NCBI GenBank assembly: GCA_965222225.1
Contig: CBDCTK010000002.1
Coordinates: 1,792,001-1,856,000, forward strand
Reading direction: 5' to 3'
DNA length: 64,000 nucleotides
Source of the DNA: Candidatus Poribacteria bacterium
GTDB lineage: Bacteria; Poribacteria; WGA-4E; JAJDTR01
The number at the start of each line of letters is the position of its first letter. Positions within the stretch are counted from its first letter, which is position 1. A program made the translations under genes and the position numbers. The notes beneath the pieces are model-generated. The model saw only the letters and a program-made list of their open reading frames with translations, ran no database searches and was not told the origin of the DNA. Positions 1-64,000 of the stretch are shown here, piece after piece.

Positions 1-627
1 CGTCTCTAAATCCAAGCCTGCCTTATGACCGTAAAGAAGTGACTCGCAAACCCCAATCATAGTCCCTGCAATCGCGATCTGGTTACACATTTTCGTGTGC
101 TGGCCAGCCCCTGCCCCTCCTTGATGCACGATGTTTTTCCCCATCGCTTCAAATAGAGGCATAACCGATTTGACGGCGTCTTCGTCGCCACCAACCATGA
201 TTGATAGACGTGCTTCTCTCGCACCAACATCACCGCCCGAAACGGGAGCATCAACAGACGCTATCCCCCGCGTCCTGGCTTGGTCGTATATTTCCTTCGC
301 CAACGAAGGTTCGGTCGTCGTCATATCGACGATAATTCTGCCCGACTTCGCCCCCTTGAGGATACCATTTTCACCCAAATAAACATCGCGAACATCCGGT
401 GGAAAGCCGACAATTGTGAAGATGACATCGGACGCGGCGGCGACCTCACGTGAGGAATCCGCCCATGTGGCACCGGCGTCAAGCAACGGTTGCGCTCTTT
501 CCTTCGTACGGTTGTGCACGGTTGCCGAATAACCGCAATCCATAAGGTGCTGACACATCCAACGCCCCATAACGCCGGTGCCAATCCATCCAATTTTCGT
601 TTCGCCGGGTGCTACAGTGATACTCAT
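1..627 (-). CDS. 3-hydroxyisobutyrate dehydrogenase / tartronate semialdehyde reductase family NAD(P)-dependent oxidoreductase (runs off window start)
   Basis: Manual translation MSITVAPGETKIGWIGTGVMG...DAPVSGGDVGA...GQHTKMCNQ; AAGGAG RBS; not in the ORF track because the stop is outside the window. Confidence 0.9.
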   Translation of the reverse strand, partial: MSITVAPGETKIGWIGTGVMGRWMCQHLMDCGYSATVHNRTKERAQPLLDAGATWADSSREVAAASDVIFTIVGFPPDVRDVYLGENGILKGAKSGRIIVDMTTTEPSLAKEIYDQARTRGIASVDAPVSGGDVGAREARLSIMVGGDEDAVKSVMPLFEAMGKNIVHQGGAGAGQHTKMCNQIAIAGTMIGVCESLLYGHKAGLDLET

Positions 628-882
628 AATTTGTCTCCTTTGAGGTTCATGTTTTCAAGATTTGGGATACGATGTGAAGTCAGTCTGACTTATGGGCAAA
701 AAAGCGGCGAAGCGTGATTTTCACCACTCACATGCTATAAATTATATCCCAATTCCATCCCACCACGAAATACTCACGTCAGACTAGCTTTCATGTTAGG
801 TCTTACACACTTAAACTCTAGTAGGGAGCGCAGATCCGCATTCTCTACAGTGCGCAAATGTAAATTTGAACGCGACATTAAA

Positions 883-1881
883 TCAAAGCCAACCATTATC
901 CAAATACCAACGGGCGGTCTCTTCGATTCCCTTTTCGAGCGGATGTTTGGCACAATAGCCAATTTCCTTCTCTGCCTTGGTGCTGTCGCAAATCCAATAC
1001 TGTTGTTTCAAATCAATCATCTTCTGGCGATTCAAAGTAGCAGGTTCGCCTGTGAATTTGGCGATAGCTTCCGTAAAGATGGCTACAACGTCCAACAGAA
1101 AAAATGTCACCCTTAGCGGAAGCGGCCGTTTTTTCAATTCTCCAGAGATAGCCTGCGCTACATCCCACCACGAATGAACGACGCCATCGGTCAGAAAGTA
1201 GGTTTCGCCCACGGCGCGATCGGAAACTGCAGCCGTGTGAATCCCGCCAACCAAATCCTTTACATACACAAGACTTAGTTGCCGCTGCGAATTGCCGATA
1301 ATCGGCAGTATTCCCTTCCTGACACACTGAAAAAACAAATAAATGTCTTTGTCGCGAGGGCCGTAAACCGCAGGTGGGCGGATGATTGTAATAGGCAACC
1401 GATCTGCATACTCACGTGTAATCGTCTCCCCTTTGAGTTTACTTCTTCCATAATCTGTCAGTGGTTGCGGCTGCGTGTCCTCAGATATTTGCCTGTCATC
1501 CGGGCTTGGACCGCTTGCTGCCAAGCTGCTGCAATAAAGGAATCGAGTTATGCCACGATTTTCCGCGAGACACGCCTCAATCAAGCGCTTCGTCGCTCCT
1601 GCATTTGCCCAATTGTATTCATCAGCATTGAACGCTTTGGTCAAACCGGCGAGGTGAAAGACGAGGTCAACGTCCTTCAGGGATGGTATTGGCGAATCAG
1701 GATTGCTAAGGTCGGCGGTCACCAGTTGAATACGCGGTAACTTTTCATCAAGTAGCGGCTGAAGCCACCGCAGATTGCTCGTTTCCCGAACCGTGCACGT
1801 TACCTGATAACCACAATTCACTAGCAGTTCCACCAAATGGCTGCCAATGAAGCCGGTGCCGCCCGTCACAAAAGCTCGCAT
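883..1881 (-). CDS. NAD-dependent epimerase/dehydratase (extended SDR)
   Basis: TGGTGFIG Rossmann motif, YGRSK catalytic motif. Confidence 0.9.
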   Translation of the reverse strand: MRAFVTGGTGFIGSHLVELLVNCGYQVTCTVRETSNLRWLQPLLDEKLPRIQLVTADLSNPDSPIPSLKDVDLVFHLAGLTKAFNADEYNWANAGATKRLIEACLAENRGITRFLYCSSLAASGPSPDDRQISEDTQPQPLTDYGRSKLKGETITREYADRLPITIIRPPAVYGPRDKDIYLFFQCVRKGILPIIGNSQRQLSLVYVKDLVGGIHTAAVSDRAVGETYFLTDGVVHSWWDVAQAISGELKKRPLPLRVTFFLLDVVAIFTEAIAKFTGEPATLNRQKMIDLKQQYWICDSTKAEKEIGYCAKHPLEKGIEETARWYLDNGWL

Positions 1882-1940
1882 AGCGGTTCAGCCTTCGAAT
1901 CCACCACAAAGTGGCACTCTAGGTGATAGATCATCGGAAC

Positions 1941-3122
1941 CTAGGAAGAAGTGTCTATTGATTTCTTCGCTTGCGTTTCCTTGTTAGATTGCCAATCCAG
2001 ATCCTTCGCAAGCTGGGACACCAGAACAATCCCTCCAACCACAACACCACAGTAGGTCGTGAAAAACCGAGTTAGTAACGAATATAATCCACCTGTATGT
2101 CCAACTAATAGGTTTTCCATAAAAATAACGGTCAAGACTTCAGCAATTCCACTTGCGCCCGGGCTAGGCGCAAACAGCGTGACAAAGTGTAAAATCGATT
2201 GTATTGCGATTACATGCCAGAAAGGCGCGTCTCCGCCCAATGCTCGAACGATGACATATCCACCCGTGAATCTGCTTGCATAAATCCCTGCTGTACACAA
2301 AAAACTGACGACACAAACTCCTTTGTGGTCGGTAATGAACATTCGAGTGAACGTTGCGTGTTCCGTGATGAGTTTGCCAAGCGTCGTAACCAGTCGATTG
2401 AGAACCTTTGTGGCGAAGTGGAACCCCCGTCGATCGGGAAATCGGATGAGTGTCAGCGGAATGAGGAAAACTTTCGGCTTCACCGCCATGAGGAGAAAAA
2501 ACGAAAGGAAAAGCGCGAACATCAACAGAGTGTACCGACTAACAAGCGTGACTCCTTTGGGAAGGAAGTCTGGCGCTTGCCAAGCTACGTAAGCGGCGGA
2601 AAGGAAAAGGAATATAAGTGTTCCGGTGAAAGAGATAATCCCCGCAGTAATACAGCCAGCTACCGGCACCCCAACACGACTGTAAATATATATGTGGCCT
2701 ACACCGCCAGTTTGAAAAGGTGTGATGCCTCCTACGCAGATAGTTGCCAAATTCGCGCGAATGCCATCAAGGAAGGTGAGTCCAGTCGTCATTTTCCGGC
2801 AAAAGATATGGATACGCGCTCCTCCGAATAGCCAATCAACCAGCATGCAGAGTGCCGCAAGAAGGATGTATTTCCCCTGTAAAGATCTAAGGTCCGCACC
2901 GATGTTTTTAGTGTCACTCCAAAAAAAGCTAGCGCATAATCCGATAACCGTACATAGACCGAAAAACAGAAATCCGCGTGTGATATTTTTTCGGCTAAGG
3001 GATCGACTCAAGAACTCTTGCATTGATGATTCAACGGGTTCCTTCCAGACAATTCGTCGCCTCCGAATGTGCTTAATCTGCGTTCCTGAATCGGTCTTGA
3101 ACAAGGGAACCAGCTTTCCCAA
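1941..3122 (-). CDS. Lysylphosphatidylglycerol synthase TM-region / flippase-like membrane protein (start uncertain)
   Basis: Multiple TM helices; ITPFQTGG and PSPGASGIAE motifs. Confidence 0.75.
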   Translation of the reverse strand: MGKLVPLFKTDSGTQIKHIRRRRIVWKEPVESSMQEFLSRSLSRKNITRGFLFFGLCTVIGLCASFFWSDTKNIGADLRSLQGKYILLAALCMLVDWLFGGARIHIFCRKMTTGLTFLDGIRANLATICVGGITPFQTGGVGHIYIYSRVGVPVAGCITAGIISFTGTLIFLFLSAAYVAWQAPDFLPKGVTLVSRYTLLMFALFLSFFLLMAVKPKVFLIPLTLIRFPDRRGFHFATKVLNRLVTTLGKLITEHATFTRMFITDHKGVCVVSFLCTAGIYASRFTGGYVIVRALGGDAPFWHVIAIQSILHFVTLFAPSPGASGIAEVLTVIFMENLLVGHTGGLYSLLTRFFTTYCGVVVGGIVLVSQLAKDLDWQSNKETQAKKSIDTSS

Positions 3123-3153
3123 GAACTCGGCTTTGCCAATAATTCCTCCCTCG

Positions 3154-3993
3154 CTAAAATATTTCTAGGTCTAAACTTATATCTAGCGGTGTTGCTGAGT
3201 GCGTTAGTGCGCCAACGGAAATGAGATTTACACCCGTCATGGCGACAGCCTCGACCTTATCCAACGTGATTCCTCCCGACGCTTCCGTGATGGCTCTGCC
3301 AGCGACCTTCGCAACAGCTGTCTCCATCAAGTCGACGGGCATATTATCGAACAATAAAATATCGGCTCTGGCTCGCAGCGCTTCTTCAACCTGATCCAAG
3401 GTTTCCACCTCAATCTCAATCTTTGAGGTATGCGGTGCAATAGATCGGGCTTGCTCCACGGCTTGAGCGATGCCTCCAGCGGCAATAATGTGGTTATCCT
3501 TAATCAGAATACCGTCGTACAGTCCAAAGCGGTGGTTAGATCCACCGCCTACTCGGACAGCATACTTTTGAATTGTCCGCCAACCTGCCGTTGTTTTACG
3601 AGTGTCGATAATCTTAACAGGGTACCCAGCCGTGGCAGCAACAAACTCTGCGGTTAATGTCGCCGTACCCGAAAGGCGCTGCAGAAAGTTGAGAACAATA
3701 CGCTCAGCGGTGAGGATGGATGTCGCCGCGCCGACTACACCGGCAATCGGAGTCGTCTCTTGCACGGAGTGACCGTCGGAAACAAACGACTCGAATTGGA
3801 GAGACGGATCAATCTTGTCAAATACACGTTCGGCAATTGGTATCCCTGCAATGATACCGCTGCCGTGCACAGTGATAGTGCCTCTTGCAATCTGAGCATT
3901 CGAAATCGTAGATTCGGTTGTAATGTCGCCGGAGCCGACATCCTCTACGATCGCTAACTCAATCAAGGGATCGATTAACCGAAAGTTCAACAT
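3154..3993 (-). CDS. nadC: Quinolinate phosphoribosyltransferase
   Basis: DTRKT, HRFGLYD, IKDNH, EASGGI, ISVGALTH motifs; ATG at 3993 chosen over TTG at 4014. Confidence 0.95.
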   Translation of the reverse strand: MLNFRLIDPLIELAIVEDVGSGDITTESTISNAQIARGTITVHGSGIIAGIPIAERVFDKIDPSLQFESFVSDGHSVQETTPIAGVVGAATSILTAERIVLNFLQRLSGTATLTAEFVAATAGYPVKIIDTRKTTAGWRTIQKYAVRVGGGSNHRFGLYDGILIKDNHIIAAGGIAQAVEQARSIAPHTSKIEIEVETLDQVEEALRARADILLFDNMPVDLMETAVAKVAGRAITEASGGITLDKVEAVAMTGVNLISVGALTHSATPLDISLDLEIF

Positions 3994-4017
3994 ATGCGTT
4001 AAACTAGTCAACAATAT

Positions 4018-4208
4018 TCAGGGACGATTGCCCGACGTGATAACGTGGAAAAAACTAACCGTGTGTTGCTTGGAGGTGACACCCGTTGTTTGGTCCTTCG
4101 ACTCACTCCACGTTGCCGACGCGCAAACTATCAATCGGTATCTCTCGGTACCCCTAGAAACCGAGAGGTTTTCCGTTCGCATTTCTAGGAGGATGCTCCC
4201 TAACAATC
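4018..4208 (-). promoter_or_regulatory. Structured 5' leader upstream of nadC (candidate cis-regulatory RNA)
   Basis: Several complementary segments and a possible pseudoknot (see finding). Confidence 0.4.
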
Positions 4209-4214
4209 CGTCTC

Positions 4215-4242
4215 ATTTTACGCTTGTGCAAATTACCGGCAA
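4215..4242 (-). promoter_or_regulatory. Sigma70-type promoter for nadC
   Basis: TTGCCG-N16-TAAAAT on the minus strand. Confidence 0.5.
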
Positions 4243-4261
4243 CTCGTGACATCTAGGAAAA

Positions 4262-6043
4262 TCAGAGAGGCCATACGAGAGGTGTGATGAGTATTGCTGT
4301 ACCGCCGACCAGCACATCTAACGGAAGTCCGATTCGCAGATAGTCACTGAAGCGATAGCCGCCGGGGCCATAAACCATCAAGTTGGTCTGATACCCTAGC
4401 GGTGTGGCAAAACTTGCCGACGCTGCGACCATTGTCACGATAACAAACGGCATGAAATTCACGCCAAGATTATCAGCTGTCGCGATTGCAATCGGGAAAA
4501 CGAGCACAGCCGCTGCAACGTTGGTTAGAGTTTCGGTGAACAACAAAGTGATGACATATACCACAGCCAACACAAGCAGCGGCTTTTGGCCCGCCATCGC
4601 GATGAGAGATTGCGCAATCGCGCCGGCTATTCCAGAGTTTTGCATAGCGTGGCCAATTCCTATCGATGCCGCAATGACTAGCAAGACCTGCAAATTGATG
4701 CTGCGCCTTGCAGTTGCCACCGAGCAGCAACCAGTCAAGAGCATGAGCCCAGCCGCTAGGAGTGCGGCATTCAGCATGAGTTCGGGTTGGATGACCACAA
4801 CTGCAACCATGCCTATCAGAAGCCCCGATGCCATCAAGGCATGGCTATGGCGCCGCGGGTTAGAATCTTCCACTTGGCTCACTAAGAAGAAATCGCGTGA
4901 ATTTCGCTGCTGCGTCCCAAACGATGGGTGTGTTTCCAACAGTAAGGTGTCGCCTGCCCTCAATACGATGTCTCCAATTTTCCCACGGATGCGTTCGCCA
5001 TTTCGAGCGACGGCAATAACCACGGCATTGTAAGTTGAACGAAATTGCCCCTCGCGAATTGTTTGGCTAACGAGCGGACAAGTGTTCGAGACGACGGCTT
5101 CAATAAGGCATCGCTCGGACCTTGGCGTGTCAAGTTTGAAAATCTGATCTGTAGCGGGGGTTAAGCCGGGCATTTTTTGCAAACTGACAACCGATTCGAC
5201 AATCCCAACAAAGATGAGGCGGTCTTTCGCCCGAAGCCGTTCCTGCGGTGAAACAGCAACCATCACTTGACCGTCACGGTCAATTTCCATCAAGTACAGT
5301 CCTTCGAGATGCCGCAATCCCGCTTGTTCAATTGTTTGGCCGACAAGGGAACTACCATCTTCCACAAGCATCTCAACCGTATACTCTCGCGGATCGGCTG
5401 TTCGGCGAAGCACCGGGCGCCTTTCGGGCAATAACCACCGGCTAAATATCACCGTGAATATTGTTCCTATCAACGCGCAGGGTAACCCGACCTTCGTTAT
5501 GTCGAACATCCCGAGGCTCTGTTCTCCCCACTCTACCAGCAAGCCATTGACCACCAAATTGGTGCTTGTGCCAATCAGCGTGCACATACCTCCAAGAATC
5601 GCCGCGTAGCTAAGCGGTATCAGCAGTTTGGACACCGATAAGCGATTCTGTTTCGCCCATTCATCAACCGCTGGTAGGAGTGTCGCAACAACGGGAGTGT
5701 TGTTCAGAAATGCACTGGTGGTTGCGACAGGTAACACGATGCGCAGAAGTGCCGCCGAGAGCGATTTGGGACGTCCTAACAAGTGTCGAACAATCAGATT
5801 AATGACACCCGTCTCACGTAATGCGGCGCTGACGACGAAAAGCACCCCGACCGTAATCATTCCCGGGTTGGCAAACCCTGAAAAGGCTTCGGCAGGCGTG
5901 AGAATCCTTGTTGTCAACAATAGGATTAAGCCGCCAAGTAGGATTGCATCCGGACTGATGCGCGTGAAAATTAACAAATTGAGCACTAATGCAACGACAG
6001 CCAGCGTTATCCAAGCGTCCCAGCCCAATGTTTCCCAGCCCAT
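4262..6043 (-). CDS. SLC13/CitMHS-type permease with TrkA-C (RCK_C) domains
   Basis: SAFLNNTPVV, LIGTSTNL and ATPLGYQTNLMV motifs; start at MGWETL, upstream ORF extension looks non-coding. Confidence 0.9.
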   Translation of the reverse strand: MGWETLGWDAWITLAVVALVLNLLIFTRISPDAILLGGLILLLTTRILTPAEAFSGFANPGMITVGVLFVVSAALRETGVINLIVRHLLGRPKSLSAALLRIVLPVATTSAFLNNTPVVATLLPAVDEWAKQNRLSVSKLLIPLSYAAILGGMCTLIGTSTNLVVNGLLVEWGEQSLGMFDITKVGLPCALIGTIFTVIFSRWLLPERRPVLRRTADPREYTVEMLVEDGSSLVGQTIEQAGLRHLEGLYLMEIDRDGQVMVAVSPQERLRAKDRLIFVGIVESVVSLQKMPGLTPATDQIFKLDTPRSERCLIEAVVSNTCPLVSQTIREGQFRSTYNAVVIAVARNGERIRGKIGDIVLRAGDTLLLETHPSFGTQQRNSRDFFLVSQVEDSNPRRHSHALMASGLLIGMVAVVVIQPELMLNAALLAAGLMLLTGCCSVATARRSINLQVLLVIAASIGIGHAMQNSGIAGAIAQSLIAMAGQKPLLVLAVVYVITLLFTETLTNVAAAVLVFPIAIATADNLGVNFMPFVIVTMVAASASFATPLGYQTNLMVYGPGGYRFSDYLRIGLPLDVLVGGTAILITPLVWPL

Positions 6044-6642
6044 ACCAAAAGTCCTCGGAAGTGATGCGTAAGAGAGAGCATAGCACCTGAGCCGTGTATT
6101 GTCAAGGATTTTTGGGGCAATCAATCCTTGCGTTTCACCTCCTTTTCTGATACACTTTTGTTCTTGTGCATTCGCACGCCCATAGCTTGTTTGAACAACA
6201 GACGGCAAAATCATTCTTGGTCTTTCGAAGAGGACTTTTTTATGTTTTTTTTGGTTCCTACGATACACCTTGAAGGCAAGAGAGCAATCGGAGACTTGAT
6301 AGTCCCCAATCATCATCGATTTGGGAATCGAAGATGGTTTCGTCGTGGAGCCCAGGCCCATAGTGTATAGTCGGGTTTCACGATAGATGCTTGGCACGAC
6401 AGTCTACTTGAAAAACAGTGGCACTATTTGGATTGATAGCTTATGATATCGTCTGTTCAATCGACCTACAAAACTAATCGCACATCCATTCTTTGATTCC
6501 CGAGAGCTACTAGCTTTTTGCGTCCATTACGCAAGTTACGACTACCTTGCGTTTCACACTTATCTGAAGTGCCGAGTCCCGCAAATGCGTACAGAAGACA
6601 TTCCCCGAACCAACTCCCTTCTCTCGCTCCACATCCCCACTT

Positions 6643-8094
6643 ATGACTCCTAAGAACTCGTTTACCCGTTTCATCTTTATCTTGGTTGACGGTTCACCGT
6701 ATCACATATTTAAAGATTTGGTCAGCGATGGTACCCTTTCAAACATCAAGAAGTATGTAATAGATCGAGGCTCATTCAAAAAAGCCGTTTCCACATTTCC
6801 ATCAGCAACAGGTCCCGCCTTTATTCCTTTCTTTATGGGGCTTTTTCCAGGCACTGCAAATATGCCCGGTCTTCGCTGGTTGTCTAAGCGGCAGTTCCAG
6901 AATCCTCACCGATTCCGCAGTCCGGGGATATGCAGTTACATGGGGCTTGATAGTCTTTCCTTCACGGAAGATTTGCCGCGCAAGCCTACGCTGTTTGATT
7001 TTTTTTCACCGGTGAGTAACATCTACAATCTATTGACCCGCGGTTGTCCATCATCTCGAAACCGAACCCGTTGGATTAAACCACTGGTCTACACATACGC
7101 GCATTTTTCCCATAAATGGCGGTTTGTGAATACCATCGCCTCTCGAAAGCTATTGAAAGCAGTTAAAGCGGGCGATGAATTTGTGATGTGTCTCTTCCCC
7201 GGAGTGGATACGTTCTCCCATCTGTCGCATACGACATCCGCCCGCGTCCTTGATACCTATCGGGAAATAGACAAAACTGTCGGAGACGTTTGTCACATTT
7301 TGCAAGAATCAAATGACTTTGACAATACGCTGATTATGATTACAAGCGACCACGGAATGAGTAATACACACACGCATATTGATCTTCCACGCCATTTGGA
7401 AAATACGGGTTTGCGATGTCTCCATTATCCCCTGCTCTGGAGGCAACAAGCCGAATCCGCCAGCATGGTTTCGGGGAACGGGATGGCGCACGTCTATTTC
7501 AAGGGAGAAAACAAAGAGACCGGTGCGACGGGCAAGTTGCAGAAAGGCTGGGGTGAGCGCCTGTCAACTGAGCAACTTAACGGTATGGGCGTCATCGATC
7601 CGCTCTTAGATCTTGAAGGACTTGATTTCGTTGCGGGACAAAGCGAGAACAAAAGCATTATCGTAAAGAAGAAGACAGGTCAAGGGACAATTACCCGTCA
7701 AAACGCGGCTTTTTCGTATGAATTTCGAGGGACCGACCCGCTAGGATACGGGACATTTTATGAAAACATATCGTATCGTGAGGCGCTCAATCAAACCTAC
7801 GATACCGAATACCCGGACGGCTTAGTACAACTGTGGCAGATTTTCCAAGGCGACCGGACAGGAGATCTCGTACTAAGCGCCCAACCCGGCTATGACTTAC
7901 GCGCACGCTATGAATTTCCGGAACATCACGCAACCCATGGCGCATTGCATGCGCAACAGATATTGGTGCCGCTCGCAATCAATGTACCTCTTGAGACAGA
8001 ACACATTCGCACCGTTGACCTGTTCCCCACCGTCTTGAGTCACTTCGGGCACACAGTCGAACCAAGTCAGATTGATGGACTGCTTGTTCACTAA
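6643..8094 (+). CDS. Alkaline phosphatase superfamily / nucleotide pyrophosphatase-phosphodiesterase
   Basis: LVDG, FPSATGP (Thr nucleophile), DTFSH, TSDHG, THG motifs. Confidence 0.85.
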   Translation: MTPKNSFTRFIFILVDGSPYHIFKDLVSDGTLSNIKKYVIDRGSFKKAVSTFPSATGPAFIPFFMGLFPGTANMPGLRWLSKRQFQNPHRFRSPGICSYMGLDSLSFTEDLPRKPTLFDFFSPVSNIYNLLTRGCPSSRNRTRWIKPLVYTYAHFSHKWRFVNTIASRKLLKAVKAGDEFVMCLFPGVDTFSHLSHTTSARVLDTYREIDKTVGDVCHILQESNDFDNTLIMITSDHGMSNTHTHIDLPRHLENTGLRCLHYPLLWRQQAESASMVSGNGMAHVYFKGENKETGATGKLQKGWGERLSTEQLNGMGVIDPLLDLEGLDFVAGQSENKSIIVKKKTGQGTITRQNAAFSYEFRGTDPLGYGTFYENISYREALNQTYDTEYPDGLVQLWQIFQGDRTGDLVLSAQPGYDLRARYEFPEHHATHGALHAQQILVPLAINVPLETEHIRTVDLFPTVLSHFGHTVEPSQIDGLLVH

Positions 8095-8115
8095 TCTAGT
8101 CTCGTTTGGCAATCT

Positions 8116-9720
8116 ATGGGGTTCATCGTAGGAACGAATTCTCTGCCAATCAGGCCTAGTATTAGAAGAGGAGACAATCTATTGGAAGCTAAATTAAGGG
8201 AACTCAAAACCTATCTTGTTGAAGTTGATGATTTGCAGTCCGCAGCAGCTTTGATGTATTGGGACCAATCAACTTACATGCCATCAGGGGGTGCCGCAGC
8301 GCGCGCACGCCAAACCGCAACCTTGAGCCGCCTCGCTCATGAGAAATTCACGGCGCCGGCACTCGGCAAACTCCTCGATCAACTTCAACCGTACGAAGAA
8401 CAACTGCCGTATGACTCGGACGATGCCAGCTTAATTCGCGTGACCCGACGCGAATATGAACGCGCGATCAAAGTTCCGCCAACGTTTATGCAAAAACTGT
8501 ATAGTCACTCCTCCGAATCCTATCAAGTATGGACCGAAGCTAGACCGGCGAATGACTTTAGCATGGTGCAGCCTTACCTCGAAGAAACACTCGCGATGAG
8601 CCGTCAGTTAGCTGAATTCTTTCCGGGATACGAGCACATCGCAGATCCACTGATCGACTTTAGCGACTACGGTATGAAGGCCTCAGACGTACGGTGTATT
8701 TTTTCCGAATTACGTAATCGACTCGCGCCCATTGTTGAGGCAATTACCGCGCAATCTCCCGCGGATGACTCTTGCCTACATCAAACTTTTCCGGAAGAGC
8801 AGCAATTGAGGTTTGGAATCGAAACTATCAAATTCCTTGGCTACGACTTTGGACGCGGGCGACAGGACAAAACTCATCACCCATTTATGACAAAATTCTC
8901 TCTGGGTGATGTTCGCATTACGACTCGTTCAAAAGAGGATGATTTAAGTGATGCACTCTTTAGTACAATGCATGAAGCCGGACACGGGATGTACGAACAA
9001 GGAATCCGTATGGAATTTGACGGAACGCCACTCGCCAACGGCACGTCCTCCGGAGTCCACGAAAGCCAGTCACGCCTGTGGGAAAATGTTGTAGGGCGGA
9101 GCAAGAGATTCTGGAACTGTTTCTATCCCAAGCTCCAAGCGGAATTTACCGATCAACTCGGCTCCGTATCCTTGGAGACTTTCTATCGTGCAATTAACAA
9201 AGTAGAGAAATCGCTAATCCGCACAGATGCCGACGAAGTGACCTATGACCTACATGTACTGCTGCGGTTCGATCTAGAGTTGGATTTGCTGGAGGGGGTA
9301 ATAAAGGTGGCGGACTTGCCGGAATCGTGGCGGGAGCGTTTTCAAGCTGATTTTGGGATTGTCCCCCCGGATGACCGGGACGGCGCCCTGCAGGATGTCC
9401 ATTGGTACGCCGGAACAATCGGTGGAGCGTTTCAGGGATATACATTGGGCAATATCCTTAGCGCGCAGTTCTTCGCGAGCGCGCTAGACAACCATCCGGA
9501 GATACTCTCGGAGATTGAGACTGGTGAATTTGGCACGCTGCTCCGGTGGCTGAAAGAGAACATCTATCAACACGGGAGTAAATTCACCGCCTCCGAACTC
9601 GTTCATCGCGTTACTGGTGGTTCACTACAGATTGAACCTTATATCTCCTACCTGCGGCAGAAATACGGTGACTTGTATAAGCTGCCCTCCGAAGAATCTC
9701 TGGCGAAGGATGTTGATTGA
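8116..9720 (+). CDS. Carboxypeptidase, M32 family (true start probably ~8182)
   Basis: HEAGH, HPF, HESQSRLWEN, IRTDAD and QDVHW motifs. Confidence 0.95.
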   Translation: MGFIVGTNSLPIRPSIRRGDNLLEAKLRELKTYLVEVDDLQSAAALMYWDQSTYMPSGGAAARARQTATLSRLAHEKFTAPALGKLLDQLQPYEEQLPYDSDDASLIRVTRREYERAIKVPPTFMQKLYSHSSESYQVWTEARPANDFSMVQPYLEETLAMSRQLAEFFPGYEHIADPLIDFSDYGMKASDVRCIFSELRNRLAPIVEAITAQSPADDSCLHQTFPEEQQLRFGIETIKFLGYDFGRGRQDKTHHPFMTKFSLGDVRITTRSKEDDLSDALFSTMHEAGHGMYEQGIRMEFDGTPLANGTSSGVHESQSRLWENVVGRSKRFWNCFYPKLQAEFTDQLGSVSLETFYRAINKVEKSLIRTDADEVTYDLHVLLRFDLELDLLEGVIKVADLPESWRERFQADFGIVPPDDRDGALQDVHWYAGTIGGAFQGYTLGNILSAQFFASALDNHPEILSEIETGEFGTLLRWLKENIYQHGSKFTASELVHRVTGGSLQIEPYISYLRQKYGDLYKLPSEESLAKDVD

Positions 9721-9733
9721 AAGGAGTAACGAG

Positions 9734-10264
9734 ATGGGGCAGTTTAGATGTGCGTTGTTTTTGTTGAGCTACGTGCTAACGCTTGCGGCGTGTGGGGGAG
9801 TCAAACTCATCGACGTGCAAAAGAGCGCTGCGGTGCTCAACCTATCTCCTGAGCAAAGAGAAATCGTTGAACCCAAAATTGCATTCATTACTGATATTGT
9901 CGAAGATTACAACTTTGAAAGGGATGAGCTAGAGTTAGCTTATCAGCGATATCGGAGTGAGGCAAACCTGCCGCCGTTAAGTCGATATGAAGGTGGAGGT
10001 AGGCAAACGATGCGACAGATCTATCGTGAACAAAATGAATTGAGAACGAAAATTAGGGATTTTGCCCAGCAACGTCAGCAATACATAAAGGAAATTTCGA
10101 ATCTTATTCAAGAAATTCGAGCAACTCTTACGCCCCGGCAACTCACGACGCTTGAGGAGATTGAATTTCCCAAGCTGAAACTCCCGAATATTCTTCGACG
10201 CAGTCACTATAACGACTTTTTGTTTATTCCCGGAACACGAATGGGAAGCCCGCGTGATTTCTAG
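9734..10264 (+). CDS. Hypothetical helical lipoprotein
   Basis: AAGGAG RBS; LAAC lipobox; coiled-coil-like body. Confidence 0.7.
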   Translation: MGQFRCALFLLSYVLTLAACGGVKLIDVQKSAAVLNLSPEQREIVEPKIAFITDIVEDYNFERDELELAYQRYRSEANLPPLSRYEGGGRQTMRQIYREQNELRTKIRDFAQQRQQYIKEISNLIQEIRATLTPRQLTTLEEIEFPKLKLPNILRRSHYNDFLFIPGTRMGSPRDF

Positions 10265-11236
10265 CTAGTTACTACCCAAGACACGGTCAAAGAAGAATCT
10301 CAAAAATCGCTCCGCATCCACCCCGACACACACACGAGCGTTTGGTGCATGGTCTGCGCGTTTGGCGCGGAGATTGCCAACGGTTCTGCCTCGAGTCAAA
10401 GCGCTCAGCGTTTCGACCTGTACATAGGCATCCACAATATCGAAAAGGTCTGGCCGTAGCAGATAACCGATTGCAAGCGGATCGTGCAAATACAGACCAT
10501 TGAATCCTTCATGCTCCTGATGGTACACCATACACGCCTGTGTGGAGTCTTGTAGGAACCGAATCAACCGAGTGTTCCGTTGGTTCGCTTCCGCGTTCAA
10601 ACGGCCGCGGGTCAGAACTACCTCGTGTGTTACATCAAGGGGTGTCATAGTGACCGGTATGCCGAAGTTGAATACCACCTGCGCCGCTTGCGGGTCGGCA
10701 TAAATGTTAAATTCGGCTTGTGTCGTCACATTCCCATAGATTTCGAATACGCCCCCCATTAGCACAATTTCTCGAACCCTTCGCATCACCGTTGGATTAT
10801 TGAGCATAGCCTTTGCAATATTAGTCAGAGGACCAACAGGCACCAGAATCAACTCGTCGGGATATCGGTTGACCATATCGATAATTACATCTACTCCCCG
10901 AATTGAGGACAACGGGTATTCAAGTTCCGGGTAAAGCCTTGTTCCGTCGGGGTTCAAGTATTCAGATATACCGCCCAGCCCATCTAAACCGTGAACGTGC
11001 GCTGATGTCACAAGTGGCACGGCTAACGGTTCCTTTGCCCCTTGAGAGATTAACGGCAATTCCGGAAAATCCATGCACCCTAGTGTAATCAGTAGATTCC
11101 GAGTACACTGCTCCACATGAACGTTGCCGCTCACGGTTGTAATCGCCTCAACTTTGAGTTCTGGAGATTTCAGCGCAAAGATAACTGCGAGCGCATCGTC
11201 TACACCAATGTCGGTGTCAATTACGACACGTTTCAT
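10265..11236 (-). CDS. Inosine-uridine preferring nucleoside hydrolase
   Basis: DTDIGVDD, GPLTN, AEFNIYADP and LHDPLA motifs. Confidence 0.95.
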   Translation of the reverse strand: MKRVVIDTDIGVDDALAVIFALKSPELKVEAITTVSGNVHVEQCTRNLLITLGCMDFPELPLISQGAKEPLAVPLVTSAHVHGLDGLGGISEYLNPDGTRLYPELEYPLSSIRGVDVIIDMVNRYPDELILVPVGPLTNIAKAMLNNPTVMRRVREIVLMGGVFEIYGNVTTQAEFNIYADPQAAQVVFNFGIPVTMTPLDVTHEVVLTRGRLNAEANQRNTRLIRFLQDSTQACMVYHQEHEGFNGLYLHDPLAIGYLLRPDLFDIVDAYVQVETLSALTRGRTVGNLRAKRADHAPNARVCVGVDAERFLRFFFDRVLGSN

Positions 11237-11340
11237 GGAGTTTCACCAATCTTGTAACCGGGACTCACGAAGAATTACCGCCGTTCACATGAGGTTAGGA
11301 CAACTTCCCATATTGAGAGATTTCATTTTTGCAAGCCGCG

Positions 11341-13143
11341 CTAAAAAACATGACCGATGCCGTAGGTAATCACAGGAACACGAGATGCGCCTTCAAGGGT
11401 ATCCAGGGGGTAGGCAAAATCGAACCGATATATGCGGGACCCGCTCAACCGTGGAATGCTAAATCTCAGACCTGCTCCAATGCTGCGTTTCGGTTGGCTC
11501 AAGACGAGTTCGTTGCCACTCCAGATGTAACCAAGGTCCAAAAATATCACTGATCCGATTACAACCAGAGAGTTTAGTTTCTCGAGCAGGCCACCGTTGA
11601 AGATTGTGCGGCTTTCAATGTTCAGGATTATCATCTTCTCTCCATTGAAAGCGTACGGGCTGTAACCGCGCATCCCGTTTTCTCCGTCAAGAATTACCTG
11701 GCTTTCACCCTCGCGTCCGAACTCGAACACGGTAGACAACCGAGCCGCCAGCGTTTGATAGAGAAGGTTTTTGCGGGCCAACTTAATCCTCCCGTTGAAA
11801 ACCGATTCACGAGGTTCACTACTAAGTCGCGTTGTATAGTCTGTGTGCGTATTCAAGAAGAGCGAATCTTGGTGTGCTAACGATAAGGAAAACAACCAAT
11901 TCAGAACTGTTTCCGACCGATCTGATCCGTAGAACGGCGAACCGTACCCAATGGACATGCTATATCCGTATCCGACGGTAATATCCTCTACGCGGCCCAT
12001 CTGATTGACGTATCGTGACCGAACGAAATCTATGTCTCGATGTCCAACCGAGATGCCGAGTATCTTGATGTCTCGATCTTGCGGGGCAAATCTTGATTTG
12101 GTTTCTCCCCAAGTCGTGCCAGGAGATATCTCAGGTGGGGTGAATTTTGAACGTTCGGAAAGTCCCCACGCCGAGAGCTGTAATTGTTTATGTCGATCTC
12201 CGAAGAAACGGGTAATCTGTCCCGTACTTTGCTGTCTACTACGGCCATATTCATCTGTTGGCGTCCCATGTTCATACCAGTGCTTTGAATCGATATGCTC
12301 CGAGGCCTTAAATGCGGCGCTCCAGCGGGTTTTCAGCGTGTATTGTGGTCGCTGCAAACTCACTTCCCAAGAATCGCCCACGCGTTGCTGCGTATAGAAG
12401 CCATCAAATTCCCAATGCGAACTGAAAAGGTGCGGCTCCGTGTAGCGGGTCCGAATTAGGCTTCGCGTCGGAATCTTCGCCTCGCTAATCCGCTGATATC
12501 GAAATTGTGCTTGATTGCCGGTGCCAAACATATTCGAATCAACGACTTGCACGAGAAAGTCAGAACTATCTTTGCTAAAGGCGGGTATATCCAAGGCAGG
12601 TATCACCGACCAGAGATCTACGACGATAACTCGTATCTCAACAGTAGAGGTCTCGGCGTCCCACGCCGCGTCAATTTCTGCGCTACCAAGATAAGGTTTT
12701 CGGCGCAGAATACGCTCACTCTCCAATTCATCTTCCACCGTGTAAACATCCCCGGTTTTGAAAAGAAGCTCTCGGAGAATAACATGATCTCTTGTGCGCG
12801 AGTTCCCTTCGACTGTCAACTGCCCAATCCGACCCTCATCAATGTAGATATGCAGGTAGACTCCGTCGGGGAAGCTTCTTTTGAACAGGCGTTTCTCATC
12901 AATTCGTGCGAAACTAAACCCGTTTTTTCTATAAAAGCCGACAATGCGCTTGAAGTCCTCCCGCAGCAATTCTTCATCGTAAGTCTCTCCTACTTCGGTT
13001 TGCATCCCTTGGCGGAGTTGCTTATTGGAAAATGCCTCATTACCGCGCAGGATGATTTTGCGAACAGCTTGGTGGTTTGCCATCGCCGAGCCGCAAAATA
13101 TGATGAATAATGCCAAAGTGACGAAAAAACGTGCGTTCATCAC
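11341..13143 (-). CDS. BamA/TamA-like outer-membrane protein with POTRA domains
   Basis: Signal peptide, GNSRTRDHVILREL POTRA, MRGY loop, terminal Phe. Confidence 0.85.
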   Translation of the reverse strand: MMNARFFVTLALFIIFCGSAMANHQAVRKIILRGNEAFSNKQLRQGMQTEVGETYDEELLREDFKRIVGFYRKNGFSFARIDEKRLFKRSFPDGVYLHIYIDEGRIGQLTVEGNSRTRDHVILRELLFKTGDVYTVEDELESERILRRKPYLGSAEIDAAWDAETSTVEIRVIVVDLWSVIPALDIPAFSKDSSDFLVQVVDSNMFGTGNQAQFRYQRISEAKIPTRSLIRTRYTEPHLFSSHWEFDGFYTQQRVGDSWEVSLQRPQYTLKTRWSAAFKASEHIDSKHWYEHGTPTDEYGRSRQQSTGQITRFFGDRHKQLQLSAWGLSERSKFTPPEISPGTTWGETKSRFAPQDRDIKILGISVGHRDIDFVRSRYVNQMGRVEDITVGYGYSMSIGYGSPFYGSDRSETVLNWLFSLSLAHQDSLFLNTHTDYTTRLSSEPRESVFNGRIKLARKNLLYQTLAARLSTVFEFGREGESQVILDGENGMRGYSPYAFNGEKMIILNIESRTIFNGGLLEKLNSLVVIGSVIFLDLGYIWSGNELVLSQPKRSIGAGLRFSIPRLSGSRIYRFDFAYPLDTLEGASRVPVITYGIGHVF

Positions 13144-13167
13144 TTTAATCCTAAAATTAGAGTGGGG

Positions 13168-15261
13168 CTAGTGCGCTGGAGGTGATTCACCCGGAGCAGT
13201 ACGTTCATGATTTGAGAGTATGCCTTCAATGAGCATGCAGACGAGTGCCAAAATTAGCAGTTCGCCCCAAATTTCCTTTCCCATTCGGTGAGAGTTTAGC
13301 CTAAGATTCAGCGATTCGGACGAGGCAGGAACCATCGGCTGAGCGCCGACTCGGTCTATCGCCTCTTGAATCTCAATAGTGCGCAAATCGGATTCCGTCG
13401 GTTCAACATTGACGGCGAAAAAATCTCGAACCAACCGCTCCTTGCCGTGTACATCAACCTGATAAATCCCGGGTAAATCTGCTCCATCAAATCTCAGGTC
13501 ACCACTCGCGCTAATTGAAACAGTTTCGGTCGAACCAGATGGGTCGCCCACTCGCTCCACGGAGGCCTTTGTTGCCTTCGCGTAACGGTAATTGGCAGTA
13601 AATGTGTCTCCGACAAGCAGATTTCTGTCGTGCGCGGATTGAATCGCCTTGGCATAGAGTACCGTCTGCTGCAGCAACGGGACAAAATGCGGATTGACCA
13701 TTAGGTTTGACGCATCACGCTGGCTGGCGGATACATTAAATACGATGGCTCTGCCCGAATGAATTCGCCGTTCAACCACAAAAGGCGTTCTGTTAGATAG
13801 TTCCGCAATGACACGCGCATCCTCCGCCGGATTGAAGATTAAGCCTTGATAAAACTGCGGCGCGTATTGTCCCGAAAAATCGTCCGCACCAAAAATATTG
13901 AATATCGGGTGATTGGCGTCGAACTCCGACAGTGTCAAGGGTGGATGCCAGTCCATTAAGGCGCCGAGGCTAGCTGGCATCCAATCGGAAAACTGATTGT
14001 AACTTGACACGTCAATCTTGTCGCCCACGAAATACACGACACTTTTACCCGCACGAATGAAGCTTTGAAGTTGTAGCTTAATCCGATCAGCAAGCTGAGG
14101 CACGTCCGCAAAGATGATAACGTCGTAGTCCTCTAACGCGAAATCTGCGAACTCTTGGGCGGAGCAACTTACCGGAAGAATCGTGAATTCCGTTGCAGGT
14201 GTTGCCTGCATTTCGGGATTCAGCGCTAACGTCAAGTACAGCGTCTGTTCACCGACACAAAGCACTCGAATCTGACCGTAAGCGCCAAATGCAAAGTAAC
14301 GTCGATTGTCGACCTGCAATCGATCTGGTGTGAGATTAACATAACCTGTGTGCGTTCCGGGTGATTCAAATTTATGTGTAAAAGTTGCGACGATTGCCTC
14401 ACGTGCAGGCACATTGGAAGTCAGCGATCTGCGCTTTTTGCCATCAATAAAAAGCGTTAACGTGATTTCTCCCTGAGACGAAGCGGAATGATTGTTGACG
14501 CTTACGTTTAACTGAACGGGGTGATGTGCCCCAATTAGTTGATTAGAAACTTGAAGTTCTTCAATGCTCGCGTTATCCTCGTTTGCCTCGCCTACAGGAA
14601 GCAGGAAAATCTTAGCTCCCGATCGATTCGGCACACGTCCCCAGGTGCCCCAACCGTTTCTGCCAAAGTCAGAAATCAAGTAAATCTCTTTGTTCGGGGA
14701 AACCGAGGTCTCAAGGATATCATGGGCTAACTCCAGACTAGGCGGCACGAGTGTAGATCGGCTGGAAACCTCTGCCTGACGAATTCCTGCTTTTGCGGCA
14801 TCCAAGTCTCTCGTCAACTTCATGAAGATAGTATCTGGGATGTCAGACATTAAGATGGCCGCTACGCTGTCTCCGTGTCGAAGTGAGTCGGCAACTTCCA
14901 ACGCTACCTGTTTTGCCTTGTCGAATCTTTGACCTTGGATTCCTTGATATCCCATACTAAAGGAGTTATCCAGTATTACGACTGCGCTGGTTTTCGCACG
15001 AGCTCCGGCAAACGAGAATTGGTTTTTCAGCAGGGGGCGGGCGAGGGCAAGCGCAATGAGGGTAATGATCGCCACTCGCAGAAATAAGATTAAGAGATTC
15101 TTGAGCTGAATACGCCGCACGTTCTGGCGATGCGCAACCAAGAGGAACATAAGGCTGCTGAAATCAACCCTTTTCGCTTGACGGCGACTCCAGAGGTGAA
15201 TGAGAAGAGGTATCGCGGCAGCAAGTACCCCGAGAAGCAAAATCGGGTTGAGAAAGCCCAA
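13168..15261 (-). CDS. BatA N-terminal + vWA domain membrane protein
   Basis: FLNP..IPLLIHL..FSSL BatA motif, LDNSFSM MIDAS, AVN.EPTESDL. Confidence 0.85.
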   Translation of the reverse strand: MGFLNPILLLGVLAAAIPLLIHLWSRRQAKRVDFSSLMFLLVAHRQNVRRIQLKNLLILFLRVAIITLIALALARPLLKNQFSFAGARAKTSAVVILDNSFSMGYQGIQGQRFDKAKQVALEVADSLRHGDSVAAILMSDIPDTIFMKLTRDLDAAKAGIRQAEVSSRSTLVPPSLELAHDILETSVSPNKEIYLISDFGRNGWGTWGRVPNRSGAKIFLLPVGEANEDNASIEELQVSNQLIGAHHPVQLNVSVNNHSASSQGEITLTLFIDGKKRRSLTSNVPAREAIVATFTHKFESPGTHTGYVNLTPDRLQVDNRRYFAFGAYGQIRVLCVGEQTLYLTLALNPEMQATPATEFTILPVSCSAQEFADFALEDYDVIIFADVPQLADRIKLQLQSFIRAGKSVVYFVGDKIDVSSYNQFSDWMPASLGALMDWHPPLTLSEFDANHPIFNIFGADDFSGQYAPQFYQGLIFNPAEDARVIAELSNRTPFVVERRIHSGRAIVFNVSASQRDASNLMVNPHFVPLLQQTVLYAKAIQSAHDRNLLVGDTFTANYRYAKATKASVERVGDPSGSTETVSISASGDLRFDGADLPGIYQVDVHGKERLVRDFFAVNVEPTESDLRTIEIQEAIDRVGAQPMVPASSESLNLRLNSHRMGKEIWGELLILALVCMLIEGILSNHERTAPGESPPAH

Positions 15262-15458
15262 GGAAATAAACTCCTTCGCGGGTCAAGAAACAGAAAAGTA
15301 AGGACGTGATGTGCGATCAGTGCATAGAAAACTGTAAGATTGTATCACGGCACGCAAACAATAAAACAGTATTATAGGTGAAAACGGGACGGAGATTCAA
15401 GTTGAAATAAGGAGGTGTCGTTCCCTAAATAAGCCCAGAGAGAACGCCGGCATTGTAC

Positions 15459-15487
15459 TTGACTTTCCCTTAAGTGTGCAGTAGAAT
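15459..15487 (+). promoter_or_regulatory. Sigma70-type promoter of iscS-mrp
   Basis: TTGACT-N17-TAGAAT. Confidence 0.65.
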
Positions 15488-15512
15488 TATCATTGATTCA
15501 AGCCAAAGGTGA

Positions 15513-16715
15513 GTGAACATGAAGGGCCAGGACAACATCGTCTATATGGATTATCATGCGACGACACCTCTAGACCCACAGGTCGTAGCGGCGATGATGC
15601 CCTATCTGACAACCTGCTTTGGCAATGCATCCAGCACAGCGCATGTGTTCGGGTGGAAGGCAAAAGATGCCGTGGAAAAGGCTCGACGCCAAGTTGCTGA
15701 ACTCATCAACTGCTCACCGGAAGAGCTTATATTTACGAGCGGCGCCACAGAATCAGACAACCTGGCGATTAAAGGCGTTGCATACGCTTATAAGCACAAA
15801 GGCAACCATATCATTACTAGCACCGCGGAGCACCACGCCGTGTTGGATACGTGTGCGGCCTTGGAGAACGAAGGGTTCAAAGTTACATATCTGCCCGTTG
15901 ATGAGTACGGCATGATTCAACCGCAACAGGTTGAGGATCATATCACGAGTCAAACTATCCTGATTAGTCTCATCTATGCGAATAATGAAGTTGGCACGAT
16001 TAATCCTCTCTCGGAGATAGGAAAGATTGCAGGAGAACATGGCGTACTTTTCCATTCTGATGCGGTGCAAGCGGTTGGCAAGATTGACTCCGATGTTGAT
16101 CGACTGGGATTTGATCTTATGTCGCTCACCGCACACAAGATGTACGGTCCCAAAGGAATCGGCGCTCTCTATATTCGCGCGAGGAAGCCGGAGATTCAAT
16201 TGACCCCCATGATTCACGGCGGCGGGCAAGAGAATCACATTAGACCGGGCACACTCAACGTTCCCGGTATCGTCGGTTTTGGCGAGTCGTGCGAACTCTC
16301 AAAAACTTTGATGTTCGAGGAATCTGAACGAATCTCCGATTTGCGAGATAAGCTCTATCGCGCACTCTTTAACCGAATCGACCGCATTTATCTGAACGGG
16401 CACGCCGAAAAACGTCTCGCCGGGAATCTTAACATCAGTTTTGAATTTGTAGAAAGCGAAGCGTTGTTGGCAAGCTTGGATAACATTGCGCTGTCTGCAG
16501 GCTCGGCTTGTACATCCGGCGCCGTTCAAGCGTCTCACGTATTGCTCGCCATGCGACTGAAAGAGGAACTGGCGCATACGGCGGTTCGTTTCGGATTAGG
16601 TCGATTCACCACCGAGGAAGATGTCGATCAGGTCATTGACGCCGTGGTGAAAGCGGTTCACCGCTTGCGGCAACTGTCGCCGCTCTATGAGGGAGATTTG
16701 TCGAATACGGGCTGA
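15513..16715 (+). CDS. iscS: Cysteine desulfurase
   Basis: YMDYHATTP, TAHKMYGPKG, SAGSACTS and LRQLSPLYE motifs. Confidence 0.93.
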   Translation: MNMKGQDNIVYMDYHATTPLDPQVVAAMMPYLTTCFGNASSTAHVFGWKAKDAVEKARRQVAELINCSPEELIFTSGATESDNLAIKGVAYAYKHKGNHIITSTAEHHAVLDTCAALENEGFKVTYLPVDEYGMIQPQQVEDHITSQTILISLIYANNEVGTINPLSEIGKIAGEHGVLFHSDAVQAVGKIDSDVDRLGFDLMSLTAHKMYGPKGIGALYIRARKPEIQLTPMIHGGGQENHIRPGTLNVPGIVGFGESCELSKTLMFEESERISDLRDKLYRALFNRIDRIYLNGHAEKRLAGNLNISFEFVESEALLASLDNIALSAGSACTSGAVQASHVLLAMRLKEELAHTAVRFGLGRFTTEEDVDQVIDAVVKAVHRLRQLSPLYEGDLSNTG

Positions 16716-16790
16716 CAGACGAAAACTCTCAAAAGACGAACTCCGAGGCATGACGATTTCGTATGACGTGTACCTTTAAAAGGACGAGAC

Positions 16791-17771
16791 ATGAACTTTT
16801 TCAAAAAAGGCAATAAAAACACAGATTCAACGAATAATGAAACGACTCAATCGACGACAAAGGGGCATCCGGAGCTTAAAGTAATCAGTGGCTCTCAGAT
16901 TTCTCGCCCGACGGCTGCTCCGCGCACGGGGCCTGCTCAGGGTATGCCGCAAGCGGACACCGGACAACACAATGTGGAACTTCCTGACATCCGTTATAAG
17001 ATTGCTGTAGCAAGCGGAAAGGGCGGCGTGGGAAAATCGACAGTCGCAACCAACTTGGCGATTGCACTTTCACGCGGCGGCGCGAAGGTCGGACTGATGG
17101 ACGCTGATGCTTACGGGCCGAGCATTCCCACAATGATGGGCATCAGCGAGAAACCCCAAACAAGCCCGGAAAGGAAATTGATCCCGTTGGTCAGACACGA
17201 CATCCAGTTGATGTCAATCGGCTTCATGGTGCCGGAAGAGCAAGCAATGATTTGGCGCGGCCCCATGTTGCACAGTGCTATCCGTCAGTTTCTTAGCGAT
17301 GTGGATTGGGGTGAGTTAGAGTATCTTATCATAGATTTGCCGCCCGGTACGGGAGACGCAGCCCTCTCCTTGACCCAAGCCATCCCACTGACCGGTGCGG
17401 TGATTGTGACGACGCCCCAAGATGTCGCCTTAGCCGATGTCAGACGCGGCGCCGCCATGTTCGATCGCTTGGGCGTGCCGATTTTGGGCGTCGTCGAGAA
17501 TATGAGTTACTTTCTCTGTCCACACTGTGGCGAGAGGACGGACATCTTCAGGTCCGACGGCGGGAAAAAGACCAGCGAAAAGCTAGGGGTTCCATTCCTT
17601 GGGCGGGTTCCGCTAGACGCGGAGGTATGCACTGCTGGCGATCTCGGCGTCCCGATTGTCGCCGCCCACCCCGATTCGCCGCAATCTCAAGCATTCTATG
17701 AAGTTGCAAACCAACTCTCGGTAGAGTTGAGTGAGCGGGGACCCGAGGATGAGTTGAAGATTATCGTGTAA
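16791..17771 (+). CDS. mrp: Mrp/ApbC/NBP35 Fe-S cluster carrier ATPase
   Basis: GKGGVGKS, DLPPGTGD, ENMS..CPHC motifs. Confidence 0.92.
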   Translation: MNFFKKGNKNTDSTNNETTQSTTKGHPELKVISGSQISRPTAAPRTGPAQGMPQADTGQHNVELPDIRYKIAVASGKGGVGKSTVATNLAIALSRGGAKVGLMDADAYGPSIPTMMGISEKPQTSPERKLIPLVRHDIQLMSIGFMVPEEQAMIWRGPMLHSAIRQFLSDVDWGELEYLIIDLPPGTGDAALSLTQAIPLTGAVIVTTPQDVALADVRRGAAMFDRLGVPILGVVENMSYFLCPHCGERTDIFRSDGGKKTSEKLGVPFLGRVPLDAEVCTAGDLGVPIVAAHPDSPQSQAFYEVANQLSVELSERGPEDELKIIV

Positions 17772-18032
17772 TGACTTAACTCTTTCACTATTCGAGTTCT
17801 TCGTGCGGCACAACTCAAGCCGAGGTTTCTGACATTCCCAATTTGAAGAAATCTTGGCTTTTTTGTTTGACCAGTCGAGATAGTTCAATAATAGACTCCA
17901 CTGTCGATGTTCGTTCCGGATTGCACGCAAATCAACGCACGGGAATTTACCTAGCTAGGGGTCAAGTCCGGACACACGCTCGATGAATTAACCAATCCAT
18001 GCGCCTTTTTAGTCTTCTATCGGGTACGCACC

Positions 18033-19481
18033 TTGGCAAATAACACATACATGGAGGATGCCCCAATGCCTGATGAAAATCAATTGATAAATGAGCTTGC
18101 GGATGTAGTCGGCCCGCAAAACGTGCTTACGGATTCAACCGCATTGTCGGTTTATGAATGTGATGGAGCGACACTCTTCAAAGCATTGCCTGATATGGTC
18201 GTCTTCCCGGAAAATGCCCAACAAATCTCTGCAATCGTAAAACTGGCTAACAAACACCAAACCCCATTCATTGCGCGGGGCGCTGGCACAGGACTGAGTG
18301 GCGGGATGCTTCCGGTACGCGGTGGAATGCTAATCGCCCTCAATCGGCTTGACCGAATCCTCGAAATCGACCTGCGAAACCAGCGTGCCGTGGTGGAACC
18401 CGGGGTGGTAAATTTGCTGCTAACCCATGCCGTTCAAGATGATGGCTACTACTACGCCCCGGACCCATCCAGCCAGAAAGCCTGTACTATTGGTGGAAAC
18501 ATAGCTGAAAATTCCGGGGGCCCTCACACCCTCAAATACGGCGTCACTACGGATCATATTTTGGGGCTGGAGGTGGTCCTACCAAATGGGGAAATCGTCG
18601 AATTCGGAGGCGCGGTTGAAGAAACGCCCGGTTACGATTTGCGCGGCGTCATGATTGGCTCCGAGGGTACCTTCGGAATTGTGACGAAAGCAACTGTACG
18701 TCTCCTCCGAAGTCCGCAGACCTATCAAACGACCCTCAGCATTTTTGAGACGATGGACGATGCCTCGAAAGCAGTGTCGAGCATTATCGCTGCGGGAATT
18801 ATCCCTGCCGCGCTGGAGATGATGGATCAACTCGTCATCAAGGCTTTAGAAGATGGGTTCCATTACGGTTTTCCACTTGACGCCGAGGCAGTCCTGATTG
18901 TTGAGCTGGATGGCATTGAAGCCGGAATGCGGGATCAGACACAACGCATCATCGCCATTCTAAATGAGCACAATGCTCGCGAAGTGCGTTACGCCAAAGA
19001 TGACGCGGATCGACAAAACCTCTGGAAGGCGCGGAAGAGTGCTTTTGGCGCTTTCGGACGGTTAGCGCCAAGTTATATTACCCAGGACGGCGTAGTTCCC
19101 CGCACGCAACTGCCCAAAGTTCTCCGACAAGTCGCGGCAATCTCACGGAAATACGACGTACCAATCGCCAATGTGTTCCATGCAGGTGACGGAAACATCC
19201 ACCCAATTGTGCTATTTGACGAACGGGATCCGGACCAGTGCGAGCGTGTTGAAATGGTCAACGAGGAGATACTTACTGCTTGTGCTGAAGCTGGCGGCAC
19301 TATTACCGGCGAGCACGGAATCGGTATTGAGAAGATGGATTACATGCCGCTCATTTTCAGTCCCGAAGATCTCAAAGTTATGGCGTCTGTCAGGGATGTC
19401 TTCAACCCGACGGGACTATGCAACCCGGGCAAGATTTTTCCGACACCCGAATCTTATATCAAGCTGGGGTTTGCTACTTGA
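18033..19481 (+). CDS. glcD: FAD-linked glycolate/lactate oxidase subunit (GlcD-like)
   Basis: RGAGTGLSGG, PDPSSQ, HAGDGNIH, GEHGIG motifs. Confidence 0.85.
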   Translation: MANNTYMEDAPMPDENQLINELADVVGPQNVLTDSTALSVYECDGATLFKALPDMVVFPENAQQISAIVKLANKHQTPFIARGAGTGLSGGMLPVRGGMLIALNRLDRILEIDLRNQRAVVEPGVVNLLLTHAVQDDGYYYAPDPSSQKACTIGGNIAENSGGPHTLKYGVTTDHILGLEVVLPNGEIVEFGGAVEETPGYDLRGVMIGSEGTFGIVTKATVRLLRSPQTYQTTLSIFETMDDASKAVSSIIAAGIIPAALEMMDQLVIKALEDGFHYGFPLDAEAVLIVELDGIEAGMRDQTQRIIAILNEHNAREVRYAKDDADRQNLWKARKSAFGAFGRLAPSYITQDGVVPRTQLPKVLRQVAAISRKYDVPIANVFHAGDGNIHPIVLFDERDPDQCERVEMVNEEILTACAEAGGTITGEHGIGIEKMDYMPLIFSPEDLKVMASVRDVFNPTGLCNPGKIFPTPESYIKLGFAT

Positions 19482-19624
19482 TGAATGTCAAGTTCGATCC
19501 GGAGATTACGGTGGCTGTAGGCTTCAAAAACATTGACGACGAACAGATGTCTAATCTGTCGATAACTCAGACTCGGAAGTACCTATTCGAAGTCAAAGGA
19601 CCTCTCACCAATCACAATGCCTAA
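19481..19624 (+). CDS. 47-aa ORF overlapping glcD stop and glcE start
   Basis: TGATG overlap; MNVKFDPE... weakly DUF2283-like. Confidence 0.35.
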   Translation: MNVKFDPEITVAVGFKNIDDEQMSNLSITQTRKYLFEVKGPLTNHNA

Positions 19625-20945
19625 TTCAGACGTATTGCAGAAAGAGTTAACCCGAATTGTCGGTGAAAACGGGTTGTTGCCCAACGATAAGCACAAAGAC
19701 TACCGCGTGGACGGCTTCATGCCCAAAGCGGTCGCTTTACCTGAATCGGTTGAACAGATTCAAAAACTTCTAGCGTTCGCCACCGATCGAGGGCTTTCCG
19801 TCATTCCCGCCGGAAGTGGAACAAAACTCGGAATTGGGAATCTACCCCAGAAGGTCGATCTCGTGCTCTCAACGCGAAGACTTAACAGTATGATTGAGTA
19901 TGAACCCGCCGACCTGACTGTTACCGTGCAAGCCGGTATGCGGTTGGCGAATCTTCAGGTGCAACTCAGCGAAAACGGGCAATTTCTTCCGCTAGATCCA
20001 GCATACGCTTCGCTAGCTACAGTCGGTGGAATTGCGGCGACAAACGCAAGCGGCCCACTGCGCCTGCGACACGGTACACCTAGAAACCAAGTACTGGGGA
20101 TGCGAGTAGTTCAGTCAGGTGGTGCCGTTGTGAAGAGCGGCGGAAAAGTGGTTAAGAACGTCTCGGGTTACGATCTTAACAAGCTATACATCGGTTCGTT
20201 TGGCACGCTCGGGATTAATACGGAGTTGACATTTAAGTTGTCCCCATTGGCAGAGAACGGAATCACAATGCTTCTTAGATTCAAACGGTTTGAAGACGCA
20301 ACCAAGACAGCTTCCGACATCACTAGTTCTCAACTCTTACCAAGCTATCTCAATCTGTTCATCAACGGCGTGCCGGACACAAGAGTTCTAGAACCCAGTC
20401 TTGTCGTAGGTCTTGATGCCCACCCCAAAGCCATTGCTTGGCAAAGAAATCAGGTACAATGGATTGCGAAACAAAGCGGGGTTATAGGTGTGGAAATCAT
20501 TCAAGAGCGGCAAGCAGCGAAATTGGCAGAAGCGATGCGGACATTCACCCAGACTAATCCATCTCAGCAAATCATTGTTTGCAAGGTCAACCTGCGAATG
20601 AGCGACATTGAAGAATATATCGGTGTTGCGTTGGAGATCGCCAGCGCTCTGGCGTGTTCTGTCCGAGTAATGGGACTAATGGGCACGGGGCAGGTTTATT
20701 TCGTTTTCTCTGAATTTGCCGGTATGGTCGAACCCACGATGATTGCTTCCACATTAGCAGAATTACGAAAACACGCAAGCAGTGTCGGTGGCAACTTGAT
20801 CCTTGAAACGGCGCCGGTGGAAGTTAAACGCGATATTGATGTTTGGGGTACGGTCGGCAGCGGTTCCGAGATCATGAAAAAGATTAAGGCACAATTCGAT
20901 CCGAGCAAGCTGTTGAATCCTGGTCGATTTACCGACGGGATTTAG
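19617..20945 (+). CDS. glcE: FAD-binding oxidase subunit (GlcE-like)
   Basis: YEPADLTVTV, GGKVVKNVSGYDL, FDP..LLNPGRF motifs. Confidence 0.85.
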   Translation: MPNSDVLQKELTRIVGENGLLPNDKHKDYRVDGFMPKAVALPESVEQIQKLLAFATDRGLSVIPAGSGTKLGIGNLPQKVDLVLSTRRLNSMIEYEPADLTVTVQAGMRLANLQVQLSENGQFLPLDPAYASLATVGGIAATNASGPLRLRHGTPRNQVLGMRVVQSGGAVVKSGGKVVKNVSGYDLNKLYIGSFGTLGINTELTFKLSPLAENGITMLLRFKRFEDATKTASDITSSQLLPSYLNLFINGVPDTRVLEPSLVVGLDAHPKAIAWQRNQVQWIAKQSGVIGVEIIQERQAAKLAEAMRTFTQTNPSQQIIVCKVNLRMSDIEEYIGVALEIASALACSVRVMGLMGTGQVYFVFSEFAGMVEPTMIASTLAELRKHASSVGGNLILETAPVEVKRDIDVWGTVGSGSEIMKKIKAQFDPSKLLNPGRFTDGI

Positions 20946-20995
20946 TATTCCCCCAGCACACGCGCCAGAATCCAACCCAAGTTGCGTTTCACATC

Positions 20996-21571
20996 ATGTA
21001 CATCACGCAAGAAGTCTTGAATAAGATTGAGCGCAAATACGGTGTGCCCGATATTCTTCACACCCGATATACGATGAATCGTGCCGAATTTGACTTGTTG
21101 GAGTGGAGCATGCGCAATGGACGGAGGCACGACGTGACATTGTTCATCTCCAACGAGGAAAAAGACAAGATAGTCGTTATCCGAAAACCGAGCTACCCTA
21201 AAGGCGTTTACCGTCCCCCTAGCGGTGGAATTGAACCGGGAGAGGATTTTGAAATCGGGGCGCGGCGAGAAGCCTATGAAGAAACAGGCTTAGAAATCAA
21301 ACTCCAGAAATACGCTCTCAGATCACATGTCGATCTTGCCTTTGAAGACGAGATTGTAGCTTGAACCTCTCACGTGCTCGCCGCTCGCGTAATTGGAGGG
21401 CGTTTAGAGCCTGTTGACAAAAAGGAAATCGCCGGTGTCCGTTGGGCAACAATCAACGAATTAAGGACAGATTTGTTGGTGAGACTGCAGCAGTCTGATT
21501 CCTCCGGTTTGCAATACCGTGCTGAATTACAAGATGCTACTCTCAAACAATACGGAGGAAAGGTGATATGA
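20996..21571 (+). pseudogene. NUDIX hydrolase interrupted by an in-frame TGA (21362-21364)
   Basis: Nudix box GGIEPGE..GARREAYEETGL; reading continues in the same frame EIVA*TSHVLAAR. Confidence 0.75.
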
Positions 21572-21572
21572 A

Positions 21573-23132
21573 ATGGATAGACAACGACGAATCCTGTGGA
21601 TTGACGATGAAATCACCGAATTACAGCCGCATATTTTGTTCCTCGAACATAACGGATATGACATCACTACAGCGATAAGTGATTCCGAAGGGTTGTCTAT
21701 ACTAGAATCAGAGATTTATGACGCTGTTCTGCTAGATCACAAGATGCCGGAGATGGACGGAATTCGCGTCCTGTCGAAGATTAAGAAGAGCCACCCTCAC
21801 CTACCAGTGGTAATTGTTACCGGCAGCGATCAAAAGCACGTCATGAGCACAGCAATCATTCACCACGTAGATGATTTTTTAATTAAACCGGTGAGTCCGA
21901 AACAGATTGCCTCCGTTCTCACATTTATCTTCGATCATGGCGCAATTAAGCAGGACTACACCGCACAAGAGTACGTGGTTGATTTCAATAAGCGTAGATC
22001 ATTCAAACAGCAAGTTGTTGATTGGAGAACATGGATTGATTTCTATGTTCAGATGGCGGAATGGGACCTGCGGTTGGACGACCTTGCCACAGCGGACGAC
22101 CTGCGTGAAACACATCGGCTAGAAAAGCAGGAATGCCAAAGTCATTTTGCACGCTATATTGAAGAACACTATTGCGACTGGCTGGTGGGCAAGGATTCGC
22201 CAGTTTTGTCAGTTGATGTCATCTACAAGTACGTTCTGCCGGAAGTTCAAGTTGGCAAACAGGTGCTCTTCATCGTGCTTGATTGTATGAGGTTGGATCA
22301 TTGGTTCACAATCAAACCAATCCTCCAACCATACTTCGACATGACAACCCACTACTACTATTCCATCCTGCCCACGGCAACGTCCTACGCGCGAAATGCA
22401 ATCTTTAGCGGGCTCTTTCCCCTTGAGCTTGCCCAGCGTTATCCGAATCTATGGACAGAAATTGACGAGGAAAACACAAGCATAAATCGCCATGAAAAAA
22501 ATCTGATGCGCATGCAGCTTGAACGCCATGGCATTGTGCTGAAACCTGCTCCACAGTATTTCAAGATTTTCGATGTGCGAGGTGAGACGGAATATCTACA
22601 ATGGATTAACAGTGTTCCACGCATCAGCTTAGCAGCTCTCGTCGTTGATTTTATTGATATTTTGACCCACAAACGGTCCGAAACGAGTTTGCTCAAGCAA
22701 CTCATTCCGGACGAAGCCGCTTTCCGTACCGTGGTGCACGGCTGGTTCCGGCATTCCGGACTATTCAAAATCTTGAGACTACTCGCCGAACGGGGCATCA
22801 CTGTAATTTTGACATCAGATCACGGTTCTATTCTGTCCGAGCGTCCGGCACGCGTATCCAGCAGTCAAGCTGCGACCAGCGGCCTTCGATTCAAACTCGG
22901 TGCAGAAATCCATGTTGATGAGGAGGTCGGTTTGCGAATTACCGATCCAAAGCGTTACAGGTTGCCCGACGAATCAACTCAAAAGAACTATGTCCTCGCC
23001 AAAGAAGATTACTATTTTGTCTACGCAACCCAGTTCAATGACTACAAAGACCAATTTGTCGGCGGTTTCCAACATGGGGGTATTTCGCTGGAAGAGATGA
23101 TCTTGCCCTGTGTTGTGCTTGATCCTCGGTGA
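21573..23132 (+). CDS. Response regulator with PglZ/alkaline-phosphatase domain (PorX-like)
   Basis: REC domain (WIDDE, LLDHKMP); DCMR, SILPTATSYARNAIFSG, SDHG, FQHGGISLEEM. Confidence 0.9.
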   Translation: MDRQRRILWIDDEITELQPHILFLEHNGYDITTAISDSEGLSILESEIYDAVLLDHKMPEMDGIRVLSKIKKSHPHLPVVIVTGSDQKHVMSTAIIHHVDDFLIKPVSPKQIASVLTFIFDHGAIKQDYTAQEYVVDFNKRRSFKQQVVDWRTWIDFYVQMAEWDLRLDDLATADDLRETHRLEKQECQSHFARYIEEHYCDWLVGKDSPVLSVDVIYKYVLPEVQVGKQVLFIVLDCMRLDHWFTIKPILQPYFDMTTHYYYSILPTATSYARNAIFSGLFPLELAQRYPNLWTEIDEENTSINRHEKNLMRMQLERHGIVLKPAPQYFKIFDVRGETEYLQWINSVPRISLAALVVDFIDILTHKRSETSLLKQLIPDEAAFRTVVHGWFRHSGLFKILRLLAERGITVILTSDHGSILSERPARVSSSQAATSGLRFKLGAEIHVDEEVGLRITDPKRYRLPDESTQKNYVLAKEDYYFVYATQFNDYKDQFVGGFQHGGISLEEMILPCVVLDPR

Positions 23133-23290
23133 ATGGGAAATCCATTGTTATTGCTGACGCTCATCGTCTCATTAAGATTGTCTTTTGCGGATTGTAGATA
23201 CCTTTATCGCGCAAAGGTGTCTTCAATCCGCTTTTTTCATGCAGAGTTAAGAGTATATTCTGCTTAGATATCAAATAGGGGAGCGTAACT

Positions 23291-25198
23291 GTGAACACAG
23301 CGTCGTGTGTCAATGCCAAGCCAAGTTCTCACTGGAGAGATTCAAGGATGATTAGGAAAATCGTACCTCGCATCTATCGGTTGTTAGTTTTATTCTGCGT
23401 GTTCTACACTGGAACTTTGGGGTCGTATGGGCAGTTAACAGGGCTTGAGGCGCTCAAGGCGCCAAGTCAACCGAAAGACACTGTTCACACGGAAGGCGTG
23501 TTATCGGTGGATAAAGTGCAGCCCGGCAGCACTTTTCAAATTGCCATCGTGATGACATTTGATGAAGGATGGCACGCAAATGCGAATCCCGCCGGAGAGG
23601 GGCTTATCCCCACAAAAGTCGTCCTGCCGGAACACACCAATTTAAAATTCGGTGAAGTGATATACCCTAAAGGCGATGTACTTGAGATTGCTTCAATCGG
23701 AAAGGCACCCGTCTATCACGATCGAGCTGTAATTGGAATACAGGCGACTCTGGGACAGACCACACAAATCCAAAAGGTAGAGCTACCATTCAAGTTGACC
23801 TACCAAGCGTGCAGCGACGAGCAGTGTCTGTTACCGAAAACCGTCAGCGTGAATATCCCCATGGAAATTGTCGGCACCGATCTGCCAGTGCAATCAATCA
23901 ATGAGGAAATTTTTTCAAGTCTACAGTTCGACATGTCGCAGGATACAGCGTCCGTAACCAGCGGAACCGGGGAGTTCCGCAAAGCATTATCAAGAGGATA
24001 TTTTTGGGCATTTCTATTTGTTTTCATCGGGGGAGTTTTAACAAGCCTGACTCCATGTGTTTATCCGTTAATTCCAATTACAGTAAGCATATTCGGTGCG
24101 AGTCGGGACGTAAGCCGCTCAAAGTCGTTTTTTCTTTCAGTTACGTACGTTCTGGGTATTGCCGTAATGTACTCAATTCTTGGAGTCGCCGTCGCATCAA
24201 CAGGCGCAGTGTTTGGTCAGATAATGGCGAATCCAATCGTTGTCGGGTTTGTAAGCATCATCCTCATCGCACTCGGACTTTCGCTCGTAGGTGTTTTTGA
24301 ACTTCGGCTACCTTACGCCCTACAGAACAAATTGAACACGGTTGGCGGTGCAGGATTCGGCGGAGCCTTTGCTATGGGTACCGTTGCTGGAATCATCGCT
24401 GCGCCGTGTACCGGTCCTGCGCTTGGAGCGGTACTCTCCTTTGTTGCCACAACCGGCAATGCCTTTCTGGGATTCTGGCTAATGCTGACTTACGCCATCG
24501 GCATGGGGCTGCTCTTTATCCTGATTGGAACATTTTCAGGTTTGATCTCGTCACTACCAACTTCTGGTGGCTGGATGTACGTACTAGAGAACATCTTTGG
24601 CATAGTTATCATTGCAATGGCGCTGTACTTCCTAAAAGAGGTTGTGGAACCGCTACGTGCGATTCTTGATAATTCCGCTCCGATTTTCATCATTGGAGGC
24701 GTCCTATTGCTCCTTGGTGTGATTCTAGGGAAATTCACCCGGCGATTTAGGGACCTACCTCGAACAGCGCAACTGCGCAAATCGGTAGGCGTTCTTTCCG
24801 CCGTTCTTGGACTGTATGTAATCGTTGGCGCATTTACTGTAGTAGAAGATACATTTGATTGGACTCATGATGAGACTCAAGGGTTGGAAGAAGCGCGCGA
24901 ATCCAAGAAACCTACTGTCATTGATTTCTACGCGACGTGGTGTGGGGCTTGCGTTGAACTCGACAAATTCACCTTTTCCGACCCGGAGGTTAGATCTAGA
25001 TTAGAAGATTTTGTCAAGATTAAGCTCGATTTCAGCCGAAGTTCGGAGCAAGTTGAAGAACTTAAGAAGAAATATGGCATCGTTGGTTTGCCAGTTGTAC
25101 TTTTCCTGGATTCGGAGGGAAAACCGTTGAAGCGACTTGAGAAATTCGTTGGTCCGAAAGAGTTTCTTAAAATCCTAGATGAAATTGAACAAAGCTAA
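23291..25198 (+). CDS. dsbD: Thiol:disulfide interchange protein
   Basis: QACSDEQC N-domain, LTPCVYP/APCTGP TM cysteines, WCGAC thioredoxin. Confidence 0.9.
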   Translation: MNTASCVNAKPSSHWRDSRMIRKIVPRIYRLLVLFCVFYTGTLGSYGQLTGLEALKAPSQPKDTVHTEGVLSVDKVQPGSTFQIAIVMTFDEGWHANANPAGEGLIPTKVVLPEHTNLKFGEVIYPKGDVLEIASIGKAPVYHDRAVIGIQATLGQTTQIQKVELPFKLTYQACSDEQCLLPKTVSVNIPMEIVGTDLPVQSINEEIFSSLQFDMSQDTASVTSGTGEFRKALSRGYFWAFLFVFIGGVLTSLTPCVYPLIPITVSIFGASRDVSRSKSFFLSVTYVLGIAVMYSILGVAVASTGAVFGQIMANPIVVGFVSIILIALGLSLVGVFELRLPYALQNKLNTVGGAGFGGAFAMGTVAGIIAAPCTGPALGAVLSFVATTGNAFLGFWLMLTYAIGMGLLFILIGTFSGLISSLPTSGGWMYVLENIFGIVIIAMALYFLKEVVEPLRAILDNSAPIFIIGGVLLLLGVILGKFTRRFRDLPRTAQLRKSVGVLSAVLGLYVIVGAFTVVEDTFDWTHDETQGLEEARESKKPTVIDFYATWCGACVELDKFTFSDPEVRSRLEDFVKIKLDFSRSSEQVEELKKKYGIVGLPVVLFLDSEGKPLKRLEKFVGPKEFLKILDEIEQS

Positions 25199-25254
25199 CC
25201 AACATTTTACCTCATTCAGCGTCCATCTCAAACCAATCAAGAGTATATGACTCT

Positions 25255-26337
25255 ATGTCCGACAAAGCCCATGCTCCATCTCGAAATTGGCTGTCCTATC
25301 TTGAGGGTGCCATAATCATAGTGTTTATCGCACTGATTGTTGCGTTCACTCACAAAGGGGAAACACAATCTAACGCACCGCCCATATCGCAGGCACAAGA
25401 ATTTATCTCACAAGGGGACCAAGATTTCGCAAAAAAAGATCTTGGAAGGGCGGCACTCGCCTATTGGGAAGCCATTCGAATTTTTGAGTCGGCAAAACGA
25501 GACGACACAGAGTCAACCCATGGACTGGACAACGAACTGTTTCATGCAAACTTACGAGTAGCGGAGATTTATCTGCATAGCAGCTGGATCGAGGATGCGC
25601 GAAATCGCTTGGAACATGCAGCAAGAATTCAACCGAATCGCGTTGAAGTGCATCTGCTGCGTGGCAAACTTGAGCGTGATGACGGAGAACGGTTGTCGAC
25701 TGCGAACGAGTTTCTGGCTGCGGTCGAGATGGATCCGACCCATGCAGAAGCACGCTATCTTCTAGGTCTCCTATATCAACGCAACAAGCAATATGAGGAC
25801 GCCATTGCACATTACACGACCGCCATTGAGAACGATGCCGAGTTGGTCGAGTTACCGTTTGAATCTCAGCCAATCGGACTGCAAGCCCGTCTTCAGTTGG
25901 CGCGAACTTATCGGCGGATGCTCCAAGACTATCGGTTTATCGATCGTGAGTTATCAGCACAGGAAGCCGCCAAGATTGGTCAAATGGAGGAGGCCGCCGT
26001 AGCTGTTTTGGAGCAGGCAGTTGATAGAAATCCGAATTTTGGCGAGGCAAAAAATGAACTCATTGACCTACTTGTATCGCGCGCTTTAATCATTGAACGA
26101 CAAGGTGATACCCGTCCTTACGACGAAGCGCTCAAGGTATATGAACGTATAGTCGAACTAGACCCAACCAAAGCGGATATATGGAAGAAAATGGGGGAAA
26201 TTTACGCCCATTTCATGCATGACAAGGACGCCGCACTTAAAGCCTTCAAAGCAGCCTACCAACTAGATCCAGACTTAGTAATTCTCGCCGAGATTGAGAA
26301 CCTTGAAGCTGATTTGGCAAACGAAGCAATTCAGTAG
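25255..26337 (+). CDS. Membrane-anchored TPR protein
   Basis: N-terminal TM helix and repeated TPR motifs. Confidence 0.8.
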   Translation: MSDKAHAPSRNWLSYLEGAIIIVFIALIVAFTHKGETQSNAPPISQAQEFISQGDQDFAKKDLGRAALAYWEAIRIFESAKRDDTESTHGLDNELFHANLRVAEIYLHSSWIEDARNRLEHAARIQPNRVEVHLLRGKLERDDGERLSTANEFLAAVEMDPTHAEARYLLGLLYQRNKQYEDAIAHYTTAIENDAELVELPFESQPIGLQARLQLARTYRRMLQDYRFIDRELSAQEAAKIGQMEEAAVAVLEQAVDRNPNFGEAKNELIDLLVSRALIIERQGDTRPYDEALKVYERIVELDPTKADIWKKMGEIYAHFMHDKDAALKAFKAAYQLDPDLVILAEIENLEADLANEAIQ

Positions 26338-26362
26338 GGCAACCAAACTCATCGCACATCGT

Positions 26363-26405
26363 AAGCCGTCTGGGAGTTTACACTTTCAGATGGCTTTTTT
26401 CTTTT
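26363..26405 (+). terminator. Rho-independent terminator
   Basis: AAGCCGTCTG..CAGATGGCTT stem followed by a T-run. Confidence 0.7.
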
Positions 26406-26776
26406 CTCTTCGGCCAAAAGATACTAATCCGCCTACCTGTTTTTAATTTCAAGCTTATTACAGAGTCATGCACACGGTTGCGTCACAAAGGAAGATTGTC
26501 TTTGGTGCTGTCAATAGGCGCACATTCAACCAAAGTCGAGAGTGGTAACCAGCTCCAGTCCATTCATTGCTCGCGAATTAGGTTGTATTTCAAATAATGG
26601 ACACCGTTGTTCAGAAGTTGAACATGGACACATTTTATTGATAGATACAGACGGGAAAAACCCGCCTAAAGGTGCACCTTCCAGCTTTGACCCCTTTGGC
26701 ACATAATTTGCGCTACGATGAGTATACGATTCCAAAACTTCAACCATCCAAGCAAGTTATGTAAGGAGAACGACCG

Positions 26777-29089
26777 ATGACAACCACAGGAATACAACTA
26801 TTAATAGGATTCGGACTTCTTCTCATTTGGACCTCGCTCGCCCATGTTCGGGCAGACGAAGGAAAGGACAATCCAATTCTATTTGAGGAAATCACCGTCA
26901 TCACCCGCGTTGAGAAAGATACTTTTCGAACCCCATATGCTATTTCAGTCATTGACCGGTCACAGATTGAGCGCATAAACGCCGACATTACCCCGCGCAT
27001 CCTTAGAGACACGGTGGGCGTTTGGGCACAACAAACCACAACTGGGCAGGGATCGCCGCTGCTTCGCGGTCTCACCGGCTATCAAGCCTTTCTTTCAATA
27101 GATGGTGTCCGACTCAATAACTCGACTTTCCGCTCCGGTCCTAATCAATATTTGGCGACAATTAGCGCCGATACGCTCGATCGAATTGAGGTACTGCGTG
27201 GCCCCGGTTCCATGCTGTACGGCAGCGGCGCCATGGGTGGTGTCATCAGCATGTTTACCAAAGATCCAATTCTTGACAGCGCGTCCGAACAGTGGAGCAT
27301 TCAATCCCGCGCCTATGGACGATTTGCGTCAGCCACGTCGGAGCGGCTCGGACGTCTTGAGGTGCTGGGAAGCAAAAAGCAACTCGGTTTCTCCGTTGGT
27401 GCATCTGCGCGATGGTTCGGTGACATTAACCCGGGGAGCGGATACGACCTTCACTACAAGAATCGCAAATTTGAGTTCGTTGCCGACGAACCAGAGGGCG
27501 TGCAAGTCTCCGATGCACCTCCCAAAGAAGTCCCCGATCGTTGGTTGATTGATTCCCAATCGCCTCTTGAATGGAACGCCTACGATGCCGATGCGAAATT
27601 CGCTTACAAATTGAGTGACGCCAGTACAGTCAATGTCGCCTACCAACTTTGGCGGCAACCTCAAACCCCACGCTACGATAAAATTGCGCCGCGCGAGTAT
27701 GACGAGTATTTCTTTGAGCCGCAAAACCGAGATCTGCTCTACGCCACTTACTCTTCCAACCCTACCCATACAGCGATTGACCAGCTTCGATTGACGGCCT
27801 CGATTCATCGTCAGAAGGAGGGGAGAAATGAGCTATTGCGTGATGCAACGGAGCGGCGCCAGCGATTCGATACCGTCAGTACATTGGGGCTCAGTGCACA
27901 AGCGATCAGTTCCTCCCTCCCGAGTCAGCGCGTCGTCGTGGGCGGCGAATCTTACTTCGATACCCTCTCAAGCCAGACCATCAAAACCGATATCAATACG
28001 GGTGTCGAAAAGATGGACGAGACAAAAGGACGGTTTATTGACGGCTCCCGATTCTGGGATGCCAACCTTTACCTTCAGGACGAAATCGCGTTGCACGAAT
28101 GCCTCGAACTGACGCTCGGTGGGCGATATACTCTTTACAACACACGTGCCGACCTCTCGGTGCGTTCCAATCAGTTTAGCGATTTCAACGAGTCCGGGAG
28201 CGCATTGACCGGTAGCGCGGGGGTCGTTGCAAGCATCAACGACCAATTAAACGCGGTTGGAAATTTTGCGACATCGTTTCGCGCACCATCGCTCAACGAT
28301 ACGACTGCCGTGGAAGTCTCCAATGAAGGCATCGATTCTCCTTCTCCCGACCTCAATCCAGAGACGGGATGGACCGTTGAGGGTGGGCTTAAAGCGCGTT
28401 ACCCGCAGTTTGCCGGATCGCTCACAGTTTTTCATGGTCGCATCAACGATCTGGTCACCCGCGTTCTGGCAGAAGATGCCTACGCCGAGCATTCGCGTCC
28501 AGACCTGATTCAACAACTCCAGCAGAACAATCCAGGAGTTGATGTCTTCGTTTTTGACAATGTTGATGAAGTTCAAATACAAGGCGTTGAATTGGTTGGG
28601 ACGGTGCCGGTTCAGGACAGTTTGTCCATTTACGGTAACGCCATGTTCACGCGCGGAAAGGTACTGCTCATCAATGGTAGAGCACCGGATCCCGAAAAAC
28701 CGTGGGAAGAGCGGATTCGTCGTGAGCCGCCGCTTAACGGCATACTAGGTCTTCGTTGGCACCCCCCTGACGAACAATATTGGGGCGGGTTCTTCATTCG
28801 CGGCGCAACCGAACAGAGGCGGTTGAACCGCAGCGACATTCGTGATCCGCGCATTCCGGGTACAACGCGTGATACCGGCGAGGTCGAATTCGACTCGGAT
28901 GGCAATGCCATTGGCGAAGGTTCACCGGGCTGGTTCACGCTCAACTTGCGCGGTGGAATGCAAGTATCCGAATACAGCCAACTCACTTTCGCTCTTGAAA
29001 ACCTGCTTGATAAGCGGTATCGCGAGCACGGCAGCGGTATAAACGCGCCGGGTTTTAATGTGATTGTTAGTCTCAATAATGTATTCTAA
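26777..29089 (+). CDS. TonB-dependent receptor
   Basis: Signal peptide, plug RIEVLRGPGSMLYGSGAMGG, ENLLDKRY, terminal Phe. Confidence 0.93.
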   Translation: MTTTGIQLLIGFGLLLIWTSLAHVRADEGKDNPILFEEITVITRVEKDTFRTPYAISVIDRSQIERINADITPRILRDTVGVWAQQTTTGQGSPLLRGLTGYQAFLSIDGVRLNNSTFRSGPNQYLATISADTLDRIEVLRGPGSMLYGSGAMGGVISMFTKDPILDSASEQWSIQSRAYGRFASATSERLGRLEVLGSKKQLGFSVGASARWFGDINPGSGYDLHYKNRKFEFVADEPEGVQVSDAPPKEVPDRWLIDSQSPLEWNAYDADAKFAYKLSDASTVNVAYQLWRQPQTPRYDKIAPREYDEYFFEPQNRDLLYATYSSNPTHTAIDQLRLTASIHRQKEGRNELLRDATERRQRFDTVSTLGLSAQAISSSLPSQRVVVGGESYFDTLSSQTIKTDINTGVEKMDETKGRFIDGSRFWDANLYLQDEIALHECLELTLGGRYTLYNTRADLSVRSNQFSDFNESGSALTGSAGVVASINDQLNAVGNFATSFRAPSLNDTTAVEVSNEGIDSPSPDLNPETGWTVEGGLKARYPQFAGSLTVFHGRINDLVTRVLAEDAYAEHSRPDLIQQLQQNNPGVDVFVFDNVDEVQIQGVELVGTVPVQDSLSIYGNAMFTRGKVLLINGRAPDPEKPWEERIRREPPLNGILGLRWHPPDEQYWGGFFIRGATEQRRLNRSDIRDPRIPGTTRDTGEVEFDSDGNAIGEGSPGWFTLNLRGGMQVSEYSQLTFALENLLDKRYREHGSGINAPGFNVIVSLNNVF

Positions 29090-29364
29090 TCATGCGACCT
29101 GCACAAAAGCGACAGAGACATAGGAAAACACCATTGATACAGCGCCCAATGAGATGCACAGAATTGTGTCGAGCAAGCGACGGGCACGTCGGACAGGATT
29201 CATATGACCACTCGGGTATCTGATCCTAGAAGCGATTTCGACTCATGCGAATTACGCCCTGATAATTAGGCTCCCATTGACGCAGACTGCGAAGATTGAC
29301 AGAAGGCGCTGCGACGCATAGGTTCCCATTGGATATAAAGCGTGGAAAAACTTACCTCCATGAG

Positions 29365-29427
29365 GTAGAATGGAGCGATGCGGTGGCTTTCCCACTTCCG
29401 AACAACATACCGCATCGCTCCGTCTAC
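29365..29427. repeat. GTAG-type REP-like inverted repeat
   Basis: GTAGAATGGAGCGATGCGGT...ACCGCATCGCTCCGTCTAC. Confidence 0.65.
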
Positions 29428-29469
29428 TGATTTGACATACTGCCCCGCTATGTCTGAGGAGAAAGAATC

Positions 29470-29868
29470 ATGAGTATTTGTAGATGTATACTATTCCTAC
29501 TCGTCTGTCTATCAAGTTTCGGTTGCGCTACGCTTTTTACCGAGCAGCAGTATACTTTGGTGGATCAGGAAGTGACGCCAGAAATTCTCTTCTCGGGAGT
29601 CGCTTATACCATTCCCGTAAAACTTGATGTTCGAAAAATTGTGATTCTGGGTTCCGGAAAAATTCAGAATATCGACATTCACGCTCGTGATGACAGTAAC
29701 CATTTGAAGCTGGTAAAGAGAGTACAAAAAGCCATTCAATTTCCATTTGAACTTCCGCTTAGGGCTGAAACGGACGCCATTAAAATCTCACATCGGTCAA
29801 CGACCGGGAAAGGCAACATTGATACGATTCAGTTCTACACCACCACAGAGAAATCTGGTGCGAATTAA
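29470..29868 (+). CDS. Hypothetical lipoprotein
   Basis: GAGGAG RBS; SFGC lipobox. Confidence 0.7.
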   Translation: MSICRCILFLLVCLSSFGCATLFTEQQYTLVDQEVTPEILFSGVAYTIPVKLDVRKIVILGSGKIQNIDIHARDDSNHLKLVKRVQKAIQFPFELPLRAETDAIKISHRSTTGKGNIDTIQFYTTTEKSGAN

Positions 29869-30834
29869 GAACAGGAATTAACTCGTTTTTTTTCTCTCAG
29901 TATCAAGTATGAAGAGGCCTCTCTCACCGACTATGACAAAGCATAGGGAATGCCAGTGACCGCATGGGGACAAATTAGGCGACGGAGTCTCCAAAAAACC
30001 TATACCAACGATTATACCTCTGTCCTTGATTGGGAATTTACCTGTTATTCTGTTAATCAACTTTCTTTGTATCCCTTTCATCGTGTTCGCAATCGAACCT
30101 ATCGGTACGATTGGGCGGCCATATCCAGAGCAGCACGCCTTCCTTTCCAATGAAGCCCTCCTGCGTGCAGTCCCAACTCACATTCAGATTGTGCATCCAC
30201 GTGCCGGCGAGGTCATCGGCGAGTTCGGCAAACGGGCAGATAGAAGCGATGTGGTGTTTAGTCCGACCACGGCGCATGTAGCAATTCTGGACTATCTTAT
30301 AGATTCAAAGACGACCATCGTAAACGTATGGGATGTCAATGCCCGCGAGCAGGTATCCGAGTGGGAGATTGCGGCACGGATAGGGGTGTCAGCATTCAGC
30401 CCGACGGAGCCGTTCTTCGCCGCCTCTTTTGACGATGAGATTCATCTGGAGAATCTACCACATGAAAACCAAAGGAAAAGCAACCCGAGACATCATCACC
30501 GAACAAGAACTAATCAACACCTTCGGTCTAACCGTCAACCAGTTTTGGCAGAAATGCCAAGACGCTGGCGCAGCCATGCACAACCGACCGGTCATCATAT
30601 CCCAATAAGAACAAGCCCTCCTCCGTGAAGCGACTCAGATAGAGGAACAGATACAAAACGCTTTCGGAACAACCATCAAAGGCTTGTGGGAACATATCAA
30701 GTCGGCCGTCATGAACTCCGGCATCACTAACCTTCAATCGGTCATACTGTCCAAAACCGACCGAGAATTGTTAAGCCAAGCCCAGAAAGACCACAACGAT
30801 AAGTGGAACTCAATGCTCTAGGAAAGGAGAGACA

Positions 30835-31086
30835 GTGAACGAACTCACCCTAGGACTTATCATCGGATTCATAACAACCGCACTGCTACTAGCAGGATTA
30901 ATCTTAATCCACCTAACCGACGCAGACAACCGCCTCGACGAATTTCAGGCGCGGAAAGAACCACCGCCCGAAGAACAAACAGCCGAGACAACCGCAAAGC
31001 CGAAGAAGGAAGACGACAACACCGCCACCGGCGCAGTCATCATCAACCAAGTCCGAACTTCACGACGTAGCATCCTCGGATTTTAA
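30835..31086 (+). CDS. Small phage-like membrane protein
   Basis: AAGGAGA RBS, GTG start, one TM helix. Confidence 0.55.
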   Translation: MNELTLGLIIGFITTALLLAGLILIHLTDADNRLDEFQARKEPPPEEQTAETTAKPKKEDDNTATGAVIINQVRTSRRSILGF

Positions 31087-31104
31087 CCCAAAAGGAGACC
31101 CCCT

Positions 31105-31458
31105 ATGTGGTACGAAACTGAACACGGAGATTTAGTCAACCTCAACCAAGCTAAATTCATTGAGATAGTCCCGCAATGGAAAGAGATCCCCAGCAACGAC
31201 ATAGACGTGCTTATGAGTACCCCCAACGAAATAGAGTGTTGGAAGGTACGAGCAGTCAACGACGACGACAGCATAACCCTTTTCAAGGGAACTCAAATCG
31301 AATGCGTCCGAGCCAAAGCCATCATACGCGACGGCTTACGAACCGATACACACAACTTCCTTGACCAAAACGACATAACCAACACCGTCAAAGAGCACAC
31401 CGAAACATATTGCAAAGTCTGTGATACCGACCCTTGCGAAGGGCACGCAGCCGGATAA
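31105..31458 (+). CDS. Small phage-like hypothetical protein
   Basis: AAGGAGA RBS; C-terminal CKVC..PC. Confidence 0.6.
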   Translation: MWYETEHGDLVNLNQAKFIEIVPQWKEIPSNDIDVLMSTPNEIECWKVRAVNDDDSITLFKGTQIECVRAKAIIRDGLRTDTHNFLDQNDITNTVKEHTETYCKVCDTDPCEGHAAG

Positions 31459-33751
31459 TCCCCGGAAAGGAAACCGACCAATGGACGTACGCGACCTAAT
31501 CATCGACATGACCGAACACAGCATGGATAGCCAAGTCGTAGTCATACGAGACGGCAAACGCTACGAAATTTCGGGAAGTAACCTCGAATATGGTCCAGAA
31601 GGCTACGAAGCCGTCCTCACACTCAACTTCCTAAATGAGGTAGGCGAACCAAAGTCATTCACGTACTACATGCTCAAGGCAGTCCATTTCATACAGAAGA
31701 AGCACATCATTGCACGTATAGCCGAATGCTCTATGGAACTGGAAAATTGGCGAGTTTGTTGGAAAGATGTTAAGTGAACGACGGCCCTGGATGCGATTCA
31801 GCCGAGGTGATAGCTATATAATCCATTCGCGCTTCCCCGGGGATCACGCTTCGGTTTTTAGCCAGGATGGTCGTTTTCTCATCGTTGCGTCAAAACGTCC
31901 GGATATTGAGTTGTGGAATGTGGAAACACGCCGTTTGGAAGGCCACTTTCAAGGTCACCCCGATGACGATGACTGGGTTGGGGGTGTAGTCATCAGTCCG
32001 GATGGAACGCGCATTGCTACGTTTGGATATGACGCAAAGTTCGTTTACGTTTGGGATGTGGAGACGCGACACCCGTTATGGCAAAAACGAGGCGGTTTTG
32101 GAACGGTTTCAGGATTGGCACTTAGTTCGGGCAGTCAACGATTGTACGTTGCGAATAAGACAGGTGTTCTACGGGCACAAGGTCCCCTGCCCGGGCCAGG
32201 TGAACCCTACTAGGAAGGATGGGACGATAGGGTGCGCGTTCGGGATGTCAAATCGGACCAACTGCTCAATACGTTCGGCGCCGAATTTTATAAACTGAAT
32301 GCGATAAACCTGTCTCCGGACGAGAAAACCGCAATCCTGCACTATGAGGATGCTGCCGTACTGTGGGATATCGAAGCGAAGCAACCGCTGAAGGTGTGGG
32401 CTGATTTTCCGAGCGGGATTGTTGACCTGAGCCCCGACGGTCAAACTGTGGTCTCCGTATCTTCATACTTTATTAAAACCTGGGATGTCGCTTCACTGGA
32501 AATGCGGCTACTCGTTTCTGCCGAAGGCGGAATATTTCGAAAATTCGCAATCTCTCTCGATGGACAAAAACTTACTGTCGGCAGAAATCCCTGGATTGAG
32601 GTCCGCAATCTTCACACCGGCAAAATTGAAACTCAATTTCCATATCACCACGGGCATTCTGAGATTGCCTTCAGTTCATCCGGAAAGTGGGTCGCAGCAG
32701 AGGGAGACTGCGGCAGTATCCGCATCTTCGAAACTGAAAATCCAGAAACAATTCGGACGGCTGTACCAGATAGTGATGGCGGTTCGACGTGGATGCGTGA
32801 GATAATGTTCAGTGAAAACGACCAATATTTGGCGGCTGTCGACGACGACGGGCGGGGTCTGTTGTGGAAACGCGAGGGTGACACCTTCGTCTTTCAATAC
32901 GCATGGCAAGTGCCAGAACCCTTTAGAAGTTACGAAGCGATTTTCGCCTTTCGTAAGGATGGTTCAGTCGTGCTAGCGGCCCCTGGACGGGAACACCTCC
33001 AAATCTGAAAACTCACGCCAAACGGTTCGCAGCTAGTAGCAACGCTGGATGCCGAGTCTCCGGCGCACTTTAGACCGGACGGTCGCTATCTCTTTGCCAA
33101 TCAAAATAACCGTTTCCAAATCTGGGACGGGCATACATACACGCCAATTGAGCACCCACTTATTCCAGAATACTTTGCCATCAGTCAAACGGGACCGTTC
33201 TCCTCTCCTACAACAGTAGTGCGGCGCAAATCCAGATTTGGGATGGAAGAGCGCTTCTCCCCGTTGAATCACGCGGTAATCAGATCGTCACATGGGGTCA
33301 GGGGAAGCAGAACCTACTTCTACAAAACTATCCCAACCCCTTCACGCCTGAATCGTGGACTCCGTTCCAGCTTGCGAACGAAAGCACCGTTACGATTCGT
33401 ATCTATGCCTCAACAGGTCAGGTGGTTCGTGTTCTACCGTTGGGGACAATGCCTGCAGGCGACTATTCCTCTCAATCGCAAGCGGCCTATTGGAATGGAA
33501 AAAATGAGATGCGGGAGACAGCGGGGAGCGGTATCTACCTCTACTCGATATACGCGGGCAACTTTTCGGCAACGCGCAAAATGCTTATCCGGAAATGAAC
33601 TGTTGCAGATGAAAGAGATACTTGGTACAATGCATGAGATTCTACTTGGTATATGTGGGCTTGATGGCGCGAGTTCTGTTGATGAAACGAAAATTAGTTT
33701 AATCGGCGTTGCTGTTAGTAGGTTGTCTGTTCAACGATTGTAGAAACCCAT

Positions 33752-34918
33752 TTGGCATCGGTCAATTCGGAGACATGCATGAACAAGTACCGTATTGCGA
33801 TTATTGGCTTAGGCGGCATGGGAAGGAGTCATGCCGAGGCGGTGGAGTTGGAGGCGAACTGCGAACTTGTTTCCGGGGCGGATATTGATCCGGGGCGCGC
33901 AGCATCTTGGGGGGAGCGTTTTGGCGTTAAAGCCATTTACGACGACTACGAAAGGATGCTTGATGAACAACGACAGGACATCGTCATCATCCCAACTCAG
34001 GCTCCGATACACCACGCCCCCACGGTTGCTGCGGCAAAGCGCGGCATCCACGTCTTCTGTGAAAAGCCGGCTGCCCTTAACCTCCTTGAAGCTGACGAGA
34101 TGGTAGAAACTTGTGACAAGCACAATGTCAAGTTTGCCATCAATCACATTAAACGCGCTAGCCCCTACAATCGGCACGTCCTATCGCTGATTGAAAACGG
34201 CGAAATCGGAGAAGTGGTTCTACTACAGGCAACGGACAAGGGTGGACGCAAGGCGGGCAACTCGCTGATGGAGATGGGCACGCATCTTTACGATTGGGTG
34301 CGGCTTTTCGGCGGCGATGTGGAGTGGACGCACGCGCACCTCGTTCAGATGGATGGTCGCGAATCAACTGTGGATGACATCAAGCATACTCAAGAGGTCC
34401 ACCCGCATGACCGTGATGCCGGAATTGTGCTTGGCGAGCGAGGCCACGCCTCGTTTCGCTTTAAGAATGGCATCCACGCAGATGCGCAATTTATCGGCCA
34501 ATCCCAGACAAACGATGACGGCTACGGTATTGACATCATCGGTACTGAAGGTCGAATCGCTGTTCGAGAAAGTGTTGGCACAACCATGTTTATCCATAGA
34601 GGGCAACACAAGACGCCGGCGGAGGCATGGGAACCGGTGCATCTTCCTGCCGAGGACCTTGACGAGGTAGGAAATCCCCGAGATCAAGGCACCATACGGT
34701 TATTATTGCAACGCCTTATGCTTCGCGATCTGATTGAAGCCATTGAGGAAGACCGCGACCCGTTCGCAAGCGGCAGGGATGGTCGCGATTGCCTCGAAAT
34801 GATTCACGCAACTTGGGAATCACATCGGCGGAAAACTCGGGTGTATATGCCACTAACCCCACGTGAACATCCACTTGAGCGATGGAGGCGCGAGGAACAC
34901 GACGCCTCTTTCAATTGA
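33752..34918 (+). CDS. Gfo/Idh/MocA family oxidoreductase (start probably 33779)
   Basis: IIGLGGMG, HVFCEKP, EMGTHLYD motifs. Confidence 0.92.
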   Translation: MASVNSETCMNKYRIAIIGLGGMGRSHAEAVELEANCELVSGADIDPGRAASWGERFGVKAIYDDYERMLDEQRQDIVIIPTQAPIHHAPTVAAAKRGIHVFCEKPAALNLLEADEMVETCDKHNVKFAINHIKRASPYNRHVLSLIENGEIGEVVLLQATDKGGRKAGNSLMEMGTHLYDWVRLFGGDVEWTHAHLVQMDGRESTVDDIKHTQEVHPHDRDAGIVLGERGHASFRFKNGIHADAQFIGQSQTNDDGYGIDIIGTEGRIAVRESVGTTMFIHRGQHKTPAEAWEPVHLPAEDLDEVGNPRDQGTIRLLLQRLMLRDLIEAIEEDRDPFASGRDGRDCLEMIHATWESHRRKTRVYMPLTPREHPLERWRREEHDASFN

Positions 34919-35022
34919 AACGCAATTCCAGTCGGTATCCCTGAATTGCCACCTTGATAAACTCGACTTTGTACATTTAAGCGGCATAACAGATGACGTC
35001 AATCAAGCGTTGAAGAAAAGCG
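34913..35022 (+). pseudogene. Possible YjbQ-like N-terminal fragment truncated by foreign DNA
   Basis: ...GITDDVNQALKKSG resembles YjbQ DIT..V...L..SG; continuation lost. Confidence 0.3.
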
Positions 35023-35160
35023 GGGGAGGTTGTGGTTGTCTGGTCTTCTTGGTCGACCGTTGAAAAAGTCGCCTCGGATTCGGCAGACCAGAACTAGTGT
35101 CTCACCCACCCCAGTGCGCCGGAGTCGCCAGTGGTTTCTGATACTATGCGACCTGTAAAG

Positions 35161-35268
35161 ATCTCTATGGGAACTCTATCGCAGTCACTATGGGATCTAC
35201 TATCGCCTCGGAATCTCTATCGCACTCGCTAATCGCTCGCTTGATCTATCCGCTCAGTTGATCGCTCC
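35161..35268 (+). repeat. CTAT-periodic modular repeat tract, copy 1
   Basis: CTAT/CTAA at 35165, 35176, 35188, 35200, 35217, 35229, 35246; shares blocks with copies 2 and 3. Confidence 0.7.
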
Positions 35269-35615
35269 CTACAAGAAATGGTGCATGGATCCCATCTTGA
35301 TTTGATGAACGAAGATCCTTACACCTTTAGAATCAGGTGCGATGGGCCTGCCGCATATTCTCCTCTGTATTGTACTTTTGTACAAAGCCGAGATAAGAAA
35401 AGATGCAGAAACTGAGTTTTTTATGATGAATCCACACGAGTTGGCGAAAACGGGACCGATTTGCTCATGGTCCATCAAACGGACACCAAAAACTCGGTTT
35501 CTCTGGAATAAGGAGCAACTTGCGTTAAAATATTGAACGTACAGTAGATTCTTCACCGCGCACCCACTGTCGGATTAAAGAATATCTAACCAATCAACTA
35601 CGACATCAGGCCCAA

Positions 35616-36308
35616 TTGGAGCGATTTATGGAACGTTTAGACATTCTTCACCCGTTGATTGACGAATACCTACTCGATGTTATTCCCGCACGCGATGAGG
35701 TGCTAACGGAGATGGAAGCACACGCACGGGAACACCGTTTTCCAATTGTTGGTCCGCTCGTTGGTCGCGTGTTGCATCAATTGGTGTTGCTGACTAACCC
35801 GACGCGAATTTTCGAGATGGGATCAGGTTTTGGTTATTCGGCGTATTGGATGGCGAAGGCATTGCGACAACCGGGAGCAGGCATCATCTGTACCGACGGC
35901 TCGCAGGAAAACGCTGACCGTGCGGCGAATTATCTTGCGCGCGGTGGTATCACGAATCGCATTGATTATCATGTCGGAAACGCGCTCGAAATCATCGACA
36001 AAACTGAAGGTGGCTTTGACATCATCTACAACGACATCGACAAAGATGGGTACCCCGAAGCGTTTCGCAAAGCGATTCCACGGCTCAGGAGTGGCGGGCT
36101 GTTTATTACGGACAACATGCTGTGGATGGGGCGTGTCGTTACGCACGATACCGAGGTTCGCTCGCCAGGGTGTGATGAACAGGATCAATGGCTGCACAAA
36201 ACCACGGTCGGAATCAAGGAATTGACGCGGCTGCTTTACAGTTCACCTGATGTGTTCACGACGATTATTCCGCTTCGCGATGGGGTTTCGGTCGCAGTGA
36301 AACGCTAA
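35616..36308 (+). CDS. O-methyltransferase (family 3)
   Basis: FEMGSGFGYS, DIDKDGY, ITDNMLW, PLRDGV motifs. Confidence 0.92.
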   Translation: MERFMERLDILHPLIDEYLLDVIPARDEVLTEMEAHAREHRFPIVGPLVGRVLHQLVLLTNPTRIFEMGSGFGYSAYWMAKALRQPGAGIICTDGSQENADRAANYLARGGITNRIDYHVGNALEIIDKTEGGFDIIYNDIDKDGYPEAFRKAIPRLRSGGLFITDNMLWMGRVVTHDTEVRSPGCDEQDQWLHKTTVGIKELTRLLYSSPDVFTTIIPLRDGVSVAVKR

Positions 36309-36493
36309 CGCACCAGTCGTGTTTAGTAGCTCTGAGATTTTGGGAAATGCAGAAACCATTGGAGAACAATTGATAAAGTCACTTATCGGTAAACATTCAA
36401 ACAAGCGAGGTAACGTGGCTATGGAAGAAAAATACGAATACAAAGTCATTTCAGCGAAGTCTGGTAAGAGTCAAGAGTGGGCAACTCTGAATG

Positions 36494-37906
36494 CAGGGGA
36501 AACGCATCTGATTTTTCAGAATAGAGTTGCCAGAGTAGTGGTCAAGTAATTGTTATCCCATGCGGCTTTGAGCCGTTTGTTGGCGACACCAAGTTTAGTT
36601 GACTATTCAGACTTGAGTAGATTGAGAGCAATGCGTCGAACAATGGCAAAGTTCTCACCGCTGTTATCTTTACGAATTCGAGACGCATCCTCGCGGAAAG
36701 CAACATCCAATACCCAATGACATGAGTTTTCAATCCGCCAGTGATGCCTGGTGGCTTCAAGCAACTTTGCCGCATCCCCGGGAAGCGAAGAAATGTAGTA
36801 GCGTGTCTCGCTGGCTACCTTTTGGTCGGCTTCTCGCTGAGCGGTGGCTTTGACGACTAAGTTGAGATTGGTGAGATTCTCAGGAATCTCTATCGCACTC
36901 GCTATGGGAACTCTATCAGGATCTTCTATCGGCTTCGCTATTTGCTCCGTTGAACCTCTGAGGGCGGAAATCACGCCGGAGTCTGCAATCGCATAAAGGA
37001 GTCTCTATCGCAGGATTTGCTATCGCGCGCGCTATTCGCTTGCTTGATCCCCTTGTTCAGTCGCTTGATCGGTGCGGGTTTCAATACGTCCATGATTGCC
37101 GTCAATTGTTTGGTTCAAGTCGACTTCAACATCTCTTAACTCGCTAGTTGAGACGCCATCAAACAGAAGTTGAACATCTTCATACAGCTGTCCTCGATTG
37201 GCTTTAAGCGCGAAAACGTAATCGGCATCTGAATCCACAACGGTTTGAGCGATGTCGGTTTGACAACCCATCGCATCAATAGTAACAATGCACCCTGACA
37301 CTTCTAAAACCTCTAACAACTCGGGAGTTGCTGGAATCTCATTGGATTTGTCGGCAACTTTAATTTGCCCAAATGCCACGCCCATGCACTAACTAGGTGA
37401 ATGGCAGCTCTGTTGTTATGAGTATCATAGGAAGGACGCAGTTGCTTTCCATCAACCGCAATCACTTGGCCTTGGGTGACTTTAATGGCGCTACGAATCC
37501 AGTTGATGAAACACTCCTCGAATTTCGTAGAATCTATCGCACCAAACACACGCCTGAATGTATCATGCGATGGGATGCCTTTTGGTAATTCCAAGAACTC
37601 AGCTAGCTACTTATACTTGGCACCTCCGAATGCTTCAACTGCCACCCAACTATCAGCGCCGCAAATAACGGCGCAGATAGCAATGACAACTCTATCAAGC
37701 AATTTATGGGGTGTGCGACAATCAACTCGTCTGGGGTCTGGCAATGAGCCAAAATGGGATTGTTAATCTCTAATCAACGATTAGCTTTACTCTGATATTG
37801 AGGAAATCGGGGGATTAGACATGTGTTCTGCTCCTTAGAAGATTTCATACAAGCATATCCCAAGTACCTCCCATGTCAAGCCCAAAATTTAGATGCGTTT
37901 CCCCTG
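36494..37906 (-). mobile_element. ISAs1-family insertion sequence with a pseudogenised transposase
   Basis: Perfect 16-bp TIRs CAGGGGAAACGCATCT; transposase motifs LPDPR, PSHDTF, IDAMGCQ, HGRIETR, HWRIENSCHWVLDV; stop, frameshift and internal foreign tract. Confidence 0.9.
36883..37070 (+). repeat. CTAT-periodic modular repeat tract, copy 2 (inside ISAs1)
   Basis: 22-nt exact match GGAATCTCTATCGCACTCGCTA with copy 1; period 11-13 nt. Confidence 0.7.
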
Positions 37907-38126
37907 GGAAGACTGGAAGGGTGGAAGTTTGGAAGAATGGGAAAGTGGGACACAGATAAATACGGATTCAAACACAGGAGTAGTAAAGAAGGAAGATTGG
38001 AAGGATAGTAGCAAAACGGTGGCTAATGGTCAATAGTTAGAAAAAAAGGCGCCATGCAAAGCTACACGAGTGTCTCCGACAGGGCGCCCTTCTGAATCCT
38101 CGGCTAAATGCTATTGTTTTCTTGGT

Positions 38127-38366
38127 TCAGACAGTTGCCTTCGGTGCCGCCTCCAACTCCGCAATGGCGCGGTTGACCTCGGCTTTAAGATCTAACGGCT
38201 GATTAGTGCTCAATTGTACCTTCAGATTCGACAGGGCAGCTTTCGCAGCTTCTAGGCGAGAAAGAGCGCTTTCACGTTGGTATCCTTTGAGCGCGTTAAT
38301 GACAATCCGCCGCCGATCCGAAGAACTGCTTGAAACTGCCTCTTGATATTTACGGAAGTGACACAT
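38127..38366 (-). CDS. Small hypothetical helical protein
   Basis: GAGAGG RBS; 79-aa ORF. Confidence 0.4.
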   Translation of the reverse strand: MCHFRKYQEAVSSSSSDRRRIVINALKGYQRESALSRLEAAKAALSNLKVQLSTNQPLDLKAEVNRAIAELEAAPKATV

Positions 38367-38641
38367 CGTTTATTTTCCTCCTCAATGTCCTGAATTTGTT
38401 GAGGAAATGGCGCATGAATTATGCCATTCTTTCTTACCGTATCTCAATCAGCCCCATTATCTTTCGTAGCGCCCTTAGAATGAAGAAAAAATTCAATTGA
38501 CCTCTCGTAGGCCCAGTATCAGTAATATTGAAGGTCCGTAAGTGTTTAGTCTATTGATTTCTAGCGCGAATGTAGGGAACCGTTTATGATCTTAGGGGGC
38601 TATGGCTCAAAAATGTTCGCATTATTATTGTAAAGGCAATC

Positions 38642-38992
38642 CTAGGTTCTGTTGACATTTATGTTAGGCGTGTGCGTAATTCGAGGGAGGCACCCAGCGG
38701 GTTGGGAGACCAAACCCTTACGGATTCCGGTGCATGTCTAACCGGGCCTAGGTCCCTTCGCCCATCCCTCCAACGGGTTAAGTTGTGTGCACAAGTCAAA
38801 AGAACGTGCAAAGCACAACGCGAACCCGTAGGGGCGGGGATCAAATGAGCGAATAGCGAATGCGATAGGGATCTTATTGCCCCGCCCTGACTTAACACTA
38901 ACTCGGTTGCTTTGCCCGATTTAATTATATGAGCGAACGTATTTATGCCTCCCTCGATCATCTGGTGACGATGAAATGTCAACAGAACCTAG
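38642..38992. mobile_element. MITE-like element with internal REP-like hairpins
   Basis: Perfect 19-bp inverted ends CTAGGTTCTGTTGACATTT / AAATGTCAACAGAACCTAG (TA or CTAG may be the target duplication); no transposase. Confidence 0.8.
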
Positions 38993-39252
38993 TGCTATTA
39001 GGCTCTGTCTTCAGGTTCGTAGTAGTGCAATCCTCCCCGACAAGGTTTACTATTACCCACATCGGGACAAGGGTGGATCAGGCTGATTCGGCGATAACGT
39101 AAACCTATAGTACTTAGCACCGATTTACCATTTATCGTAGATATGCGCATGCAAGATTCCATCTGGGAGAAGAGGGAAAATCGGCGATATGATGGTCGAG
39201 AATTCTACTCTGAGGCATACGTGCGTGGGAATCGGCGTTCTTACACACCTTG

Positions 39253-39335
39253 AAGATCTCTGTGGGAAGTTCTATCGAGATCGCCTTCGCTATGTGCTCA
39301 GTTGATCCCTCGCTATTAACTCGGTTGATCCTCTA
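39253..39335 (+). repeat. CTAT-periodic modular repeat tract, copy 3
   Basis: CTTCGCTAT.TGCTC.GTTGA and GCTCAGTTGATC blocks shared with copies 2 and 1. Confidence 0.55.
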
Positions 39336-39366
39336 GAATCTGGTGCGATTGCCCTGTGAAACGTGC

Positions 39367-40032
39367 TTATGCAATGCTACGAGTCTCTGATTTTTCGCGC
39401 GACTCACATCGCAAATAAGGACACAATTGGTGCTGCAGTTTCTTCCGTGCAAAGAACAGATGCGCTTTAATTGTGCCGACTTGCCGATTCAGCTTCCGCG
39501 CAATTGTTTTCAGCGCAAGTCCCTCGCGATAGTGCAGAACAAAGATCTCGTACTGCATCGGCGATAGTTGCTCTATCGCTTGATGTATTTGCTTCAACAG
39601 TTCTTCGTTTAGGACCATCTTTGACGGTGGTTCTGAGTTGGCATCGGTGAGGTTTGTTGTGATCGAGTCGTCAAACTCCCACATCTCAACGACAATCGGG
39701 CGCATCGTATTTCGGCGCTTGAAATCAATGCAAAGATTAACCGCGATCCGATAGAGCCATGTATAAAACTGAGATGCCTTCCTGAAATTGAACAGCCCTT
39801 GATAGGCCTTCAGAAACACATCTTGGGTGAGATCGAGTGCGTCTTCGTGGTTGTGGACGTTGCGATATACCAATCCATAAATGGATTTCTGGTAGCGAAT
39901 CATCAATTCGTTGAAGACTGACGTCTCCCCGCGTTGAAATCGCTTGACGAGTTGGGTATCATCCGTGGTTGCTTGAGCATATAATGGAAACACCTTTTTA
40001 TCTGAAAGCATTTCGGTTTTCCTTTCGATCAT
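39367..40032 (-). CDS. ECF sigma-70 factor
   Basis: DALDLTQDVFLKAY, FYTWLYRIAVN, GTIKAHLF. Confidence 0.92.
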   Translation of the reverse strand: MIERKTEMLSDKKVFPLYAQATTDDTQLVKRFQRGETSVFNELMIRYQKSIYGLVYRNVHNHEDALDLTQDVFLKAYQGLFNFRKASQFYTWLYRIAVNLCIDFKRRNTMRPIVVEMWEFDDSITTNLTDANSEPPSKMVLNEELLKQIHQAIEQLSPMQYEIFVLHYREGLALKTIARKLNRQVGTIKAHLFFARKKLQHQLCPYLRCESREKSETRSIA

Positions 40033-40172
40033 GCCGATAGCGTTAGATAATCTTCCGGTTTTCGTGTTTGACGGTACTATACCCTGAAAGTGGCTGTTGG
40101 TTGGCTCTGCTGTCCTAATTGCTTACCTATAATTGAGCTCAGCAAAGTATTATGTGCGAGTGTCAGGTGCGC

Positions 40173-41038
40173 TTACTTGTCCCTGTCTTCCACTTCCTCT
40201 TTGTCCTTCGCTTCTTCTTTGTCGGTTTCTTTCGCATTGTCCTCCCACTTTGCTTCGCCTTGCTCCTGTCTCTGGTTTCCTTGCGTTTTGCGATATTGCT
40301 TCCGCATCCGTTTGCGTTCTTCAGGAGAAGCGTCTTGAAACGGGTTCTTTATTCCCTTAAATTCCGTTGCTTGCCATCACGATTTTCTGTATTCTGATTC
40401 GATCGATTTTCACGGTTCAAAGAGCGATCCCCGCGGTCTTCCCCACCTGCCCCGCTGAGAAATGGGTTCGCCTCGGCGCGAATTGTCATTATATCCCCTG
40501 CCCTATTGAGTGTAACTTGGTTTGATTCAATGTCTTTGACGATCGCGTCTCCTATTTTTTCGCCCACACCTACATAGTAGAATTGTCTCGATCTCCGGTC
40601 CATCATGTACGCCCTTGCCTTGTTCCCTTCTGATTCGATCAGCGTTGCCATGAGTGTATACTGTAGCTCACGATCCGGTCTCTGCCAGCCAATTGGCCGG
40701 AAGAGGTTATTCTCAACAACCACACGGTAGAAATCTTCATCACCCTTCAGTTCCTTACGCTGATAGGCAGCAAGATTCTTGCTGCGTGCAGAGCCATCCT
40801 TACCTGTATTTTGCTTCTCACGATTTGCTCGTTTCGGGTCAGGCTCCTGATAGGCAAACCTCTCTCTGGAATTGTTTGTAATGTCGCCCTGAGCATTAAG
40901 GTTCTTGTATTGGCTGATTAACAACGTCAGCATCGCAACACCGCAGATCCCGATAACCGCGATGATTCTGAATCGAGTTTCCATTTCATTTCTCCGCAAT
41001 GGTTGGTTTGGCACTAGCGGAAGGTCATGTGACTTCAC
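40173..41038 (-). pseudogene. GspC-like membrane-anchored protein with apparent C-terminal frameshift near 40350
   Basis: TM, NNLFRP, YTL.ATL...VGEKIG HR-like domain; shifted frame continues FQDASPEERKRMRKQYR to TAA. Confidence 0.55.
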
Positions 41039-41422
41039 ACGAAATCCCCAAGCAATACACGCGGCGCATTGGCGGCAGTGTTATCGCAAAGTTTCTACCG
41101 CAAGGGTTACCGCTCAGTGTTAGTGGGATACCGCCTAAGCGCTGCCAAATAGAAGGCGTGCACAATGTCAATTGGCGATTCTCAGCCGCAAGCAGCGAAT
41201 CGATCCAAGTTGCGGATACACCGATAGGTTCATTGAATAGGAACCGCGGAACAATACGGTTTCTGGCCCATGCGCCAATCAGTGCTGGTCCGCTCTCAGG
41301 CGCCCCTTGGTGACCGCAACGCCCCAAGATGTCGAGCACGTTGCGCTGCTCGGTTCGGCCCCGTGGATGTCCGCCAGCACCTCCGGTTCAAACTCCCGTA
41401 CTAGGGCGTGCGAGTATTGCTG

Positions 41423-43342
41423 TCACTTGCGGCGTTCGTCGTCCGATCTCGAATCCGGAAACTTCCTGCGATACTGTTCACCTGCCTCTTCGCGGGTCAT
41501 CTCGCCGCTCTCGACCTTTTTTCTCAGTTCATCAATGTAGGTCTGCTGCTCCGAGGTGCGATTGCGGCGTCCGCGCATGTCTCGGCGCTCACCACGTGCT
41601 TTCGATCCGCTGTCGAGCCACTTCGACATCGTTTCATACTCGACACCCATGACATCAGCCATCGCGCCAAGGACATGCGGATCAAGGTAAAGCATGGGTT
41701 GTTGAAAGGCAAAATTGTGTATGACCTTACCACCCTTTGCGACAAGAATCATCATCGCCGCGTTGCGATTCAGGCCGTAGCTGCCAGGGCCTTCGCCACC
41801 ATCTGGCGAGATACCCAGCAAAACCTCCTTTGGAACATGCGCTTCAAATTCCTTAATCCATTTAGACAACGTCCCTGGATCGTTGTCCAAAAACACGACA
41901 CTTGTGCGAATTTCTTTCTCAGATTTGTTAGCGATGTCAAGCAGGGCACGTGAAGTGCCAATCAGCCCGCGCACGCCCACCCCGTTGTCGTCTTGCACGA
42001 ACAGGACAAGGGGTTTTCCATCTGCCTCTGCGATGACATCGAATTCCTTATCAGCGAATTTACCCCTGATGCCAGTCGCCTTCAATGGCGGAAGGTGATC
42101 GCCCGGTTGCGGGCCAGAGAACAGTGGACTTTCTTCGGACTTGTTGAAACCGGTCGGGTCTTTGACTTTGACCCGACGGCCGTTTTCGTATTCCTTTTTT
42201 GCCATCGTCTGGCCCTGCTCTGTCTGCTCGCTACGCCTCTTATCACTCATATCAACCTCTTCTTCTGATGTCTTGGCTGTTTGAGAGAACAGCGAGAGTT
42301 GGACGCTTCGGAGCGGGACCAACTGTGCCATTGCCAGCAAAGGCAGGCTAGTGAATAATAAGGTTGTCGCCAGCCATAGCAAGCGTGGATTCGGTTGCAG
42401 ATCTAGCCGTCGATTGTCTTTCAGGATGGAGCCGATTCGGGACTCCAATTGCGATGGTTGATTCAGTGCCAAAGCCAGAGATATGTCTTCGTCTTTGTGG
42501 CGAACCAGGTCCAGCAAGCACTGGGCATAGTTCTTTCGCGCACCTGTCAACCGGATGACCCAGTCGTCACAAATCTGCTCTCGTAGGTCCACCAACCGAC
42601 GGTTGAGGAGATGGTAAAATGGATGGAAGAAGAAGATGGCTCCAACCAAGTGCGAAAAGAGATTGGTCAACCAATCCAGTCTTTGAACATGGGCTAGTTC
42701 ATGGACTGCCACCAGTTCAAACTGCTCAAGACTAAGTGTCTGCGGAATTAGTATGCGAGGGGACCGCCAGCCAAAAGATATAGGTGACACGACCTGATTG
42801 GAGAAGTAGACGGTGACCGAAAAATTGATTTTCATCTGTTCAGCCGCTCGCCTGCACACCGTCTGATACGAACCATCAGCGACCGTGGCAGCTCGCCGCA
42901 TGTGACCGATGCGGTGCAAGCCAAACAATAGACGCGCCAGCATGGTCAGCACACCGATAGCCCACGCACATAGCAGCCCATCAAGTAAGCCCCAGTTAGC
43001 AGGGAAAATCCGATCTGTAAGTATGTGATTTACCGATAGTGCTTGGTTTCCGACGGCTGGAAGGTCTAACAGGTCCGCAGTCTGGAGGATTAGGGACGTG
43101 ATAGCTACTGGCTGGGCTTGCGTTAATTCTGACTGAGCGGCTTTGATGGAGATACCCGGCACAAGCTGATTTAAGCCAAACAGGATTGGCAGGCTGATTA
43201 AGGACAACAGCCAGAGCAGATGGAAAGTGGTGTTAGAGCGGCGTAAACGACTGGTCACCAACCAAGTAAGGCCACTCAGTAGCCCCCACTGCCAAGAGCA
43301 ATTGAACAATGAAATCAGGATTTGCCTACTCATCAGTTTCAC
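41423..43342 (-). CDS. BlaR1/M56 peptidase with C-terminal thioredoxin-like domain
   Basis: HELAHVQRLD zinc motif, REQICD; SGPQPGD.LPP redoxin-like start. Confidence 0.88.
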   Translation of the reverse strand: MKLMSRQILISLFNCSWQWGLLSGLTWLVTSRLRRSNTTFHLLWLLSLISLPILFGLNQLVPGISIKAAQSELTQAQPVAITSLILQTADLLDLPAVGNQALSVNHILTDRIFPANWGLLDGLLCAWAIGVLTMLARLLFGLHRIGHMRRAATVADGSYQTVCRRAAEQMKINFSVTVYFSNQVVSPISFGWRSPRILIPQTLSLEQFELVAVHELAHVQRLDWLTNLFSHLVGAIFFFHPFYHLLNRRLVDLREQICDDWVIRLTGARKNYAQCLLDLVRHKDEDISLALALNQPSQLESRIGSILKDNRRLDLQPNPRLLWLATTLLFTSLPLLAMAQLVPLRSVQLSLFSQTAKTSEEEVDMSDKRRSEQTEQGQTMAKKEYENGRRVKVKDPTGFNKSEESPLFSGPQPGDHLPPLKATGIRGKFADKEFDVIAEADGKPLVLFVQDDNGVGVRGLIGTSRALLDIANKSEKEIRTSVVFLDNDPGTLSKWIKEFEAHVPKEVLLGISPDGGEGPGSYGLNRNAAMMILVAKGGKVIHNFAFQQPMLYLDPHVLGAMADVMGVEYETMSKWLDSGSKARGERRDMRGRRNRTSEQQTYIDELRKKVESGEMTREEAGEQYRRKFPDSRSDDERRK

Positions 43343-43712
43343 TCCCTTCTGGCCGGTAGTTGTTAATCAGTTGTTGTAAGCGGTCATGTTCAGCGGTACC
43401 TGTTTGTCTCACTTCAAGTAAAGCGTTAACCAATTTCTCGGCAGAATTGTCAAACAGGTGTTCCAGCAAATCACTGAGCATGGAATGGGTAATCTCCGCC
43501 TCCTTGACCAAGGGTTCGTAGAGGAAAGTCCGACCAATGACCTGATGTGCCAAAAAGCCTTTCTTTTCCAAGCTTTTCATGGTCGTGGCAATGGTGGTAT
43601 AGGCCAGCTTGCGGTCAATGTTGTCCAGCACATCGTTAACAGTCGCCTGTCGCAGTTTCCAGACAACTTTCATCACGTCAAGCTCTAAATAGTGTAATTT
43701 CTTGGCTTTCAT
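43326..43712 (-). CDS. BlaI/MecI/CopY family repressor
   Basis: ELDVMKVVW, LAYTTIATTM..LEKKGF. Confidence 0.92.
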   Translation of the reverse strand: MKAKKLHYLELDVMKVVWKLRQATVNDVLDNIDRKLAYTTIATTMKSLEKKGFLAHQVIGRTFLYEPLVKEAEITHSMLSDLLEHLFDNSAEKLVNALLEVRQTGTAEHDRLQQLINNYRPEGSETDE

Positions 43713-43824
43713 CTGATTCTCTCCTTATCCAAAAGGTTTAGGGTGAATGCCTCTGCTGCTGACAGGTCAGATAAGATGTTAACTCGCATGTTAAAAGTAA
43801 AAATCCAATTAGTACTAATTTCAA

Positions 43825-43865
43825 ATACTATTACGATAGTATATGAGAAAGGTTTACACTGTCAA
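43825..43865 (-). promoter_or_regulatory. blaI-operon promoter with overlapping palindromic operator
   Basis: TTGACA-N16-TATACT; palindrome ATACTAT-TACG-ATAGTAT (43825-43842) overlaps the -10. Confidence 0.7.
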
Positions 43866-44372
43866 AGAGAAATTTCTCTGAAGGATGGGTGTTTCCTAAA
43901 ACTCAATTCAAATAAGGGTGTGAAGGCAGCGTGTCTAAAGAGGGGGGGATAAAAGAATCTGGAGAAGGGATGACGTGTTCCTGCGTAACCGTACGGATTC
44001 CGCGTCTCGGCGCCGTTCTAATACCTCTGCTAACGCGCCTGTCGAAGGCGGCAGGGGGACTGCATCCTGTAAATGCGCAACCGCAATGCTAGAGCGAACC
44101 GCCCGATTAGCTGAGGCCGGAAGGGACGCGCCCTCTCTCCCAGTCGGAGCAACACCGAACTCGCGTGGCGGCCGCGAGGCGTTTGCTTCTATCGTAGCCT
44201 CTATGGCGTTGATTAGGTCTTCAATCTTCATCTCGTTCTTGAGATGCATCGAAGATTCAGAGAGTTAGCTGGGGTTAAAGAGAGAAACAGGAATCGAGGC
44301 TTGAAGTCCCCTAAGCTAACAATGGAAACTGTTTATAACCGAGGACCGCGAATGATTGGGGAGGGAGGATGA

Positions 44373-44445
44373 AGCCGGTGAGAGGATTTGAACCTCCGAC
44401 CTGCTGATTACGAATCAGCCGCTCTAGCCCCTGAGCTACACCGGC
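44373..44445 (-). tRNA. tRNA-Thr(CGT)
   Basis: Cloverleaf GCCGGTG..., anticodon loop TTCGTAA, GGTTCAAATCC T-arm; CCA not encoded. Confidence 0.95.
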
Positions 44446-44490
44446 CTATCACGAATAGGCTCATTCCACAAGCGTCATGTCAGATAAGGA

Positions 44491-44563
44491 TGCCGAGGGG
44501 CAGAATCGAACTGCCCACACATGGATTTTCAGTCCACTGCTCTACCGACTGAGCTACCTCGGC
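44491..44563 (-). tRNA. tRNA-Phe(GAA)
   Basis: GCCGAGGTAGCTCAG..., anticodon loop CTGAAAA, GTTCGATT T-arm; CCA not encoded. Confidence 0.95.
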
Positions 44564-44582
44564 ACCGGATGAAACGGCTAGA

Positions 44583-44611
44583 ATAATAACAAACAGGCGG
44601 GTAGATGTCAA
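44583..44611 (-). promoter_or_regulatory. Sigma70 promoter of the tRNA pair
   Basis: TTGACA-N17-TATTAT. Confidence 0.75.
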
Positions 44612-45141
44612 GACTATTTTGCCATCAACCGAATTCCTCAATCCCGCCGAAGTCGTTCTACGGGGTTATTCGCTTACTTGGATTCCTTTGATGGGTCAAG
44701 GAAACTTGGGATCTCCAATGTGGATGACCTAAGCATTATTGCCCTTTGTTTGACTGAACAGCGATGTTTGCAATTGACGGGAGATGGATAATGTGGTATA
44801 GTTATTTGGTGTGGACTCCTTCGGCTGACGCTCGCACCAAGTTAACCATGGTTGATTTACGAAAATGAAAGCATCTAGACCGGGTTGGCACGCTTCGTGT
44901 ATTCCAGGCGTCAATATAGCGCAACCGCAATAATCCTTCAAATAGCCTTGATGAACTAAGACAACGACCGTCTTCAGAAGTTACGGAGTTCGGGGCAAGT
45001 TCATTGTAGCGTGGAAAAACGGAAACTGGGCTGATCTCAGGGGTTGACGATGCGACAGCACAAAGGGAAACTAGCCACTAGCTCGCCGGACAAGCAACCT
45101 CTCGGACGAAATAACTCTATTTCACCGCACTAAAAAAATTC

Positions 45142-45642
45142 ATGAGTAAACAAGCTGAAATCGCTAACGATCGAGCGATTGAATACTGGAAACGAGATCG
45201 GTTTGCAGAAGCAATCGTTCAATGGGAAGAAGCCCTGCGCATAGATCCCCAAGTAGCGGAAATTCACCACAATTTGGGAAACGCATACGCTCACCTAAAT
45301 CTTCCAGACAAAGCTATCGAATCCCTGAAACAAGCACTTTCTATAGACCCAACTTTGGTTGAAGCTTATAACAAATTAGGGTGTATTTTCTACGACCAAG
45401 GGAATCGGGAGTTGGCTATATCAAGTTGGAATGAGGCGCTAAAGGTGAAACCCGACTTTAGAGAAGTGTTGCACAATCTGCATCTAGCAGAAAGCACGCC
45501 GCAATTTGATGTCAACAGCGAAATTCCCGAATATGAGCGCGGAGATTCAGAGGAAGACGAGGAAAAGTCGCCATGGAGTACTCGAGTTGGACAATGGTTT
45601 GGAAGGGTCTTTGGCAGGGGCAATAAGTCGGATTTCGAATAG
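45142..45642 (+). CDS. TPR protein
   Basis: HHNLGNAY / AYNKLG TPR repeats. Confidence 0.85.
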   Translation: MSKQAEIANDRAIEYWKRDRFAEAIVQWEEALRIDPQVAEIHHNLGNAYAHLNLPDKAIESLKQALSIDPTLVEAYNKLGCIFYDQGNRELAISSWNEALKVKPDFREVLHNLHLAESTPQFDVNSEIPEYERGDSEEDEEKSPWSTRVGQWFGRVFGRGNKSDFE

Positions 45643-45791
45643 CTTCCTCTTCCCTGGGGGCGTTCGCATAAACTCATGTGATGAAATCGAGTCTTCCGAA
45701 AGACCCGGTTGCCAAAATGTTTAAGTCCCAACGCTTTGGAACAAGTGTTTTATCGTCAGACAAATCCGACCTAAGAGCAAACCCCGAAAGC

Positions 45792-46949
45792 TTACCCCCG
45801 TCCCTCCAGGATTCGCTCGTAAATTGCCAAGTAGGAATTAGCGATATTTCTCCAGTCGTACTTTTGCACAAAATCAATACTAGATCTGCCCATTCGGATA
45901 CGACCTTCACCGTCGTTGATGAGTCCCACCAGACTTCTTGCCAAACCGTTGACATCATTTGGTGGAAAGAGTGCGCCATTTACCCCCGTCCTGACCAAGT
46001 CCTCAATCCCTTGGACTCTGCTTGCAACGATTGGTAATCCGGTCCCCATTGCCTCAAGCACGACAAGTGGCATTCCCTCCGCTAAGGAACACAGAACAAA
46101 CACATCGGCATCGCGGTATATATGAGGAAGTTCAGAATAGGAGACTGAACCGCCGAAACGGATTTTATGATCGACCTTCAGTTCTTTCGCTAACGCCACG
46201 AGAGTATCGCGGTAGGGCCCGTCCCCAACAATCTCAATCTCAAAATCAACCGTCGCTTCGGCAATCACTCGGGGTAATGCCTGAATAAGGAATTGGAAAC
46301 CCTTTCTTGGAATTAACCTGCCAATCGTCAGGATTCGGACACAAGTCGGGAAGGTGGCTCGAGGTACCGGCGAGAAACGATTCAAGTCTAGTCCGTCGGG
46401 AACAACCTTAAATGGGAGTTCCGGGGCGGTTTTCGAAGCCAATTCACGCAATCCGTTGCTGCACGCGACTACTGCCTCGGCGTTTTTCCAAATTCCCCCT
46501 ATTACCGGATTGATTAGGGCGTAGATCCAACGGTAATAGGGCGGATCCGGATTCGGGCTTGGTACATCGCGTCCACTGAGAAAGACCACATACGGCAAAC
46601 CGTGAATCTTCTTCAACAGGTATCCGCCGCCACCGGATGGAATGCCTGAGAAAATCTGGACAATATTCGGCTTGAGTCGCGAAACGCTACGTAATCCGTG
46701 CAAACCTGAGCTAATCGCGTAGGTGAGCATTTCGTGTACGGCGCAGACATCTTTGTTACTTCGCAATGTAGGCACACGGTGAACATGAATTCCCTCAACT
46801 TCCTCCTCCTCAGGGAGACTCTGGAATTGGGAGGTAATTAAATATACATCGTGTCCCGCCTCTACAAAGTGTTTCCCAAAAAAGTAACTCACCCAGCCGC
46901 TTCCACCGCCTATAGGCGGAAACTCGTGGTTAAACATCAGAATTCGCAT
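45792..46949 (-). CDS. Glycosyltransferase family 4
   Basis: EFPPIGGG, GRLIPRKG, EGMPLVVLEAM. Confidence 0.93.
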   Translation of the reverse strand: MRILMFNHEFPPIGGGSGWVSYFFGKHFVEAGHDVYLITSQFQSLPEEEEVEGIHVHRVPTLRSNKDVCAVHEMLTYAISSGLHGLRSVSRLKPNIVQIFSGIPSGGGGYLLKKIHGLPYVVFLSGRDVPSPNPDPPYYRWIYALINPVIGGIWKNAEAVVACSNGLRELASKTAPELPFKVVPDGLDLNRFSPVPRATFPTCVRILTIGRLIPRKGFQFLIQALPRVIAEATVDFEIEIVGDGPYRDTLVALAKELKVDHKIRFGGSVSYSELPHIYRDADVFVLCSLAEGMPLVVLEAMGTGLPIVASRVQGIEDLVRTGVNGALFPPNDVNGLARSLVGLINDGEGRIRMGRSSIDFVQKYDWRNIANSYLAIYERILEGRG

Positions 46950-46967
46950 ATCTAGGTGTCCACAAAT

Positions 46968-47864
46968 CTACGGCGTCCGTGGCAGGGAATTCTTAGAATA
47001 CTCGACCGCGAACGTGATGATTGCCTCAGCAATCCGGATTCCGGTTACCGTTTCAATCTCTTCGAATCCGGGCGAAGGATTGACTTCAAGTATTAAAGGC
47101 CTATCGGCTGTGTGCAACATATCTACGCCGGCTACCTCTAAATCCATGGCTGCTGTCGCAGCAATTGCTGTTTCAACGCACGGTGTTGGTAATTCCACAA
47201 TAGTTCCGTATCCGCCACGGTGGATGTTTGATCTGAACTCGCCAGCCTGAGCAACCCGTTTCATAGCAGCAATCACTTTTCCTCCGACTACAATTACCCT
47301 AAGGTCAAGTACACCCGAATCTTTTATGAAGGGCTGAATGACGTAATCCTGATGCAAATCACACATTGCGCCGACCGCGGATGCGAGCGAAGTCCGCGTG
47401 TCTAGCAGAAGAAACGCATCGCCATGGGTACCATGAAACGGCTTCATCAGGAATGGATAATCTCCCGTTTCACTAACCGCGCGGTCTAGAAAATCGGCGG
47501 AACCGGCAGTGAAACTCGGTGGAACTGGCAGGCCTTGTGCGGCTAGGATGCGGAGCGTGCGAAACTTGTTGCGGGCGTTAGCTATCGGCGTTGCACGGTT
47601 AATGACCGGGATACCGACCCATTCAAAATGACTAACAACCTCGCCGCCGTACACCGCTGTTGCGGCGCTCAAACGCGGAACAACCACATCGTAGTCCTCA
47701 GTCGGAACCCTCTCGTAATAAATCCGTTTCCCTGTGCCTCCAATCTGTAAATTGAAACCAAACGGGCTAAGTACATGGGCGACATGCCCTGCCGAATGCG
47801 CTGCCTCGGTCAATCTTCGCGTGGAATGATTTTGGGCAGCACGTGATAAAATAGCAATCTTCAT
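46968..47864 (-). CDS. RimK-family ATP-grasp ligase
   Basis: DLRVIVVG, FRSNIHRGG, EVNPSPG. Confidence 0.9.
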   Translation of the reverse strand: MKIAILSRAAQNHSTRRLTEAAHSAGHVAHVLSPFGFNLQIGGTGKRIYYERVPTEDYDVVVPRLSAATAVYGGEVVSHFEWVGIPVINRATPIANARNKFRTLRILAAQGLPVPPSFTAGSADFLDRAVSETGDYPFLMKPFHGTHGDAFLLLDTRTSLASAVGAMCDLHQDYVIQPFIKDSGVLDLRVIVVGGKVIAAMKRVAQAGEFRSNIHRGGYGTIVELPTPCVETAIAATAAMDLEVAGVDMLHTADRPLILEVNPSPGFEEIETVTGIRIAEAIITFAVEYSKNSLPRTP

Positions 47865-47925
47865 ACTGGAATTCTACAAGAGGGAAGGTGCTTTTTTAGG
47901 CACATGGGTGGGCGATATGGCGATA

Positions 47926-48969
47926 CTATTTGTTGTGCCGTCTACTCGCTAGGAATGAATCAAGTTGCTCAACGGTGTCAAAGATTCTTTCGCACAAGTT
48001 CTCAAAGAATGGACTGCGGGCATGGGAGTATACGGCGTAGACCGGCTTGTTGTAACGAGACGCATAGTTCATCTCGCTTAACACGCCCGGAGAGAGTTTA
48101 TCGGTTGGATAAAGCACAACGACGAAATCGCTCTGATGAATGAATTGAAAATCCCTTGAGATGGTGCGTGTCTTTATCTGCTCGCTAAAACTCGCGTCAA
48201 GATTGCTAATGGTGGTGATTCTGTCTGAAGTTACTAGCTCCGGTTTCACGCTCAGTTCGGCTTCTGCGTCGTGAATTAACTCCATATCTTTTATATCTAG
48301 CGGATCGAACACGATAAAATGCTTGCGCATCTTCGATCCAAACGCATGAATCTTTTTGAGGTGGTCGGTGCTCTCCCGTAGCAGAGTGATTGGATAACTG
48401 AGATACAATTTCTGTTTGTCGGAAAATAAGAGATCGTAAAAGTTCTCAAGATCGTGCCGTCGTGCCACTGTATAGTGAGGTTTGCTGTTGAGGATCGCCA
48501 TCTGCTTAGTTAGGAACTCCTCCTCATCTAGCCAGACGTTAATCTCTTCGCGACGCATACCCGTCCACTGAGGATTCGGCGTCATACGATCTGTGATATC
48601 TGCAAGGTCATCAACCACATTCACAAACACATCTGCCGGAAACTCCCGAATGTCCCGAAAAGATATCCCCTCAATCAATCTACCACGCCAGCGAAAGCAC
48701 GAATGAAGTCCGATAAACGCATGCTCGTATTCGGAGGCGCGATTGGCAATTTCGTGGAACGCAGACCGACGCGCTAAGGAGAGCACGGCAGGATCGGAAT
48801 CGAGTACTTTTTCCGTGAAGCGCACTCCGGATTCGGCAGCGGCACGGTGCATGAAATCACCTACGTTAAAAAACCCGATCCGCACTTTTTTTTCGCGACA
48901 GAGCGCTTCAAAATCCGCCATCAACTCCTTTCTGCCGGAGCAACTGATTCCTGTGCAGATGATATTCAT
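47926..48969 (-). CDS. Archaeal-type adenylate-kinase-like P-loop domain fused to a nucleoside 2-deoxyribosyltransferase-like domain
   Basis: TGISCSGRK N-terminus; YLSYP..FDPL..RDFQFIHQSD..SPGVLSEM.YA...KPV C-terminus. Confidence 0.6.
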   Translation of the reverse strand: MNIICTGISCSGRKELMADFEALCREKKVRIGFFNVGDFMHRAAAESGVRFTEKVLDSDPAVLSLARRSAFHEIANRASEYEHAFIGLHSCFRWRGRLIEGISFRDIREFPADVFVNVVDDLADITDRMTPNPQWTGMRREEINVWLDEEEFLTKQMAILNSKPHYTVARRHDLENFYDLLFSDKQKLYLSYPITLLRESTDHLKKIHAFGSKMRKHFIVFDPLDIKDMELIHDAEAELSVKPELVTSDRITTISNLDASFSEQIKTRTISRDFQFIHQSDFVVVLYPTDKLSPGVLSEMNYASRYNKPVYAVYSHARSPFFENLCERIFDTVEQLDSFLASRRHNK

Positions 48970-49093
48970 GCCGCGCTCCTATTCACACTCGAAGGAATAT
49001 CTAATCGGCTCCGAGTTACCAAACTCGCCTCTCCACGCCTCAATTGTCGATTTTTGGCCGGAGACAAATACTCAATCGCCAGTTGTTCGACTC

Positions 49094-49113
49094 GTAGGGT
49101 AGGCACTGCTTAC
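49094..49113. repeat. GTAG-type REP
   Basis: GTAGGGTAGGCACTGCTTAC; related copy GTAGAGTGGGCACTGTCCACC at 50618-50638. Confidence 0.55.
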
Positions 49114-49232
49114 TATTGCGGACCGGGCGCAATTATGCCACGCTGTCAAATCAGTGTCAACTTGAAAATCCTGTGACTCAGGTTCGGGTGAGAATGATAT
49201 GAGATGGATCCGGCGGTGAGATTGGTAGTAAA

Positions 49233-50363
49233 TCACGCCCCATTGGCTTCGCTGGCTTGAGGCCTGAGCAGAATTAGCGCGACTAATGCGGCAACCGAAG
49301 AGATGGATCCTGCGACGACAAATGCCCCTGAAAGCCCAAAGATATCCGCAACGGCGCCGGATGTCATGGGGCCAAGAAACATCCCGATGGCATACGTGGC
49401 TTGAAAGGCCCCCATCGCCGTTGCACGGTCCTGATCGGGTATCTGCCGAATGCTCAAGCCCATCAGCAAAGGGTACGTCATGCCGCGTCCAAACCCACTG
49501 ATACCTTGGGTGATTGCTAGGAGTGGCAGGTTTGTGACAATGGGAACGACAAACGCCATCCCCGCCATAATGAGAATGCCCACGAAAAGCGCACGATTTT
49601 CGCCTAAACGATCGGCAACGCGATGATTGACCAGTGACGCTAGAGTGTAGGGCAGCAGGGCAACCACACCAATGACGCCGAGTGCCGATTTACTCGCACC
49701 CAATCCATCTGCATACAACGGGACAAAGCCAAATGTCGTTGCCCAGATGACATATTGATTCAGAGCGGAGATTAGCGCTGTAGTGATTACTGTCCGGTGA
49801 ATCATTACCGAGCGAATCTGTCGCACGGTAAGAGATTTTCTAATTGCTCGCGGTTCCCTAATCGGCGCGGTTGAAATAATACCGAAAACCGCCAAAATAG
49901 CACCGACATAGAATGTAGATTCCATTCACCAGATTTCGGCAATCTGTCCTCCTAGACCGATAAAGACCGTTAACGATATGCCGTTGATTGCGCTGACGAC
50001 ACCCATTGCCTTGGGCGTTTCATCCGGCGGAAAGTAACTTGCATACAATACCGTGAATCCAACCCAAGTCGACGCACTGATACCGAACACACCGCGGGCC
50101 AGGACTAGATATGCCGGGTTAGGCGCAAGAGCAAGCCCCAGGCACCCAAGCAAGTTGAAGAAGTGACCTGCGTAAAGGAAAGGCAGGCGCCTCCCCAGAC
50201 GATCCGACCAAATGCCGACCGGAATTCGCAGGAGCATTTGAACGAAACCGTACGCCCCAACAATGACACCCACGGTCGTGAATGAAGCGCCTAGCGATGC
50301 GGCGTAAACAGACAATATAGGTGAGTAGACGTATAGCGCAGCCCAATACAGAAACATCGCCAC
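49233..50363 (-). pseudogene. MFS transporter split by an in-frame TGA (49926-49928)
   Basis: GIWSDRLGRR and ADRLGE MFS motifs; halves in the same frame GGQIAEIW*MESTF. Confidence 0.75.
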
Positions 50364-50653
50364 ATAGAACGCCCAAATTGACAGCTTCCCAGGCTGGTGT
50401 GAAAGCGATCCGTTACCGGTTTGGGGTGTCTCCTTGATTGAAAATCACCTCGGGTTCCAGGAAAAATTATGAAATGGCCTGTGTCATTCTAACCGAAGGC
50501 GACCAGGCTGTCAACGTTTCAATACGACACGAACCGCGCAACCCCGGCATTTCCCAAACCTGCCCGTTTTTTCTGACCACAATGTAATGATCGCATATTG
50601 AGGTCTCTGTAGTTTCTGTAGAGTGGGCACTGTCCACCTCTGAAACAAATTAT

Positions 50654-53600
50654 CTACGATTTGTCAACTTCATGTGTGCATACATCCTCGTGGCTATCAA
50701 TCGCTGGCAAACCGACGAACATGCGGCTATCAATATCTGCAAGTGGTTCCACTGACCCCGTTACCGCCGCACGCGCAAAGACAATCCCGGGGCGATTGGC
50801 TTGCATTGCCCGACCGAGCACCGAAGCCTGATCGCCGATAGGGTTATTGCGTTTCACGCTGCGTCCAAGTTCTGCAATTTCACGTTGAACTCTGACTAGG
50901 GCTTCCCAGTGGCGGTGTGCAACTGCACGAAGATCTTCCGGTCTCAGTCCCTCCCGATAACTGCGCCGGACATTGGGCGGAGTCGGAAGACCGTATTTCG
51001 TACTGTTCCATCGCACAACCATCTGGGAGAATGATTCGAGTCTGCCCTGTGCAAGGCTTTTCACTGCGAGCAATTGTGGACCCACGTCATTGTCGCTGAA
51101 GTCCTTTCGAGTTGCGAGTTGCTCGTTCATTTCCTCGGTGTATGCCTCCCACGCCACTTCATCGTGATCCGGAGGCAAAGGCTCTCTTTCCAAGCTTTCA
51201 CCAATGAATGGACTAATTGACGCGCCTGATTCCTTCGCTAGGTCAAAACCGCGCTTCATCAATTCCTGAATGGTACAGAGCGTTTTCGTGGCGCCGTCAC
51301 GTTCCAAGACAATCTGCAGTGCCCATCCGAGCGTATTTCGCGTAATAAATCCTTCAGGTGCGTCCACGTCAACGCCCGTTAGCCTTGAGATTTCCGCGCG
51401 TCCATCTGCGGTCAGGCTCAGATTTGCAAGCCCCCACATCGGATCCAGTGCCGGTATAAGGGCTTCAAGCAATCCAGGATCGCGATTAAGTCTTGGACGG
51501 AGTCCGCGTGTAGTCGAAAATATCGGAAGCACGGAGTCTAGCGCTCCCGGGTCGCGTTCAAGATGCGAAACGAGGGTAAGTTTTTCTCGCGCCTCGGTTT
51601 GTGCAGCCTCGGTAATTGGCAGAATTACTGCGGCTTGATCTCCGTCAAAATCCACATTCATAGGCCTACAGACAACGGGTGGGATATGGATGGCATTGTC
51701 CTGGCGCCGTACCGGTCGAAATGCGAGAAACTGGGTTGGTGTTATAGCGGGAGCGCGATACAGAATCACCCACGAGCGGTTCATGATGGTATCAAGTGCT
51801 TGTGATGCATCTTTGGTTCGTTTACTGACTTCCACAGAGTTTTGAATCTCTCGTGTCACTATTGGTCCGAAAAGCTTCCATGCCATCTCTTCAGGAATTC
51901 CAATTTGATCGTGCTGTAGGCGAATATCCGGGACAATCACCCCCCGTCCGCTAAAAACTGACCGCGTGTTGAAGGCGAGATGACGGTGGGTAACGAGCAC
52001 GTCAAAATATTCTCGAACGCAAGATTCTAGCTGATAAAGCGTCTGACGAATGAGACTCTCGGGCGCATTGTTAGCAAGCATTCGATTTGCTCGATCGTTG
52101 ACCGTAACAAGGTTCTCGTAAGCAGTGGAAATGTTGGTATTTACGATTCTCGTCTCGTCAATCCACCATGCATTGTTGTATTCGCGCGGACTTGATGCGG
52201 TTCCGAAAAAGTCGCCATCTTCAGGGACGCCCACCTCGTCGATTGTATGCTGGCGCAGCCAAGGATGAGGAATTGGACGAGCTAGTTTGAGCGATTCGCC
52301 ATCAGGCGGCTTGAGACGGAATTTCATCGTCGGATAGCTCCTAGTCCCATCTCCCGATCCTAATGGGTGCGAGCCCTCAAGTTCGGTGCGAATGCCAGCG
52401 AAGGCAAGACGCTTCATCAGATTGACAAACCGCGGGGCAAAGCCAGCATGTTGTTCAACTTCTCCACGGGCGACACGATCCGCGAGTGTATTTATATCTA
52501 CCCAGTCTGTAGAGCAAGTATGGTAACGTTCATAAAGATTGTTGAAAACAGCAAGATTGCGCAAGACACTATACTCGATGTTACCTAACCCCTGGCCGTA
52601 AGTCAGTCCCTCACGAGCGGGCCTAATTTTCTCCCGCGCAATGTGGCGTACACGCCCCCAATACACCCAACCAACCGTGCTAGGGCGCTCGAGTCTTTTC
52701 CCATTCTTACCGAGTGTGAGGTATTCCATGCCATTCTCGGGCAGTCTCGCACGTTTCAGACGCTTGCTTAACTCTTCAATGCTTGGGGCACCAAAGGAGG
52801 GTACGATTATTGGTTCTCCTTCAACTTTCGCGACGCGGCTCATGATTGCTTCCCTTAATTGTCCAACGTTCATCCGTGTCTGCACGCCAAACGAGTTGTA
52901 AACAATTTCAACCGGAGTTCCCTCAGTGAGATGTGGCATTTCATCGTCCGGCACAATGCGGGAAATGCAGCCTTTCGAGCCGTGACGGTTCGCAAATGCA
53001 TCGCCGGGTTCAACAGGATAGGGGTAACTGAAACGATTCGCACACGACTCGCTAATGACGATTGCATCCTCGAAAGTATCAACTCCCCACGGTACAAAAG
53101 CCGTCAGTACATTTCGTCCGCACCAAAATCTGTCGGCATCAAAACTATTCTCGGTCTGAACAAGTGCGGGTTCGGGGTCAGGCGGAACGTAGAATTGACG
53201 CTGCATGCCCAGCCCCATTTGCTGATGGTTTGGGTCGTTGTGCTCGATAAACGGCACAAGCGAAGCACTGAGTCCGAGTCCGGCTTCCGGCCGATTATCG
53301 ACGACGATTAGCTTGCCATCGCGAATCTCTGCTCCAACTGCGATGCTCAAAATCTTACCAACACTTGGTCCCTCAGGTGTTTCATATGGACACACGCGAC
53401 TAAAATAACTCGGATTCATGACACGATTTTGCCATTCAACACGGATGCGGCGAAGATTGGTTTGTCGATCAAGCCAGTTGAAACTCTGAAGGCGCCGGAT
53501 GGATGGTTGACTCGCGAAGAATTCGAGAACCCATGTGTGGAGCGAAAACCAAGATTTAACGAGCGAGGCATCCCATGAAAAATCGGGAGGAGTGCTTCCT

Positions 53601-53935
53601 AGGCGCTCCGCGATGAAATCGCACAGTTGCTCGCCGACACATTTTATCTCGGCGGCGGCGAGATCTTCATTTTGAGCGATTGGCAGGACGATTCGCTCCT
53701 TACCATCAATATTGAATACCCCGTCATCATCTGGCTGTGGAATGTCGGTATACGATTCGTCTAGGTTGCCCGAACCGAATCCAAATGCAATCTCAATGCG
53801 ACAAGTATACGTACTTGTTGATTCAACGTGATAGCCAGCCAGCGGCATACGCACCGCGAGAAGTTCTGGTAGCCGATTGTTGGTGAATCGGTTAAACGAT
53901 TCTTTGTGCCAAAAAGCGGTAATATTGCGGGACAT
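50654..53935 (-). CDS. Miniature fused beta-beta' RNA polymerase-like protein
   Basis: Collinear RpoB motifs (GVFNIDGKER, CPYETPEG, VPFIEHND..MQRQ, FEDAIVISE, RHGSKG, RMNVGQ, TVGWVY) then RpoC motifs (LARPIPHPW, clamp helices, SGRGVI, YRAP, NVDFDGD, SYREGL); AGGAGA RBS. Confidence 0.9.
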   Translation of the reverse strand: MSRNITAFWHKESFNRFTNNRLPELLAVRMPLAGYHVESTSTYTCRIEIAFGFGSGNLDESYTDIPQPDDDGVFNIDGKERIVLPIAQNEDLAAAEIKCVGEQLCDFIAERLGSTPPDFSWDASLVKSWFSLHTWVLEFFASQPSIRRLQSFNWLDRQTNLRRIRVEWQNRVMNPSYFSRVCPYETPEGPSVGKILSIAVGAEIRDGKLIVVDNRPEAGLGLSASLVPFIEHNDPNHQQMGLGMQRQFYVPPDPEPALVQTENSFDADRFWCGRNVLTAFVPWGVDTFEDAIVISESCANRFSYPYPVEPGDAFANRHGSKGCISRIVPDDEMPHLTEGTPVEIVYNSFGVQTRMNVGQLREAIMSRVAKVEGEPIIVPSFGAPSIEELSKRLKRARLPENGMEYLTLGKNGKRLERPSTVGWVYWGRVRHIAREKIRPAREGLTYGQGLGNIEYSVLRNLAVFNNLYERYHTCSTDWVDINTLADRVARGEVEQHAGFAPRFVNLMKRLAFAGIRTELEGSHPLGSGDGTRSYPTMKFRLKPPDGESLKLARPIPHPWLRQHTIDEVGVPEDGDFFGTASSPREYNNAWWIDETRIVNTNISTAYENLVTVNDRANRMLANNAPESLIRQTLYQLESCVREYFDVLVTHRHLAFNTRSVFSGRGVIVPDIRLQHDQIGIPEEMAWKLFGPIVTREIQNSVEVSKRTKDASQALDTIMNRSWVILYRAPAITPTQFLAFRPVRRQDNAIHIPPVVCRPMNVDFDGDQAAVILPITEAAQTEAREKLTLVSHLERDPGALDSVLPIFSTTRGLRPRLNRDPGLLEALIPALDPMWGLANLSLTADGRAEISRLTGVDVDAPEGFITRNTLGWALQIVLERDGATKTLCTIQELMKRGFDLAKESGASISPFIGESLEREPLPPDHDEVAWEAYTEEMNEQLATRKDFSDNDVGPQLLAVKSLAQGRLESFSQMVVRWNSTKYGLPTPPNVRRSYREGLRPEDLRAVAHRHWEALVRVQREIAELGRSVKRNNPIGDQASVLGRAMQANRPGIVFARAAVTGSVEPLADIDSRMFVGLPAIDSHEDVCTHEVDKS

Positions 53936-54019
53936 TCTTTTCTCCTATCAAGAATTCAGGATCCGACATGTAGAGATTCGTTTTAGGTTCTTAATACCAT
54001 AGCCGGTCCTGATTTGTCC

Positions 54020-54625
54020 TCACCATTCATGCCATTCAATGCCAAGTTCCTTCCATTCGCGTGCGAGACGTTTCAGTGTATAGTGCAAACGCGATTTGAC
54101 TGTGCCTATTGGGACACCGAGTTCATCAGCGACCTGCCGAATGTCCATTTCTGCACCGTAGACGAGGTGAAGAACCTCTCGCTTCTCATCGGGCAAGTCG
54201 TCTACAAGTTCCCATAGGAATTCGGACTGTTCGGCTTGTTCAAGCATCACTTGAGGGTCTGGCGATGCGCTGTCGATTAACCAGGTTGGCATCTGTGTAA
54301 GAGCGCCATCTTCGTCATCATAGGGCTCTTCGGGAACTTCAAGTGGCTGCTGTCTGCGTCGATGCACCGTTCGAAGGTGATTAAGGGCGAGATTGGTCGC
54401 AATGCGGTAAAGCCATGACTTCAATTCGCCGCGTCCATCCCACTGTGCCGCACATGTCCATACCCGAAGGAAAACCTCTTGGACCAAATCTTCAGTGGCA
54501 CCTTCGTCTCGGACAGTACGCAGGATGTGCTTGTAGAGGACGTGCCTGTAGCGCTCAAAAAGGATTTCAAACGCAATGGTATTTCGCCCGCGAATCTGCT
54601 CAATGAGTTCCCGATCAGATTGCAT
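54020..54625 (-). CDS. ECF sigma-70 factor upstream of the mini-RNAP gene
   Basis: EDLVQEVFLRVW, SWLYRIATN, GTVKSRLH. Confidence 0.93.
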   Translation of the reverse strand: MQSDRELIEQIRGRNTIAFEILFERYRHVLYKHILRTVRDEGATEDLVQEVFLRVWTCAAQWDGRGELKSWLYRIATNLALNHLRTVHRRRQQPLEVPEEPYDDEDGALTQMPTWLIDSASPDPQVMLEQAEQSEFLWELVDDLPDEKREVLHLVYGAEMDIRQVADELGVPIGTVKSRLHYTLKRLAREWKELGIEWHEW

Positions 54626-54658
54626 CGACAGAATCCTTTCGTCGGGTTTCCACTGTGG

Positions 54659-54686
54659 ATGACACCGCAGGATGGACGACGGTTCA
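54659..54686 (-). promoter_or_regulatory. Candidate ECF-type autoregulatory promoter
   Basis: TGAACC-N16-TGTCAT (AAC / GTC pattern) just upstream of the sigma ATG. Confidence 0.45.
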
Positions 54687-54771
54687 CTAGGGAATCAAAA
54701 ATCGGTTTTTCAGATGGGGAAAAAGGAAGGCTGGAACGAGAGGGGTTCAAATGCTAGTGGCAAGTTGTGCA

Positions 54772-55503
54772 TCAGGTTTTCCCACAGATCATCGCCGTAA
54801 TCCAGCAGAGACGGTTTAGCAGTGGACACAACTTAAGAAGACCGCCATCAATCGCTCTAAGGCTCTTTAATTTCAGTCGATAGATTGGTGCAACGGGGAG
54901 AAGATGCTTCCAGAATAGTGCACCCACTGACAGAAGGTGAAACTCACGATGTTGCAGACAATCGAAATGTCCACCTAATTTCGCGACATCCGCCATCGAA
55001 AAATAGTGCACATTCGCGGAATATTCGAGGAAAAACTTGCGGTACAACCAGATTACGGGATGGCTGCGCATGTTTTCGATAAAAATGGCTTTGCCTCCCG
55101 GTTTAAGTACGCGATAACATTCTTCCGCGGTGCGTTCATGATCCGTAAAAATAAGCACAGATTTCGATATGACGAAGTCAAACGCGTTGTCCCAGAAGGC
55201 GAGTTGCATCGCATCCATCAGCACAAACTCCACCGAACCAATTACGCCATGCTTTATCGCACGTTCTTCTGCCTCAACCAAGCGGAATGGGAGAAGATCG
55301 ATTCCTGTAACAGTAGCGCCATGCTTGGCTAGCATAACAGCAGTGCCGCCCGTTCCTGCGCCGAGTTCGAGAATCCGTTTGCCACGTAAATCCCCCATCT
55401 GCCGAAACATGTACTCAAAAGCAGGGAGATAGAAATCATGCCGCCATAACAGGAGATCCCGATCTGGACGAATTGCTACACCGCCTTTGTTCGCTAGTTC
55501 CAT
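54772..55503 (-). CDS. Class I SAM-dependent methyltransferase
   Basis: ILELGAGTG, FDFV, RVLKPGG. Confidence 0.9.
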   Translation of the reverse strand: MELANKGGVAIRPDRDLLLWRHDFYLPAFEYMFRQMGDLRGKRILELGAGTGGTAVMLAKHGATVTGIDLLPFRLVEAEERAIKHGVIGSVEFVLMDAMQLAFWDNAFDFVISKSVLIFTDHERTAEECYRVLKPGGKAIFIENMRSHPVIWLYRKFFLEYSANVHYFSMADVAKLGGHFDCLQHREFHLLSVGALFWKHLLPVAPIYRLKLKSLRAIDGGLLKLCPLLNRLCWITAMICGKT

Positions 55504-55747
55504 TAGCTACCTTTGGTTGATTGATCAATTCCGGAAAAATTATTATCTACGCCAGCTCGTACGCGAGTTTGTCTACACAAGTCTATTTCTTGAAGTGATT
55601 AAGACGATTGGATGAACTGGATTGAAAGGATGGAAATATGCAAGATTCTTGATTTCCTTCCAACCTTCCCTTCCTGTCTTCTACTCCTCCACGTCACCCT
55701 CACAATGCAAAATTCAATCTCTAAACTTGCATACGCTAGTGAAAAAC

Positions 55748-56038
55748 TTAAATGACATCGTTTTTCTTTCGCACCTTAGTCACAATCACGAGAATGATGA
55801 TGACCACAATACTGACAATCCACCAATTGTGCACGAAGAAACTCCAAAAAAGATTGAAACCGATCCAGACCAGAATTTCAATAGCCAAGATTATGCACGC
55901 TTTCGACCACGGGAACTCGGCGTAACGCCGTCGATATTTCGCCGAAAGCCACCACGAAAGTGCGACTGTTCCGAGAACAACAACAAGAAAGAGTAAATTT
56001 ACTAATGTTTGGATACCGCCTAAAATGGACGCAATCAT
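55748..56038 (-). CDS. Small membrane protein
   Basis: AAGGAG RBS; three hydrophobic segments. Confidence 0.7.
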   Translation of the reverse strand: MIASILGGIQTLVNLLFLVVVLGTVALSWWLSAKYRRRYAEFPWSKACIILAIEILVWIGFNLFWSFFVHNWWIVSIVVIIILVIVTKVRKKNDVI

Positions 56039-56077
56039 TCAATCTGTCTCCTTTTCGATTATCCAGTTGCTAACACT

Positions 56078-56932
56078 TCACAGTACAAGATTGTTGCCAT
56101 TCTCGGATATAGGTTGTTGAATTCGTTCGGGACAACTGTATACGGTCATGCGATTTCCGCGCATAAAACCGATGAGTGCCATGCCGCTTTCTTGAGCCAA
56201 ATCGACTGCAAGGGTCGATCCGGCGGAAACCGCTACGACCACCGGTATGCGCGCAAATAGTGCCTTCTGCACAATCTCAAAGCTGGCACGACCACTTACC
56301 ATCAGGATATGATTATCAAGCGGGAACATCTCGACGAGCAATGCCTGTCCAATTACTTTATCCACCGCATTGTGCCTCCCGATATCTTCTCGAATGATTA
56401 GCAGCTCCCCGTCCGCAGTGAATAGTCCCGCGGCATGTAGCCCGCCTGTCGCCTCAAAGACAGATTGCGCAGACCGCAGCAGATTATTCAGCGTGTAGAC
56501 AATCTCTGGATCAATTCGAAGTTGAGATTCAATCGGTGGAACCGCCTGCCGTACAGATTCAATCGTCATCTTGCCGCACAACCCGCAACTTGCATTTGCA
56601 TGAAAGTTACGCTGCCAACCATCTTCCGATTCGGCATCCCAACCATTCGTGAGATTCACATTAATGATGTTCTGTAGGTCTACTTGTTCTACATCTTCAC
56701 AGTAAGCGATTGTTCCAATATCGTCAACAGACTTGATAATGCCCTCGGTATAAAGCAACCCCGCGGCAAGTTCAAAGTCCTGTCCAGGCGTCCGCATCAC
56801 AACAATCAAACTCTGGCCGCCAACACGAATTTCAATCGGCTCTTCGACAACCAGTTGGTCTTCAACGAATGACGAACGGCAATCGTGCCAACGTGCGACC
56901 TTCCGTTTGAGTGTAGGTTGTTGCGATGTCAT
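56078..56932 (-). CDS. fdhD: Formate dehydrogenase accessory sulfurtransferase
   Basis: MRTPG, SCGLCG, TGGLHAA, EDIGRHNAVDK. Confidence 0.95.
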   Translation of the reverse strand: MTSQQPTLKRKVARWHDCRSSFVEDQLVVEEPIEIRVGGQSLIVVMRTPGQDFELAAGLLYTEGIIKSVDDIGTIAYCEDVEQVDLQNIINVNLTNGWDAESEDGWQRNFHANASCGLCGKMTIESVRQAVPPIESQLRIDPEIVYTLNNLLRSAQSVFEATGGLHAAGLFTADGELLIIREDIGRHNAVDKVIGQALLVEMFPLDNHILMVSGRASFEIVQKALFARIPVVVAVSAGSTLAVDLAQESGMALIGFMRGNRMTVYSCPERIQQPISENGNNLVL

Positions 56933-56981
56933 AGATCTGTCGCATTCCTTATTCTAACGAGAAGTTAATGAATAAGCTAGA

Positions 56982-57359
56982 CTATCCCCAACTCCCATCT
57001 TTTCGCTTGTGGATGAAGATTGGATTTCCTCCCGGGGCAGTCATCATCTCTACGTGACAGGTAGAGAGTTCATTCGGCCCCCACTCGACATCCACACCAT
57101 TCTTACTCAATTCCTTAACCGTGCCGTCGAAATCGTCTACAGCCAAGGCGAGCCCTGCGCCGCCTCTGCCGTTTTCTAGCGGTGCACCCAGATAGGTGCC
57201 GAACAGCACCAATGCTATTGGAGACAGCGAGAACTCCGCCCAATTCCAGTCAGGATTGTGCAACTCCAACTTTAGACCAAGGGTATCTCGATAGAATGAA
57301 ACCGCTTCCTCAAGGTTGGGAACATAATGTACGACGAAGTCCACGCCATGAATCGCCAC
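56982..57359 (-). CDS. VOC/glyoxalase family protein
   Basis: FYRDTLGL, WAEF, LAVDD, PGGN. Confidence 0.85.
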   Translation of the reverse strand: MAIHGVDFVVHYVPNLEEAVSFYRDTLGLKLELHNPDWNWAEFSLSPIALVLFGTYLGAPLENGRGGAGLALAVDDFDGTVKELSKNGVDVEWGPNELSTCHVEMMTAPGGNPIFIHKRKDGSWG

Positions 57360-57788
57360 ACTGTTGAACTCCTTCGATCAAACTTCAGAAATTGATTACC
57401 GAAACAAAGGTGCAATGATTGGGTTGGCCTAATGCCCTAAGTGATAGGATTTACGGTTTTCGGACTTTTGTATCTCGACTTATCGGGGGTGCGAATCTTT
57501 CCTATGGCAATCAATAGCCAGACTTCGAGTCTCTCCGTCTTTGACTGCGCCAGACTTGAATATTGGTAAAGGCTAGCAAGAATTGTCAATCGAACAGCAA
57601 CACCGAAGTAAGGATTTTTCGACGCCTGCAGAACAAATGAAAGGGGCACAACTGGCGATCGATTTGCAGCAACTGACGCTACATCTGATAGATTTCACCC
57701 TCCGCGGGCAAATACTACAACACCAGTACGTGTTATCAGATTCCCAGAAGTAGATAGGATTATGGGTGCGCGTGTTTATGGGTAAGCC

Positions 57789-59093
57789 TTACTCTCGGTC
57801 GTCCTCGAAACGAACTTCCATCGCTGCCGCATGGCCATCCAGGCCCTCAATCTGTGCCAGTTTTACGACCGATGGTGTAACTCTTTTCAAGGCTGTCCTA
57901 GTATAAGAGATTACGCTTGTCTTCTTTAGAAAATCGTCTACACTCAGCGGAGATGCGAATCTCGCCGAGCCTCCGGTCGGCAGAATGTGGTTTGGGCCAG
58001 CAATATAATCGCCAACAGACTCTGGCGTGTAAGGTCCAACCATAATTGCGCCAGCATTACGAATGGCACCAATCCACTCGAACGGTTCTTCTATCTCCAG
58101 TTCCACGTGCTCCGGCGCGATTTCGTTAGCAAGCGCTACAGCTTCATTCAAATCATCAACGACGAATGCCACGCCGTAGTTGCCGAAGGCGCCGACGACT
58201 TCAATCTGACGCGCCAATTTTGCCGCTTGCAACTCAATCTCTGACCTCACCTGCTCGGCAACTCCTCTTGACGTAGTGACGAGGATTGCAGAGCAATCTT
58301 CACTATGCTCGGCTTGTGAAATGAGATCCGCGGCAACGTAGGCAGGATTGGCTGAATCATCGGCGATTACCAGCACCTCACTCGGCCCTGCCAATTTGTC
58401 TATGCCCACCGTGCCGTAGACCGCTTTCTTAGCTAGCTGGACGTATAGGTTGCCGGGTCCCACAATCTTGTCGACTTTGCGAATCGAATCCGTCCCGTAT
58501 GCCATCGCCCCGACCGCTTGTGCACCGCCGCATTTGTATATCTCGTGAATATCACACTCCGCCGCGGTGACAAGCATATGCGGATCAATCTTCCGATTTG
58601 GTGCAGGGGCAATGAAAGCTGCAATTTCCTCTACTCCCGCAACTTTAGGAGGCACCACATTCATGATTAGCGAAGAAACCAATAATTGGCTTGCAGCCGG
58701 CACGCAGACGCCAACACGCCGTAACGGACGGATGACATGTCCTAGAAGAACACCATCATCTTCGGTTGTTATCCACGAATTCCGCAACTGTTTCTGATGA
58801 AACCGTTCAATATTGGTACGCGCATGTTTGATTGCATCAAGGAATTCCGAGTCAACCAGGGAATATGCCTTGTTGATTTCCCGCTCGCTTACCCGCAATT
58901 CCTTGACAGAGATGCGGGGCGCATCCAACTTTCGGGTATATTTGATTACTGCTTTGTCCCCATTTTTCCGCACGTCCTCCAGAATACGATTCACAGTTCG
59001 CAAGACATTTTCGTCCTGGAGTTGTCCGCGATGCCGCAACCTTTCAAGGAACTCTTTTGCTTCTTGGGAACTGGACTCAAGAATCCTAATCAT
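57789..59093 (-). CDS. hisD: Histidinol dehydrogenase
   Basis: GGAQA, VGPGN, AGPSE, QAEH, APEH, GPNHILPT. Confidence 0.96.
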   Translation of the reverse strand: MIRILESSSQEAKEFLERLRHRGQLQDENVLRTVNRILEDVRKNGDKAVIKYTRKLDAPRISVKELRVSEREINKAYSLVDSEFLDAIKHARTNIERFHQKQLRNSWITTEDDGVLLGHVIRPLRRVGVCVPAASQLLVSSLIMNVVPPKVAGVEEIAAFIAPAPNRKIDPHMLVTAAECDIHEIYKCGGAQAVGAMAYGTDSIRKVDKIVGPGNLYVQLAKKAVYGTVGIDKLAGPSEVLVIADDSANPAYVAADLISQAEHSEDCSAILVTTSRGVAEQVRSEIELQAAKLARQIEVVGAFGNYGVAFVVDDLNEAVALANEIAPEHVELEIEEPFEWIGAIRNAGAIMVGPYTPESVGDYIAGPNHILPTGGSARFASPLSVDDFLKKTSVISYTRTALKRVTPSVVKLAQIEGLDGHAAAMEVRFEDDRE

Positions 59094-59185
59094 CTGAACC
59101 TCGAAATATCCACGTCATGTACATCTATTTGGTTTACGCCGCGACAGGAGGTCGCAATGCCAAGGTCACTCCTACTTGATTCAGC

Positions 59186-60451
59186 CTATTCATCTATCCT
59201 GACAATATCTGCACCGATACCGGTTAGTTTCTCTTCAATCCGTTCATATCCGCGGTCAATATGATACACGCGAGAAACAACGGTCTCACCTTCTGCCGCC
59301 ATGCCTACAAGCACCAAGACGGCACCTGCCCGCAGGTCTGACGCCATGATGGGTGCACCGCTGAGTTTGGGCACCCCACGTACCGTCGCACGATTTCCGC
59401 GCACTCGAATGTCGGCTCCCATACGATTCAGTTCCGCAACATGCATAAACCGGTCGGTATGGATTGCTTCGGTAATAACGCTTGTACCTGCCACAACGCT
59501 CAGAAGACCCGTCATTTGAGCCTGCATATCGGTTGGAAACCCCGGAAACGGTTCAGTATTCAATTCAATAGCGCTGAGTTGGCGCGGGGTTGTCACGCGA
59601 ACACCATTTTCTTTCCAATCAAGCTGAACTCCTGTTTCGGACAGCGTTGCCGAGACGGCTTCAAGGTTTTTCTGCACGGCATCTTTCACAAACACATCTC
59701 CCCCGGTGATAGCGCCCGCTACCATGAAAGTGCCAGCTTCAATGTCATCCGGGACAATGCTGTATTCCGTTCCGCGCAACTGTTTCACGCCGTGTATTTT
59801 GAGAACTGACGTACCGATTCCCTCTATTTCTGCGCCCATCGCATTCAAAAAATTGGCGAGATCGGAAATGTGCGGTTCGCGTGCTGCATTCCGAATAACC
59901 GTTGTTCCCTCTGCCAAGGTTGCCGCCATCATAACATTCGCAGTCGCACCGACGCTCGGACCGTGGACGCCACCAAGATCCATGTCCGTCGCCACCAATC
60001 GGTCTGTTCGGGCGTGAATGTAGCCTCCCTTTATTTCAATCTGTGCTCCGAGTTGCTCTAAACCCTTTATATGAAGATCAATCGGCCGAGGACCAATAGC
60101 GCAGCCTCCCGGGAAGGAGACTTTAGCTCGACCAAGCCGCGCAAGGAGAGGCCCTAGCACATAGATTGAGGCGCGCATCTTCCGCACCAAATCGTAAGGT
60201 GCCTCATAAACAATATCGTTTCTAGGGGCAATATGGAGAGTTGAATCTCTGAACTTCGTGGCTGCGCCTAACACTTCCAGGACCGAACGCAGGGTTTCTA
60301 CATCTCTGAGATCCGGAACGTTGTTAATTACGCTTGCCCCATCTCCCAAAATTGATGCTGCAACCGCAATTGGTAGTGTTGCGTTTTTAGAGCCACTGAC
60401 CGACACCGTGCCTTCAAGCCGCTTGCCGCCTTTGATAACTAATTTATTCAT
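59186..60451 (-). CDS. murA: UDP-N-acetylglucosamine 1-carboxyvinyltransferase
   Basis: SGSKNA, PGGCAIG.RP, FPTDMQ, DLRAG, HIDRGY. Confidence 0.97.
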   Translation of the reverse strand: MNKLVIKGGKRLEGTVSVSGSKNATLPIAVAASILGDGASVINNVPDLRDVETLRSVLEVLGAATKFRDSTLHIAPRNDIVYEAPYDLVRKMRASIYVLGPLLARLGRAKVSFPGGCAIGPRPIDLHIKGLEQLGAQIEIKGGYIHARTDRLVATDMDLGGVHGPSVGATANVMMAATLAEGTTVIRNAAREPHISDLANFLNAMGAEIEGIGTSVLKIHGVKQLRGTEYSIVPDDIEAGTFMVAGAITGGDVFVKDAVQKNLEAVSATLSETGVQLDWKENGVRVTTPRQLSAIELNTEPFPGFPTDMQAQMTGLLSVVAGTSVITEAIHTDRFMHVAELNRMGADIRVRGNRATVRGVPKLSGAPIMASDLRAGAVLVLVGMAAEGETVVSRVYHIDRGYERIEEKLTGIGADIVRIDE

Positions 60452-60673
60452 CGGTAATTCTCCTTAGAAACTCAATTGGTTCAATGCGTTCCTGACCGGA
60501 GTTCTTGCTGTATAGCGCATCAACGATGCCAACAGATCTCCGTTTCATTCGTGCGTACTACAGCGGGCAATGCGCTCAAAAATGTGTCGAAAACACCCCA
60601 TGTCACGGATTGCCGACGTTGGTGTCGGACGACAACCTGTTTCAAATGACTTGGCGGACAATTGCGGAGTGAA

Positions 60674-60702
60674 GTATATCCCAGATGACATGAGTAATCA
60701 AG
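60674..60702 (-). promoter_or_regulatory. Sigma70 promoter upstream of murA
   Basis: TTGATT-N17-TATACT (coordinates +/-2 nt). Confidence 0.5.
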
Positions 60703-60884
60703 ATTATTCCCGTCGGGACACATATCAATTTCATCCGGTCATAGCAGATATGGGAATCAACGATTGTTAACCCTTTTCCGGCAGGAGTACTCCTTGTGCG
60801 CACACGTGCCGTGCGATTCTGTGAATCTAAGGATAATCGTAAGCCATCTGCGGAATAAGGGGGTATTCACACAACTAGGGGCAG

Positions 60885-62129
60885 CTATTCATGTCGCAAC
60901 GCCTCCGTGGGTGTCAATCTCGCCGCCTTGTATGCCGGATAAACTCCAAAGATGAGCCCGATAGCGACAGCAACACTAAACGCTAGGACAACTGCCTGCA
61001 CAGATACCGACGCGGGCCACGCTGTCTCTTTGATTAAGAACGTAGTGATTGCCCAGGCTGAACCGAACCCGATGCCTCCGCCGATGAATATGCCTATTAG
61101 CCCGCCAGAAACGCTTAAAACAATCGCTTCAATTAAGAACTGCTGCAAAATATCAATTTGTCGTGCACCGACCGCTTTCCGCAACCCAATCTCGCTTGTG
61201 CGCTCTGTTACCGAGACCAGCATAATGTTCATAATTCCGATGCCCCCTACAAACAACGCGATACTTGCCACTCCCCCAAGTAGGGCTTGAAGGATGCGGC
61301 TCACGTTTCCAACTTGCTTCAATATCTCCTTCGCGGTAAAGAATTCAAAAAACTCCTCCGAGCCATGTAGACGCCGTAAGGCAATCTTGACCTCTGCCAG
61401 CGCTTGATTCACCTTGTTAAAACTCACCGCTTGAATAAAGAGTTCAATGCCCCGCTTATTATTACCGAGAAAGTATGTCTCCATCGTGGTGAACGGGATG
61501 ATAATCCGCTCATCCCAGCCCTCGGTTGCCATCCTGTTCCCTTTTTCCTCCATCACTCCTATAACGGTAAATCGTCGGGTGCCTAGTTTCAATTCTTGAC
61601 CAATGGGATCAATGTTGCCAAACAAATCTTTTTGCACCTGCGAACCAATCACACTAACTGTATCCTTCCGGTCAAGATCGTCCTGACGAAGGAATCGCCC
61701 GGATTCTACGTACCAATTGTGTACCTGCTGATATAGTGGCGTTACCCCCTCAAATCGGAGTTCCTTACTTCTGTTGCCGTGTGAAGCACGCTTTCCCATA
61801 GCGTCAATGTCCGCCGAGACAGCCCTCACTGAAGGACAGGTGGCTAGGATGGATTCCACATCTTCGTATTCAATACGCTCGGGGCGCTTGTTTTCTTCCC
61901 ATGTCCCATCTGCTTGTTCCACCCATCTTGGGCGAATACAGACAATCGTGGTCGCGCCACCGATTCGTTCAAACTCCGCCAATACTAGCGATTCTGCACC
62001 ACCGCCAACTGAGACCATACCAACGACCGAGGAAATACCGATGATAATTCCTAGCATTGTCAGCAACGATCTTAGCTTATTTCGCCTTAGAGCAGATAAC
62101 CCAATGCCAAAACCCTGTATGATCTGCAT
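60885..62129 (-). CDS. MacB-type ABC transporter permease
   Basis: KLRSLLTMLGIIIG, GIMNIMLVSVTERT.EIG, YPA.KAA. Confidence 0.93.
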   Translation of the reverse strand: MQIIQGFGIGLSALRRNKLRSLLTMLGIIIGISSVVGMVSVGGGAESLVLAEFERIGGATTIVCIRPRWVEQADGTWEENKRPERIEYEDVESILATCPSVRAVSADIDAMGKRASHGNRSKELRFEGVTPLYQQVHNWYVESGRFLRQDDLDRKDTVSVIGSQVQKDLFGNIDPIGQELKLGTRRFTVIGVMEEKGNRMATEGWDERIIIPFTTMETYFLGNNKRGIELFIQAVSFNKVNQALAEVKIALRRLHGSEEFFEFFTAKEILKQVGNVSRILQALLGGVASIALFVGGIGIMNIMLVSVTERTSEIGLRKAVGARQIDILQQFLIEAIVLSVSGGLIGIFIGGGIGFGSAWAITTFLIKETAWPASVSVQAVVLAFSVAVAIGLIFGVYPAYKAARLTPTEALRHE

Positions 62130-62429
62130 CTTCTTCCGGTTAAACCCTTGAGCGTATGAACGAATCGCGGAATTACTGGAAATACACACGCTAAATCCGG
62201 ATAGCCAAATCAGGAGATTGAGACCGAGAATGCGTGAATGTATGCATGTGAAGCACATCACGCATCACGTATCGCGTTTGGAATTAGCGCAAACTTCCAA
62301 CTTCTATCCCTGAATCTTAGCATTGGGCAAGCGAACATGTCAAAGCATTCCTCCTGTTTCACGCTTGACAAACCTTAGAAATAGCATGTATCCTATTAAC
62401 ATATTGAGTGCCAATGATAATGCCGCAAC

Positions 62430-63266
62430 ATGACGAATAGCCATGATATGGAGACTCAAACAACGCCGACTGACGAAACCCTTAACGGTTTTCGAGCAAT
62501 TCAGGTTGATGTGCCCGACAATTTGAAGGAAATTCGAGTTATTCTCATTGAACCTCGTGAGCCGGGAAATATCGGATCCGTTGCACGGGCGATGAAAGGG
62601 ATGGGGTTGTCGCAACTTTATTTGGTCAATCCGGTACCGTTTCGCGAAGCCAAGGCTACATGGTATATGGCACACGGCGCAACAGACGTTATTGAGAATT
62701 GCCAAGTCGTGGACGTGCTGGAAGAAGCCTTGGAGGGGATTCAGTATCTCGTTGGTACAACCCACCGAAAACGAGGCGAGAGGTTAGCCCCTTGTGTTCC
62801 AGTGAGGAAAGTAGCACAACAAATCGCCGCCATATCGCAAAACCAAAAAGTCGCCGTGCTCTTTGGTCGGGAGGATTTCGGGTTGTCGAGCCATCAGATT
62901 AGCCTGTGCCAACTGACGGCGAGCATTCCAATGGCGACAAAAAATCCTTCACTTAACTTGGCACAGGCGGTGCAAATCTTTGCCTATGAAATCTTTCTCG
63001 CAAGCATAACAGAGATGCCGACTGAGGAGTATGAGTACGCCGAAGTAAACCAGATTGAAGCGTTTTATGGTCGAGTCACCAATCTGTTGAAAACGGTCGG
63101 TGTAACACCGTACAATCATGACTGGGAAACGTATCTGCGATCGCTTAGGCGCGTGTTTTCGCGAACACGTCTGGAAACGCGTGACATTGCCACGCTGGAT
63201 ATGATTTTTTCGACGACAAATCGATACATTGATAGATTGGAGAAGAAACTCGAAGAACGGGACTGA
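62430..63266 (+). CDS. TrmJ/TrmH-family SPOUT RNA methyltransferase
   Basis: PGNIGSVARAM, FGREDFGL, SLNLAQAV. Confidence 0.92.
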   Translation: MTNSHDMETQTTPTDETLNGFRAIQVDVPDNLKEIRVILIEPREPGNIGSVARAMKGMGLSQLYLVNPVPFREAKATWYMAHGATDVIENCQVVDVLEEALEGIQYLVGTTHRKRGERLAPCVPVRKVAQQIAAISQNQKVAVLFGREDFGLSSHQISLCQLTASIPMATKNPSLNLAQAVQIFAYEIFLASITEMPTEEYEYAEVNQIEAFYGRVTNLLKTVGVTPYNHDWETYLRSLRRVFSRTRLETRDIATLDMIFSTTNRYIDRLEKKLEERD

Positions 63267-63522
63267 ATTGTAACCGACTCCTAGGCGTAAACCTCGGCAC
63301 AATCATTACTCCGGTATCCGAATGTTGAAATCCGAAGACTCTTCAATCGATCGTATTGCCATTTTCAGCACATAACCGCTGAAGGCACCCCTACCCTCAG
63401 ACGCAGTGTTCGCATAAACTCGCTTACGGCAAGCATTCTGTGGATAGACATTGTTTCAGTTCTCTTGCTTATGTCCGAGCCTTTTCCATTGTCGTTTACA
63501 TCGTAGAACCAAACCCAACCGA

Positions 63523-64000
63523 ATGGACGATAAAGCCAACCCTACTCCACAACTACCTCCTAATCAATCGCTAACCAGTAGCGCAATCATCGCGATTATC
63601 TCTATTGTGTTTGCGGCGGGTTGGATTGCGTTTGCATACTACAAGGGCACAGATTCGGTGACTGCGGACGGAAAGAGCATTTTGTTGCTGCATCCGGTGG
63701 TCGCGGTTATACTCGTTGCCCTTCTTCTCCGAATAAGGCCGCTCATTGATGTCAAGAGTGTGGTCGATCTACACATTCTGATGATAGCCATCTGGGTATT
63801 CAAGAATCTCTTGGGTGTCTTGATGCCCTTCCTGCTTGGGTTCGGGATTGCCTATTATATGCGATTCCTGCTTGATGCCATACAAGATATTCCGCTGCCC
63901 AAAGGCAGACGTTTGCAACTCCCGCGCCCCCTCGCGCGCGGTATATTGACCATATGCATACTTGGTATTTTCACGCTACTCTTCTTTTATATCGTCCCGC
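63523..64000 (+). CDS. AI-2E family transporter (partial, runs off window end)
   Basis: Manual translation MDDKANP...LMPFLLGFGIAYY...LPRPLARGIL. Confidence 0.65.
   Translation, partial: MDDKANPTPQLPPNQSLTSSAIIAIISIVFAAGWIAFAYYKGTDSVTADGKSILLLHPVVAVILVALLLRIRPLIDVKSVVDLHILMIAIWVFKNLLGVLMPFLLGFGIAYYMRFLLDAIQDIPLPKGRRLQLPRPLARGILTICILGIFTLLFFYIVP

What the first reader, a model, noticed from the sequence alone, without database searches (positions are those of the whole stretch)
50654..54686. Candidate new system: miniature single-chain beta-beta' RNA polymerase paired with an ECF sigma factor
Seen: one intact 1093-aa ORF contains RpoB core segments followed by RpoC core segments in native order, about 40% of E. 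coli beta+beta' (1342+1407 aa). It keeps both double-psi barrels, NVDFDGD (51638-51658), FED, RHGxKG, RMN and RAP. It lies 84 bp downstream of an ECF sigma gene on the same strand, with no anti-sigma, phage or ribosomal-protein genes nearby. Known: full-length rpoBC fusions (Helicobacter, Wolbachia) and highly divergent phage single-chain two-barrel enzymes (YonO, crAss-like virion RNAP) exist; this one is a pruned paralog still alignable to cellular RNAP. Inference: an accessory orthogonal polymerase, a short-RNA/primer or signal synthase, or an RNAP-mimic regulator of the sigma.
Basis: partly seen in the sequence, partly recalled or inferred. Interest (0 to 1): 0.95.

Follow-up and report, generated by a model that had tools for sequence, protein, structure and literature searches.

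The report
Miniature fused RNA polymerase plus sigma
Beside its normal RNA polymerase genes, this bacterium carries a conserved two-gene unit encoding a drastically shortened single-chain copy of the polymerase's two catalytic subunits together with a dedicated sigma factor, possibly a second, minimal transcription machine that I could not find described anywhere.

Summary
Window 50654-53935 (-) is an intact 1093-aa ORF. It joins pruned RpoB segments to pruned RpoC segments in native order. An ECF sigma gene lies 84 bp upstream at 54020-54625 (-). The genome, a Candidatus Poribacteria relative, also has full-length rpoB and rpoC.

The protein belongs to a conserved, unnamed family of about 1000-1100 aa, found in Poribacteria, Latescibacterota, Armatimonadota and, by source labels, Chloroflexota, Planctomycetota and Hydrogenedentes. 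It is under purifying selection (dN/dS 0.14-0.21) and gives a confident AlphaFold model (pLDDT 87).

The cognate ECF sigma co-occurs with it in 31 of 31 Poribacteria genomes. It is adjacent in 28 of 32 testable distinct loci. It carries a cross-phylum ECF-type promoter, TGAACY-N14-GGTGTC.

Kept:
- both barrels
- the Asp triad
- the hybrid-binding (Rif) region
- the beta' clamp helices, which are the sigma-2 docking site
- the F-loop and bridge-helix start

Missing:
- beta lobes and flap
- beta' zinc domain and rudder
- trigger loop, jaw and the beta' C-terminus

Best reading (about 45%): a sigma-dependent minimal RNA polymerase. Rivals are a sigma-independent effector polymerase expressed through the ECF, or a core-mimic regulator of the sigma. 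No activity or binding is shown. I found no description in print.

The parts
54661..54686 (-). ECF-type promoter of the operon: -35 TGAACC, 14-nt spacer, -10 GGTGTC. It lies about 36 nt upstream of the ECF start codon.
   Evidence: The motif TGAACY-N14-GGTGTC (N13 in one locus, GGCGTC in two) is visible upstream of the ECF gene in all 22 upstream regions printed (window, Poribacteria, Latescibacterota, Capsulimonas). This is the only N14/GGTGTC match in the 5.7-Mb genome. Its function as a promoter is inferred, not shown.
54020..54625 (-). ECF (group 4) sigma-70 family factor, 201 aa, sigma-2 plus sigma-4 only. It has a conserved RRRR after region 2 and a conserved P-x-W-x-[IV]-[DE] in the linker.
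   Evidence: Pfam Sigma70_r2, Sigma70_r4 and Sigma70_ECF; NCBIfam TIGR02937 above its cut-off, no specific ECF model above cut-off. Alignment of 23 cognate sigmas. Co-occurs with the polymerase in 31 of 31 Poribacteria genomes.
50654..53935 (-). Single-chain miniature beta-beta' RNA polymerase paralog, 1093 aa.
   Evidence: AlphaFold2 model with pLDDT 87.3 and pTM 0.87. Best Foldseek PDB matches are bacterial beta and beta' chains.
52370..53935 (-). Beta-derived half (aa 1-522). It corresponds to E. coli beta ~27-147 (part), 392-582 (Rif / hybrid-binding region, fork), 652-709, 793-825 (ED of Mg-B), 1058-1127 and 1182-1342. Most of beta ~150-390 (lobes) is absent, and the flap with SI2 (830-1057) is replaced by 4 residues (aa 302-305, nt 53021-53032).
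   Evidence: HHalign of the family alignment against a beta alignment anchored on E. coli.
51995..52132 (-). Helical hairpin aa 602-647, equivalent to the beta' clamp helices (E. coli beta' 265-310). This is the docking site of sigma region 2 in canonical RNAP.
   Evidence: HHalign. When the segment is searched alone the probability is only 37% (E 3.5e-4). The AlphaFold model has two helices at 602-621 and 626-647. N613, R618, P625, L628, L636 and L647 are at least 90% conserved. Sigma binding itself is inferred.
50702..52312 (-). Beta'-derived half (aa 542-1078). It corresponds to beta' 232-310, 331-515 (second barrel), 572-652, 681-705 and 717-800 (F-loop and start of the bridge helix). Beta' 1-231 (zinc domain, zipper), the rudder (311-330) and everything beyond about 862 (trigger loop, jaw, C-terminal clamp) are absent. 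Aa 1030-1093 have no detectable homolog.
   Evidence: No Pfam Rpb1_3/4/5 hit at E <= 0.1.
51638..51658 (-). NVDFDGD, the Mg-A aspartate triad (D762, D764, D766).
   Evidence: D764 and D766 are invariant in 119 of 119 homologs. D762 is Asp in 107 and Asn in 12.
53066..53071 (-). E289-D290, equivalent to E. coli beta E813/D814 (Mg-B ligands).
   Evidence: Alignment. E is kept in 93 of 119 homologs and D in 110 of 119.

Best explanation
The locus is a self-contained two-gene operon. An autoregulated ECF sigma factor is followed by a single-chain, heavily pruned paralog of the RNAP catalytic subunits (beta fused to beta', 1093 aa).

Shown:
- The protein belongs to a monophyletic, widely but patchily distributed family that evolves under purifying selection.
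- It folds (in silico) like the catalytic core of bacterial RNAP.
- It keeps the two double-psi barrels, the metal-binding residues, the RNA/DNA-hybrid-binding (Rif) region, the F-loop with the start of the bridge helix, and the clamp-helix hairpin.
- It travels with a dedicated sigma that has its own conserved promoter.

Inferred:
- The sigma docks through region 2 on the retained clamp helices and gives the mini-enzyme promoter specificity.
- The pair would then work as a small, sigma-dependent DNA-dependent RNA polymerase. It would act without the flap, the trigger loop and probably without alpha and omega, and would read TGAACY-N14-GGTGTC-type promoters or a variant of them, since sigma-4 has no flap tip to sit on.
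- The first round of expression would come from host core plus this sigma. After that the module could feed back on itself.
- In the window's own protein one family-conserved basic residue (equivalent of E. coli beta K1065) is Ala and the GAR.GL bridge-helix motif is changed, so its activity may be modified.
For: - Identity and family. In one search, 425 clusters reach E <= 1e-30, and about 140 family clusters are listed before canonical full-length fusions appear.
- Single clan: 33 sampled mini rows separate from 30 canonical rows with SH-aLRT 100.
- Purifying selection: dN/dS 0.135-0.208 in 28 of 28 genus-level pairs.
- Confident fold, with best matches to bacterial beta and beta' chains.
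- Catalytic residues: D764, D766 and R317 are kept in 119 of 119 homologs, the full Asp triad in 107 of 119, and the Rif-region residues are conserved.
- The clamp helices are retained while neighbouring modules are deleted.
- Sigma coupling: in Poribacteria, 31 of 31 genomes with the polymerase have the cognate ECF next to it. Two further genomes have only ECF remnants and no mini-polymerase. 143 genomes have neither.
- Adjacency: 28 of 32 testable distinct loci have the ECF directly upstream, and one more has it 3 kb upstream across an inserted peptidase gene.
- Predicted gene overlap of 13-19 nt in Latescibacterota and Capsulimonas loci.
- One genome has two polymerases, each with its own ECF.
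- The promoter is conserved across three phyla.
- Precedent, from passages of PMC5467207 read: YonO is an active single-chain RNAP without trigger-loop homology.
Against: - No binding or activity is shown.
- The beta flap, which positions sigma-4 for -35 recognition in canonical RNAP (established knowledge, recalled), is deleted, yet the conserved promoter has a classical -35/-10 layout with canonical spacing. That layout fits the host core at least as well.
- The trigger loop, rudder, zinc domain, jaw and downstream clamp are absent.
- Active-site residues vary. Only 56 of 119 homologs keep all 16 canonical sites examined, and 77 of 119 keep all five metal ligands. Twelve have Asn for the first Asp. 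A small group has several changes together: four sequences combine K321I/M, H431Y/W and R727P/Q, and three more carry related sets. One Latescibacterota member reads EVYFDGD.
- Some members lack an adjacent ECF (L026, L138), and genome G321 has no cognate ECF at E <= 1e-25.
- The clamp-helix homology is weak when that segment is searched alone (37%).
- The only extra target found, an ABC-2 permease pair, is an ordinary ECF-type target.
Confidence: 0.45

Rival explanations
1. The ECF sigma works only with the host core RNAP, as the dedicated activator of the operon and of a few other genes. The mini-polymerase is the output: a sigma-independent RNA-synthesising enzyme in the manner of YonO, or a maker of short RNAs, primers or RNA on special templates.
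For: - The classical ECF -35/-10 promoter has canonical spacing and fits a flap-bearing host core.
- A second copy of the promoter drives an ABC-2 permease pair in 7 of the 9 system-bearing genomes of the genus.
- The flap is deleted in the mini-enzyme.
- Members exist without any cognate ECF (L026, G321).
- YonO works as a single chain (passages of PMC5467207).
Against: - The clamp-helix hairpin is kept and conserved in an otherwise stripped enzyme.
- Co-occurrence is strict, and the sigma decays where the polymerase is gone.
- The genes overlap in several phyla, which suggests equimolar synthesis.
- A duplicated system keeps one sigma per polymerase.
Confidence: 0.27
2. The mini-polymerase is a core mimic that regulates the sigma. 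It holds the ECF on its clamp helices in place of the missing anti-sigma factor, and releases it on a signal sensed at its active site or Rif pocket. Candidate signals are nucleotides, RNAP-targeting antibiotics or phage inhibitors. The freed sigma then turns on host-core transcription, for example of an exporter.
For: - No anti-sigma gene lies in the operon or among the ORFs scanned next to it.
- The clamp helices and the Rif-pocket residues are kept.
- Active-site residues are relaxed in part of the family.
- The extra target in the genus is an ABC-2 transporter pair.
Against: - D764, D766 and R317 are invariant in 119 of 119 homologs, and most catalytic and hybrid-binding residues are conserved over about 1000 aa. 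That is far more than a sigma-binding decoy needs.
- The sigma's detectable regulon is little more than its own operon, so a sequestering loop would regulate almost nothing.
Confidence: 0.15
3. A polymerase of a phage, plasmid or other mobile element, or a decaying rpoBC duplicate with no cellular role.
For: - The distribution is patchy across phyla: 31 of 176 Poribacteria and 65 of 168 Latescibacterota genomes.
- Compact fused two-barrel proteins exist on jumbo-phage-like contigs.
Against: - No full-length relative was found in the viral collection. The 13 hits there cover only aa ~284-786, and the one inspected (L105) belongs to a different, 1565-aa-plus-split architecture.
- There are no PADLOC hits, and the only PHROG hits are generic beta and beta' families.
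- The ORFs scanned around it are housekeeping-type.
- dN/dS is about 0.15 and the ORFs are intact.
Confidence: 0.05

Closest known systems
YonO of Bacillus subtilis prophage SPbeta (single-chain two-barrel RNAP)
   Same: Both are a single polypeptide of about 100 kDa related to multisubunit RNAP. Both lack recognisable trigger-loop homology and many accessory domains. YonO is an active DNA-dependent RNAP (PMC5467207: abstract in the listing and passages).
   Different: By that paper YonO shares only a few active-site residues with beta and beta', and it is prophage-encoded. The present family is readily alignable to bacterial beta and beta' (Pfam E 6.5e-37, HHalign 100%) and is chromosomal without phage context. 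It is also paired with an ECF sigma. Whether YonO uses a sigma was not established from what I read.
Full-length rpoB-rpoC fusions (Helicobacter / Wolbachia type; NCBIfam PRK09603, PRK14844)
   Same: Both are beta-then-beta' in one chain. These models give local matches.
   Different: Those proteins are about 2840-2890 aa and are, from recall, the cell's only core enzyme. Here the scores are 148 and 157 bits against cut-offs of 5372 and 4632. About 60% of the sequence is deleted, and separate full-length rpoB and rpoC are present.
Orf6 of yeast linear killer plasmid pGKL2 (982-aa Rpb2::Rpb1 fusion)
   Same: It shows the same design principle. The two large-subunit genes are fused in the same order and about half of the coding sequence is deleted (PMC2919709, passage read).
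   Different: It is of eukaryotic ancestry and sits on a cytoplasmic plasmid with no sigma. No sequence comparison was made here.
Jumbo-phage non-canonical multisubunit RNAPs (phiKZ / AR9 type) and crAss-like or P23-45 virion RNAPs
   Same: All are reduced two-barrel enzymes lacking alpha and omega.
   Different: The architecture and context differ. They are viral, split into several genes and longer. Similarity to the query is limited to the two barrels (39% over 132 aa). Foldseek against viral models gives TM <= 0.39.
ECF sigma factors lacking an anti-sigma factor (non-canonical ECF groups)
   Same: It is a two-domain sigma with an autoregulatory-looking -35/-10 promoter and no anti-sigma gene nearby.
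   Different: The conserved partner is an RNAP-core paralog. The terms Rpb, RNA_pol, RpoB and RpoC do not occur in the main text of the ECF re-classification paper PMC7826278. Its supplements, which list the genomic context of each group, could not be seen.

Membership tests
Two-barrel (multisubunit-type) RNA polymerase catalytic core | Beta-type double-psi barrel / hybrid-binding domain with the GDK..RHG.KG and ED motifs | tested here: met
   Pfam Rpb2_6 at E 6.5e-37. NRHGSKG and TFED are present. In the window's protein the K of GDK is Ala; it is K in 106 of 119 homologs.
Two-barrel (multisubunit-type) RNA polymerase catalytic core | Beta'-type double-psi barrel with the NADFDGD Mg-A triad | tested here: met
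   Pfam Rpb1_2 at E 3.2e-17. NVDFDGD at aa 760-766.
Two-barrel (multisubunit-type) RNA polymerase catalytic core | Bridge helix | tested here: inconclusive
   Aa 950-1027 align to beta' 718-797 (96.7%), and the model has a helix at 999-1030. The family consensus keeps EGL...GAR.GL, but the window's protein reads HRHWEAL there, and the rest of the helix is not conserved.
Two-barrel (multisubunit-type) RNA polymerase catalytic core | Trigger loop | tested here: not met
   Nothing aligns to beta' beyond about 862. Aa 1030-1093 have no significant match. No Pfam Rpb1_5 hit.
Bacterial RNAP core able to form a sigma holoenzyme | Beta' clamp helices (sigma region 2 site) | tested here: met
   Aa 602-647 align to beta' 265-310, sharing the pattern N.RL.RL...AP...L..V..L, and form a helical hairpin in the model. 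When the segment is searched alone the probability is only 37%. Binding was not tested.
Bacterial RNAP core able to form a sigma holoenzyme | Beta flap with flap-tip helix (sigma region 4 site) | tested here: not met
   E. coli beta 830-1057 is replaced by 4 residues between well-aligned blocks.
Bacterial RNAP core able to form a sigma holoenzyme | Assembly with the alpha dimer and omega | not testable with these tools
The beta' C-terminal region, which binds omega in canonical RNAP (recalled), is absent.
Full-length RpoBC fusion (NCBIfam PRK09603 / PRK14844) | Whole-protein score above the curated cut-off | tested here: not met
   147.8 against 5372 bits and 157 against 4632 bits.
YonO-like prophage single-chain RNAP | Prophage or viral genomic context | tested here: not met
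   No full-length relative in viral contigs. The ORFs scanned around it are cellular-type. PHROG hits are generic beta and beta' only.
YonO-like prophage single-chain RNAP | Templated RNA synthesis by the single chain | not testable with these tools
   This needs biochemistry.
ECF (group 4) sigma-70 factors | Only regions 2 and 4; matches the ECF superfamily model | tested here: met
   Sigma70_r2, Sigma70_r4 and Sigma70_ECF. TIGR02937 scores 108.3 bits against a cut-off of 42.9.
ECF (group 4) sigma-70 factors | Cognate anti-sigma factor encoded beside it | tested here: not met
   The only neighbour conserved across phyla is the mini-polymerase. No anti-sigma domain was found in the flanking ORFs scanned.
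ECF (group 4) sigma-70 factors | Assignment to a named ECF group | not tested
   No ECF-group models were on hand. No specific NCBIfam ECF model reaches its cut-off.

The most novel reading that the evidence does not exclude
The ECF sigma and the 1093-aa chain together form a complete, orthogonal second transcription machine. It would be the smallest sigma-dependent RNA polymerase known, working without alpha, omega, flap or trigger loop. It would be able to keep its own operon, and a few targets, transcribed independently of the host core enzyme, for instance when that enzyme is blocked by antibiotics or phage factors.
Probability: 0.3. Interest if true: 0.92.

Novelty: new variant of a known kind. 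Interest (0 to 1): 0.82.

Why it matters
Bacteria are taught to have one RNA polymerase core. A conserved, chromosomal, selection-maintained second catalytic core of only about 1000 residues, tied to its own sigma, would qualify that rule.

- It would define experimentally what the minimal sigma-dependent two-barrel polymerase needs. Nature has already done the deletion series here: no lobes, flap, rudder, zinc domain, trigger loop or jaw.
- It would bear on how multisubunit RNAPs evolved from simpler two-barrel enzymes.
- It could yield a compact orthogonal sigma-and-polymerase pair for synthetic biology.
- If it instead proves to be a core mimic that controls a sigma, that would be a new kind of sigma regulation.

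Tried and rejected
Complex prediction. Mini-polymerase aa 1-799 (alignment A1) was folded with the ECF (alignment A2). The result was no verdict: scores 0.25 and 0.29 against a mark of 0.32, and the controls were not run. This is neither for nor against binding.

Metagenome scan with the family alignment. The patterns chosen by the tool also hit canonical rpoB. Only L025-L027 of 80 loci were family members.

ECF-polymerase fusion proteins as Rosetta-stone evidence. None turned up among the listed hits, whose family members are at most 1106 aa. An apparent 1233-aa open frame in G328 is only an out-of-frame overlap with the ECF gene. L160 and L161 were fetched for the same reason and not examined.

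Regulon search.
- The loose pattern gave 13 matches against 4 for the reversed control in the own genome. Nine lie inside ORFs of at least 100 aa, three more have no plausible downstream gene, and only the ECF's own copy is well placed.
- Five other system-bearing genomes each show their own promoter plus chance-level extras.
- A duplicated match in G188 lies inside a duplicated 725-aa ORF on the other strand.

Expression. Pieces of both genes occur in contigs of four metatranscriptome runs from two studies, at lower word depth than the flanks. The tool warns that DNA can be present in such libraries, so this does not show transcription.

Defence-system membership. No PADLOC hit.

Other.
- Papers: searches, and a term look-up in PMC7826278, found no description of such a protein.
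- Iyer & Aravind 2012 (J Struct Biol), which may discuss unusual bacterial RNAP homologs, is not held.

Full report
OBSERVATION

The ORF at 50654-53935 on the minus strand is intact and encodes 1093 aa. Pfam finds, in order, RNA_pol_Rpb2_3 (aa 159-204), RNA_pol_Rpb2_6 (308-440, E 6.5e-37) and RNA_pol_Rpb1_2 (711-784, E 3.2e-17). NCBIfam rpoB, rpoC and rpoBC-fusion models match only locally and far below their cut-offs.

The ECF sigma (201 aa, sigma-2 plus sigma-4) ends 84 bp upstream. The same contig also carries full-length rpoB and rpoC (open frames 1439 and 1434 aa). The ten flanking ORFs scanned are ordinary: glycosyltransferase, RimK, an MFS transporter split by a stop codon, methyltransferase, FdhD, glyoxalase, HisD and AroA. 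Downstream of the polymerase stop the MFS gene has its own sigma-70-like promoter match. The unit is therefore the two genes alone.

A REAL FAMILY

- The word-indexed search listed 119 other proteins of 727-1106 aa, 43-88% identical over 98-100% of the query in all but one (a 727-aa fragment covering 67%). All carry Rpb2_6 and Rpb1_2, and most also Rpb2_3. Those that have a source name are called hypothetical or are named by their Pfam domains. The organism labels are Poribacteria, Hydrogenedentes, Chloroflexi / Ktedonobacteraceae and Planctomycetota.
- The exhaustive search of 1.84 billion representatives found 425 clusters at E <= 1e-30. About 140 family clusters, many of them fragments, rank ahead of the first canonical full-length fusions.
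- Named genome records place the window's closest relatives (83-88%) in Candidatus Poribacteria, and more distant ones in Latescibacterota (44%) and Capsulimonas (39%).
- Within Poribacteria, 31 of 176 genomes have it. It is confined to two families, 8 of 10 and 22 of 29 genomes (G000 not counted), and is absent from 112 of 112 genomes of the largest family.
- In the Latescibacterota sample, 65 of 168 genomes have it.
- On a tree of the two barrels, 33 sampled family members form one clan against 30 canonical sequences, with SH-aLRT 100. The 33 were the query, four close relatives and 28 drawn at random from the 85 rows of A1. The canonical rows were the first 30 of the E. coli / metagenome loci that held both subunits.
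- Pairwise dN/dS among eight genus-level orthologs is 0.135-0.208 in all 28 pairs. The eight pairs with the more distant L024 were saturated.
- No solved structure, PADLOC family or phage-specific PHROG corresponds to it.

ANATOMY

An AlphaFold2 model built on 85 family sequences is confident: mean pLDDT 87.3 and pTM 0.87. The low-confidence segments are 524-530, 577-599, 796-817 and 1081-1093. Its best Foldseek matches in the PDB are bacterial and plastid beta chains and bacterial beta' chains. Viral models match less well.

Profile-profile alignment to beta and beta' alignments anchored on E. coli gives this map.

| Mini residues | Equivalent | Note |
|---|---|---|
| ~10-85 | beta 31-147 | 90% |
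| 34-205 | beta 394-582 | Rif-cluster I residues Q513, D516, N519, H526, R528, R529 conserved; fork loop 2 shortened |
| 211-268 | beta 652-709 | |
| 269-301 | beta 793-825 | ED motif |
| 302-305 | replaces beta 830-1057 | four residues in place of the whole flap and SI2 |
| 306-375 | beta 1058-1127 | |
| 376-522 | beta 1182-1342 | |
| 542-575 | beta' 232-264 | beta' 1-231 absent |
| 602-647 | beta' 265-310 | clamp helices |
| (gap) | beta' 311-330 | rudder, absent |
| 648-793 | beta' 331-490 | second barrel |
| 842-1027 | beta' 572-797 | 98%; funnel, F-loop, start of bridge helix |
| 1030-1093 | no detectable homolog | although strongly conserved within the family |

Nothing corresponds to the trigger loop, the jaw or the beta' C-terminus. 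The clamp-helix assignment is the weakest link when that segment is searched alone (37%, E 3.5e-4). It is supported by its position, by the shared sequence pattern and by the modelled helical hairpin.

ACTIVE SITE

Sixteen canonical sites were scored in 119 homologs.

| Site (P0001 numbering) | Kept |
|---|---|
| R317, D764, D766 | 119 of 119 |
| D762 | Asp in 107, Asn in 12 |
| E289 (Glu of the ED pair) | 93 |
| D290 (Asp of the ED pair) | 110 |
| K313 (equivalent of beta K1065) | 106 |

- 56 homologs keep all 16 sites, and 77 keep all five metal ligands.
- The window's protein deviates only by K313A. Within its genus this position is A, M, S, T or K.
- It also has HRHWEAL in place of the family's GAR.GL at the start of the bridge helix.
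- Seven sequences carry three or more substitutions (P0086, P0093, P0098, P0103, P0112, P0115 and P0013). One close relative, P0013, has the D-to-N change, an R-to-Q change and a small deletion.
- One Latescibacterota member reads EVYFDGD.

Most members therefore look like competent nucleotidyl transferases, but the constraint is not uniform.

THE SIGMA

- The only neighbour conserved across phyla is the ECF sigma.
- I count 32 testable distinct loci: L006-L015, L024, L026, L027 and L120-L138. L016-L023 and L119 repeat genomes already counted, and L025 starts at the gene.
- The sigma lies directly upstream on the same strand in 28 of these.
- In L007 it lies 3 kb upstream, across an inserted S9-peptidase gene.
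- It was not found in L026, L027 (a partial, N-terminally short copy) and L138.
- In Latescibacterota and Capsulimonas the predicted genes overlap by 13-19 nt.
- In Poribacteria every one of the 31 genomes with the polymerase has the cognate sigma (E <= 6e-73) beside it.
- Two further genomes hold only a remnant: one with two in-frame stops and one partial. Neither has a mini-polymerase.
- Genome G248 has two polymerases, each with its own sigma.
- Genome G321 has an intact polymerase but no cognate sigma at E <= 1e-25.
- The 23 aligned cognate sigmas share an invariant RRR after region 2.4 and a conserved P-x-W-x-[IV]-[DE] in the linker.

PROMOTER

Upstream of the sigma gene, all 22 regions printed show TGAACY, 14 nt (13 in one) and GG[TC]GTC. 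They cover the window, Poribacteria, Latescibacterota and Capsulimonas. The layout is that of a classical ECF promoter, a comparison I make from recall.

- The window's copy (54661-54686, minus strand) is the only exact N14/GGTGTC match in its 5.7-Mb genome.
- Looser matches are at chance level and mostly intragenic.
- Five other genomes each show their own copy plus chance-level extras.
- In 7 of the 9 system-bearing genomes of the genus (not G000, not G022) a second copy exists. It shares the spacer and about 20 nt of leader.
- In the four genomes whose context I fetched, it lies directly before a pair of ABC-2/DUF3526 permease genes. In three of them it is about 25 kb from the operon, and in G024 about 626 kb away.
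- The window's genome has the orthologous permease gene without this promoter.

INTERPRETATION

What is shown is a conserved, selected, two-gene module: a dedicated ECF sigma and a single-chain catalytic core. The core has lost nearly every accessory module but kept the chemistry, the hybrid-binding surface and the sigma-2 docking hairpin.

My preferred mechanism (about 45%) is that the two proteins form a minimal sigma-dependent RNA polymerase. YonO shows that a single-chain two-barrel enzyme without trigger-loop homology can be an efficient, processive RNAP (PMC5467207, passages).

The main difficulty is the missing flap. A canonical -35/-10 promoter with canonical spacing is what one expects for host core plus ECF, so the host enzyme probably reads this promoter at least initially. 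If the mini-enzyme uses the sigma, it must place sigma-4 differently. Two candidates are the family-specific insert at aa 523-600 and the conserved C-terminal 1039-1076 segment.

- Rival 1 (27%): the sigma serves only to express the polymerase, which then acts without it.
- Rival 2 (15%): the protein is a core mimic that sequesters the sigma. The depth of catalytic conservation, and the near-absence of a regulon to regulate, argue against this.
- Rival 3 (about 5%): a mobile-element or decaying origin.

The complex prediction gave no verdict and is not used either way.

COMPARISON AND NOVELTY

The nearest things known are:
- YonO, which is a single chain but prophage-borne and barely alignable;
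- full-length RpoBC fusions, which have the same order but are complete and housekeeping;
- pGKL2 Orf6, which follows the same fuse-and-prune design in a yeast plasmid (PMC2919709, passage);
- jumbo-phage split polymerases.

From what I read and recall, none is a chromosomal bacterial paralog coupled to a sigma factor. My searches of the held literature found no description. One possibly relevant review was not available, and the supplements of the ECF classification paper could not be seen.

I rate it a new variant of a known kind, of high interest, with function still open.

Noticed in passing
window 49233-50363 (-): The MFS transporter gene directly downstream of the polymerase is split into 145-aa and 230-aa ORFs by a single in-frame TGA (49926-49928), followed at once by ATG. 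Both halves hit MFS_1. It could be a pseudogene, a sequencing error or a recoded stop.
   Followed up: partly
L152-L155 (genomes G025, G026, G023, G024); own-genome ortholog at G000:C2:1872565-1874085 (L156), outside the window: A second copy of the ECF promoter, with the same spacer and about 20 nt of shared leader (ATC[CA]ACAGTG..AACCCG), sits before a pair of ABC-2/DUF3526 permease genes. It occurs in 7 of the 9 system-bearing genomes of the genus. The window's genome has the gene but not the promoter.
   Followed up: yes
L105:5379-13757 (viral contig; likewise L106-L117): Contigs in the viral collection (24-211 kb; L105 is 176 kb) match the two barrels. In L105 a 1565-aa ORF joins beta to the N-terminal half of beta', with a weak intein-splicing hit inside the beta part. 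A separate ORF with Rpb1_4 and Rpb1_5 hits follows. This is a different compact two-barrel architecture.
   Followed up: partly
G248:C1:1427408-1431186 and 3367761-3371731: One Latescibacterota genome carries two complete ECF-plus-mini-polymerase pairs.
   Followed up: partly
L007:5233-7638: In one Poribacteria genome an 801-aa S9 peptidase / PD40 gene is inserted between the ECF and the polymerase genes.
   Followed up: partly
protein atlas: Besides two clusters of this family (135 and 73 members, about 1006-1026 aa), the atlas lists several other unnamed clusters of fused Rpb2_6 + Rpb1_2 proteins of 1221-1787 aa. Compact fused two-barrel polymerases may therefore be more varied than those described.
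   Followed up: no
L159 (G328:C92): This family member reads EVYFDGD (first Asp replaced by Tyr) and has extra insertions. Its high-GC open frame overlaps the ECF gene out of frame for about 190 codons.
   Followed up: partly
G105 (Poribacteria family f4): The string TGAACCCCAGCGGGGTGACAGGTGTC occurs 11 times in one genome that lacks the system. It is probably a repeat element, unrelated to the promoter.
   Followed up: no

Follow-up and report, generated by a model that had tools for sequence, protein, structure and literature searches.

A single-chain RNA polymerase homologue without a trigger loop is paired with an ECF-type sigma factor in Poribacteria and other phyla

In cellular RNA polymerases, the trigger loop is viewed as a key element for catalysis, fidelity, pausing and proofreading, and bacteria are usually said to possess one such polymerase. 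The window analysed here, a stretch of 64,000 nucleotides from a Candidatus Poribacteria bacterium, carries a gene that raises a question on both counts: it encodes a mini RNA polymerase in which a first-pass annotation had noticed that no trigger loop is present and that, after the bridge helix, a short linker takes the chain to the beta' C-terminal segment. Is this protein a working polymerase, and if so, with which partner and on which promoter?

We confirmed that the trigger-loop-less mini RNA polymerase is real. Its 1093-codon frame is intact (translation of 50792..50965 on the minus strand gives RSYREGLRPEDLRAVAHRHWEALVRVQREIAELGRSVKRNNPIGDQASVLGRAMQANR, residues 991-1048 of the ORF), and the encoded protein, P0001, is a fusion of shortened RNA polymerase beta and beta' modules (Table 1). 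The Pfam domains Rpb2_3, Rpb2_6 and Rpb1_2 each exceed their gathering score: RNA_pol_Rpb2_6, the beta-type barrel and hybrid-binding domain, reaches 128 bits over residues 308-440 (cut-off 23.4), and RNA_pol_Rpb1_2, the beta'-type barrel with the three-Asp metal-binding motif, 63.7 bits (cut-off 25.3). The AlphaFold2 model of P0001 has a pLDDT of 87.2 and a pTM of 0.87. As the source genome also encodes one canonical rpoB and one canonical rpoC, the mini polymerase is an extra enzyme.

By sequence and by fold, its closest known counterparts are the bacterial beta and beta' subunits (E = 2.8e-38 and 2.6e-18, respectively, against solved chains), with which it shares the barrels, the fork, the clamp coiled coil, the funnel, the bridge helix and the C-terminal segment, the motifs being colinear with those of rpoB and rpoC. 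It differs from them in size, one chain versus about 2870 aa in the two rpoB and rpoC chains of the same genome, and it falls short of the NCBIfam models for rpoB (TIGR02013, 162.5 versus a cut-off of 801 bits) and rpoC (TIGR02386, 82.1 versus 963.5 bits). Full-length beta::beta' fusions (NF007172 and NF011417, 'subunit beta/beta'') have the same fusion order and are matched in part, but these models span about 2840-2890 positions with all domains, and the mini polymerase scores 148-157 bits on them versus cut-offs of 4632-5372. The mini polymerase descends from the bacterial rpoB-rpoC pair by secondary miniaturisation into a single chain, in which about 450 beta residues and about 490 beta' residues are fused in operon order. 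Both barrels (double-psi), the fork, the clamp coiled coil, the funnel helices, the bridge helix and the last ~50 beta' residues were retained; what lies between these last two elements was lost entirely, including the whole trigger loop, together with further elements that we take to be the lobes, flap, rudder and jaw.

Table 1. Coordinates of the mini polymerase gene, its parts and the adjoining sigma gene and promoter in the window
Feature	Position	Strand	Details
Mini RNA polymerase gene	50654..53935	-	1093-aa single-chain beta::beta' ORF, protein P0001
Beta-like module	52316..53935	-	residues 1-540
Beta barrel motif GDAFANRHGSKG	52970..53005	-	GDAF = residues 311-314
Beta'-like module	50657..52315	-	residues 541-1093
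Helical hairpin (clamp coiled coil)	51995..52132	-	residues 602-647
Metal-binding motif NVDFDGD	51638..51658	-	residues 760-766, beta' barrel
Bridge helix	50846..50941	-	residues 999-1030
Linker and C-terminal tail	50696..50845	-	residues 1031-1080
ECF-type sigma factor gene	54020..54625	-	201 aa; Pfam Sigma70_r2, Sigma70_r4
Conserved ECF-type promoter	54645..54692	-	TGAAC 54686..54682; GGTGTC 54666..54661; AGTGGAAAC 54654..54646

The beta-like half keeps the N-terminal segment, the fork, the hybrid-binding barrel and the C-terminal part of the clamp. When the family profile was aligned with the genome's own rpoB, matches were obtained solely at residues 606-692, 763-817, 900-937 and 1189-1419, and rpoB residues 154-605, 693-762, 818-899 and 938-1188 are without counterpart; the long stretches missing between the retained segments are presumably the lobes and the flap. 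The last of them, between the FED motif and GDK, we take to be the flap: from FED..ISES to GDAF, the mini polymerase has 12 residues versus about 250 in the own rpoB. The beta flap tip helix is the docking site for sigma region 4, and neither flap nor tip helix has a counterpart in this profile alignment. In structural superposition (VIA), the model aligns from residue 1 to residues 521-539 with beta chains, covering about residues 18 to 1341 of the latter with Z of about 30.

The beta'-like half is equally recognisable, as it aligns with residues 296-830 of the own rpoC (hhalign, probability 99.9%) and, in each of the 50 VIA matches listed, the model of residues 541-1093 superposes on a beta' chain from its first residues to its positions 539-553. 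The beta' matches listed have Z of 27-28.6 with 475-500 residues aligned, and on E. coli beta' chains the superposition extends from about residue 24-102 through 1358-1376. Two AlphaFold2 helices (602-621 and 626-647) align with about residues 296-340 of the own rpoC and form the clamp coiled coil, which in beta' is where sigma region 2 chiefly docks. The rpoC stretch that follows, presumably the rudder, has no counterpart in the mini polymerase.

Because the parts that strip RNA from the template and shut the exit channel are missing, the protein could be a polymerase with a non-standard job, making short RNAs or primers, or copying RNA or single-stranded DNA. The absence of the beta FED-to-GDK stretch and of the beta' stretch after the coiled coil would fit such a role, and single-chain two-barrel enzymes such as QDE-1 are described as using RNA and single-stranded DNA in the accessible part of PMC9508822. 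We nevertheless give this reading only a slim chance: the protein is by far most closely related to the DNA-dependent bacterial beta and beta' (E = 2.8e-38), and a promoter-type sigma partner (see below) suggests double-stranded DNA promoters.

We then turn to the region that should hold the trigger loop. The register of the bridge was set with a profile of 76 family members against the genome's own beta'; SYREGL and the helix that directly follows it match own beta' residues 789-830 (HMMER, E = 1.3e-5 for this piece alone), which agrees with the alignment in the first-pass annotation, and in the AlphaFold2 model this helix is unbroken over 32 residues. It is followed by an 8-residue linker and about 50 ordered residues, which are modelled as two helices (1039-1045, 1049-1059), a strand (1062-1064) and a third helix (1068-1074), with Arg1042 and Arg1071 invariant (76/76). 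This tail superposes on the extreme C-terminus of beta' (VIA), in line with the jump described in the first-pass annotation. By sequence (HMMER and hhalign), nothing beyond the bridge helix was matched significantly when the last 50 or 96 family columns were compared with the own rpoC and 12 related beta' sequences (best E 0.16-2); the assignment of FARAAVTG...MFVG to the beta' C-terminus thus rests on structural superposition. A likeness by eye of helix 1039-1045 to the own rpoC around residue 1175, which we take to be the second trigger-helix region, was dropped, since no tool supported it and the superposition reaches the end of beta'.

Trigger-loop core patterns, found in the own rpoC at residue 962, occur in 0 of 120 family members, and Pfam Rpb1_5 was detected neither among the 120 listed homologues nor in P0001. 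Only 63 residues separate the bridge helix from the end of the protein, and nothing of the own rpoC after residue 830 has a counterpart except the tail. The loss of the trigger loop is therefore family-wide and not peculiar to the protein in the window. Almost all ordered residues of the model superpose on beta or beta' (VIA), which indirectly suggests that no ordered extra element is left in the model to serve as a substitute trigger helix. Two inserts, residues 578-599 and 796-817, are disordered. Fused clusters of similar appearance, 1221-1787 aa long, are also listed in the protein Atlas, and some of them carry Rpb1_5.

Does such a loss slow catalysis by orders of magnitude, as had been supposed? 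Not as a general rule: YonO, from the Bacillus prophage SPbeta, has no trigger-loop homology and is described, in the accessible part of its report, as synthesising bonds with the efficiency of the multisubunit enzyme, at lower accuracy and without cleaving RNA (PMC5467207). The same text presents YonO as phage-borne, very distant from the cellular enzyme and with promoter factors unknown. Compared by description only, the two proteins are alike in being single chains with both barrels and no trigger-loop homology; unlike YonO, the mini polymerase is clearly derived from beta and beta', chromosomal and sigma-paired. A second parallel is Orf6 of the yeast plasmid pGKL2, a ~980-aa fusion of homologues of the second-largest and largest subunits with about half of each deleted, in which trigger, rudder and lid were undetectable and switch 1 and switch 5 were not detected, according to the accessible part of PMC2919709. 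In that system, two C-terminal beta' regions reside in a separate 132-aa subunit, Orf7 (PMC6211774, accessible part), whereas the mini polymerase holds the beta' C-terminal segment in the same chain; as far as these accounts go, the pGKL2 polymerase is also eukaryotic, plasmid-borne, highly diverged and without a sigma partner. QDE-1, the crAss-like phage gp66 and the P23-45 proteins gp64 and gp96 likewise have a single chain, two barrels and a bridge helix, but in the mini polymerase, unlike in these, the bridge helix directly precedes the beta' C-terminal segment.

The active site itself is largely preserved. The three metal-binding Asp are intact in P0001, as first noted, and among the 76 aligned family members the second and third are found in 76/76 and the first in 72/76, the four remaining members having Asn. 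In the beta motif, the second Lys (71/76), Arg317 (76/76) and His318 (74/76) are conserved across phyla. The preceding GDK lysine, K1065 in the first-pass annotation, is indeed Ala in P0001, but this is a lineage-specific change: the motif is GDK in the own rpoB and in most of the family, the lysine is present in 69/76 members, and variation at this position is confined to the close clade of the window's protein (P0001-P0014: five Ala, three Lys, three Met, two Ser, one Thr). The bridge helix had been called degenerate, which holds for its N-terminal motif (HRHWEAL in P0001 versus GARxGL in the family) but not for the helix, which is intact; residue 1010 is Arg in 64/76 members, Trp in 11 and His in one. 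The degenerate bridge motif and the change of the GDK lysine are both lineage-specific, confined to a Poribacteria subclade in which several otherwise conserved residues are replaced.

Is the gene decaying in this subclade? Large deletions relative to rpoB and rpoC and substitutions at conserved sites in the window's clade could be expected of a decaying remnant of a duplicated rpoBC, yet this is close to negligible as an explanation, being contradicted by the intact frame and by a dN/dS of 0.15 (21 pairs of 7 genes), which indicates that the subclade is still under purifying selection despite its replaced active-site residues. The ratio is 0.14 for the bridge helix and 0.08 for the tail, placing both among the most constrained parts. 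Also against a remnant, the same architecture is found in >1000 homologues (protein clusters) of about 1000-1100 aa in Poribacteria, Chloroflexota, Planctomycetota and other phyla, and the family tree largely tracks phyla. Bins of Ktedonobacteria and Caldilineaceae are among those with relatives. At least seven phyla retain the second and third Asp together with the RHG.KG and fork motifs.

A mobile-element or defence origin was considered and rejected in view of this mostly phylum-following tree and several searches. None of the 36 records matched by tblastn among 50,697 phage records covers at least 80% of the protein, the matches being of canonical rpoB/rpoC type only; no plasmid record spans at least 80% of it; PADLOC matched no defence family; and the PHROGs matches were to generic polymerase and sigma families only.

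The most informative context, overlooked in the first-pass annotation, is a dedicated sigma gene and its promoter. Two genes make up a conserved cassette, an ECF-type sigma gene coming first and the mini polymerase gene second. The sigma factor has regions 2 and 4 only, matches Sigma70_ECF and scores 108 bits on TIGR02937 (cut-off 42.9). Its ortholog lies directly upstream on the same strand in 75 of 80 mini polymerase loci and, among 41 genomes of the phylum, occurs in 12/12 with a mini polymerase and 0/29 without. It is 43-87% identical across phyla. No other gene, anti-sigma genes included, is conserved around the loci, and the genes adjoining the cassette are unconserved and not phage-like. 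Inheritance of the cassette appears to have been largely vertical over a long period in Chloroflexota, Poribacteria, Planctomycetota and others.

The sigma factor also bears on whether a partner could supply the trigger loop's function in trans to an active polymerase, the candidates being the sigma region 2-4 linker and a host factor of the secondary channel. Trp115, Asp118 and Pro124 of the linker are nearly invariant, sigma and enzyme co-occur strictly and the funnel helices are retained, all of which would suit such a partner; we still consider it improbable, as no third gene is conserved in the neighbourhood and YonO elongates fast without one (PMC5467207, accessible part).

The promoter is of the form TGAAC-N16-GTGTC in 48 of 52 loci. 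With a PWM built from 36 non-redundant sites, the cassette site scored 34.7 and is the sole strong match, the rest of the 5.7-Mb genome reaching at most 14.8; the scan returned no second promoter site or target regulon in this genome. Elsewhere, sites scoring at least 33.5 were limited to the cassette's own in four genomes; five were scanned, with the exact core TGAAC-N15-GGTGTC as a requirement, so that diverged targets would be missed. One of these five has a variant -10 at its own cassette, unmatched by the exact core. Parts of the mini polymerase gene are overlapped by contigs from RNA libraries (four runs, two studies), e.g. between 50735 and 54330, which is weak evidence of expression since RNA libraries may include DNA; contig depth cannot rank genes, and stretches uncovered in some runs are uninformative. 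Complex predictions of sigma with the beta' half scored 0.31, 0.19 and 0.18 against a mark of 0.32, which speaks neither for nor against binding.

This organisation recalls the ECF sigma/anti-sigma operons, which likewise have a conserved -35/-10 promoter, a sigma gene and then a co-conserved partner gene. There the partner is an anti-sigma factor; here it is a beta::beta' fusion, a polymerase core homologue, and the genome holds no further copies of the promoter. A term search of the main text of the ECF reclassification paper (PMC7826278) returned no polymerase-type neighbour. From this anti-sigma position, the protein could be a non-polymerising, polymerase-shaped regulator that holds sigma or promoter DNA and closes a feedback loop. 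Its gene directly follows an ECF sigma gene within an apparently self-regulating cassette, with no second promoter of this type in the genome and no conserved anti-sigma gene nearby; the unconstrained GDK lysine, the bridge-helix Arg replaced by Trp in the subclade and the Asn at the first metal-binding Asp (4/76) point the same way. We nonetheless judge it unlikely: catalytic motifs kept in at least seven phyla are hard to explain for a binder of ~1000 residues, constraint on the bridge helix and tail is among the strongest in the protein, and a loop without output brings no obvious benefit.

The mini polymerase is probably an accessory polymerase, coupled to sigma and, like phage YonO, able to work with no trigger loop, both its polymerase activity and its sigma binding being putative. 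The sigma factor with the host core enzyme would first transcribe the cassette from the conserved promoter; sigma would then dock on the clamp coiled coil of the mini enzyme, giving a small second holoenzyme that would make RNA by the usual two-metal chemistry. Lower fidelity, no intrinsic cleavage and no trigger-loop-dependent pausing would be expected, as reported for YonO. In the Poribacteria subclade, the surroundings of the nucleotide site have been remodelled, with the bridge-helix Arg changed to Trp and the GDK lysine free to vary, so that the window's enzyme is possibly slower or altered in substrate preference. Slow chemistry, a partner acting in trans or a non-processive role, as offered by the first-pass annotation, may yet apply. 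Since the flap counterpart is missing, reading of a -35/-10 promoter of fixed spacing by the mini enzyme itself is not readily explained, and the cassette promoter may be used by the host core alone. Counted against an accessory polymerase are the lack of a visible regulon, the replaced conserved residues, the Asn in 4/76 members, the insignificant C-terminal match by sequence and the weak evidence of expression.

A bolder proposal, which we hold somewhat short of an even chance, is that the cassette is a self-contained orthogonal cellular transcription system, the smallest sigma-dependent RNA polymerase known, with its own promoter type. With the same reserve, it would consist of a ~1000-residue chain and a 200-residue sigma, with no trigger loop, flap, lobes or conserved neighbouring alpha or omega gene. 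In the literature searched, from which many subscription papers fell outside scope, we found no description of the mini polymerase family or of its pairing with sigma.

What the family offers is an easily alignable descendant of the bacterial enzyme from which the trigger loop has been cleanly excised, and which selection has kept in several phyla, still accompanied by a sigma factor and a defined promoter. A natural set of variants at the active site is provided in addition by the Poribacteria subclade, with the bridge-helix Arg changed to Trp and a freely varying lysine. If active, the mini polymerase would serve as a natural test of which parts of the bacterial enzyme are indispensable to sigma-dependent initiation and to elongation, would offer synthetic biology a compact transcription system of two proteins whose promoter is known, and would open a view onto second-polymerase biology in bacteria, where its widespread pairing with sigma may constitute a minimal second transcription machine.

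The segment RSYREGLRPEDLRAVAHRHWEALVRVQREIAELGRSVKRNNPIGDQASVLGRAMQANR, translated from window 50792..50965 (-), corresponds to residues 991-1048 of P0001, in the C-terminal portion of the minus-strand frame encoding the mini polymerase. P0001 displays Rpb2 domain 3, Rpb2 domain 6 and Rpb1 domain 2 in this order, each exceeding its Pfam gathering score. Against solved structures, the top match is bacterial beta (E 2.8e-38) and the second is beta' (E 2.6e-18), limited to residues 656-791. The genome (5.70 Mb, 2 contigs) encodes one canonical rpoB (1439 codons) and one canonical rpoC (1434 codons), the mini polymerase being the sole additional polymerase copy. The profile from the 76-member family alignment (A1) is colinear with these two subunits: it matches rpoB at 606-692, 763-817, 900-937 and 1189-1419, with a weak match at 130-153, and rpoC from about 240/296 to 830 (hhalign probability 99.9% for 296-830). 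Retained in P0001 are both barrels, the fork, the clamp coiled coil, the funnel helices and the bridge helix, together with the segment at the extreme C-terminus of beta'. The parts without counterpart we take to be the lobes and flap of beta, the rudder, and the whole stretch that separates the bridge helix from the C-terminal segment in beta'. Elsewhere in the phylum sample, rpoC frames reach about 1870-1917 codons in many genomes of family f3, and about 2250-2300 in some, against about 1430 in the window's genus; frames of such length suggest that canonical beta' carries large insertions or fusions specific to some lineages.

Features of the sigma-polymerase cassette and of the mini polymerase P0001 (window positions for DNA, residues for protein)
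Feature	Position	Strand	Remarks
ECF-type sigma gene	54020..54625	-	upstream of mini polymerase gene
Mini polymerase gene	50654..53935	-	ORF of 1093 codons, translation P0001
Promoter elements	54686..54682, 54666..54661, 54654..54646	-	TGAAC, GGTGTC and the AGTrGA element, in this order; sigma ATG at 54625
Rpb2 domain 3	P0001 159-204		Pfam
Rpb2 domain 6	P0001 308-440		Pfam, E 6.5e-37
Rpb1 domain 2	P0001 711-784		Pfam, E 3.2e-17
Clamp coiled coil	P0001 602-621 and 626-647		helices
Bridge helix	P0001 999-1030		long helix

The AlphaFold2 model of P0001 built from A1 is confident (mean pLDDT 87.2, pTM 0.87), with disorder at 524-529, 578-599, 796-817 and 1081-1093. With VIA-align, its residues 1 to 521-539 superpose on beta chains, starting near beta residue 18 and running to the C-terminus; 435-528 residues align, with Z about 30. 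The beta'-like part, residues 541-1093, was modelled separately (alignment A2; pLDDT 82.2), and this model superposes on beta' chains in 50 of the 50 rows listed, over model range 1-6 to 539-553 and, for E. coli beta', from about 24-102 through 1358-1376 (Z 27-28.6, 475-500 residues aligned, rmsd 3-5 A). As three low-confidence segments account for 54 of the 553 residues, almost all ordered residues therefore have a beta' counterpart. We also observed, in the window's close clade, a ~22-residue insertion after the beta' barrel (P0001 793-826; about 51458..51559, -), absent from other family members and overlapping the low-confidence segment 796-817; judging from the repeated RDPGxL motif on its flanks (ERDPGALD ... 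NRDPGLLE), it looks like a small tandem duplication.

The trigger loop is absent from the mini polymerase, as the first-pass annotation had claimed, and four results concur on this. Trigger-loop core patterns, which the canonical rpoC of this genome carries at residue 962, occur in 0/120 family proteins; Pfam Rpb1_5 is found in 0/120 of the homologues listed; the chain runs for a median of 74 residues from the bridge motif to its end (68-121 across the 91 proteins, out of 120, with a pattern match) versus about 600 in the own rpoC; and the superposition takes the post-bridge elements to the end of beta'. In order, these elements are a linker of 8 residues, two helices (1039-1045 and 1049-1059), a short strand and a third helix (1068-1074). 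The superposition thus gives structural support to the proposal that FARAAVTGSVEPL..MFVG corresponds to the beta' C-terminus, a match that is not significant by sequence alone. The model suggests, indirectly, that no element of P0001 stands in for the trigger helix. The tail after the bridge helix is the most constrained portion of the protein (dN/dS = 0.08), Arg1042 and Arg1071 being invariant in 76/76 members. Trigger-loop loss is a family trait.

The bridge helix had also been described as degenerate, and the lysine equivalent to beta K1065 as replaced by Ala. Both descriptions are accurate for the window protein but do not extend to the family at large, whose consensus has GARxGL at the bridge helix start and GDK in the beta barrel. 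Of the 76 rows, 64 have Arg at residue 1010, 11 have Trp and one has His. Trp is found in the close clade (7/7), the three 56-62% relatives and one further row; these rows also carry Trp at 976, where Arg is found in 37/69 other rows. The GDK lysine is kept in 69/76 rows; among P0001-P0014, the window protein and its closest relatives (14 in all), the position is Ala in 5, Lys in 3, Met in 3, Ser in 2 and Thr in 1. The two changes are therefore lineage-specific overlays. The second and third metal-binding Asp are invariant in the 76 rows, and the first is Asn in 2/7 close-clade and 2/69 other rows. In the family tree, the branch leading to the window's clade is long; the clade is nevertheless not decaying, with a dN/dS of 0.15 overall (0.14 for the bridge helix; 7 genes, 21 pairs).

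Searching 5.8 billion proteins, of which 8000 candidates were scored, returned at least 1040 relatives at E <= 0.001. The best 120 of these span 727-1106 aa with an identical Pfam set, and those named bear only 'hypothetical' or domain-derived names. When each species is represented by a single genome, relatives are encoded in 147 stretches; those retained, 80 loci, belong to Poribacteria, which include the window protein's nearest relatives, Latescibacterota, Hydrogenedentota, Chloroflexota, Planctomycetota, Armatimonadota and a Gemmatimonas bin. The protein atlas contains other fused Rpb2_6 + Rpb1_2 clusters of 1221-1787 aa, some with Rpb1_5; these could represent beta::beta' fusions, either intermediate or independent, in which the trigger-loop region is retained.

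At 75/80 loci the polymerase gene is preceded, on its own strand, by an ortholog of the ECF-type sigma gene, and the two mostly abut. Of the five exceptions, four have hardly any DNA upstream, and in the fifth, L046, there is only a weak opposite-strand match. The neighbourhood of the pair shows no further conserved gene family across loci, other recurrent 'ORFs' being shadows within the two genes or lineage-specific. Sigma orthologs (58-86% identity) occur in exactly those 12 of 41 phylum genomes that carry the mini polymerase, the 29 others having no match above 36%; across phyla, sigma identity is 43-87%. In the close relative L007 (G010:C1 about 1747000-1752800), an insertion separates the two genes by about 3 kb.

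Upstream of the sigma gene, TGAAC followed by 16 bases (15 in three cases) and GTGTC was found at 48/52 loci, usually as TGAAC-N15-GGTGTC with AGTrGA about 9 bases on. Scored with a weight matrix built on 36 non-redundant sites, the window's included (true sites >=23.2), the window's cassette reaches 34.7 and no other place in the 5.7-Mb genome exceeds 14.8. In four other carrier genomes, exact-core matches score >=33.5 at the cassette's own site only and <=19.5 otherwise. In these genomes, its own cassette is thus the sigma factor's only recognisable target.

A strong, separate sigma-70-like promoter (TTGACA-17-TAGAAT, 50514..50486, -) precedes the next downstream gene (49233..50363, -), whose sequence looks like that of a candidate major-facilitator transporter. 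An in-frame TGA (49928..49926) divides this gene into two ORFs, of 145 and 230 aa. Contigs from RNA-library runs X5 and X18 have G at 49928, the first base of the codon, giving GGA; the TGA is therefore peculiar to the window's genome or an assembly error. Further on, a 347-aa ORF (47926..48969, -) with weak AAA_17 kinase-like and nucleoside 2-deoxyribosyltransferase-like matches, under curated cut-offs, adjoins RimK-type ATP-grasp and GT4 glycosyltransferase genes, an unusual combination.

Single-chain two-barrel polymerases are already known; the clean excision of the trigger loop is unusual. YonO is reported to have no trigger-loop homology and to synthesize bonds as efficiently as the cellular enzyme, with more errors and no cleavage (PMC5467207). 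An architectural parallel is yeast plasmid Orf6, a 982-aa fusion in which trigger, switch 1, switch 5, rudder and lid are undetectable (PMC2919709); two C-terminal beta' regions of that enzyme are described as lying in a separate small subunit (PMC6211774). Our search, which many subscription papers and all supplements lay outside, found no published description of a family of this kind, derived from beta/beta', carried on the chromosome, inherited vertically and equipped with a sigma factor and promoter of its own. The main text of the ECF reclassification paper (PMC7826278) does not mention the pairing, and none of the curated NCBIfam, PADLOC or specific PHROG families covers the mini polymerase.

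The architecture and the absence of a trigger loop are shown, as are the conserved catalytic residues, the purifying selection and the strict sigma/promoter coupling. Most likely, the sigma factor would switch the cassette on and act as the mini enzyme's initiation factor through the retained clamp coiled coil, and catalysis would run without a trigger loop, for which YonO offers the precedent. Against this stand the subclade's altered residues, otherwise conserved, the lack of target promoters beyond the cassette's own in the window's genome and four other carriers, and the missing flap, which positions sigma region 4. The main rival, a polymerase-shaped partner that simply holds the sigma factor, is consistent with the operon position but at odds with active-site conservation.

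Follow-up and report, generated by a model that had tools for sequence, protein, structure and literature searches.

A clamp-helix hairpin in a pruned single-chain beta-beta' RNA polymerase as a probable docking site for its co-encoded ECF sigma factor

Does an RNA polymerase (RNAP) that has lost most of its sigma- and DNA-handling modules still engage a sigma factor, and is that sigma factor its own? The question is raised by a 64,000-nucleotide stretch of a Candidatus Poribacteria genome (contig CBDCTK010000002.1, positions 1,792,001 to 1,856,000; hereafter the window), in which the gene for an ECF-type sigma factor precedes a gene that fuses parts of the RNAP beta and beta' subunits in one chain (the mini-RNAP). 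To our knowledge, all bacterial sigma factors studied so far act on the five-subunit core. The window encodes the clamp-helix hairpin of a pruned single-chain beta-beta' RNAP, in a two-gene operon behind its own sigma factor, and we consider it fairly probable that this hairpin docks region 2.2 of the co-encoded ECF sigma. The hairpin would then be the sole classical sigma anchor left aside from the beta C-terminal helix, and a two-protein holoenzyme would initiate at ECF-type promoters, of which the only recognizable one fronts the operon itself. In the hairpin the scaffold persists together with half of the canonical contact positions, while the other half was replaced across the family; this replacement of about half of the usual sigma-contact residues hints that there may be a second transcription machine, possibly an insulated one. 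The features on which the argument draws are listed in Table 1.

Table 1. Features of the sigma/mini-RNAP locus, in window coordinates
Feature	Positions	Strand	Basis
Single-chain beta-beta' fusion gene (mini-RNAP), 1093 aa	50654..53935	-	open reading frame
beta'-derived part, about aa 545-1078	50702..52303	-	family HMM alignment to E. coli beta'
NVDFDGDQ, catalytic Mg-binding loop of beta' barrel	51635..51658	-	sequence motif
Clamp-helix (coiled-coil) hairpin, aa 604-648 = E. coli beta' 267-311	51992..52126	-	HMMER, family HMM, BLASTP
C639 = E. coli beta' A302	52019..52021	-	family counts R 36, C 12, A 7 of 64
T632 = E. coli beta' E295	52040..52042	-	family counts A 36, T 24 of 64
V612 = E. 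coli beta' R275	52100..52102	-	family counts A 32, V 28 of 64
beta-derived part without flap, about aa 132-522	52370..53542	-	family HMM alignment to E. coli beta
NRHGSKG, conserved beta barrel motif	52970..52990	-	sequence motif, PDB matches
Dedicated ECF-type sigma factor, 201 aa, 84 nt upstream of mini-RNAP	54020..54625	-	Pfam Sigma70_r2, r4, ECF
Sigma region 2.2, ATEDLVQEVFLRVW, aa 43-56	54458..54499	-	sequence
Predicted ECF-type promoter GAAC-N15-GGTGTC-N6-AGTGGA, upstream of sigma gene	54649..54685	-	conserved motif

The mini-RNAP carries the Pfam domains Rpb2_3 (aa 159-204), Rpb2_6 (aa 308-440), and Rpb1_2 (aa 711-784), and PDB sequences match it as beta over aa 160-443 and as beta' over aa 656-791, with E-values of the beta and beta' matches (PDB sequences, Pfam) from 1e-17 to 1e-38. 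A family HMM aligned to E. coli beta segments 497-580, 652-707, 787-823, 1054-1146, and 1177-1342; the last of these extends to the beta C-terminus, the beta C-terminal helix being kept, and the flap (E. coli beta 824-1053) has no counterpart in this alignment. Against E. coli beta' the same model covers 106-640 with large deletions and then 716-795 (the F-loop and the start of the bridge helix), with nothing aligned past 795. By alignment there is likewise no counterpart of the rudder stretch, the trigger-loop region, or the first 105 residues of beta', where the Zn domain and zipper lie. What remains includes both signatures of a two-barrel RNAP core, the three-Asp loop and the beta NRHG-KG motif. 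Across 86 family sequences D764, G765, and D766 are invariant and D762 nearly so, and in the beta motif R317 and G319 are invariant and N316, H318, K321, and G322 nearly invariant. Because these catalytic residues are invariant, the enzyme is probably active. It is not a canonical or fused full-length RpoB/RpoC: its scores against the NCBIfam rpoB, rpoC, and rpoBC models all fall far under the cut-offs (at best 162.5 bits versus 801, for rpoB), and the flap is without a counterpart. Of the models compared it fits the bacterial ones best (TIGR02013, 162 bits, versus 92-110 bits for archaeal models). Normal rpoB and rpoC genes are also encoded in the same genome, so that the mini-RNAP is an extra, pruned enzyme. 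Two smaller elements were considered along the chain. A lid-like element at aa 591-604, suggested by alignment to the Thermus lid, was not counted as a lid because it has almost no identities and falls within a lineage-specific insert (conservation 0.18). The sequence PHPW may tentatively correspond to the HIW motif of beta', where the family HMM placed it with low posterior only.

The hairpin lies upstream of the beta' double-psi barrel and the NVDFDGDQ loop, collinear with beta' 260-310. A first-pass annotation of this DNA had described a gap-free match to the beta' coiled coil, quoting a 35-residue peptide that is mini-RNAP aa 606-640 (nt 52016-52120, minus strand), and the description holds, as the matches found by HMMER, BLASTP, the family HMM, and a hairpin-only HMM are all gap-free. 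HMMER aligned aa 606-640 to the Thermus beta' clamp helices at 11 bits for the hairpin alone (i-E 2.1), but collinear with a beta' domain that scores 62 bits. When the 45-aa hairpin was compared by BLASTP with E. coli K-12 beta' (NC_000913), the match covered 269-308 with 11/40 positions identical (28%) and 19/40 positive, at an E-value of 3e-4 that holds for that one comparison. The family HMM placed the hairpin on both E. coli and host beta' at high posterior, within collinear beta' domains of 143-147 bits, and a 45-column hairpin-only HMM, searched against all 6470 ORFs of at least 120 aa in the window's genome, found as its best non-self match the clamp helices of host beta' (E 0.0061, 40 aa gap-free; runner-up E 0.14). 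One could read the similarity as chance, or the three substitutions discussed below as neutral drift, given the low score against single sequences and the low identity to E. coli, but we regard this as very improbable: the match is collinear, gap-free, and the best non-self one in the genome, and the replaced positions are themselves conserved within the family.

These comparisons support the view that the clamp helices have been retained in an enzyme stripped of most other sigma- and DNA-handling modules. The retention appears selective, with the hairpin gap-free and the beta C-terminal helix kept despite the loss of the flap, the rudder stretch, and the beta' ends. Among 64 family sequences, the scaffold residues N276, P288 (at the turn), and L299 are present in 64/64; R278 is arginine in 53 and lysine in 8, R281 is arginine in 56, and Y269 is tyrosine in 52 and phenylalanine in 6. 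Conservation of the hairpin as a whole is only moderate, averaging 0.53 and ranking at the 30th percentile among stretches of 45 aa, versus 0.68-0.72 for the catalytic barrels, and this counts against the docking reading that we favor.

The contact face has been altered. Window residues Y606, V612, T632, and C639 correspond to E. coli beta' Y269, R275, E295, and A302, and the last three are changed to V, T, and C as the first-pass annotation stated. At these positions R, E, and A are found in E. coli, in Thermus, and in the beta' of the host itself, so that within one cell the mini-RNAP hairpin departs from beta' at all three sigma70-binding determinants. Far from being private to the window's gene, the changes are a fixed property of the mini-RNAP family: position 275 is A or V in 60/64 sequences and position 295 is A or T in 60/64. 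As cited in PMC8321222, the single changes R275Q, E295K, and A302D each impair sigma70 holoenzyme formation. In sigma32-RPo, beta' R275, R278, R281, L282, L285, I291, E295, and M298 contact sigma32 residues D77, E81, I84, and M87, as given in PMC10216364. Among the 64 sequences, four of these eight positions are kept (R278, R281, L282 as M, and I291 as L) and four have been swapped for the family's own conserved residues (R275 to A/V, L285 to N/S, E295 to A/T, and M298 to Q). By helical periodicity positions 275 and 302 would lie side by side, and in most members the arginine therefore seems to have switched sides of the hairpin; in the window's lineage neither helix carries an arginine at these positions.

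The other side of the putative interface is a sigma factor with the sigma2 and sigma4 domains only, as in ECF (group 4) sigmas, scoring 108.3 bits against TIGR02937 (cut-off 42.9). It belongs to a distinct clade, matching its own profile at 328 bits versus at most 134 for 21 other matches in the genome. The canonical region 2.2 contacts are unchanged in partner sigmas (D46 in 69/69, E50 in 64/69 with D in the other 5, L53 in 65/69, and W56 in 69/69), Q49 is present in 69/69, and the core-binding pattern D-L-x-Q-E is thus retained. Domain 4 also keeps the ordinary ECF pattern. With region 2.2 and domain 4 both canonical, the partner sigma could work with the host core. The sequence ATED, which the first-pass annotation had singled out in place of the usual DAED, is indeed found at aa 43-46 (nt 54488-54499). 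At its leading position other sigmas are usually acidic, with D in 11/16 other sigma-70-family ORFs of the genome, while three distinct ECFs of solved structure have D, E, and D there. In 64/69 partner sigmas this D/E-A-x-D motif has A, V, T, or I in place of its leading acidic residue, and a leading D stands in 1/61 of those listed. The significance given to ATED thus holds for the family-wide loss of the acidic residue, which parallels the loss of R275. It does not extend to the T, which we rejected as a hallmark because T44 occurs in only 3/69 partner sigmas and is lineage noise.

The two genes form a strictly linked, co-diverging pair. In 71/72 related loci, as in the window, the sigma gene lies upstream on the same strand; the gap to the polymerase is at most 400 nt in 61/63 loci, and the genes overlap in 18/63, 17 of them by 1-16 nt and one at -251. 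The sigma and the mini-RNAP are the sole conserved genes of the neighborhood, the next real gene family appearing in 12/73 loci, and no anti-sigma gene, a usual though not universal companion of ECF sigmas, is conserved beside the pair in the 73 loci. In the window's phylum the polymerase is present in 31/176 genomes and the sigma clade in those same 31 plus one more, in which two stops interrupt the sigma and no polymerase is left. In a Chloroflexota class both genes occur in 12/169 genomes and no genome has only one. Divergences of the two proteins are strongly correlated (r = 0.92, 1830 pairs), with largely congruent trees. The module is found in sponge-symbiont Poribacteria, Chloroflexota, Planctomycetota, and others, seven phylum-level groups altogether. 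None of 13 matches on viral contigs is a full-length relative, PADLOC finds no defense families, and PHROGs matches are to generic RNAP and sigma families only. Our literature searches found no publications on the sigma/mini-RNAP family, and the main text and one supplement of an ECF classification paper (PMC7826278) do not mention Rpb1, Rpb2, RpoB, or RpoC.

A motif like the predicted promoter lies upstream of the sigma gene in 67/69 loci, with a rigid spacer of 16 nt in 64/67 sites. A GAAC-type -35, a GTC-type -10, and this rigid spacing together make it a putative autoregulated ECF promoter. The full motif has a single site in the 5.7-Mb genome, the operon's own, and the -35/-10 part alone has 26 sites versus about 21 expected. 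No second site occurs within 6 kb in 72 loci, and a regulon search of the genome and the loci recognized no target beyond the operon's own promoter. Contigs from four RNA-library runs (two studies) fall on both genes at low depth, a weak hint only; three of them cross the sigma/polymerase junction, in libraries that may contain DNA and as contigs that need not represent a single transcript.

The promoter geometry is what a host core carrying an ECF sigma would read, which counts against our favored reading and brings in a second one: the ECF may serve the host core only, switching the operon on, and the mini-RNAP may be sigma-free, with its hairpin serving a NusG-like partner or as a scaffold. 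The canonical sigma regions 2.2 and 4 fit this account, as do the moderate conservation of the hairpin and the absence from the mini-RNAP of the flap tip, on which sigma domain 4 is mainly anchored (the flap-tip contact residues of sigmaE are published; PMC6648896). R278 and R281 are NusG-binding residues too (PMC12364105), and therefore a partner other than sigma is possible; single-chain relatives such as YonO are also without a known sigma (PMC5467207). Yet R270, a NusG residue, varies among the family's sequences (R 19, A 12, Q 10, and E 9 of 64), and ECF sigmas usually pair with anti-sigmas, not in tight, often overlapping one-target operons over seven phylum-level groups. A hairpin and a beta C-terminal helix kept in so pruned an enzyme are also hard to explain without a sigma; ECF sigma-H has its domain 4 additionally anchored on the beta C-terminal helix (PMC6411747). 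We judge a host-core-only role improbable.

If the sigma does dock on the mini-RNAP, as we infer it does at the hairpin, the altered face may also change partner preference. The first-pass annotation went further, to a co-evolved private interface, in which the altered hairpin would admit the partner ECF only and the partner ECF would have abandoned the host core, giving an orthogonal system. The parts of this proposal that stand are the retained hairpin, the family-wide change of its determinants (four of eight contact positions, and the three residues at which single changes impair sigma70 holoenzyme formation), and the linkage and co-divergence of the genes. The loss of the leading acidic residue in the partner sigmas and the decay of the sigma to a pseudogene in one genome from which the polymerase is absent also speak for it. 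Against it, the four canonical sigma contacts are unchanged, domain 4 is an ordinary ECF domain although the mini-RNAP has no flap for it to bind, the contact of sigma position 43 with 275 or 302 is drawn from helix periodicity alone, and a sigma-driven promoter of the sigma gene needs a starter, most simply the host core with this sigma. In the inter-protein coevolution check that had been proposed, mutual information with APC was computed for 61 pairs of sigma and polymerase, an underpowered sample that weighs neither way. The block of sigma region 2 by hairpin was not enriched, with a mean z of about 0 and a maximum of 4.9. The top pairs are indel or lineage columns, and by cross-tabulation the variation at 275, 295, and 302 tracks phylogeny while region 2.2 is constant. 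Exclusivity on both sides seems unlikely to us. A fuller version is doubtful as well: an orthogonal two-protein holoenzyme of the 1093-aa enzyme and the 201-aa ECF, in which the re-made face would insulate the mini-RNAP from the other sigmas of the host (roughly 20), the arginine having either shifted from helix 1 onto helix 2 or been lost, the matching sigma acidic residue having been lost, and the host core being insulated from this sigma.

Were the docking reading correct, the mini-RNAP would be the smallest sigma-dependent RNA polymerase and would indicate which parts of a 400-kDa machine promoter-specific initiation can spare: the flap, the first 105 beta' residues, the rudder stretch, and the trigger-loop region. 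Nature would also have provided an experiment on which residues of the clamp helices determine sigma specificity, and if the interface were insulated the pair would amount to an orthogonal transcription system, ready for use and only about 4 kb in size.

Known systems resemble parts of this arrangement. The canonical interface between sigma region 2.2 and the beta' clamp helices (E. coli beta' 260-309), as in the sigma32, sigmaE, and sigmaH holoenzymes, uses the same hairpin at the same chain position with a gap-free correspondence. The mini-RNAP keeps its Y269, N276, R278, R281, P288, and L299, and the partner sigma keeps the contact pattern D-x-x-Q-E-x-x-L-x-x-W. Unlike that interface, the mini-RNAP family has replaced R275, L285, E295, and M298 and has mostly R at A302, and the hairpin sits inside one pruned 1093-aa chain. 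YonO of the Bacillus prophage SPbeta, compared by its description in PMC5467207, is likewise a single chain of about 100 kDa related to multisubunit RNAP, and both it and the mini-RNAP are without trigger-loop homology. YonO, however, is described there as sharing few catalytic residues with cellular RNAP and having no known sigma partner, whereas the mini-RNAP is chromosomal, is always paired with an ECF sigma, and matches beta and beta' at the E-values given above. The 982-aa Rpb2::Rpb1 fusion Orf6 of the yeast killer plasmid pGKL2, again compared by description (PMC2919709), is similar in the order of its halves, in size, and in the deletion of about half of each subunit; it differs in its eukaryotic-plasmid origin and in being without a sigma, while the mini-RNAP family stands nearest to the bacterial subunits beta and beta'. 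Natural fusions of full-length rpoB and rpoC (NCBIfam NF007172 and NF011417; about 2840-2890 aa) also place beta before beta' in one chain, but the 1093-aa mini-RNAP scores 148-157 bits against these models, whose cut-offs are 4632-5372.

The clamp-helix hairpin of the single-chain beta-beta' polymerase encoded in the window (the mini-RNAP) is a genuine, retained feature, and its alterations are fixed. The first-pass annotation had proposed a gap-free match of a 35-residue peptide to the beta' coiled coil, and HMMER, BLASTP and a hairpin-only HMM bear this out: the peptide aligns without gaps to the Thermus beta' clamp helices (11 bits alone, collinear with a 62-bit domain), the 45-aa hairpin pairs gaplessly with E. 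coli beta' 269-308 (11/40 identities, E 3e-4), and, among all 6470 ORFs of at least 120 aa in the window's genome, the top non-self match of the hairpin-only HMM is the host's own beta' hairpin (E 0.0061; next, 0.14). The family HMM likewise aligns beta' 269-309 without gaps and with high posterior. Pairing with E. coli K-12 rpoC equates Y269 with Y606, R275 with V612, E295 with T632 and A302 with C639, confirming both the annotated replacements of R275, E295 and A302 by V, T and C and the E. coli numbering used for them (beta' numbers below follow it); the host beta', E. coli and Thermus all have R, E and A at these positions. Directly before the hairpin lies a lineage-specific insert (conservation 0.18) that is restricted to the nearest Poribacteria relatives, and a second, small insert occupies aa 523-535.

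Features of the sigma-polymerase locus (nucleotide positions in the window)
Feature	Residues	Position	Strand	Remark
Promoter-like motif (GAAC, GGTGTC, AGTGGA)		54649-54685	-	
Partner ECF sigma ORF		54020-54625	-	84 nt upstream of mini-RNAP
Acidic linker of sigma	99-118	54272-54331	-	
Acidic C-terminal tail of sigma	191-201	54023-54055	-	
Mini-RNAP ORF	1093 codons	50654-53935	-	encloses the studied stretch 52000-52135
Equivalent of E. coli beta H526	N160	53456-53458	-	
Insert before hairpin	561-603	52127-52255	-	
35-residue peptide	606-640	52016-52120	-	clamp-helix hairpin of mini-RNAP
Split MFS transporter gene	230 and 145 aa	49233-49925, 49926-50363	-	directly downstream of mini-RNAP
In-frame TGA of MFS gene		49926-49928	-	ATG immediately after
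347-aa protein		47926-48969	-	downstream, same strand as mini-RNAP; domain hints sub-threshold only

The changes in the hairpin are a family trait. Among 64 full-length relatives of the mini-RNAP, position 275 is A in 32 and V in 28, position 295 is A in 36 and T in 24, and position 302 is R in 36, C in 12 and A in 7; N276, P288 and L299 are found in all 64, R281 in 56, R278 in 53 (K in 8), and I291 is replaced by L in 60. The substitutions R275Q, E295K and A302D impair holoenzyme formation, as cited in the available text of PMC8321222. On the beta' side of the sigma32-RPo cryo-EM interface, the contacts named in the available text of PMC10216364 are R275, R278, R281, L282, L285, I291, E295 and M298, and of these eight the family keeps four in kind (278, 281, 282 as M/L/I, and 291 as L), the other four being swapped for family-conserved residues (A/V at 275, N/S at 285, A/T at 295 and Q at 298). 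Helical periodicity would place 275 and 302 next to each other at the hairpin base, so that in most family members the arginine has apparently shifted from the first helix to the second, and in the window's lineage (V, T, C) would be on neither.

The ECF sigma encoded beside the mini-RNAP (the partner sigma) belongs to a distinct clade, with a score of 328 bits for its own profile; the 21 other genomic matches reach at most 134, the ordinary ECF at 39367-40032 being among them (107 bits). Region 2.2 in 69 partner sigmas reads AAEDLVQEVFLRVW, with D46 and Q49 invariant, E50 in 64/69, L53 in 65/69 and W56 in 69/69. Of the annotated departure of ATED from the usual DAED, the loss of the acidic residue holds family-wide, and the T (T44) is noise, departing from the family and found in only 3/69. 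At the first ATED position, 64 of the 69 have A, V, T or I, and D stands in one of the 61 listed partner sigmas; elsewhere this position is D in 11 of the 16 other sigmas of the window's genome, and D, E and D in three distinct solved ECFs. The loss of the acidic residue parallels that of R275.

Sigma and polymerase are one unit. Seven phylum-level groups supply 72 related loci; 71 of these have a same-strand sigma of the partner type, the sole locus without one having just 52 bp of upstream sequence. The gap between the genes is at most 400 nt in 61 of 63 loci with a full-length polymerase, with many overlaps of 1-16 nt; no further neighbor gene is conserved beside the pair in the related loci. 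Within the window's phylum, 31/176 genomes have the unique N-terminus of the polymerase, and these very genomes have the sigma clade. In one Chloroflexota class the sigma is found in 12/169 genomes (11/168 without G293, which is flagged unpublished) and the polymerase in 11, the twelfth genome having a contig end that cuts the polymerase N-terminus just past the sigma. We give these co-occurrences as counts, not tests, given the non-independence of related genomes. Identities of the sigma and the polymerase correlate over 1830 pairs (r = 0.92; 0.57 for distant pairs), and well-supported splits common to both trees make up 20/34 of those in the sigma tree and 21/30 of those in the polymerase tree. 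In one instance the module has decayed as a whole: in a further genome of the window's phylum, at L093 (G056:C1), a sigma remnant at 7389-7934 carries two in-frame stops and the polymerase is absent within 10 kb.

The simplest reading, which we consider somewhat probable, is that the partner sigma docks on the mini-RNAP hairpin. The first-pass annotation went further, proposing a co-evolved private interface; in its full form, the altered hairpin would admit only the partner ECF, itself no longer using host core, and, the replaced contacts notwithstanding, we regard this as unlikely. Since D46, E50, L53 and W56 are conserved, the partner-sigma residues matching the sigma32 contacts (D77, E81, I84 and M87 in the available text of PMC10216364) are canonical, and binding of host core seems to be within the partner sigma's reach. 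Covariation between sigma and polymerase is silent, and conservation of the hairpin is only moderate (0.53, the 30th percentile of windows). R278 and R281 serve NusG too according to the available text of PMC12364105, though R270 is variable in the mini-RNAP family.

Docking by the partner sigma would use a reduced set of surfaces. Aligning the family HMM to E. coli beta and beta', we found counterparts of beta 497-580, 652-707, 787-823, 1054-1146 and 1177-1342 (through the last residue) and none of 824-1053, the flap; in beta', 106-640 aligns with large gaps and 716-795 (the F-loop and bridge helix start) aligns too, and no counterpart exists for 1-105, most of 131-266, the rudder stretch (about 314-343) or anything past 795. 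The trigger loop is probably missing, because only about 120 residues follow the bridge helix start. The available texts of PMC6411747 and PMC6648896 name the clamp helices, the beta C-terminal helix (contacted by domain 4 of sigma-H) and the flap tip as sigma anchors in ECF holoenzymes; of these, the mini-RNAP keeps the first two and is without the flap tip. Partner sigmas share an acidic linker made up of a D/E run, next to it P-x-W-[ML]-I-D, and also an acidic C-terminal tail with tryptophans W191 and W198, and these family-specific parts could provide contacts replacing the missing flap tip. In the beta rifampicin region (aligned E. coli 497-580) the family consensus is T-H-x-R-R, and the window and its closest relative have T-N-L-R-R.

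Ahead of the sigma gene, a three-block promoter-like motif (GAAC, 15-16 nt, G-x-GTC, then AGT-purine-G-A) occurs in 67 of 69 loci, with a spacer of 16 nt in 64 of the 67, and the remaining two loci have a variant. It has a T-tract upstream and is conserved over seven phylum-level groups. The third block, 6-8 nt past GTC, is retained even where a separate Shine-Dalgarno comes after, so it could denote the start site or an element that is transcribed first. The window's copy is the sole full site in the 5.7-Mb genome, and no second site lies within 6 kb at any related locus; with no other target found in these searches, the pair looks autoregulated, judging from motif placement.

The mini-RNAP is a fusion of a beta-like and then a beta'-like half by Pfam and PDB sequence comparison: aa 159-443 match beta (Rpb2_3 and Rpb2_6; PDB beta chains, E 2.8e-38) and aa 656-791 match beta' (Rpb1_2; PDB beta' chains, ~3e-18). 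Motifs NRHGSKG and NVDFDGDQ are both present, and an alignment of 86 relatives shows no variation at D764, G765 or D766. The gene is single-copy; the same genome (5.7 Mb, two contigs) carries ordinary rpoB (1439-aa frame) and rpoC (1434-aa frame) as well. The downstream MFS transporter gene is split by a single in-frame TGA, which perhaps makes it a pseudogene or divides it into two genes. Beyond it, the 347-aa protein matches a nucleoside 2-deoxyribosyltransferase-like domain and a P-loop kinase-like one at sub-threshold scores only and is followed by RimK-type ATP-grasp and glycosyltransferase genes, none of the three being conserved beside the module in other phyla.

No curated family covers the mini-RNAP (top NCBIfam score 162 bits versus a cut-off of 801), and its named relatives are mostly "hypothetical protein", an exception (P0083) being named by JGI after the Rpb1 and Rpb2 domains that it contains. 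At 50% identity the family numbers about 140 representatives above E 1e-62, and 425 at or below 1e-30; the ESM Atlas has it in two clusters of 135 and 73 members. We found no published account of a sigma-paired single-chain enzyme of this kind in the literature; the nearest published analogues, YonO and the Rpb2::Rpb1 fusion of a yeast plasmid, are each without a known sigma. Other ESM Atlas clusters combine Rpb2_6 and Rpb1_2 in one chain of 1221-1787 aa, and in phage contigs (L080-L092) tblastn matches begin in the C-terminal part of beta and extend into the beta' barrel (query aa ~287-786); mini polymerases, whether fused or adjacent, seem to form a wider, largely unnamed group.
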